Virus record (IMG/VR): IMGVR_UViG_2660238524_000011
Reading direction: 5' to 3' (one strand)
DNA: 29,277 nucleotides
Source: a virus
Lineage: Duplodnaviria; Heunggongvirae; Uroviricota; Caudoviricetes
The notes under the pieces are model-generated. The model was not told the DNA's origin. It was given only the letters and a program-made list of their open reading frames with translations, and made no database searches. The position numbers and the translations under genes are program-made. Positions 1 to 29,277 of this stretch are shown piece by piece. Numbering within the stretch: position 1 is the first letter of the stretch; every line of letters begins with the position of its first letter.

Positions 1-390
1 TTACTCTTTTTTCTCCGTATCTGCATCGGGTTCATCAGCAAATAGCTTGCCCTGCATCCGATCCAGTTCTTCTTTTCTTACCCGCTTAACCACGCTGTAG
101 ACCCACTGAAGCGAAACACCAAATTTGCGGGCCAGTTCGTGGTGGTTGCGTCCGTTAAACTCCCTGAAGATTTCCCGGTCGCGCTGACTGACCTTCCATA
201 CCATGCCCATCGGGAAATAAACGTTTTGCCCGCCCCAGACCTGCATCATTCGGTTCGCGACGGCCTGACCAATCTGGTCGGCAACTTCGGGCTCAATATC
301 AATAATCTCGCGAACGGTCTCAGAGGTATGCTGTGCCAGTTCCACCAGGAGTTCCGGCCCCTTACTTCGAAACTGATTCAGGTCGCTCAT
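1..390 (-). CDS. mor: Mor-like middle-operon transcriptional activator (Mor/C family)
   Basis: 129 aa, the length I recall for Mu Mor; C-terminal HTH segment GRNHHELARKFGVSLQWVYSVVKRV typical of the Mor/C family. GGGAG RBS 8 nt upstream of ATG at 390. Last gene of the leftward early operon. Confidence 0.7.
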   Translation of the reverse strand: MSDLNQFRSKGPELLVELAQHTSETVREIIDIEPEVADQIGQAVANRMMQVWGGQNVYFPMGMVWKVSQRDREIFREFNGRNHHELARKFGVSLQWVYSVVKRVRKEELDRMQGKLFADEPDADTEKKE

Positions 391-811
391 GTTTGACTCC
401 CGCAGCTCTGCGCTGCCACTTCTTCAGTTTCTCAATAACACTGCTTGCCTGTTCAGTACTGAGCCAGCGCAGGGCGCTGATGCCCGTTTCCCGCTTGATC
501 CACCTCGCTAATGCATTTTCTGAACGGTCACGAACAATGCCGGCAGCAGCCATTTCAAGCCATAGCGCACGAATTTTCCTGGACTGCGGATGGTTATCAA
601 GCGGTAAACCGGAGCTGGCTTTTCTGGCTGGTTTAACGCGAAAGCCTTTCTTTTTCATGGATTCCAGCACGCAGTTTAGTTGTGTGGTATCCATTCCTTT
701 GGTTGAGGCTTTACCGGTCAGCCCCTGTAACATCTGGCGGTAGGTGTCTTCATCCATACCCAGTTCATTACGGGCAATATGGATAAGCTGTATCAGGCGT
801 TTTTTCTGCAT
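362..811 (-). CDS. GemA/gp16-like Mu prophage regulatory protein (DUF1018-like)
   Basis: 149 aa; resembles Mu-like prophage gp16/GemA family from memory. AAGGAG RBS upstream of ATG at 811. 3' end overlaps the mor start by 29 nt. Confidence 0.55.
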   Translation of the reverse strand: MQKKRLIQLIHIARNELGMDEDTYRQMLQGLTGKASTKGMDTTQLNCVLESMKKKGFRVKPARKASSGLPLDNHPQSRKIRALWLEMAAAGIVRDRSENALARWIKRETGISALRWLSTEQASSVIEKLKKWQRRAAGVKHERPESVSK

Positions 812-812
812 A

Positions 813-1019
813 TCATCTCCTTTTTTTCAGTCTGTCGGCAACAATGTCGGTTGCAGCTGGCAGGGTGACTGGCCAGAACAACATGACGGCGGTCATGTAC
901 AGGATGTAATGCGCGGTGTCGTAGTGCCTGCCATAGCCCAGGGAACGATGAAGTCTTGCGCTGCATGATCCTGCGTACATATACCAGAAAAGAAAACAGA
1001 CAATGGTTTCAGTAGTCAT
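813..1019 (-). CDS. small hydrophobic membrane protein (hypothetical)
   Basis: Track ORF 813..1175 trimmed to the internal ATG at 1019, which has a GGAGG RBS 7 nt upstream. Product begins MTTETIVCFLFWYMYAG, predicted transmembrane. Confidence 0.4.
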   Translation of the reverse strand: MTTETIVCFLFWYMYAGSCSARLHRSLGYGRHYDTAHYILYMTAVMLFWPVTLPAATDIVADRLKKRR

Positions 1020-1239
1020 TCTGAATACCTCCCCATTCGATATGAATATTACGGGCAGCAATGACAGGGTCGTTATTCCACCATGCACCTGACATGTATT
1101 TTTCAACCTGTTCGCGTCCGGCAATAACACCAATTGTGATCCCCGGCCTGACGTTCTTAAAAAAGGCGCGGGCAAAAAGGTATCTGGCAGATATTCGGCA
1201 GGCTTTTAATTTCCGGCTTTTACCTGATAGCGTAATCAT
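1009..1239 (-). CDS. hypothetical early protein (76 aa)
   Basis: GGAGG RBS upstream of ATG at 1239. Start overlaps the stop of the upstream gene (ATGA coupling); its stop overlaps the next start. Confidence 0.4.
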   Translation of the reverse strand: MITLSGKSRKLKACRISARYLFARAFFKNVRPGITIGVIAGREQVEKYMSGAWWNNDPVIAARNIHIEWGGIQNDY

Positions 1240-1919
1240 CTGGCCTCCAGTTTCTGTTGTTCCTGCCCACTGACCGGGCGGTGCAGTCTGACGTTCTGCC
1301 CTTCACGAAACCCCGCATAGCGCGAGGCGTCGCCATTGCGGCTTCTTCCCGGTTTACGCGCCCTGGTGGTTTGCGTCTGCGGGTATTTATGTTCCAGCCA
1401 CTGCTGCATCAGTTCACGCTCATCATCGGTCAGGGCAAAGGACTGTATTTCACTGATAACGGCCAGCACCCAGCCTTCGGCAAACTGGTCTCCACGGCTG
1501 GTGCGGGTGGCGGTTTTTATTCTTTTGTTCTGTGCACTGATATACTGCTGACGCGCCTTTTTCAGCTGACGGGCCAGCACTTCCCAGGTGTATGCAGCCA
1601 GTGCCGCACGTTCCCGGTTGCCGTAGAACCCCACAGACGGATGCGTGCCGGGGTGAATGATGGAGTTAACACCAAATACCTCGCGGATGATGTTCATCAG
1701 GCCCAGCATGTAGCGCGGTGGACGGAGACTGCCTGTCGGCCAGTAGTGACTGATGGTTTCATCAATATCACTCATAGCAATGTCGGAATGTGTGATGCCG
1801 TGAACATCCATCAGTTTACGGGCTCGGCGCAGTGCCAGAGCGGCCTCGTGCGGGTTGCCGGATGCGGCCAGCGCCAGCAACTTTTTCAGTTTCTCAATGT
1901 GTTTATTCTGGTCTGTCAT
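1236..1919 (-). CDS. DUF2786-like domain protein
   Basis: Motif LLALAASGNPHEAALALRRARKLMDVHGI matches my recollection of DUF2786. The ATG at 1919 has a GGAGA RBS and overlaps the upstream stop (ATGA); the track start at 1955 lacks an RBS. Confidence 0.5.
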   Translation of the reverse strand: MTDQNKHIEKLKKLLALAASGNPHEAALALRRARKLMDVHGITHSDIAMSDIDETISHYWPTGSLRPPRYMLGLMNIIREVFGVNSIIHPGTHPSVGFYGNRERAALAAYTWEVLARQLKKARQQYISAQNKRIKTATRTSRGDQFAEGWVLAVISEIQSFALTDDERELMQQWLEHKYPQTQTTRARKPGRSRNGDASRYAGFREGQNVRLHRPVSGQEQQKLEAR

Positions 1920-2131
1920 TGTTCTGTATCTCCGGTATTTTTCTGCCGTTTCCATGCCCGGACAGCGTCGGACAGCTCTTTCAGGCTGTATGCTGCTTTA
2001 AGCTTTTCCCATAACCACTGTGTTGTTATGTGCATCAGCAGGGCAGCCAGGGCTGCCCCCGCACTGAGGCATGTCGCCAGGCCAGTAAGAATCAGTGTCC
2101 ATGCGGTGATTTCCCTGAGTATGTCAGCCAT
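1916..2131 (-). CDS. small membrane protein (71 aa, hypothetical)
   Basis: GGGAGG RBS 6 nt upstream of ATG at 2131. Hydrophobic core ITAWTLILTGLATCLSAGAALAALL. Confidence 0.45.
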   Translation of the reverse strand: MADILREITAWTLILTGLATCLSAGAALAALLMHITTQWLWEKLKAAYSLKELSDAVRAWKRQKNTGDTEQ

Positions 2132-2145
2132 TGAATGCCTCCCGG

Positions 2146-2442
2146 TTACTCGTTCGTGTAAATCACGCCCAGTCGTGCAGCCAGACGTTCCAGTTTTTTC
2201 TGTTTGTGGAAGTCAATCAGCCGGTCCATCCCCTGAAGGCGCAGTTGCTCTGTCATGATTTCCACGTCTGCCAGCTCTGCCGCGAGGTCACTTTCGCTGC
2301 CCTGTCCGTTCAGGTTGCGGGCGGCACTGGCCGCCAGTTCAGCGGCCTCTTCTGCCAGTTTCAGGGCCTGTGCGTCCGGCCCGAAACGCTGCAGGGCCAG
2401 ACGGTAGAGGGCGGTGCGGGTGAGTTCGGTGTTTCGTGTCAT
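2146..2442 (-). CDS. hypothetical early protein (98 aa)
   Basis: Co-oriented and tightly spaced within the early operon; Ala/Leu-rich helical protein. Confidence 0.4.
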   Translation of the reverse strand: MTRNTELTRTALYRLALQRFGPDAQALKLAEEAAELAASAARNLNGQGSESDLAAELADVEIMTEQLRLQGMDRLIDFHKQKKLERLAARLGVIYTNE

Positions 2443-2451
2443 GCCGCGCCC

Positions 2452-2724
2452 TCAGTGCTTCCGGCTGACGGTGATGTGCAGGCCGCCTTCTGCAGTGGTT
2501 TCCATCCGGTACGGCACCTCATGCTCTGCCGTGTGGGTGAGTGTGTTCATCAGTACCTGCAGGGCAGCCTCCTTTCCGTTGGTCGCCACAATGGCCTGTG
2601 TGGCCATGCTGATTAGCGCCGTCAGGACGTGCTTCACATCGGTGAGGTCGCGGCATTCACACTCGTTGACATAGTGTTCAACAAGGGTTCGGGTGCGCTG
2701 TCGTGCTTCCTGTGGGGTAATCAT
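2452..2724 (-). CDS. hypothetical early protein (90 aa)
   Basis: Co-oriented and tightly spaced; start overlaps the stop of 2721..2915 (ATGA). Confidence 0.4.
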   Translation of the reverse strand: MITPQEARQRTRTLVEHYVNECECRDLTDVKHVLTALISMATQAIVATNGKEAALQVLMNTLTHTAEHEVPYRMETTAEGGLHITVSRKH

Positions 2725-2915
2725 TGCGAGTCCTCCCTGTCAGGGCGGGAGAATTCCATGACGGGCACGTCTGCCGAAAAATGCTGGCTGCAGTACGGGC
2801 AGACCAGGGTGACGCGTACCGCAGGGATGTGGTATTTACCGGACATCACGGCGATGGCGCTGTGAAAACGCAGGGCTGTTATATCCCTCTCGCACTGAAT
2901 ACATTTAAATATCAT
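2721..2915 (-). CDS. small zinc-ribbon protein (CxxC...CxxC)
   Basis: 64 aa with paired Cys motifs (CIQC ... CPYC). GAGGAG RBS upstream of ATG at 2915. Confidence 0.45.
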   Translation of the reverse strand: MIFKCIQCERDITALRFHSAIAVMSGKYHIPAVRVTLVCPYCSQHFSADVPVMEFSRPDREDSQ

Positions 2916-3012
2916 GATTTAATTCTCCTCTGTTTCCGGCGTGCAGAAGCCCGCGGCGCTGACGTCGGAATAAAAAAGAAAATGTTTTTATTAAATAATT
3001 AACGTGGTGTGT

Positions 3013-3543
3013 TTACTGCACATCCTGCTCAAAAGGAATTATTGAAAAATCCTCAATGTCGCTTTTAATGGAAATACCGGGAATATTTTTCACGGCCTCT
3101 TTTTCATTCAGGATAGCGTCTTTATTTATTTCCTCTTTTACACGAATAAAGCGCTCAAGCCCCAGACGTCTCAGTAATTCAATAACATTATCCGCCCCAC
3201 GGATACTGACTGATGGCGGACGGTTTCGCCACTGCACCTCGCCGGTGGTGAGGTTAGCGAACTTCACCTTCCCGTTGCCGGTCAGTTCATCACGGTGTGC
3301 CTCACACCATGTCTGAATACCGGACTGCAGTTCGGCCATGCGTTTTTTCAGGCTCTCGGTGAGCGGGGCATAACGTGCGGTGATATCGCCAATGGCGTCA
3401 TTCATTTCTGTTTCAGCCCTGACCAGTTCACGTTGTGCGTCACCGAGTAGTCTGATTCCCTCAATGACCTCTTCACGTGTCCCCGGCACCCAGAGTGCTG
3501 CTGCGGCCTTGATACGTTTTGCACCTTTTGTACTTTTTGCCAT
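3013..3543 (-). CDS. gam: Gam-like host-nuclease inhibitor (Mu Gam/Ku-like DNA end-binding protein)
   Basis: 176 aa; N-terminus MAKSTKGAKRIKAAAA and C-terminus GISIKSDIEDFSIIPFEQ closely resemble Mu Gam as I recall it. Confidence 0.8.
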   Translation of the reverse strand: MAKSTKGAKRIKAAAALWVPGTREEVIEGIRLLGDAQRELVRAETEMNDAIGDITARYAPLTESLKKRMAELQSGIQTWCEAHRDELTGNGKVKFANLTTGEVQWRNRPPSVSIRGADNVIELLRRLGLERFIRVKEEINKDAILNEKEAVKNIPGISIKSDIEDFSIIPFEQDVQ

Positions 3544-3570
3544 TTTTTATGATTTCTCCAGTTGTGCTGA

Positions 3571-3840
3571 TTACCACAAAGATTCCGGCCACACGACGCG
3601 ACAGCCGTGCAGTTCGAAAACGCCCTGACGGAAATATCCCCTGTGGTCATGTCCGGTATACAGATAACAGGCCTTTCCCTGCTCAAGCATGCGCATGCAA
3701 TGCGCACTCCGGGAAACGCGGATGACAGGTTTGTTACCCCTGATGGTGATGCTTTGTACATCCGTGTTCGTCGCCTTAAGCGCCATAATGGCTGACTGCA
3801 CTTTGCTGATTTGCTGGTTGATACCTGTGGTGGATTTCAT
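3571..3840 (-). CDS. hypothetical early protein at the position of Mu kil (89 aa)
   Basis: Start lies 2 nt past the B-like stop (TAATAATG context). Function assigned by position only. Confidence 0.35.
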   Translation of the reverse strand: MKSTTGINQQISKVQSAIMALKATNTDVQSITIRGNKPVIRVSRSAHCMRMLEQGKACYLYTGHDHRGYFRQGVFELHGCRVVWPESLW

Positions 3841-3842
3841 TA

Positions 3843-5009
3843 TTAAACCCCTTTGACAACGTCAGCGTTGACCTGTGGAACCCCGATTTCAGCGGCCAGA
3901 TTCATGGCGGCTATTACCAGGTTACTGACGGCCAGCGGATACAGCAGGCTGACCATATTTTTACGGTGACTTCCCGGATTGCTCAGGCGGGCACGTATGG
4001 CATCCACTGCACCGGCGTCCATAATGTCCGTCAGCTGTTTACCGGCCCGTTGCAGTTTGAACGTCAGAAATTCTTCAAGGTTATTGTCCAGAGGCAGAAG
4101 TTCGACCACCTCACAGCGCTGAACGACTTCACGGACTTCCATATTGCGTTCAGACAGTTTTGTCGCCAGTTCCGGCTGGCCAATCAGCACGATGGACAGC
4201 AGTTTTTTGAAACCGGACTCCAGCTCAAAAAAGCGTTTGAGGTGTTTCAGTGTCGGAATGGGCAGACTGTGGGCCTCCTCAATCACCAGAACGTGGCTGA
4301 ACCCCGCCTGGCTGCTGTCTTTCAGGACGCGATGCAACTGGCGAAAACGGGCGTCCTGACTGCGTCTGATGCTTTCCAGTGGTGCGATGGTACTGATAAT
4401 GGCTTCGGCAATAGCTGCTGCCTTCAGGGTTTTCCCTTTCACATCGTTGTCTTCCATAGCGATGATGTATGGCTCGATAACAATTACCGGCGCATTCTCG
4501 CGGTTGATACGTTCAGTCAGGTCGCGGCGCAGCGTGGATTTACCCGCACCGGACTCACCGATGACGGCCATAAACCCACCATGACGGGCTGTCTGGTACA
4601 GCGCCTCACGCACGTAGCGAATGTCCGGGGTGGTGAACACATCATCAGAACCCTGCATGGCTTCGTCGGCGAACGGGTCACGGAAAAGACCAAACGCTTT
4701 TTTGGTTGCTGGAAATAACACCTGTTTTTTGAGTAACATATTCTCTTCCTCACTGAGGCTCGTTTTATCTGTGGTACCCGCTGTACGGGGCGTGGCCGCG
4801 CCCTGTACAGCATCAAAACTCTTCGTTGTATCAATCCCCTGACTTTCCAGCCAGGACGCAAGACGCCGGCGCACTTCTCCGGGGCTGGTGCGGGGCCACG
4901 CGTTATGATTCACAATCTGGGCCAGCGTGGCCTCAGAAACATCGACAGCTCTCGCCACCACCGCCTGTGGAATACGGGCCTCTTTCAGTTGCTGCTTCAG
5001 TACCAGCAT
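3843..5009 (-). CDS. transposition helper ATPase (MuB-like, AAA+ P-loop)
   Basis: Walker A VIGESGAGKST; located immediately downstream of the transposase. GAGGAGG RBS 5 nt upstream of ATG at 5009; the track start at 5048 would overlap the A gene by 29 nt. Confidence 0.7.
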   Translation of the reverse strand: MLVLKQQLKEARIPQAVVARAVDVSEATLAQIVNHNAWPRTSPGEVRRRLASWLESQGIDTTKSFDAVQGAATPRTAGTTDKTSLSEEENMLLKKQVLFPATKKAFGLFRDPFADEAMQGSDDVFTTPDIRYVREALYQTARHGGFMAVIGESGAGKSTLRRDLTERINRENAPVIVIEPYIIAMEDNDVKGKTLKAAAIAEAIISTIAPLESIRRSQDARFRQLHRVLKDSSQAGFSHVLVIEEAHSLPIPTLKHLKRFFELESGFKKLLSIVLIGQPELATKLSERNMEVREVVQRCEVVELLPLDNNLEEFLTFKLQRAGKQLTDIMDAGAVDAIRARLSNPGSHRKNMVSLLYPLAVSNLVIAAMNLAAEIGVPQVNADVVKGV

Positions 5010-5019
5010 GTTTCCCTCC

Positions 5020-6789
5020 TCAGTTGCCGTTAACAATGCTGATAACACTGCTGCGGGCCGGTGTGGTCAGCGTGGCCATGACTTCATCCAGTGCGGCTTC
5101 CGGTACGCCGTCCGGGTACTGTGCCGTTAACTGGCGGTAATGTTCCGGCGTCCAGGTAAGGCCGTCGGCGCTGAACTTATCGCGCAGGGCTTTCGCGGCC
5201 TCCACATGAGTCATGGGACGTTGTTCAGTGCGCGGCCCGCGTACGTCAGAGGCCTGACCACGCTTCGGCATATAGGCCGGAAGTGTGGTGTCGTCGATAT
5301 GTTTATACGGGTCAAGCCGCCCGCCGAACGGCAGCGCCTTCGCCTTGCGTGCGGCGGCTGCATCTGCGGCGTTGTCTGTACCGGTAACCAGCGCTTCGGT
5401 TTCTTTTGCCGCCATCTGTGCCGGGGTTTCCGGCAGGGCTTTGTAACTTTCGCCAAATACCGCCGCGCCTTCAGCAAAGCCAAACTCGTTCTTTCTGACC
5501 TCTTCGACCAGGAAGAACGTCTCGTGGCCGTCCTCACCGGTCAGAACCACCTGTGCCACATCGCTGCGCCATGGGTTACGGGTAATCATCAGTTTTTCAC
5601 CAACCAGTACGCCCGGTACCGTTGATACGTCAAATTCAGTGCCCCGGAACGAGACACGAAGTTTTGGCGTGACTTTGCGGAGTTCTGGTGCCGCCACAGC
5701 CAGTTCACGACATACCTCAACGGAAGGCGCTTTTTTCAGCTGCTCAGCAGTAATCTTCAGCCAGATATCCGTGCGGGTTTTACCGTGGCGGCTGTGAACA
5801 GCCGTGGCGTTAAAGTGGCTGCGCCATTTCGCGGCCAGCGCGTTGAGTTCTTCCAGACTGTGAACCGGCCGGAACTTCAGACCCGGCTCCAGCTTGCGTT
5901 CGATAATGTCACGCGCCTTTTCCACCTGTCCGGTGGCGCGGGCGTTATGCGGCTTGTGCGCTATCAGGTCGATGCCCAGTGAGCGGCACATGTTTTTCGT
6001 CATACCCGCGGTGTTTGCCGAGCCGGGGTCGAGATAGAGTATTTTCGGCACGCCGTGCAGCACGTCTGCGCCGCCACGCTCCTGCATGGCGTTGATAAGC
6101 ACAGAACACAGGTTCTCACCTGATTCCGCGCCCGTCACATACTCAACGTAAATCCAGCCGCTGGCATGGTCGGTAATCTCGTAACTCCACACGCGGTCAC
6201 TGGCGATACGGGCAAGGTTAGCGGGCTTGTTCTTGTAGAACTTCGCGCTGTCCATCACCTGCAGCCCTTTATGTCCATTGCTCAGGTAGTAAAGCGTGCA
6301 GAGTGAGGCGTCAATCTGCCAGACATGATTGGGATGCAGACTGGCCACTTCGGTATGTGGTGCAGGGGCATCCAGTTGTTCCGGGTGCAGGCCATAGTTA
6401 CGCAGAGCACGGCTGATGGCATCTTCAGACAACGGGAAAAACTCACTGGTGGTTTCATCTGTTCTGCCTGCGGTGATAAAGCCGTTAGCCCGCAGGGTTT
6501 CCACTGCATCTGCGATGGAATAGAGACGCTTACCGTTCTTGCGGGTGGCCTCACGCAGTGTGGCAGATATCAGCGCGGCTTCGTCGCGGGTCAGGGCGCT
6601 GCGCCCGGCATCGGCGCGTTTTTTGCGTTTATCAGTCACAGATACCTCCTTCAGCCTGCGCAGCAGAGTGGCGCGGGACATGCCAAGTTCAGCACAGGCA
6701 GCGTCGTATATTGCACCGCGTTTACCATGCCCCGCGTCACGTGCCGCGCGGGCGACATAAACCAGTCGTTCAGTCAGGGCAGCATTCAT
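5020..6789 (-). CDS. DDE transposase (Mu A-like, RNase H-fold integrase core)
   Basis: 589 aa with N-terminal HTH region and candidate DDE residues in HVWQIDAS, LYLDPGSANT and HNARATGQVE. Confidence 0.8.
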   Translation of the reverse strand: MNAALTERLVYVARAARDAGHGKRGAIYDAACAELGMSRATLLRRLKEVSVTDKRKKRADAGRSALTRDEAALISATLREATRKNGKRLYSIADAVETLRANGFITAGRTDETTSEFFPLSEDAISRALRNYGLHPEQLDAPAPHTEVASLHPNHVWQIDASLCTLYYLSNGHKGLQVMDSAKFYKNKPANLARIASDRVWSYEITDHASGWIYVEYVTGAESGENLCSVLINAMQERGGADVLHGVPKILYLDPGSANTAGMTKNMCRSLGIDLIAHKPHNARATGQVEKARDIIERKLEPGLKFRPVHSLEELNALAAKWRSHFNATAVHSRHGKTRTDIWLKITAEQLKKAPSVEVCRELAVAAPELRKVTPKLRVSFRGTEFDVSTVPGVLVGEKLMITRNPWRSDVAQVVLTGEDGHETFFLVEEVRKNEFGFAEGAAVFGESYKALPETPAQMAAKETEALVTGTDNAADAAAARKAKALPFGGRLDPYKHIDDTTLPAYMPKRGQASDVRGPRTEQRPMTHVEAAKALRDKFSADGLTWTPEHYRQLTAQYPDGVPEAALDEVMATLTTPARSSVISIVNGN

Positions 6790-6792
6790 TGG

Positions 6793-7707
6793 TTATGCCT
6801 CCAGCCCGTTAATCTGTGGCGTCGGCTCAGTCAGCCATGAAGGCGCTGCATTGCCTGTTGGCTCGTCCGGCAGGTCAAATGTGGAGCGCAGGCTACGCGC
6901 TGTGCTTTCCAGTTGACAGACCAGGCCTGCCATGAAGTCTCTGGGGGTATCAATCATGTTTTCAGCACAATATGCGCACAGCGTCTCAAAAGCGCTGGAC
7001 AGTCGGACGGCGATAGCAGATTCCGCCTCAACCGCTAATGCTGTTACTTCCGCCCGCAGCTTCTTAACCTCCTCATCAGGCTCAGGCGGCTGAATACGGG
7101 ATTTCTTCTCCAGTCTGGTGGAGAGTGAATCTATTTTTTCATTTTTGTCGGCGAGTACGCGCTGTTGTGCTGCGTTGGTTTCGCGCGCTTCGCGCAGGGC
7201 CTGACGCAATTCACGTACTGACATGCGATCAACGTCGTCAAGCGTCAGGCCGGCAACTGTGCCGCCGTCGGCCAATTCATCAAGTTCTTCATTATCCAGA
7301 ACCATCAGGTCGTACAGTTTGGCTTTCCCCAAAACGCTCAACGTTGAGCGTTTTGTTGGCTCATCACCTTCTCCCAAAAACTTCATACTGGCTTGCATCA
7401 TGCGGCGAGCAACTTGTGGTGCAAGTCCGAGTTCATTTTCTAAAATGTTTGTAAAATCACCGTGTGGCTCATTTTCTTTTAAGATGATCAGCCGCTTACC
7501 CGCTTCCAGCATAGATTCAGCACTCTGCGCCATATAAAAACGTGCTTCGTGAACAATGCGATCACGTTCATAAGGCAGTCCATCACCAAACTGCTGCATA
7601 ATTTCCATGCGATGCTGTGTCATAGCGTTCAAATTGACATTGATGTTATCTGACAGCGGAACCTCAACATTCAGTTCAGTGTTAACGGGTGATTTGGTGC
7701 GTCCCAT
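6793..7707 (-). CDS. conserved Mu-like early protein (304 aa, coiled-coil; copy 1)
   Basis: Immediately upstream of the A gene; paralog at 11101..12021 (about 85% identity by eye). Acidic and coiled-coil rich. Confidence 0.55.
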   Translation of the reverse strand: MGRTKSPVNTELNVEVPLSDNINVNLNAMTQHRMEIMQQFGDGLPYERDRIVHEARFYMAQSAESMLEAGKRLIILKENEPHGDFTNILENELGLAPQVARRMMQASMKFLGEGDEPTKRSTLSVLGKAKLYDLMVLDNEELDELADGGTVAGLTLDDVDRMSVRELRQALREARETNAAQQRVLADKNEKIDSLSTRLEKKSRIQPPEPDEEVKKLRAEVTALAVEAESAIAVRLSSAFETLCAYCAENMIDTPRDFMAGLVCQLESTARSLRSTFDLPDEPTGNAAPSWLTEPTPQINGLEA

Positions 7708-7717
7708 TGATTACTCC

Positions 7718-8026
7718 TTACAAACGACTACCTGAAATAACTCGTTGGTTGATTTCGTTAATACGATCCTGTGCACGCGCCATCTCGTGACTGTGAGCCA
7801 TGGCGATCTGTAGTAACTGGATTCCCGGTGCGAAACGTCCGTTCTCTAATTTCATGGCCAGTCCCTCTTCAATAAGGGTATTAAGTGCTCGATTGATATT
7901 CGCCGGGGACTCCCCCAGGGCTGATGCCAGTTCACCGTTAGAAACACCGTTCAGAGCATGACCGCGTAGAGCTTTGAGTACACGTAGGATGCGGGTCCCA
8001 GAACTGGAAATATTTACTTTACTCAT
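7718..8026 (-). CDS. winged-helix HTH DNA-binding protein (copy 1)
   Basis: Track ORF 7718..8089 trimmed to the ATG at 8026 (MSKVNISSSGTRILRVLKALRGH) by analogy with copy 2. HTH-like segment NGELASALGESPANINRALNTLIEEG. Confidence 0.5.
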   Translation of the reverse strand: MSKVNISSSGTRILRVLKALRGHALNGVSNGELASALGESPANINRALNTLIEEGLAMKLENGRFAPGIQLLQIAMAHSHEMARAQDRINEINQRVISGSRL

Positions 8027-8078
8027 GTCACATTTCCATTTTTGCAATATGTGATAACCTGTTGCATATGTGGAAAAT

Positions 8079-8267
8079 TTATGCCGCATTTGACGTGGGT
8101 TTTAATCCCAGTTTTACGGCAATTTCATGGGCTTTGCCGTAACGAGCTTTGGTCTGTCCATTGAGAACACGATAGACCTCATTGCGGCTGTAGCCGTGTT
8201 CTTCGGCCCAGCGGGTAAACGTGATACCACGCTGACGGAAGAGATTTTTAACTTGTTCGGAAGTCAT
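8079..8267 (-). CDS. Ner-like small DNA-binding regulator (first gene of early operon, copy 1)
   Basis: 62 aa with HTH segment GITFTRWAEEHGYSRNEVYRVLNG. Divergent from the repressor gene and first gene of the leftward operon. Confidence 0.55.
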   Translation of the reverse strand: MTSEQVKNLFRQRGITFTRWAEEHGYSRNEVYRVLNGQTKARYGKAHEIAVKLGLKPTSNAA

Positions 8268-8353
8268 TGTTGTCTCCTTTGTTGATGCAATGATGTTTGT
8301 TTTATATGTGATAGATTATGAGAACTATTGTTCTCATTGTCAATGAGGTTTAT
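8268..8353. promoter_or_regulatory. divergent promoter/operator region 1, with palindrome ATGAGAAC-N4-GTTCTCAT at 8318-8337
   Basis: Perfect 8-bp inverted repeat with 4-bp spacer read directly from the sequence, between divergent Ner-like and repressor genes. TTGATG at 8282-8287 is a possible -35 element. Confidence 0.5.
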
Positions 8354-8779
8354 GTGAATTTTGATTCTCTTTGCGCGTCGCGGTTCAAAGCTGAGCGTTC
8401 GCGGTTATCACTCAAGCAGGCTGAAGTAGCAGCCCTTTGTGGCGTTTCAAGAGAAATGTGGGGGAAATATGAACGAGGGGTTGCTGTTCCCGGAGGTGAG
8501 TTACTTGCAGCCTTTGCAAGAATTGGGGCCAATGTACAGTTCATTCTTACCGGGGAGTCATCAGGTATAACTTTATCACGTGATGAAATGGAGTTACTGC
8601 AGCACTACCGGCAGGCACCATTACAGGTCAAAGGTTCAGTTTTGTCGGCCTTGACTACTGGCTCCTCCAGAGAACGGGCGGAACAGGTTATTCATGGAGA
8701 TGTTCTGGGGAATGTTATCAAAGGTAACGTAACCATAGGAACAGGTGGAATAATGAACAAAAATACCAAGAGAAGATGA
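8318..8779 (+). CDS. XRE/Cro-CI-type HTH repressor (immunity repressor 1)
   Basis: HTH LSLKQAEVAALCGVSREMWGKYERG. The track ATG at 8318 lies inside the operator palindrome and lacks an RBS; in-frame GTG at 8354 preceded by GAGG is an alternative start. Stop overlaps the next start (ATGA). Confidence 0.65.
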   Translation: MRTIVLIVNEVYVNFDSLCASRFKAERSRLSLKQAEVAALCGVSREMWGKYERGVAVPGGELLAAFARIGANVQFILTGESSGITLSRDEMELLQHYRQAPLQVKGSVLSALTTGSSRERAEQVIHGDVLGNVIKGNVTIGTGGIMNKNTKRR

Positions 8780-9762
8780 GTAAAGAGAAGCAAACAGTTA
8801 ACGGGGATGTGGGTAACGTTGTCAGCGGTGATGTTACCATTCATAACTATTCTGCTGACATACTTCCTTCGGCCCAGCAACCAATTTCGTTGCTGCAAAA
8901 ACGCGATTTACACAGATTGATGGATGAATTGGTTGATCTGGGGGAAAGTAAGCGCGAGCTATGGATGACGATCCACACGAAACTTAATACCAAAACAGTT
9001 AATGAAATGACTGCGGCTGATTATCATGGTGCGGTTGAGATCCTTCAGAGATATGCACAACAGATCCAGAATATGAAGGACTGTAATCTTCTGGTCAGCA
9101 AAATAATGGCGCTTACTGACCCTGGGTATCGTCTTGACCGTGACAGATACTGTCTGAAGCATTTCGGTACAACCCATCTTAAAGGCCTAGACAAAGAGCA
9201 GTTGCAGGCTGTGTTTGGTTATTTTGATGATCTGCTGAATATTCGTGATGAGAGTAAAACTCTATCACCTCCATCGGAAAGCGGTGCAAAATCAGTCGCA
9301 ACTGTACCAACCAGAAGCCGGAAGCCTCATGTAGTAGTGTTGGGGGGAGTGTTAGTTCTTGTAGCAATATTTTTCGTGGGAATGATTGTGTTCGCTGGTA
9401 AATGGGGAAATGCCAAAGCAGTAGCTTCTACTGAAACCAGCGTTTTTAACATTAAAACCAACGATAAAATAATAGAAGATTCCATCCCCGCACTGCGCAG
9501 CATGTTTCCAGGGTTAAATAAGTACTCAGATGATTTCCATTCGGTTTCAAGCTACAAGCAAAAAACGGGCTGGCATACCCTTAAATTTACTGTATCAGCA
9601 AAGGCATCCGTCCCCGAAAATTATAGTGTTAAGGGCAAGGTTTGTTACATTAACATAAGCCCTGATGGTAGTTATGCTCGGGTTTTGACTGCTCCATGTC
9701 GTTCACTGCTACTTGATCAGCAAAGCACTCCTGACAGTAAATACCGTTTTATTCTTAAATAG
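8776..9762 (+). CDS. membrane-anchored protein of unknown function (328 aa)
   Basis: Single hydrophobic segment VVVLGGVLVLVAIFFVGMIVFAG between a roughly 165-aa N-terminal domain and a roughly 120-aa C-terminal domain. Visibly AT-rich relative to neighbours. Confidence 0.55.
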   Translation: MSKEKQTVNGDVGNVVSGDVTIHNYSADILPSAQQPISLLQKRDLHRLMDELVDLGESKRELWMTIHTKLNTKTVNEMTAADYHGAVEILQRYAQQIQNMKDCNLLVSKIMALTDPGYRLDRDRYCLKHFGTTHLKGLDKEQLQAVFGYFDDLLNIRDESKTLSPPSESGAKSVATVPTRSRKPHVVVLGGVLVLVAIFFVGMIVFAGKWGNAKAVASTETSVFNIKTNDKIIEDSIPALRSMFPGLNKYSDDFHSVSSYKQKTGWHTLKFTVSAKASVPENYSVKGKVCYINISPDGSYARVLTAPCRSLLLDQQSTPDSKYRFILK

Positions 9763-9843
9763 AAAATAACAGCTGAATTACCATGGGATCAGAAAAAAGA
9801 CAAAGGCGGCATCATGCTGCGTTCTGAAATTTTAATGTAAAAG

Positions 9844-10434
9844 GTGATGAACATGGCAGGGATTCAGGTTATCGCAGGAAGTTTTCCTAAAGGGTGGGCA
9901 AGCATGGGGTTCGGTACCATCGTGTTTGCCAAAAAACCAAAACAAGGCTTTCCTGAAAATATTGTATTAAATCTGAAAGAAGAGCTTTTATCGATTGAAC
10001 TTGCGGATAGTGAAGAGGAAAGCCGTATAGGTAAGGCGGCAGGCGCAGGTTTGCTTGGTGGATTAATCTTTGGTGGTGCAGGGTTGGTCATTGGAGGTTT
10101 GCTTGGTGCGGCGGACAAGACGAAAAAAACTATCACTTTTAAGGCAATGTTTACGGGAAATAGGTTACTTCTGGCTAAAACAGATTCAAAAACTTTTGTA
10201 AAACTTCAGTCAATTGCTGCTGATAATGCCCATAACGCATCTGTAATCAACATGAAGCAAACTAACAGGGGCGATGTTTCTTCTCGTAAACAACTAACAG
10301 AAAATCCACAGCAGCAAGACTTACCTGCGCCCGCTACAACAGTAAAAATGACTGCCAAAGATAAGTTAGAATCGGCTCTTGGGCTGGGAATCATCGTTAT
10401 AGCTGTTTGGGCAATAATACACTTCTTTTTTTAG
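9844..10434 (+). CDS. glycine-zipper membrane protein of unknown function
   Basis: Gly-rich segment GAGLLGGLIFGGAGLVIGGLLGAA and C-terminal hydrophobic helix. Likely start is the ATG at 9853, preceded by AAGG. Confidence 0.5.
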   Translation: MMNMAGIQVIAGSFPKGWASMGFGTIVFAKKPKQGFPENIVLNLKEELLSIELADSEEESRIGKAAGAGLLGGLIFGGAGLVIGGLLGAADKTKKTITFKAMFTGNRLLLAKTDSKTFVKLQSIAADNAHNASVINMKQTNRGDVSSRKQLTENPQQQDLPAPATTVKMTAKDKLESALGLGIIVIAVWAIIHFFF

Positions 10435-10435
10435 T

Positions 10436-10460
10436 GCAGCCCTTCAGGGCTGTTTCTGTT
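10436..10460 (+). terminator. putative intrinsic terminator
   Basis: Hairpin GCAGCCC-ttca-GGGCTG (stem one side one base longer) followed by TTTCTGTT, directly after the stop of 9844..10434. Confidence 0.5.
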
Positions 10461-10471
10461 CAGGAGGTATC

Positions 10472-10768
10472 TTAAGGATTATCCGGGGCGTTTTCCTGTT
10501 TGCCGTACTTCGGAGACGAACAACATTCTGTTGGCTGACCGGTGAGTTTACGTAACTCCTTCATGAGCAGCTCCTGATCGTAAACTGTCATCAGTGCCGC
10601 AATGGTGGCATGCAGTGCATCGGGCAGTATCCAGGGACGCAGCAGAGTGGCGCGGGACATGCCAAGTTCAGCACAGGCAGCGTCGTATATTGCACCGCGT
10701 TTACCATGCCCCGCGTCACGTGCCGCGCGGGCTGTTTCAACCAGTTTTTCAGTCAGTGCCGGGGTCAT
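10472..10768 (-). pseudogene. chimeric in-frame fusion: transposase N-terminus (44 aa) joined to an internal fragment of the P-loop gene
   Basis: 10638-10732 is identical to 6659-6753 (A gene 5' region). 10493-10636 matches 14970-15113 with 3 mismatches in 144 bp. Product is MTPALTEKL...SRATLL followed by RPWILPDALHATIAALM. Confidence 0.55.
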
Positions 10769-10783
10769 AGCTTGTCTTCCCTG

Positions 10784-11101
10784 TTATCCGATTCTGGCGG
10801 CAATTTTTCTGGCGAGGTCGCACAGTGTTTCGCCATCGCAGGTTTTCACCACGGTATTTACCGGTTGCGGTGCAACTACCGGGCGTAATGCTGACTGATT
10901 CTGCAGACGTCTTATCTGCTGCATCAGCATCACCTCCATCGTCAGTACAAACGGGTGCGTCTCCTGTGCGGGTACGCAGATTTCACCGGAAGGGGTCACC
11001 ACGCGGAAACCCTGCACCATCTCCGGCAGCAGATTACACAGTGCGTGCCCCAGTGCCTCCGGGCTGTCCATCAGGGTATTTTGTGTGTTATTCGTATTCA
11101 T
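10784..11101 (-). CDS. hypothetical protein (105 aa), present only in control module 2
   Basis: Start abuts the stop of 11101..12021. No counterpart between the 304-aa gene and A in copy 1. Confidence 0.35.
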   Translation of the reverse strand: MNTNNTQNTLMDSPEALGHALCNLLPEMVQGFRVVTPSGEICVPAQETHPFVLTMEVMLMQQIRRLQNQSALRPVVAPQPVNTVVKTCDGETLCDLARKIAARIG

Positions 11102-12021
11102 TACTGCATATCCTCCGGTCGGTTGATTTCAGGTTCCGGTTCGGTCAGCCAGGCGGGGGCATCGTTACCCGATGGAGCGGCCTCAAGGTCAAACGTCTCA
11201 CGTAATGCATGAACACTGCGTTCAATCTGGCAGACCAGACCGGCCATGAAATCTCTGGGGGTATCGATCATGTTTTTGGTGCAGTATTCACACAGGGTCT
11301 CAAAAACACTGGACAGCCGGACGGCGATAGCCGATTCGGCCTCAACCGCTAATGCCGTCACTTCCGCCCGCAATTTTTTCAGTTCTTCGTCTGGCGGCGG
11401 AGGTTGCAGGCGCGATTTCTTCTCCAGTTTTGTGGCCAGTTCGTTGATTTTTTCGTCCTTTCCGGCAAGCACCTGTTGCTGAGCTGCGTTGGTTTCGCGC
11501 GCTTCACGCAGGGCGGCCTTCAGTTCGCGGCTGGTCATGCGATCAATATCATCAAGCGTTGCACCGGCGACGGTTCCACCATCAGCTAATGCGTCGAGTT
11601 CTTCGTCATCCAGAACCATCAGTTCATATAACTTGGTTTTTCCCAAAACGCTCAGCGCTGAGCGTTTTGGCTGTTCATCTCCATTGCCGAGAAATTTCAC
11701 GCTGGCCTGCATCATGCGACGAGCTACCTGTGGTGCTAATCCGAGGTCGTTTTCCAGAATATTTGTGAAATCACCATGCGGTTCATTTTCTTTTAAGATG
11801 ATCAGCCGCTTACCCGCTTCCAACATAGATTCAGCACTCTGCGCCATATAAAAACGTGCTTCGTGAACGATGCGTTCACGTTCATAAGGCAGTCCATCAC
11901 CAAACTGCTGCATGATCTCCATGCGATGCTGTGTCATGGCATTCAGGCTGACGTTGAGATCATCCGACAGCGGTACATCGGCGTTCAGTTCAGTGTTAAT
12001 CGGTGATTTGGTACGTCCCAT
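11101..12021 (-). CDS. conserved Mu-like early protein (306 aa; copy 2)
   Basis: Paralog of 6793..7707. Confidence 0.55.
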   Translation of the reverse strand: MGRTKSPINTELNADVPLSDDLNVSLNAMTQHRMEIMQQFGDGLPYERERIVHEARFYMAQSAESMLEAGKRLIILKENEPHGDFTNILENDLGLAPQVARRMMQASVKFLGNGDEQPKRSALSVLGKTKLYELMVLDDEELDALADGGTVAGATLDDIDRMTSRELKAALREARETNAAQQQVLAGKDEKINELATKLEKKSRLQPPPPDEELKKLRAEVTALAVEAESAIAVRLSSVFETLCEYCTKNMIDTPRDFMAGLVCQIERSVHALRETFDLEAAPSGNDAPAWLTEPEPEINRPEDMQ

Positions 12022-12031
12022 TGATTACTCC

Positions 12032-12340
12032 TTACAAACGACTACCTGAAATGACACGTTGGTTAATTTCGTTAATACGATCCTGTGCACGTGCCATCTC
12101 GTTACTGTGGGCCATGGCGATCTGCAGTAACTGGATGCCCGGTGCAAAACGTCCGTTCTCCAGTTTCAGAGCCAGCCCTTCTTCAATGAGGGTGTTGAGT
12201 GCCCGGTTGATGTTTGCCGGTGACTCGTGCAGTGCTGTCGCCAGTTCACCGTTAGAAATACCGTTCAGGGCATGACCGCGCAGCGCTTTGAGTACCCGGA
12301 GGATGCGACTGCCGGAGCTTGAAACATTCGTCTTACTCAT
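12032..12340 (-). CDS. winged-helix HTH DNA-binding protein (copy 2)
   Basis: Paralog of 7718..8026. Start at the ATG at 12340 (MSK...) with AGAGG RBS 7 nt upstream. Confidence 0.5.
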   Translation of the reverse strand: MSKTNVSSSGSRILRVLKALRGHALNGISNGELATALHESPANINRALNTLIEEGLALKLENGRFAPGIQLLQIAMAHSNEMARAQDRINEINQRVISGSRL

Positions 12341-12392
12341 CTGCATACCTCTTTTGCGATATGTGATAACCTTTTACAAAGACTCAAAATAT

Positions 12393-12581
12393 TTAGGCCG
12401 CCTGAGCTGTTGATTTCAGTCCCAACTTCACGGCGATTTCATGGGATTTACCGTAACGGGCTTTGGTCTGCCCGTTGAGAACGCGGTATACCTCATTGCG
12501 GTTGTAGCCGTTTTCTTCTGCCCAGCGGGTGAAAGTGATCCCGCGCTGGCGGAAGAGAGCTTTGACTTGTTCTGCAGTCAT
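12393..12581 (-). CDS. Ner-like small DNA-binding regulator (copy 2)
   Basis: 62 aa, about 87% identical to 8079..8267. Confidence 0.55.
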   Translation of the reverse strand: MTAEQVKALFRQRGITFTRWAEENGYNRNEVYRVLNGQTKARYGKSHEIAVKLGLKSTAQAA

Positions 12582-12674
12582 CGTTGTCTCCTTTGTTGAT
12601 GCAATGATGTTTGCCTTATATGTGTTAGATTATTGCTCATAATTATGAGCATATCAAGATAGAGATTCACTTTT
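12582..12674. promoter_or_regulatory. divergent promoter/operator region 2, with 18-bp palindrome TGCTCATAATTATGAGCA at 12634-12651
   Basis: Perfect palindrome read from the sequence; a third half-site TATGAGCA overlaps the repressor 2 start codon at 12674-12681. Confidence 0.5.
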
Positions 12675-13031
12675 ATGAGCAAAGATATAGGAGAGCGCGT
12701 TATTTCTGTGAGGAAGAAAGCAGGGTTGAACCAGAGAGAATTTGCAGCTCGTTTAGGTATTTCTAATGGTGGTATCAGTCAGATTGAAAATGGAAAGGCG
12801 ATGCCTGGAGGGGAGTTTCTGTTAAAGATGCATCAAGAGTTTAATGTTGATGTAAATTGGTTGCTCACTGGAATGAGCACAGATGGTATGACTAGAAACC
12901 AGAATCAAATTTCCCCAGAAAAACAAAAACTAATAGATACTTTTGACGACATGACACCAGACCAACAACGCTCATTTCTTGAGATTGGGCGATTCTATAC
13001 TCAGCCAAAACCAGGAAAAATCGCAGGCTGA
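12675..13031 (+). CDS. XRE-type HTH repressor (immunity repressor 2)
   Basis: HTH LNQREFAARLGISNGGISQIENG. Unrelated to repressor 1 outside the HTH core. Confidence 0.65.
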   Translation: MSKDIGERVISVRKKAGLNQREFAARLGISNGGISQIENGKAMPGGEFLLKMHQEFNVDVNWLLTGMSTDGMTRNQNQISPEKQKLIDTFDDMTPDQQRSFLEIGRFYTQPKPGKIAG

Positions 13032-13116
13032 TACTGACCCGGACACAAAGGACAGGTGGTTGATCTGGATGCTTTCAGAAAACATCGCCAGTGACATAGT
13101 GGAAGTTGTTTGGTTT

Positions 13117-13148
13117 ACCGGAAAGCATTGTGCTTTCCGGTTTTGTTT
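13117..13148 (+). terminator. putative intrinsic terminator
   Basis: 10-bp stem ACCGGAAAGC/GCTTTCCGGT with 5-nt loop, followed by TTTTGTTT. Downstream of repressor 2 and abutting the Dam stop codon. Confidence 0.55.
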
Positions 13149-13910
13149 CAGAAGTTGCAGATTAGCAGTTCACGGCGCGGCGTGGGTTTACCCGCCAGAC
13201 TGTAGTTGATATTCACTGTCTGTATGTTCAGTCCAGTGAACACCTCGCGCATCTGCGGGATGTCGTTCACCGAAATTATCATTTTTCCTCTGATGCACCG
13301 GGCCAGCTCTGCCAGCCGCGAGTAGTTCCCTTCAGGAAAATCCACACCATAGCCTTCCGTACCCAGGTACGGTGGGTCGCAGTAGAACAGCGTGTGCGGA
13401 CGATCATAACGCTCAATGCACTGTTGCCAGTCCATGTGTTCTATGACTGTTCTGGAAAGCCGCAGGTGTGCCGCTGACAGTTCTTCTTCAATACGTAGCA
13501 GGTTGAAGCGTGGCGGGGATGTGGTGGAGGTACCGAAGCTGTGCTCTGCCACCTTGCCGCCAAACGCCTGCTTCTGAAGGTAGTAGAACCGTGCCGCACG
13601 CTGGATATCCGTCAGTGTTTCTTCCGGGGTGATCTGCAGCCATTTGTAGATCTGACGGCTGACCAGCGCCCATTTGAACTGGCGGACAAATTCTTCCAGG
13701 TGATGCTTTACCACCCGGTACAGATTCACCAGTTCACCGTTGATATCATTGATGACTTCGATCTTGCCGGGTGTCTTAAGAAAATAGAGCGCTGCTGCCC
13801 CACAAAACGGCTCCACATAACATTCATGCGCCGGAAACAGCGGCAGAATGTGTTTTGCAAGGCGGCGTTTGCCACCAATCCACGGCACGATGGGTAATGT
13901 CTGCATTTTC
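13148..13910 (-). CDS. dam: DNA adenine methyltransferase (Dam-like, D12-class N6-MTase)
   Basis: DPPY catalytic motif (FYCDPPYLG) and N-terminal SAM-binding region (IVPWIGGKRR ... VEPFCGAAA). Track ORF trimmed to the ATG at 13910 (MKMQTLPIVPW). Confidence 0.75.
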
Positions 13911-14102
13911 ATAATCTGCAAGCCTTTTACAATTATTAAAAAATATGGCAGTCTGGTCAGGTCTCGCGAGACTGACTGAACCTTGGTCGGCTCACAGCGC
14001 ATTCCTGTGGGGCGATGACCAGCCCGGCTTTCGGGTGCCGGGCTGGTCGTTCTTTCATGATGCGGCAGGGATGGCGGGATTTCTGTTAATGTGGTTTAGG
14101 GA

Positions 14103-14318
14103 TTATCCGGGGCGATTTTCTGACCTTATCCGGTCCAGGGCATAAGTAATACCTTCTGCAAAAACAGAAGTATCAAACTGCTTTTGTATTCCCTGAAAAT
14201 GAAAAGCGGCACGACAGACACTCAGTTCTCCGCGGTATAACCGGATAATATCTTCCAGAACATTGTTCACTGCTTCAGCACGGCGCTGATGTTCTGTTAA
14301 CGTTAATCGGGGATTCAT
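14103..14318 (-). CDS. hypothetical protein (71 aa)
   Basis: Strong AAGGAG RBS 7 nt upstream of the ATG at 14318. Confidence 0.45.
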   Translation of the reverse strand: MNPRLTLTEHQRRAEAVNNVLEDIIRLYRGELSVCRAAFHFQGIQKQFDTSVFAEGITYALDRIRSENRPG

Positions 14319-14721
14319 GATGCACTCCTTAAATGATGATTTTTATGTACTCACCGGCAAAATATTCTGCCGATTACTGAACACGCATCCGGCACCTCAG
14401 GTTTTGATTTATTCTGGTTTTTTCGATATCCCGGACCAGGTTGATCACGACCAGAAAAAGTGCCGGTGTTTTATTGATACGCTGATATGGCTTCGGGATA
14501 ACAGCTATATTCGTTACTCTCAGTTGCTGGCTGTGGGAGCGGCTGATGTCGTCCTCACGGAAAAAACGCTCTGTCTGCTCAATGCCATGCCGACCTTTCT
14601 GCAGCCCCGGCCCGTACCATTTAAAGAGTCACTTCTGGATGCAGTAAAAACCGGTGAAAATGCAGTCATCGCTGAATGCGTATCCCGGATTATGCGTTAC
14701 GTGTTTAATGAACGTAAGTGA
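14317..14721 (+). CDS. hypothetical protein (134 aa)
   Basis: ORF fills the 378-nt gap between minus-strand genes. Its start codon overlaps the divergent start of 14103..14318 (CATGATG); 3' end converges on and overlaps the P-loop gene. Weak GGGGA RBS. Confidence 0.35.
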   Translation: MMHSLNDDFYVLTGKIFCRLLNTHPAPQVLIYSGFFDIPDQVDHDQKKCRCFIDTLIWLRDNSYIRYSQLLAVGAADVVLTEKTLCLLNAMPTFLQPRPVPFKESLLDAVKTGENAVIAECVSRIMRYVFNERK

Positions 14722-15425
14722 GGTTTATCCGCTGTCTGCATAATCCCGATAGCCAGTGCGAGGGGAAGTAATTCCGGGGAAACTCTTTCAAACAGCGATG
14801 CCCATTCTCCTCTCGCCATCACTCTGTCCAGCCCGCCCTCCAGTTGCATTTCAGCAATCTTCCTGATTTCCCGGAACAACGCCGCTTTGATCTCTTCATG
14901 CTCAGCTTTATTTTCCGGTGTCAGAAGGTATTCGTCGAAGAACCGGGGAGGCTGGTTAATCGGGATGTGTTCCTGTTTGCCGTACTTCGGGGACGAACAA
15001 CATTCTGTTGACTGACCAGTGAGTTTACGTAACTCCTTCATGAGCAGCTCCTGATCGTAAACTGTCATCAGTGCCGCAATGGTGGCATGCAGTGCATCGG
15101 GCAGTATCCAGGGTTGCCGGCCCGTGGGGCATATAACATCCAGCAGCTCATTCGTCCGACAGATACGCTCCTCGCCGTATGACAACAGGCCCTGTCCCGT
15201 GTATTCCTCCAGCCTGATCACTGTGCCAGCCCGTGGTTTCTGCCATGTGCTCAGATCATCCCCACTCATACGGCGCTCACCGTCCACGTCTGCGGCGTCG
15301 ACAATGACGCTGTTTCCGAATTCCTGTTTCACCACTTCCTCTATTCGCGCCAGTACGTAACTTTTACCGCTGCCCACAGGACCGGACACGGTGACAGTGA
15401 TGACCGGATTCAGTGTCTGCGTCAT
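14697..15425 (-). CDS. P-loop NTPase-like protein of unknown function (242 aa)
   Basis: N-terminal Walker A-like SGPVGSGKSY. GAGGAG RBS 8 nt upstream of ATG at 15425. Confidence 0.5.
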   Translation of the reverse strand: MTQTLNPVITVTVSGPVGSGKSYVLARIEEVVKQEFGNSVIVDAADVDGERRMSGDDLSTWQKPRAGTVIRLEEYTGQGLLSYGEERICRTNELLDVICPTGRQPWILPDALHATIAALMTVYDQELLMKELRKLTGQSTECCSSPKYGKQEHIPINQPPRFFDEYLLTPENKAEHEEIKAALFREIRKIAEMQLEGGLDRVMARGEWASLFERVSPELLPLALAIGIMQTADKPHLRSLNT

Positions 15426-15555
15426 ATCGTATTCTCCTCTGTGAATAATTCATCGTTTATCCTGCACATCCCGTATCCCCGGCTCTCTTAACGCGCTTTA
15501 AAATCCTTCGCGCCCTGTATTTGTGATGCTGTCTCCACCAGATAAGGAGACACAC

Positions 15556-15906
15556 ATGAAAAACCTGAAAAAATTCATTCCCCCTGTTAAAAAACCTCGC
15601 CTCAGCGGCTGGCTGCTGACCTCAGTGCTGTTGCTGGGCACCATCGCTCTGGTCTCACCACAGCAGCTGCCTGTTGTGATCTACAAGCTGGCACTCATCA
15701 CGCTGGCAGCAGTGCTGGGTTACTGGCTTGACCGTTCGCTCTTCCCCAAAGCCCGTCCCGGTCAGTACCTGAAACATGACGACAGGCTGATGGCTGAAGG
15801 GCGTTTCCCGGTACAGACCGGCCTTCACCTGGTGTTTTCTGCTGCGTTAATCCGCCGTGCACTGATTGTTGCAGCGGTCTGCCTGGCTGTTGCGATGGGG
15901 CTTTAA
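15556..15906 (+). CDS. holin-like membrane protein (three predicted TM segments)
   Basis: AAGGAGA RBS before the ATG at 15556 (MKNLKK...). Located immediately upstream of the endolysin. Confidence 0.45.
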   Translation: MKNLKKFIPPVKKPRLSGWLLTSVLLLGTIALVSPQQLPVVIYKLALITLAAVLGYWLDRSLFPKARPGQYLKHDDRLMAEGRFPVQTGLHLVFSAALIRRALIVAAVCLAVAMGL

Positions 15907-15908
15907 TC

Positions 15909-16649
15909 ATGAACTGGCCGCAGATCACCTGGATTGTATGCATGTCCCTGAAACTGGCTTTCGAAGCCTTTCGGGTCTTCATCAGAACCGAACGCCTGTC
16001 AGTCCGCGCCGGGACCTTTCTGGTTCATATGGCATGGGTATTCTTTGTCGCAATGTTGCTCTGGTGTGGCGGCTTTTTTAGCCAGGCATGCGCAGCACAA
16101 CCTCCGCAGGCTGCGCTGCAGTATCGCGATGATGTGATCCGTAATGCCCGGCTTGAATGGGGACTGTCTGCGCCGGTGGCCGATTTCGCCGCGCAACTGC
16201 ATCAGGAAAGCGGCTGGCGACCTGATGCGATCTCGCCGGCTGGCGCTCAGGGACTGGCGCAGTTCATGCCTGCCACTGCCGACTGGATAAGCCAGTTGAT
16301 ACCGATGCTGAGCAGTCGTGAGCCGTTTAATCCGGCATGGGCTATCCGGGCGCTGGTCAGCTATGACCGCTGGCTGTGGCAGCGTGTCAGCGCCGCCAGT
16401 GACTGCGAGCGTATGGCCATGACACTGTCGGGCTATAACGGTGGTCTGGGCTGGGTACAACGGGACAGGCGGCTTGCATCACAGAAAGGTCTGGACAGCA
16501 CCCGCTGGTTCGGACATGTCGCCACGGTGAATGCCGGACGCAATGCGGCCAGCTGGCGGGAGAACCGCCATTATCCGCAGCGCATCCTGCGCGAACTGGC
16601 ACCGCGATATCTCACATGGGGAGGCAGCAGTTGTGTGGCATCTGGTTAA
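15909..16649 (+). CDS. endolysin, lytic transglycosylase (SLT domain) with N-terminal hydrophobic segment
   Basis: SLT-type motif LHQESGWRPDAISPAGAQGLAQFMP. N-terminal hydrophobic stretch suggests a signal-anchor or SAR type; an internal start at MAWVFFVAM is possible. Confidence 0.75.
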   Translation: MNWPQITWIVCMSLKLAFEAFRVFIRTERLSVRAGTFLVHMAWVFFVAMLLWCGGFFSQACAAQPPQAALQYRDDVIRNARLEWGLSAPVADFAAQLHQESGWRPDAISPAGAQGLAQFMPATADWISQLIPMLSSREPFNPAWAIRALVSYDRWLWQRVSAASDCERMAMTLSGYNGGLGWVQRDRRLASQKGLDSTRWFGHVATVNAGRNAASWRENRHYPQRILRELAPRYLTWGGSSCVASG

Positions 16650-17283
16650 AAAGCTGCCGTGGCGCGGCATTCTGCTGGCCATTCTTATCAATGCCTTTCT
16701 GGTCGGCCTGTATGCCATGGGATACAGAAGTGGTCATGACTCTGCAAAGCGTGACGGTGATACCGCGCTCAGTCAGTTGCAGTCAGCATTTGACGCGTAC
16801 AAAACGGAGCAGGCAACGCTTGAGAATGCTGCGCTGCGGGCCTGGGCCAGACGGTATCAGGAGCAGGTGGCCGCCGGGCAGCGGGCTGAAGCCGGTTATC
16901 TTGAGCAGATTGCTCAACTGGAGAGCCGGAACAAACAACTACAGGGGCAAATTAACGATGTCACACAGCGCTGGATTGATGAAAAAGGTAAGAGCCATCC
17001 CATTGAGTGCGTGTTTACTCGCGGTTTCGTGCGCCAGTACAACGCCGCACTCGGATATGACAACGCATCCGTCGACACCGGTCATTCAGACTCAGTTGCC
17101 GCCGCTGGCACCCGCTCTGGCACAGCGACCGGGCAACCTGAAACCACTGACACCCGGTTACGCGATTCGGGTGTCTCCCAGCGTGACGTTCTCGCCAACA
17201 TCATCGACAACGCATGGCAATGTCGTCGCTGGCGGAACCAGATAAACGCGTTGCTGGATGAACGGGAAGGATTACAGAAATGA
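16633..17283 (+). CDS. Rz-like i-spanin
   Basis: GTG at 16633 preceded by GGAGG. N-terminal TM (ILLAILINAFLVGLY) followed by coiled-coil. The track start at 16531 would overlap most of the endolysin 3' end. Confidence 0.55.
   Translation: MWHLVKKLPWRGILLAILINAFLVGLYAMGYRSGHDSAKRDGDTALSQLQSAFDAYKTEQATLENAALRAWARRYQEQVAAGQRAEAGYLEQIAQLESRNKQLQGQINDVTQRWIDEKGKSHPIECVFTRGFVRQYNAALGYDNASVDTGHSDSVAAAGTRSGTATGQPETTDTRLRDSGVSQRDVLANIIDNAWQCRRWRNQINALLDEREGLQK
16979..17245 (+). CDS. Rz1-like o-spanin lipoprotein, embedded in the +1 frame of Rz
   Basis: MKKVRAIPLSACLLAVSC lipoprotein-type signal with lipobox Cys, followed by a Pro-rich short product, wholly inside the Rz gene. Confidence 0.55.
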   Translation: MKKVRAIPLSACLLAVSCASTTPHSDMTTHPSTPVIQTQLPPLAPALAQRPGNLKPLTPGYAIRVSPSVTFSPTSSTTHGNVVAGGTR

Positions 17284-17606
17284 CACTGCAGGTTGAATTC
17301 TGGACGGTGGTGAGTTTTCTGCTCACCTTCATGGGGTTTGTGGGAGGGCTCGCCAAATGGTTGTTCAGTAAAACAGAAGAACGCCAGGCGGCACGATTCG
17401 CCTCCCTTGAACAGGCCCTGCAACAATCCGCCTCCAACTGGGGCGAGCTGGAAAAAGAATTTATGCGATTTAAAGCGGATTTACCGCTGAATTATGTCCG
17501 TCGAGAGGATTATATCCGTGGCCAGACAGTCATTGAGGCCAAACTGGACGCGCTTTATAACAAACTGGAAGTGGTACAGCAGTACCGCAATACCGGAGGT
17601 CAATAA
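17280..17606 (+). CDS. hypothetical late protein with N-terminal TM (108 aa)
   Basis: Start overlaps the Rz stop (ATGA). Confidence 0.45.
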   Translation: MTLQVEFWTVVSFLLTFMGFVGGLAKWLFSKTEERQAARFASLEQALQQSASNWGELEKEFMRFKADLPLNYVRREDYIRGQTVIEAKLDALYNKLEVVQQYRNTGGQ

Positions 17607-17917
17607 TGGTCGATATTACCCGGGTACGCCGCGAATCCCTGCGCTGGAGTCTGCTGGTTGCCCTGAACAAGACCCGCCCTTACACCGCCAGCGAGACGCT
17701 GCTGCTGGATGTGTCCCGTGCCATCTACCCGGACACCACACCGCTGGAACTGCGCCGCGAACTGGATTATCTGGCTGACCGTAAAATGGTTGAGCTGGAG
17801 AAAAAACCTTCTGGCGACTGGTTTGCTGACCTGACCCGCCTCGGCGTAGACCTGGTGGAATACACCGTGGAATGTGGTCCGGGTATTGCCCGCCCGGAAA
17901 AGTACTGGAGTGAATAA
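17606..17917 (+). CDS. hypothetical late protein (103 aa)
   Basis: GGAGG RBS 7 nt upstream; translationally coupled (TAATG). Confidence 0.45.
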   Translation: MVDITRVRRESLRWSLLVALNKTRPYTASETLLLDVSRAIYPDTTPLELRRELDYLADRKMVELEKKPSGDWFADLTRLGVDLVEYTVECGPGIARPEKYWSE

Positions 17918-18462
17918 TGGCCAGACGCAGCACAATAGAAAAGCTGCCGGAAGATGTGCGCCGCTGGCTTGAACGGGCGCTGACTGAATCCGGCTTCAGC
18001 GGGTATAACGAGCTGGAGTCCCTGTTGCGTGAGCGGGGGTACGTCATCAGCAAATCCGCTATCCATCGCTATGGACAGAAGATTGAGCGCCGCTATGGTG
18101 CTATCCGTGCGGCAACAGAAGCGGCCCGCATGCTGACCGAAGGCGCAGCAGACGATCAGGATGCGCGTTCGGAGGCTGTGATAGCCCTTATTCAGACCGA
18201 GCTGTTCGAGAGTATTGTCCAGTTGCAGGAGGCGGAAGAAGGCGAAGTCGATCCTAAAGAACGCGTGGCCCTGCTGTCGAAGGTGGCGAAGAATGTGGCT
18301 ACGCTGTCCCGCGCGTCCGTCAACCTCAAAAAGTTCCAGTCTGAAGTACGGGCCAGAGCGCAGCAGGCAGCCAGCAACGCCGAGAAAATTGCCCGTAAGG
18401 GGGGACTGTCAAGCGACGCAGTACAGGCGCTTCGTCGCGAGATTCTGGGGATTGCCACATGA
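17917..18462 (+). CDS. Mu gp27-like DNA-binding protein (putative terminase small subunit, DUF3486-like)
   Basis: 181 aa immediately upstream of the large terminase with overlapping stop/start. N-terminal basic region, C-terminal coiled-coil. Confidence 0.5.
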   Translation: MARRSTIEKLPEDVRRWLERALTESGFSGYNELESLLRERGYVISKSAIHRYGQKIERRYGAIRAATEAARMLTEGAADDQDARSEAVIALIQTELFESIVQLQEAEEGEVDPKERVALLSKVAKNVATLSRASVNLKKFQSEVRARAQQAASNAEKIARKGGLSSDAVQALRREILGIAT

Positions 18463-20054
18463 CAAAATCATCCGGAGTGATTTTAAACGCCGCTGGCGGC
18501 GGCCCCGAAGGGATGAGTCCCATGGACGGGAGGAATAACCTTGCTCCCGTTTTGCCTGATACCTCGGCGCTGGATGCTCCTCCCGTTCTGTTGCCTTACC
18601 AGCAGCGCTGGGTGGCAGACACCTCTCCGCTTAAGGTGATAGAAAAGAGCCGTCGTACCGGTATTACATGGGCTGAGGCATCCGATAACGTACTGACCGC
18701 CGCCTCTTCTGCGCCAGCAGGCGGGATGAATGTGTATTACATCGCTTATAACCAGGACATGACCGTCGAATACATTCAGGCGTGTGCGATGTGGGCACGG
18801 GCATTCAACTATGCGGCCAGTGAAATTGAAGAAGGATTCTGGGAAGAGGACGACGACGACAAACACATCAAGACTTACACCATCAAATTTCCTGACTCCG
18901 GCTTTCGTATTGTTGCGCTCTCCAGCCGCCCGTCTAACCTGCGTGGCCGTCAGGGTATTATTGTTATCGACGAAGCGGCGTTCCATGAGCAACTGGACGA
19001 ACTGCTGAAAGCGGCGCTGGCGATGCTTATCTGGGGGGGAAAGGTACGCGTTATCTCCACCCATGACGGTGACGACAATCCGTTCAATACGCTTATCGGG
19101 GATATCCGTGCCGGACGTCAGGGAGGCAGCATACATCGCATCACTTTCCGGGAAGCCGTATCTGAGGGGCTGTTCCGGCGCGTCTGTCTGCGCACCGGGA
19201 AGGAATGGTCGGAGGCATCCGAGCAGGCCTGGATGGCATCGGTGTACAAATTCTACGGTGCCGGCGCATCCGAAGAGCTTGACTGTATTCCGGCCAACGG
19301 TGGCGGTGCCTGGCTGTCCCGTGCCCTGATAGAGTCCCGCATGTCCGCTGATACGCCGGTATTGCGTCTGACCTGCAAGGAAGGTTATGAACTGCTGTCT
19401 GATGAGGTTCGCTTCCGCGAGACGCAGGACTGGCTTGATGAGTATCTGAAACCATTGCTGGAGGCACTCCCCACTGATGCCCGCTCTTTCCTGGGGCGCG
19501 ACTTTGGCCGTAGCGGTGATTTGTCGGTGGACTATCCCCTGCTGCAGGAGAAGAACCTGGTACGACGCGTGCCATTCGTACTGGAGCTGCGTAACGTGCC
19601 GTTCAGACAGCAGGAGCAAATCACCTGGTATCTGATGGATGGCCTGCCCGGTCTGCTGGGTGCAGCGTTTGATGCCCGTGGTAATGGTGCCTATCTGGCT
19701 GAATACGCCATGCAGCGCTACGGCTCCGGCCGGGTTCAGCAGGTGATGCCAACCGAAGGCTGGTACCGGGAGCATATGCCTCCGGTCAAAGCTGCACTGG
19801 AAGACGGCAACCTGGTGGACTTACCAAAGGATGAAGACACACTGGATGACCTGCGGGCCGTTCAGGTGGTGAACGGTGTCCCCCGCGTACCGGAGCAACG
19901 CTCAAAAGCAAAGGCTGACGGTGGTAAACGCCACGGGGATTCAGCCATCGCACTGGCGCTGGCGTATTTCGCCAGCCGTGAAATTAACAAAGGGCCGGTG
20001 AAGGCAAGCTCACGCCGTCGTCGTCAGGCGGCCCGTATGCTGGAGGGATTCTGA
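18459..20054 (+). CDS. terminase large subunit (Mu gp28-like)
   Basis: 531 aa. Walker B-like GIIVIDEAAFHE; C-terminal acidic nuclease-type region (DGGKRHGDSAIALALA). Confidence 0.8.
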   Translation: MTKSSGVILNAAGGGPEGMSPMDGRNNLAPVLPDTSALDAPPVLLPYQQRWVADTSPLKVIEKSRRTGITWAEASDNVLTAASSAPAGGMNVYYIAYNQDMTVEYIQACAMWARAFNYAASEIEEGFWEEDDDDKHIKTYTIKFPDSGFRIVALSSRPSNLRGRQGIIVIDEAAFHEQLDELLKAALAMLIWGGKVRVISTHDGDDNPFNTLIGDIRAGRQGGSIHRITFREAVSEGLFRRVCLRTGKEWSEASEQAWMASVYKFYGAGASEELDCIPANGGGAWLSRALIESRMSADTPVLRLTCKEGYELLSDEVRFRETQDWLDEYLKPLLEALPTDARSFLGRDFGRSGDLSVDYPLLQEKNLVRRVPFVLELRNVPFRQQEQITWYLMDGLPGLLGAAFDARGNGAYLAEYAMQRYGSGRVQQVMPTEGWYREHMPPVKAALEDGNLVDLPKDEDTLDDLRAVQVVNGVPRVPEQRSKAKADGGKRHGDSAIALALAYFASREINKGPVKASSRRRRQAARMLEGF

Positions 20055-21550
20055 TGGCGAGGGGTATCTGGGTTTCACCCGATGAATTTGTTGCTTTTTC
20101 TGAGCCTCAGAAATCACTGACCGCGCAGATTGCCTCCCGCAGCCGCGCGATCGACTTTTACGGACTGGGCATGTATCTGCCCAATCCTGATCCCATTCTC
20201 AAGGCTCAGGGACGGGATATCCGTATCTACCGCGAACTGCGCACCGACCCGCTGGTTGGGGGCTGTATCCGCAGACGTAAAGCAGCGCTCAAATCACTGG
20301 AGCGTGGACTGGAGCGTGGTCACGCTTCTGCCCGGGTCTTCCGTTTCATCCGCGACATGCTCGACGATCTGGATCTGTCCCGCATCATCGGTGAGATGAG
20401 TGATGCCGTGCTCTACGGGTATCAGCCCTGTGAAATCATGTGGGGCCGTTCGGTCAGGTCGTGGGCGGTGACGGATATTGTCGGCAAACCGCCTGAGTGG
20501 TTTCAGTTTGATACGGACAACTGCCTGCGCTTTCGGGCGCGTGATGCGGGTGTGGAGGGTGAGCTGCTGTCACCGTCAAAATTCGTGGTGCCGGCACAGG
20601 ATGCCTCGTATGACAATCCTTACGGTTTCCCGGACCTGTCCATGTGCTTCTGGCCGGTCGCCTTCAAGAAAGGCGGGATGAAATTCTGGCTCCGCTTTGC
20701 CGAAAAGTTTGGCTCCCCGTGGGTGATCGGTAAGCACCCGAGGGGCGCAAATGATGCAGAGATTGAAAAACTGCTGGACTCCATGGAGCAGATGGTGGAG
20801 GACGCGGTGGCCGCCATCCCCGATGACAGCAGTATTGAGCTCAGGGCAGCGGATGGCAAGGCAGACAGCAGCGAGGTATTTCGCGAGCTGATCACACTGT
20901 CACGCAGTGAGATCTCCATTGCATTACTCGGTCAGAATCAGACCACGGAAGCGAACAGTAACAAGGCCTCTGCACAGGCCGGGCTGGAGGTAACGGCTGA
21001 TATCCGCGATGCGGATGCGGACATCATTCAGGCGGCAGTGAATCAGGTCATCAGAACGGTGGTCACCCTGAACTTCGGCGATGTGCCGTGTCCGGTCTGG
21101 GCCATGTGGGAACAGGAGGCCATTGATGACACCCGTGCCACCCGCGACGAAAAACTCACCCGGGCGGGTCTGCGTCTGACCCCGCAATACTTTAAGCGTG
21201 AGTACCAACTGCAGGACGGCGATATTGACGAGACACCACCGTCGGAACGCCAGAATAACATGCTGCCGCTGTCATTTGCCGAGGCGATTGATGCCGATAT
21301 TCAGGCTCAGCAGCAGCTTGACGACGCGCTGGACATTCTGATGAACGGAGGTGTGTTAAATGGCACGCTGGAACCCGTCCTGGCACCTCTGTTTAAGCGG
21401 GTCGAAAACGGGGTTAACCCGTCTGAGCTGCTGGGCGAACTGGCGGAGCTCTACCCTCAGATGAACACGGACGATCTGCAGGAGCGGCTGGCCCGCATTC
21501 TCTTTGTGGCAAATATCCGGGGACGTCTGCATGAGCGTGACAACGGCTGA
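20054..21550 (+). CDS. portal protein (Mu gp29-like, DUF935-type)
   Basis: 498 aa directly after the terminase with overlapping stop/start. Confidence 0.75.
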   Translation: MARGIWVSPDEFVAFSEPQKSLTAQIASRSRAIDFYGLGMYLPNPDPILKAQGRDIRIYRELRTDPLVGGCIRRRKAALKSLERGLERGHASARVFRFIRDMLDDLDLSRIIGEMSDAVLYGYQPCEIMWGRSVRSWAVTDIVGKPPEWFQFDTDNCLRFRARDAGVEGELLSPSKFVVPAQDASYDNPYGFPDLSMCFWPVAFKKGGMKFWLRFAEKFGSPWVIGKHPRGANDAEIEKLLDSMEQMVEDAVAAIPDDSSIELRAADGKADSSEVFRELITLSRSEISIALLGQNQTTEANSNKASAQAGLEVTADIRDADADIIQAAVNQVIRTVVTLNFGDVPCPVWAMWEQEAIDDTRATRDEKLTRAGLRLTPQYFKREYQLQDGDIDETPPSERQNNMLPLSFAEAIDADIQAQQQLDDALDILMNGGVLNGTLEPVLAPLFKRVENGVNPSELLGELAELYPQMNTDDLQERLARILFVANIRGRLHERDNG

Positions 21551-22352
21551 ACTGGCGTACTGCATGACGCTTCCCCCGAAGCGGGCAATCAACTACCTGA
21601 AGTCCAAAGGATATCAGATTACCTGGGACTGGGAAGAAATGTGGCAGGAGGCCCATGCCCGCGCCTTTACCGTTGCTAAAGTGACCCGCCTGGATATCCT
21701 GGAAGATATTCGCGGGGCACTGCAGCAGGCTGTCGATGAAGGAAAAACCGATCGCTGGTTCCGGCAGGAGCTGGAGCCGGTGCTGAAGCGTAAGGGATGG
21801 TGGGGACCACGTGACACGACTGACCCGGTAACGGGTGAGCCGGTCACCATTCAGCAGGGCAGTCCGTGGCGGCTCGATACCATCTTTCGCACCAATATGT
21901 CCGTACTCTACAGCGCCGGTCGTTGGGCGGAACAGATGGAAAACGTCGACGACAGGCCGTACTGGATGTATACCGGCATCAACGACAGCCATACCCGCAG
22001 GAGCCATCTGGCGCTGCATGGTCTGGTGCTGCGCTGGGATGACCCGTTCTGGCAGGCATTTTACCCGCCGAACGGCTGGCGCTGCCGCTGTAGTGTTATT
22101 GCCCTGAGTGCGGCGGATGTACGTGCCCGTGGCCTGAAGGTTATCAGCTCCGGCTCTGCCATGGGCCAGGAACTGAAACTGGTCTCAGAGAAAACCGGCG
22201 AAATGCGGAACGTGGCCACCTTTAATACCGGCACCACGAAGGTGACCACCGACGTCGGCTGGTCTTATGCTCCGGGGGCAGCATACCGTCCCGACCTGGC
22301 CCGCTATCAGGGTACGCTTCAGCCACTGGCACAACAGGAACTGAGAGGATAA
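21531..22352 (+). CDS. head morphogenesis protein (Mu F/gp30-like)
   Basis: Track ORF trimmed to the ATG at 21531 (MSVTTAEL). Conserved position after the portal. Confidence 0.65.
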   Translation: MSVTTAELAYCMTLPPKRAINYLKSKGYQITWDWEEMWQEAHARAFTVAKVTRLDILEDIRGALQQAVDEGKTDRWFRQELEPVLKRKGWWGPRDTTDPVTGEPVTIQQGSPWRLDTIFRTNMSVLYSAGRWAEQMENVDDRPYWMYTGINDSHTRRSHLALHGLVLRWDDPFWQAFYPPNGWRCRCSVIALSAADVRARGLKVISSGSAMGQELKLVSEKTGEMRNVATFNTGTTKVTTDVGWSYAPGAAYRPDLARYQGTLQPLAQQELRG

Positions 22353-22354
22353 CA

Positions 22355-22813
22355 ATGGCTTCCGATAACCTGGTCAGTATCACCATTAACGATAAGTCCC
22401 TGCGCCGGAGCCTCCGTGCGCTGGATCTTGCTGCCACAGACCTGGAGCCCGCGATGCGCAAAATCGCCGGAACCCTGCTGGCGGAAACACAGTTTAACTT
22501 TCTTGATGAGGGGCGTCCGGGGTGGATGCCCTCGCTGGCAGCGGAAGAACGTGACGGGCAGACACTGCAGGATACCGGGCGTCTGATGGGGTCAGTATCA
22601 ACCGACCATGACGACCGGCAGGCTGTTGTGGGGACCAACGTTGTTTACGGTGCCATTCACCAGTTCGGGGGTAAAACGGGGCGTAATGAGTCTGTTGAAC
22701 TTCCGGCCCGCCCGTTCCTGCCGGTGACGGGGGATGGAGAACTACAGCCTGAAGTGGTAATCCCCATCCTCGATACCATTGTCCGCCATCTTGAATCAGC
22801 GGCCCGTCGCTGA
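22355..22813 (+). CDS. virion morphogenesis protein (Mu G-like)
   Basis: 152 aa at the position of Mu G. Confidence 0.55.
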   Translation: MASDNLVSITINDKSLRRSLRALDLAATDLEPAMRKIAGTLLAETQFNFLDEGRPGWMPSLAAEERDGQTLQDTGRLMGSVSTDHDDRQAVVGTNVVYGAIHQFGGKTGRNESVELPARPFLPVTGDGELQPEVVIPILDTIVRHLESAARR

Positions 22814-22855
22814 GTTTTCTCTCTTCAGGCGGGTGATTTATCATTGCCAGCGAAT

Positions 22856-22900
22856 GAGGGGCTGTATTACCTTTATAAAGGCTTTACAGCCTCTGTTTTA
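22856..22900 (+). other. nested palindromic hairpin in the G-I intergenic region (possible terminator or regulatory site)
   Basis: GCTGTA ... TACAGC arms enclosing the perfect 12-bp palindrome CCTTTATAAAGG (22870-22881), followed by TGTTTTAT. Confidence 0.3.
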
Positions 22901-23027
22901 TAACCGCCTCCGGTTCACCGCATTGCTTTCCCTGTCCTTCTCCCCTGATGTTTTCTAAAGCAGATTAAAATCGCCGGGCCTGCATTTCTCACAAACTGTC
23001 TCCGACAACATAACGCGGGACAGCAAA

Positions 23028-24143
23028 ATGTCAGCCATTCACATTTTTAAAGCCGGTACTCATACCGATATGCACGGCAAAAAACTGCCGTTCACGCCAG
23101 ACGATCTTGCCGCCTGCGTGAAAGCCTATGACCCGTCCGTCCATGAAGCACCACTCGTGATTGGTCATCCCAGAACGGAAGACCCGGCGTGGGGCTGGGT
23201 GAAAGCCCTGTCGCTCAGCGGCGTCGATCTGATGGCAGAGCCTGCCCAGCTGGACCCGCAGTTTGCTGAGATGGTCACCGACGGACGATTCAAAAAAGTG
23301 TCCGCCTCTTTCTACCTCCCGGATTCACCGTCCAATCCGAAGCCCGGCGTGCTCTACCTTCGCCATGTGGGCTTTCTCGGGGCACAGCCACCTTCCGTCA
23401 AGGGGCTGAAACAGGTGTCCTTCAGTGAGCAGGAAGAAGGTGTGGTGGAGTTCGCCGACTGGCAGGCCATCACGAATGCCTCCCTGTGGGGAAAGCTGCG
23501 CGATTTTCTGATCGCCCGCTTCAGTCTGGACGAGGCAGAAAAAGTCCTGCCGGAATGGCAGCTCAACAGTCTGCGCGAAGAGGCGTACCGCGACACACTG
23601 TCGCAGGATGCAGCAGGTGCACAATTCAGTGAGACAGGCCCGGGGCCGTCTTCCGCAAGTAACGAGGAATCATCGATGACAAAAGAAGAGATTGAAGCCC
23701 TTCAGGAGGAGAACCGCCGCCTGAAGCAGCAGGCTGCTGATCGCGATGCGCGTGATGCACAGGTCAGACAGGAGCAACTGCATAAGGACAATGTGGCCTT
23801 TGCAGAAAAACTGGTCGCAGAGGGCCGTCTGGCTCCCCGCGCCTCCTCCGTGGTGGTTGCCCTGCTGGATGCCGTCGCCGGTGGCGACAAGCCGGTGGAG
23901 TTTGCTGAGGGGGAAAGCCGCACACCGCTGGCCACCGCCTTTCGTTCATTGCTCTCCGACGGGGAGCCGGTGATGAATTTCGCCGAACAGGCCACAAAAG
24001 AGCGTGTCGGCGACACGGTGAAGGTGGATGTGGCAGAGTTTGCGGAAGCCGATCCTGAGCGTCTGGCCCTGCATCAGAAAGCAGTGGCCCTGTCCAAAAA
24101 AGAAGGCATCAGCTATGAGGCTGCTGTCGCACGCTGCCTGTAA
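23028..24143 (+). CDS. head protease/scaffold protein (Mu I-like)
   Basis: 371 aa; N-terminal domain followed by a charged coiled-coil C-terminal part; immediately upstream of the major capsid gene. Confidence 0.65.
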   Translation: MSAIHIFKAGTHTDMHGKKLPFTPDDLAACVKAYDPSVHEAPLVIGHPRTEDPAWGWVKALSLSGVDLMAEPAQLDPQFAEMVTDGRFKKVSASFYLPDSPSNPKPGVLYLRHVGFLGAQPPSVKGLKQVSFSEQEEGVVEFADWQAITNASLWGKLRDFLIARFSLDEAEKVLPEWQLNSLREEAYRDTLSQDAAGAQFSETGPGPSSASNEESSMTKEEIEALQEENRRLKQQAADRDARDAQVRQEQLHKDNVAFAEKLVAEGRLAPRASSVVVALLDAVAGGDKPVEFAEGESRTPLATAFRSLLSDGEPVMNFAEQATKERVGDTVKVDVAEFAEADPERLALHQKAVALSKKEGISYEAAVARCL

Positions 24144-24157
24144 TTTAAGGAGAGAGC

Positions 24158-25111
24158 ATGTCTGATTACTTAAAAGGTAAACGTGTCGTTGATCCGGTAC
24201 TGACCAGTATCGCCCGTGGCTATAAAAATGCCGCATTCATCGGCGAACGTATTTTCCCCGTCGTGCTGACGGACAAGGAAGGCGTGCGTGTACCGACCTT
24301 CGGGAAAACCGCCTTTGTGGAATATGACACCGAGCGTGCCGTCGGGGCGGACAGCAATGTTCTGGTCCGTGAAAAAACAGGCACGCTGGACCTGGTGCTG
24401 GGTGAACACGATCTGGCTGCGCCGGTGGACTATCGCGAGCAGGCGGAGTCCATGTTTAACGAAGAGAGCAAGGCCATCCGTCGCGCCACGAATGGCGTGA
24501 ACCTGCGCCGTGAACTTATCGCTGCCCGTCTGGCTCAGGATGAAAAGGTCTACCGTACCGGGCACGTCAAAAAACTGACAGCCAGTGATCGCTGGGCCGG
24601 TGGTAAGGGGGACCCCATCGGGGTGATTGAAGCCGGTATGGAAGCGGTCCGTACGGCCACGGGGCTGCGTCCTAACCTGATGACCATGGGGGCCGGCGTG
24701 ATGGCGCTGCTGAAGTTCCACCCGGCGATTCAGGCCGCCATCGGAGCCAACGAACGCAAGCGCATCACCACAGAAATCCTGCAGGACCTCTTTCAGATCG
24801 AAGAGATCGTCATCGGTGCCCCAGTCTCCCTGCCGTCCATGAAAGCGGCAATGGATAAGAACAGCGTGCCGGCGGATATCTGGGGAGACAATCTGATGCT
24901 GCACTATGTCGGCAAACCGCAGCCGGGGGCGGACAGCGCGGACGAGAACGAGCCGTCCTTCGGCTACACCCTGCGTCGTAAGGGGATGCCTGTTGCCGAC
25001 AAATACGACGGAGCCGGTGGCAAGGTGAAGTACTGCCGTTATACCGATATCTACAAAGTCGCCGTGGTTGGTGGCGATGCCGGGTATCTCATTACCGGTA
25101 TCAGTAAATAA
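24158..25111 (+). CDS. major capsid protein (Mu T-like)
   Basis: 317 aa at the Mu T position. GGAGAG RBS before the ATG. Confidence 0.75.
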   Translation: MSDYLKGKRVVDPVLTSIARGYKNAAFIGERIFPVVLTDKEGVRVPTFGKTAFVEYDTERAVGADSNVLVREKTGTLDLVLGEHDLAAPVDYREQAESMFNEESKAIRRATNGVNLRRELIAARLAQDEKVYRTGHVKKLTASDRWAGGKGDPIGVIEAGMEAVRTATGLRPNLMTMGAGVMALLKFHPAIQAAIGANERKRITTEILQDLFQIEEIVIGAPVSLPSMKAAMDKNSVPADIWGDNLMLHYVGKPQPGADSADENEPSFGYTLRRKGMPVADKYDGAGGKVKYCRYTDIYKVAVVGGDAGYLITGISK

Positions 25112-25120
25112 GGAGGCGTT

Positions 25121-25459
25121 ATGGGAACCACTCAGCAGGTCATTCTGATCACAACCGTAACGGCAGGGGCAGCACTGGCACAGCAGCGTTTTGTCGGGGC
25201 AGATAATACCCCCTGTAAAGCCGGTGCCGCAGCGCTCGGGGTTGCCGAAGTGGATGCTGTTACCGGCGACAGCACGCCGGTGAGCGTTCTGGGCATTATT
25301 GCTGTCGAGGCCGGGGCCGCTGTCAGCCGTGGTGTGGCTGTTCAGTCAGATGCTCAGGCCAGAGCCGTGCCGCAGTCCGGCGACGGTAAATCCTGTGGTA
25401 TTGCACTTGATGAAGCCGGGGGTGAAGGCGACGTCATTCGTATCCTGCGCGGGGTGTGA
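25121..25459 (+). CDS. small Ala/Gly/Val-rich head-associated protein (DUF2190-like)
   Basis: 112 aa, low complexity, immediately after the capsid gene. AGGAGG RBS. Confidence 0.45.
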   Translation: MGTTQQVILITTVTAGAALAQQRFVGADNTPCKAGAAALGVAEVDAVTGDSTPVSVLGIIAVEAGAAVSRGVAVQSDAQARAVPQSGDGKSCGIALDEAGGEGDVIRILRGV

Positions 25460-25460
25460 C

Positions 25461-25907
25461 ATGTACTGCACCCTGGAGGATTTGCTTGCGCAGGTGCCGG
25501 AGCGGACGCTTATCGAGCTCACCAGTGAAGAGATGGACTTCGACTCACCTGCAACAGTGAATACCCGTGTGGTGGACAGCTGTATCCGCTATGCCGACGA
25601 GCTGATTGATGCCCATCTGCGCGGACGCTATATCCTGCCACTGGCAGAGATACCGACTGTTCTGCGGGACATTGCCATCACGCTGGTCCGTTACCGGCTC
25701 TACGCCCGCCGCCCGGAAGGTGACCTCCCGGATACGGTGAAGGATGACCACAAAGAAGCGCTGCGGCAACTCAGGGAGTTACGTGATAACAGGCTCACGC
25801 TGGGGCTGCCGTCCACTCAGAAAGATGTGCCTGAGCCTGGCGAGTTTCGTGTACGCAGTCGCCCGGCCACTTTCGGCGGTCGTGACGGTTTACTGGAGAA
25901 ATACTGA
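25461..25907 (+). CDS. Mu gp36-like protein (head-tail joining, DUF1320-like)
   Basis: Track ORF 25299..25907 trimmed to the ATG at 25461 (MYCTLEDLLAQV), which follows the stop of the previous gene. Confidence 0.5.
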   Translation: MYCTLEDLLAQVPERTLIELTSEEMDFDSPATVNTRVVDSCIRYADELIDAHLRGRYILPLAEIPTVLRDIAITLVRYRLYARRPEGDLPDTVKDDHKEALRQLRELRDNRLTLGLPSTQKDVPEPGEFRVRSRPATFGGRDGLLEKY

Positions 25908-26371
25908 TGAACGTTCTGCCCGTCCTTGATGCGGTACTGGCCCGGTTACGCGAGAAGCTGCCGCAACTGCAGGTGGAGTACTTCCCGGAGAAACCGGCTG
26001 AATATCGCCTGAACCATCCGGTTGGCGCGTTGCTGTTGAGCTATGCCGGTTCGCGCTTTGACAGGCCGGATGATACCGGTGCGGTGATCCAGTCTCAGAC
26101 TATCCAGCTCTGCGTCACGGTGGTCTTCCGCCAGCTCAACGGTAAAAAAGGGGCGATTAATGTCCTGGATGCTGTCCGCCGCATTCTCGGTGGCCACACC
26201 CCGCCCGGCTGCCGCCGCCGTATCTGGCTGACCCGCGAGGTGTTTATCGGTGAAGTCAGGGGGCTGTGGCAGTACGCCCTCGACTTCGCGACTGAAAGCG
26301 TCTTTATCGAAGACAGCGATTTACCGTCCGGCCCGCTGTTAACCGAAGTGAACTATGAGGAAAGCGAGTGA
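25907..26371 (+). CDS. Mu gp37-like protein (DUF1834-like)
   Basis: 154 aa; overlapping stop/start (ATGA) with flanking genes. Confidence 0.5.
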   Translation: MNVLPVLDAVLARLREKLPQLQVEYFPEKPAEYRLNHPVGALLLSYAGSRFDRPDDTGAVIQSQTIQLCVTVVFRQLNGKKGAINVLDAVRRILGGHTPPGCRRRIWLTREVFIGEVRGLWQYALDFATESVFIEDSDLPSGPLLTEVNYEESE

Positions 26372-26622
26372 TGAAAGAATACCGCTATTCCGGCCCGGCC
26401 AGCGGCGTCACGCTGTCGGACGGAACCGAAATCCTGCTCTGGCCGGGGAAGACGGTTTCCCTGCCGGAGGAGCATGACTACGTGAAGGTACTGGTGGCGC
26501 TGAAACATCTGACGCCGGTACCTGAAGAGACTAAACCCGCCGGCACACCGGCTGTGCAGTCACCAAAGCGCAGAAGCAGCAGTGACAGCGAAGTGAAAAC
26601 GGAGGACACCCATGGCAGCTAA
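26368..26622 (+). CDS. small late protein (84 aa)
   Basis: Translationally coupled between the gp37-like and sheath genes. Confidence 0.4.
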   Translation: MMKEYRYSGPASGVTLSDGTEILLWPGKTVSLPEEHDYVKVLVALKHLTPVPEETKPAGTPAVQSPKRRSSSDSEVKTEDTHGS

Positions 26623-28039
26623 CTATCTGCATGGTCCCGAAACCATTGAGGTGGAAAACGGTGCCCGCCCGGTTAAAACGGTGAAATCTGCCGTTATTGG
26701 CCTGATTGGTACCGCCCCGATGGGGGATGTCAATACGCTGGTACAGTGCCTGTCTGAGAAAGACGCAGCGGCATTTGGCAGCCAGTTCACCGGCTTTACC
26801 ATTCCGCAGGCGCTGGATGCGATTTATGACCATGGTGCAGGCACCGTTCTGGTCATTAACGTCCTCGACCCGGCGAAACATAAAACGGCGATCGAGGATG
26901 AGGTGGTTACCTTTGACAAATCGACAGGGCAGGCCAGACTGGCGCATCCGGTTGTCGCTAATGTGGTGGTGAAAAACAGTGAAGGCAGCACCACCCACAC
27001 GGCGAACACGGACTACCGTGTTGATGCGCAGGCGGGTGTGCTCACGAACCTGGGCAAGGCTATTGAGGCCGGTGGCAGCGTGAAGGTGAGCTATGAGTAC
27101 GCGGACCCGTCGAAGGTGACTGCGGCGGACATCATCGGCGGGGTGAACAGCGCCGGAAACCGAACCGGCATGAAGCTGCTTAACGACAGCTTCAACCTGT
27201 ACGGCTATTTCGCCAAAATTCTGATTGCGCCGGTGTTCTGCACCCAGAAGAGTGTCGCAGTTGAGCTTATCGCCATGGCAGAGAAGCTGGGCGCGGTAAC
27301 CTACATTGATGCGCCTGTCGGTACCACCTTTGCACAGGCTCTGGCAGGTCGTGGCCCGGAAGGCACCATCAACTTCAATACCAGCTCCGACCGCGTCCGT
27401 CTGTGCTATCCGCATGTGAAGGTATATGACCCGGTGACAAACACAGAGCGTCTGGAGCCGCTCAGCCAGCGTGCAGCAGGTCTGCGTGCCAGAGTCGATC
27501 TGGACAAGGGCTACTGGTGGTCATCCTCCAATCAGGAGATTCTGGGGATCACCGGCGTGGAGCGCCAGCTGTCCGCGATGATTGATGACCCGCAGAGTGA
27601 GGTGAACCTGCTTAACGAACAGGGGATCACCACGGTATTCAGCAGTTACGGCAGCGGCCTTCGTCTGTGGGGTAACCGGACGGCAGCATGGCCAACGGTC
27701 ACCCATATGCGTAACTTTGAGAACGTTCGCCGCACCGGTGATGTGATCAACGAGTCCATTCGTTATTTCAGCCAGCAGTACATCGACATGCCGATTACTC
27801 AGGCGCTGATTGATGCACTGACGGAGTCGGTCAACGCCTACGGTCGCAAAATGACTGGTGATGGTGCGGTACTGGGCTTCCGTTGCTGGTTTGATCCGGC
27901 CCGCAATCCGGAGACGGAGCTGGCCGCCGGGCACCTGTTGCTGAGCTACAAATATACGCCACCACCGCCGCTGGAGCGACTGACGTTTGAGACTGAGATC
28001 ACCTCGGAATACCTGTTAACCCTGAAAGGGGGCAACTGA
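26612..28039 (+). CDS. contractile tail sheath protein (Mu L-like)
   Basis: 475 aa directly upstream of the tube gene. Confidence 0.8.
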   Translation: MAANYLHGPETIEVENGARPVKTVKSAVIGLIGTAPMGDVNTLVQCLSEKDAAAFGSQFTGFTIPQALDAIYDHGAGTVLVINVLDPAKHKTAIEDEVVTFDKSTGQARLAHPVVANVVVKNSEGSTTHTANTDYRVDAQAGVLTNLGKAIEAGGSVKVSYEYADPSKVTAADIIGGVNSAGNRTGMKLLNDSFNLYGYFAKILIAPVFCTQKSVAVELIAMAEKLGAVTYIDAPVGTTFAQALAGRGPEGTINFNTSSDRVRLCYPHVKVYDPVTNTERLEPLSQRAAGLRARVDLDKGYWWSSSNQEILGITGVERQLSAMIDDPQSEVNLLNEQGITTVFSSYGSGLRLWGNRTAAWPTVTHMRNFENVRRTGDVINESIRYFSQQYIDMPITQALIDALTESVNAYGRKMTGDGAVLGFRCWFDPARNPETELAAGHLLLSYKYTPPPPLERLTFETEITSEYLLTLKGGN

Positions 28040-28560
28040 TGTCAAAGATTGAGATAAACCGCATCACGAATGCCAACATCTATCTGGATGGTACTAACCT
28101 GCTGGGACGGGCTGAGGAAGTTAAACTCCCCGATGTCTCCATGATTATGCAGGAACACAAGGCGCTGGGGATGGTGGGTAAGGTGGAACTCCCGGCTGGT
28201 TTTGACAAACTGGAAGGCGAAATCAAATGGAACAGCTTTTACCGCGATGCGATGCTGTCTGCCGCGAACCCGTACAGGTCGCTGGCACTGCAGTGTCGTT
28301 CCAGCGTCCAGCGCTACAGCTCGCAGGGGCTGATTGACGAAATCCCGCTGGTCACCTTCCTGACGATTATGTTCAAGAAGAACCCGCTGGGGACGTTCAA
28401 ACAGCACGAGAACGCCGAGTTCTCCAGTAGCTTCACCTGCACGTATATCAGACAGGTACTGGATGGTGAAGAGCTGCTGCAACTGGACTATCTGGCCAAC
28501 ATCTTCCGGGTCGGCGGTGTTGATCAACTGACTGACTACCGTATCAATATCGGGGGCTGA
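28039..28560 (+). CDS. tail tube protein (Mu M-like)
   Basis: 173 aa immediately after the sheath gene with overlapping stop/start. Confidence 0.75.
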   Translation: MSKIEINRITNANIYLDGTNLLGRAEEVKLPDVSMIMQEHKALGMVGKVELPAGFDKLEGEIKWNSFYRDAMLSAANPYRSLALQCRSSVQRYSSQGLIDEIPLVTFLTIMFKKNPLGTFKQHENAEFSSSFTCTYIRQVLDGEELLQLDYLANIFRVGGVDQLTDYRINIGG

Positions 28561-28562
28561 CG

Positions 28563-28844
28563 GTGAGTGTTGAACTGACGGATAAAGGAGGACGATGTGC
28601 GGCACTGGGCATGTCAAATGGTACGTGGTTTACCCTCCTTGATATTCCGGGGGTGGAAACCCTTTTTAATACCCGTAAAACCAATGACCCGATTGACTGC
28701 ACACGTTCAAAGGCCCGCAAACTGGCGGATTTGATTGAAGCATGGGAGCCTCCCGACCACTGGTTCTCCGGCATCGGCAAATCTGAGGGAAAGACGCTTC
28801 TCATCGCTTTCCTGCGTAACTGCAAGGGGTTTCGCACTTGCTGA
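28563..28844 (+). CDS. hypothetical small protein (93 aa), possible moron
   Basis: GTG start at 28563 preceded by GGGGG. Cys-containing product with no recognisable structural role, followed by a terminator-like hairpin. Confidence 0.35.
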   Translation: MSVELTDKGGRCAALGMSNGTWFTLLDIPGVETLFNTRKTNDPIDCTRSKARKLADLIEAWEPPDHWFSGIGKSEGKTLLIAFLRNCKGFRTC

Positions 28845-28851
28845 CATCACA

Positions 28852-28876
28852 GGGGCTCCGGCCCCTTCTTCTTAAT
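28852..28876 (+). terminator. putative intrinsic terminator
   Basis: GGGGC-tccg-GCCCC hairpin followed by TTCTTCTT, directly after the 93-aa ORF. Confidence 0.4.
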
Positions 28877-28941
28877 CTCCTTTAATATCCGTCACGCGCT
28901 TCTCCCGACATACTGCCCTGAACTTACACAGGAGCACAATC

Positions 28942-29277
28942 ATGTCACAGACCCCATCCGATACTTTTAAATTGTCTTATCCCTTCACCACTGCTGCAGG
29001 CACCAGAATTGAGCTGGTTGAACTGAAACGCCTGACGGTAAAAGACCTGAAGCAGGTGCGCAAAATCAGCAAAAACCCGGCAGACTGGGACGAACCGCTG
29101 ATTGCCCGCAGTACTGGTCTTCTCCCGGAGGATCTCGACAATATGGATCTGGCTGATTACCTGCAGTTACAGAAACGATTTCAGCTCATCACGGGGATGG
29201 GTGAGAGCAACCAGGGCGCTGACGCAGGCGCAGGGGCTGCTGGCGAGATGGTTCCGGTTTCAGCCGGGGGAGATTGA
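28942..29277 (+). CDS. tail assembly chaperone (gpE/gpG-like)
   Basis: 111 aa with AGGAG RBS, located after the tube gene and before the expected tape-measure gene. Confidence 0.55.
   Translation: MSQTPSDTFKLSYPFTTAAGTRIELVELKRLTVKDLKQVRKISKNPADWDEPLIARSTGLLPEDLDNMDLADYLQLQKRFQLITGMGESNQGADAGAGAAGEMVPVSAGGD

Follow-up and report, generated by a model that had tools for sequence, protein, structure and literature searches.

The temperate phages P2 and 186 carry divergent genes that are read from crossing promoters, Pe and Pc in the first and pR and pL in the second. With this layout the 5' ends of the transcripts overlap, and transcription is head-on. In both switches the promoters are intergenic, and the genes encode the lysogenic and lytic repressors. 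Opposed transcripts are also known from IS10 RNA-IN/RNA-OUT and from type I systems such as symE/SymR, where they pair across a ribosome binding site and a start codon; one of the partners is a non-coding RNA. Type II toxin-antitoxin systems consist of co-directional genes in one operon. Divergent overlaps that involve the start codons are the rarest class of bacterial gene overlap.

A further arrangement is the excludon of Listeria (Wurtzel et al. 2012, PMC3377988), in which a transcript is antisense to a divergent neighbour, and the expression of one gene excludes that of the other. Excludons are defined from transcript maps, and their long antisense RNAs span whole genes or operons.

The locus presented here holds a pair of divergent genes whose start codons share bases. 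It is found in a stretch of 29,277 nucleotides of virus DNA (IMG/VR record IMGVR_UViG_2660238524_000011), which as a whole is called the window below. As in the P2 and 186 switches, the transcripts of the pair would overlap at their 5' ends and transcription would be head-on, which is deduced from geometry here. However, the pair has no intergenic DNA, and the overlap must include both ribosome binding sites and both start codons. Its proteins are unrelated to C/Cox or CI/Apl, and the locus is accessory.

The pair shares with excludons that it consists of divergent genes with necessarily 5'-overlapping transcripts, as follows from the start overlap and the embedded Shine-Dalgarno sequences. 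It differs in being a 0.6-kb cassette of two genes, the overlap of which is deduced purely from gene geometry. Where IS10 and symE/SymR have a non-coding partner, the pair encodes conserved proteins on both strands, and unlike a type II toxin-antitoxin operon it is divergent with overlapping starts.

The locus and its genes

The window is a BcepMu-like transposable prophage, and from 13000 to 16700 it is 100% identical to Escherichia phage PhiKM (Bcepmuvirus). The locus consists of three genes, flanked by a D12-class Dam methylase and a lysis cassette. The features are as follows.

13148..13912/14002, minus strand: D12-class Dam methylase gene, neighbour of the 71-aa gene
14017..14058, plus strand: conserved terminator hairpin, a 12-bp stem and then a T-run; left edge of the variable slot
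14103..14318, minus strand: gene of the 71-aa small protein (phrog_4490), partner of the winged-helix gene
14309-14313, plus strand: GGGGA, Shine-Dalgarno-like site of the 134-aa gene, within codons 2-4 of the 71-aa gene
14316-14319: CATG palindrome with both divergent start codons, overlap of 2 nt
14317..14721, plus strand: gene of the 134-aa winged-helix-fold protein (phrog_2266)
14330->14325, minus strand: AAGGAG, Shine-Dalgarno of the 71-aa gene, within codons 3-5 of the 134-aa gene
14697-14721: tail-to-tail overlap of 25 nt between the 134-aa and 242-aa genes
14697..15425, minus strand: 242-aa mosaic gene (phrog_3787)
14742..14897, minus strand: C-terminal domain of the 242-aa protein (codons 177-228), homologous to a Serratia 89-aa gene
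15198..15425, minus strand: N-terminal Walker-A mini-domain (codons 1-76), with strand, P-loop, helix, strand, strand
15426..15555: divergent control region between the 242-aa gene and the holin gene; backbone homology restarts at 15489
15439->15434: GAGGAG, Shine-Dalgarno of the 242-aa gene, in the divergent control region
15556: ATG of the holin gene (PF13272; RefSeq start), which opens the lysis cassette and is followed by an SLT transglycosylase

The AAGGAG of the 71-aa gene lies 6 nt ahead of its ATG. For the 134-aa gene there is an alternative in-frame ATG at 14320, which would leave zero overlap, with the genes still abutting. Direct repeats occur on either side of the 71-aa gene; these may be chance.

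An earlier sequence-only reading of this DNA had proposed three ORFs here, and all of them hold up as real genes at these coordinates. It also correctly noted that both starts overlap within 14316-14319, that the 3' end of the 134-aa ORF runs into the P-loop gene, and that the 242-aa protein has a Walker A-like motif, which is GPVGSGKS at residues 15-22. Each of the three proteins matches a PHROG profile over its full length, with E-values of 5e-170 (242 aa, phrog_3787), 2.6e-44 (134 aa, phrog_2266) and 7e-53 (71 aa, phrog_4490). These are families without assigned function. RefSeq PGAP calls all three genes with identical boundaries (WP_000194951, WP_000972294 and WP_001069611). In a search for near-identical DNA, the 1.5-kb region was present in 584 of 5426 complete E. 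coli genomes, in all cases on the chromosome. One related cassette of the type found in P2-like phages, described below, was matched in a further 94 of the 5426, again by near-identity.

The 134-aa gene is antisense to its neighbours and could be thought spurious, with just the minus-strand operon of the 242-aa gene, the 71-aa gene and Dam being real. This is what the GenBank annotation of PhiKM implies: record PQ738613 lacks the gene, and leaves the 378-nt gap blank. Against this stand the match to phrog_2266, the PGAP call, 85 clusters of homologues across Enterobacterales and a confidently predicted fold. The P2-type pair is in addition under purifying selection, with a pN/pS of 0.13 for the large gene (the counterpart of the 134-aa gene) and 0.21 for the small gene, over 32-34 distinct sequences. 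As far as conservation can decide it, the spurious frame is already refuted, and practically no chance is left for it; the antisense ORF of the sequence-only reading has turned out to be a conserved gene. A pN/pS comparison of the window with E. coli LH50-c was discarded, as it involved too few substitutions.

In BcepMu-type loci, the regions around the two translation starts have less structure than their shuffled controls (z of +1.3 to +1.7), as is expected for working start sites. A hairpin between Shine-Dalgarno and anti-Shine-Dalgarno sequences as an auto-inhibitor was ruled out, since these regions fold less well than shuffled sequence.

Conservation of the head-to-head pair

Every one of the 55 loci with a gene for a homologue of the 134-aa protein shows the CATG head-to-head overlap. 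The loci include 43 IMG/VR contigs, 3 species-representative genomes, 4 Serratia BcepMu-like contigs, E. coli LH50-c and the window. They are not all independent, and contain 34 distinct small and 32 distinct large proteins. The unusual head-to-head overlap that the sequence-only reading pointed out is therefore a conserved feature.

The 55 loci belong to two unrelated phage types, with around 30% protein identity and a median DNA identity of 75%. Distant homologues of the 134-aa protein, at 28-33% identity, are found in the P2-like phages ST147-VIM1phi7.1, Midge and FSL SP-004. In each of these, a gene of 63-64 aa on the opposite strand starts 2 nt inside the start codon of the homologue, and the junction reads GCATGTC. 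At the DNA level the P2-type loci are 54 to 99.9% identical, the median being 75%. The Serratia loci read CATGATG, which is identical to the window.

When P2-type loci are aligned, few runs of columns at the junction are invariant, and the Shine-Dalgarno motifs of both strands belong to these. The equivalent of the 71-aa gene's motif is kept as GAGG or GGAGG in P2-type and Serratia loci, and the site of the 134-aa gene as AGGGA or GGAA in relatives. A conserved operator-like repeat was looked for at the junction of the pair, and none was found. Rfam gave zero matches from 13000 to 16000.

The small proteins tell a different story from the large one. Within the BcepMu type they are 71-73 aa long, with 31-35% identity between E. 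coli and Serratia at the same position. Between the BcepMu and P2 types homology was not detected (hhalign probability 0.25%). Conservation therefore applies to the large protein and the geometry; the small partner has either been replaced or changed so far that it can no longer be recognised.

The winged-helix-fold protein

AlphaFold provides a confident model of the 134-aa protein (pLDDT 80), which has a winged helix at residues 4-87 and two C-terminal helices. A Foldseek search of this model against the PDB and BFVD gave no match below an E-value of 0.05. The 85 homologue clusters are all from Enterobacterales, and the genera include Escherichia, Klebsiella, Salmonella, Citrobacter, Enterobacter, Kosakonia, Serratia and Cronobacter.

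The family is acidic, with a median net charge of -6 and a pI of 4.8; the window's own protein is neutral (pI 6.8). Given this acidity, it is unsafe to assume DNA binding, and the family may bind protein rather than DNA.

UniRef names the Serratia homologue as DUF2513, which Pfam scans do not confirm. The DUF2513 profile has no match at E<=5 in the window and Serratia proteins, nor at E<=1 in 46 members of the family. Neither member of the pair matches any Pfam, NCBIfam or PADLOC model.

The mosaic gene

A search of 1.84 billion representatives yielded 60 relatives of the 242-aa protein. Leaving aside close E. coli copies, their resemblance to it is confined to residues 1-76. This unit is N-terminal in proteins of 74-364 aa, the remaining parts of which differ. 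Residues 105-135 reappear at the C-termini of other family members, and residues 177-228 have 46% identity over 54 aa with an 89-aa protein from Serratia. In terms of homology the 242-aa gene is a mosaic, made up of a Walker-A mini-domain of around 75 residues, shuffled middle modules and a C-terminal domain.

The Serratia protein comes from the Dam-holin slot of BcepMu-like prophages, which carries a 73-aa gene on the minus strand, a 139-aa gene on the plus strand and the 89-aa gene on the minus strand, with a tail overlap of 37 nt. Since this slot carries the pair together with the C-terminal domain, that trio is taken to be the conserved unit of the BcepMu-type loci, with the Walker-A part an E. 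coli add-on. Pattern scans for the C-terminal domain found none in genome contigs, and in IMG/VR they hit just the Serratia contig that was already known.

The Walker-A unit also occurs where the pair does not. In E. coli C237-04 it stands as a 158-aa gene next to the holin. Three further BcepMu-like prophages carry it as well, and so do more distant phages, between the lysis genes and HNH/terminase genes. A frequent 182-aa variant in E. coli lacks residues ~52-124. The deletion takes away half of the Walker-A domain, with strand 3 and the conserved W61 and P64, and leaves the C-terminal domain in place.

The 242-aa protein has a Walker A sequence, GxxxxGK[S/T], following a beta strand. Across 12 diverse members of the family, G15, G20 and K21 do not vary; GK[ST] is replaced by GKN in some members. 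The same 12 members share no invariant acidic residue after a hydrophobic strand, and a Walker B was not recognisable. LSGGQ is absent from the 242-aa sequence. The best Pfam match is AAA_30 at 16.5 bits, where the cut-off is 27, and no Pfam NTPase family exceeds its threshold in the 242-aa protein or in ten relatives. Matches of Zeta_toxin (E 0.15), KAP and Csx3-AAA stay below threshold and involve just the P-loop segment.

Profile matches to solved structures are likewise confined to the Walker-A segment. The AlphaFold model, made from a shallow alignment, has a pLDDT of 44, which is unusable, and hence no fold search was done. In this low-confidence model three strands are predicted in the conserved unit. 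Remote homology and structure prediction, which the sequence-only reading had suggested for this protein, thus recovered the Walker A segment, but did not deliver an NTPase family at threshold or a usable fold. That reading had also allowed for a known replication or packaging component; no such family was matched.

The segment of strand, GxxxxGK[ST] and helix is what the protein has in common with P-loop NTPases, and profile matches to the P-loops of ABC, PilT and kinase proteins span only this segment. It differs from them in that the conserved unit is just ~75 residues with three predicted strands, without a recognisable Walker B or ABC signature, in being fused to shuffled modules that lack annotation, and in the GKN of some members. 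On this evidence, the 242-aa P-loop gene is not a demonstrable ATPase.

Genomic context

Homology of the phage backbone with Klebsiella phage KP12 and with Serratia ends at 14055-14058, and restarts at 15489 or 15589. KP12 has a DUF2441 gene between Dam and holin instead. The island therefore sits in a variable slot.

The P2-type pair is located between portal gene Q and replication gene A. According to PMC9122126, this cos-proximal gpQ-gpA locus of P2 is a defence hotspot that holds old and tin. Among phage defence hotspots it is the one studied best. The pair is flanked there, on either side, by RT_VI reverse transcriptase, HEC-06/Orf5, an AriA-like ATPase, SoFic/PDC-S04, PDC-M48B and NsnA. 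Like old, tin and other gpQ-gpA cargo it adjoins known or candidate defence genes. In contrast to such cargo, it recurs beside many different neighbours, on either side of them, and has no PADLOC match. For the window's own Dam-holin slot variability is what was seen; the hotspot placement applies to the P2-type pair. Both P2-like and Mu-like prophages in E. coli carry the pair.

PADLOC-DB 2.0 had no significant match for the three window proteins, nor for the Serratia and P2-type counterparts. In two papers that describe the P2 hotspot (PMC9122126 and PMC13586616), term searches turned up no mention of the pair. Literature searches found nothing on these genes.

Transcription

Each ribosome binding site of the pair lies within the first codons of the partner gene, and because of this the two mRNAs would be mutually antisense. 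No DNA separates the starts, so each promoter has to be within or beyond the partner gene. Transcription units laid out like this would collide head-on, and their mRNAs would be complementary across both ribosome binding sites. The sequence-only reading had suggested antisense regulation. What stands of this is the forced complementarity of the mRNAs, as derived from the gene layout.

Scans for sigma-70 sites gave only weak candidate promoters, the positions of which are not conserved. A position-weight scan of 37 aligned P2-type loci similarly found only weak sites that are not comparable between lineages. No terminator-like site is present on either strand between the 134-aa and 242-aa genes. 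On the minus strand, none was found between the 242-aa and 71-aa genes, which makes a transcript from 242 to 71 (and on to Dam) plausible, nor between the 71-aa gene and Dam.

Possible explanations

The reading put forward here has about an even chance of being right. It holds that the locus is an accessory ('moron') island of two separable units, in which the pair is an excludon-like toggle with a role in exclusion, defence or addiction. Unit 1 (14103-14721) is a mobile cassette of two genes, for the winged-helix protein and the small protein. Transcriptional interference and antisense occlusion of the ribosome binding sites would make expression of the two mutually exclusive, or keep their ratio tightly controlled. 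The topology would be akin to the face-to-face promoters of P2 and 186, with zero spacer. The two products probably act jointly in a prophage accessory role, as partner or regulator and effector. Exclusion, defence or addiction is favoured because in P2-like prophages this cassette has anti-phage systems as neighbours, which is guilt by association with the hotspot. Unit 2 (14697-15425) is the mosaic gene, separate from the pair. In this lineage the minus strand probably yields one transcript, from 242 to 71 (and possibly to Dam), that would be antisense through the whole winged-helix gene.

We infer the toggle from the geometry of the genes. The conserved overlap could be a frozen accident, because indels in interlocked starts and ribosome binding sites damage both genes. 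Related to this is an account in terms of compaction. Unrelated small accessory genes would have been packed tightly; the CATG would do nothing for regulation and persist because interlocked starts are difficult to undo, and each protein would act by itself, for instance in host takeover or anti-defence. In favour of this, compact genomes are usual in phages, the small partners of the lineages lack detectable homology, convincing promoters or operators were not found, and an acidic winged-helix protein suits a protein-binding inhibitor. However, divergent start-codon overlaps are generally known to be the rarest class, and this one is kept in 55 of 55 loci from two phage families, despite the divergence of the small partner. 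The geometry also makes the two 5' regions complementary, whatever its origin. Compaction by itself is therefore considered unlikely. If the cassette is only packed cargo, gene overlap would still be poor evidence for a functional unit, with three overlapping genes making up two independent modules.

A further model builds on the compact toxin-antitoxin or defence cassette that the sequence-only reading suggested: all three genes would form a single cassette, with the P-loop protein as its ATPase sensor or motor. The tight packing with overlaps at both ends, the Walker A motif, the weak sub-threshold matches over the P-loop segment, and the C-terminal domain that accompanies the pair in E. coli and Serratia are all in keeping with this. 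Yet the Walker-A gene is found without the pair and the pair without the Walker-A gene, so a single cassette is not supported. The ATPase part has the 182-aa deletion variant, the GKN members and the lack of an NTPase family at threshold against it. The toxin-antitoxin part fares no better, with a divergent rather than co-directional layout, and no known toxin or antitoxin matched in Pfam, NCBIfam or PADLOC. Of the defence part, the placement of the P2-type pair in a recognised anti-phage hotspot stands; no match to a known defence protein was found. A single cassette is left with a small chance. Going by the profile searches, the locus is in no known toxin-antitoxin, defence, replication or packaging family.

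The pair might alternatively be part of core phage regulation, controlling Dam expression or the switch to lysis and late genes. In favour of this, it has Dam on one side and the holin and late genes on the other. The 71-aa gene also immediately precedes Dam on the minus strand, where no terminator separates the two, and winged-helix folds are common in regulators. But the pair is missing from related BcepMu-like phages that do have Dam and this lysis cassette, and the P2-like pair is far from any Dam or holin gene, with a hairpin after the winged-helix gene. The family is also acidic. This gives core regulation a slim chance at best.

A stronger form of the excludon-like toggle would be that the pair is a self-contained, antisense-locked two-gene switch, which would define a new family of prophage exclusion, defence or addiction modules with the CATG as control device, and that the 75-residue Walker-A unit is possibly a new minimal domain. 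This is offered tentatively, and it is doubtful that all of it is right. If the antisense lock is real, just one of the two mRNAs would be made and translated at once. Independently of this, the Walker-A unit could be a new minimal nucleotide-binding domain, fused by phages to interchangeable effector modules. The interlocked starts are a compact natural test case for head-on transcription and antisense pairing setting the ratio of two proteins.

Annotation

Every copy of the pair is annotated as 'hypothetical', and the pair is absent from defence catalogues. The present analysis corrects the annotation in two places. The GenBank phage record lacks the 134-aa gene. Short forms of the Walker-A gene are named 'ABC transporter ATPase' in RefSeq, which is an unsupported name.

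The slot between Dam and holin

The variable stretch between the Dam methylase gene and the holin gene is exchangeable. This is confirmed by Klebsiella phage KP12, where the slot holds only one plus-strand gene (4956-5522), encoding a DUF2441 protein of 188 amino acids, in place of the three genes. On the Dam side, a conserved element precedes the slot:

13940-14058, plus strand: structured RNA element with three hairpins, between the start of Dam and the variable slot

The last of these hairpins has a 12-bp stem (14017-14048) and is followed by a T-run. Compensatory changes in the element are seen in six phages, and its consensus fold has an energy of −49.5 kcal/mol on the plus strand, versus −28.8 on the minus strand. 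The element ends exactly where the backbone homology stops. A small RNA is one possible reading of it; another is that a plus-strand transcript has its 3' end here. At 13906-13933 there is a promoter-like site, TTTTCA-16-TACAAT, with a proper −10 in E. coli only.

Within the slot, the 71-aa gene is bracketed by direct repeats (14054-14104 and 14292-14323). Segments 14081-14104 and 14292-14315 match at 18 of 24 positions, and TTCATGATGC is found twice, at 14054 and at 14314. The first of these repeats (14081-14104/14292-14315) is also carried by E. coli LH50-c; an equivalent spacer is absent in Serratia. A scar left by recombination could account for the repeats, as could chance.

The pair in P2-like phages

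In P2-like loci (L003, L005, L015, L038, L039 and L048), the corresponding pair of genes has defence-type cargo on either side, in either orientation. This cargo includes:

RT_VI reverse transcriptase
HEC-06/Orf5
AriA-like ATPase
Fic
PDC-M48B
NsnA

In these loci, a stem-loop is found 3' of the winged-helix gene. Within the hotspot, the P2-type pair behaves like a landmark that keeps recurring.

Annotation of reference records

The 134-aa gene is not annotated in the GenBank record of PhiKM (PQ738613), where 21320-21697 corresponds to 14319-14696 here. In RefSeq, the Walker-A gene carries the name 'ABC transporter ATPase' in its short forms, and nothing in this analysis supports that name.

Hybrid structure of the window

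Two BcepMu-like prophages are joined in the window, near 10637 (within 10472-10768). Two gene fragments meet there, fused into a chimeric 98-aa ORF:

10484-10636: partial copy of the Walker-A gene, codons ~105-155, 96% identity
10638-10759: partial copy of the transposase 5' end, 93% identity

Early-region genes are present twice, at 6659-8319 and 10638-12633, and the copies are 82% identical. No complete E. coli genome, of 5426, runs across the junction, so this join is either an assembly chimera or the product of a rare recombination.

A three-gene block of low GC content (8318-10434, plus strand, GC 0.42-0.44) adjoins one immunity region. Its products are:

HTH protein, 153 aa
328-aa protein
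Glycine-rich protein, 196 aa, with a hydrophobic C-terminal tail

The latter two have no match in Pfam or PADLOC. In E. coli C237-04, the same block adjoins the stand-alone 158-aa Walker-A gene. The block looks like further accessory cargo.
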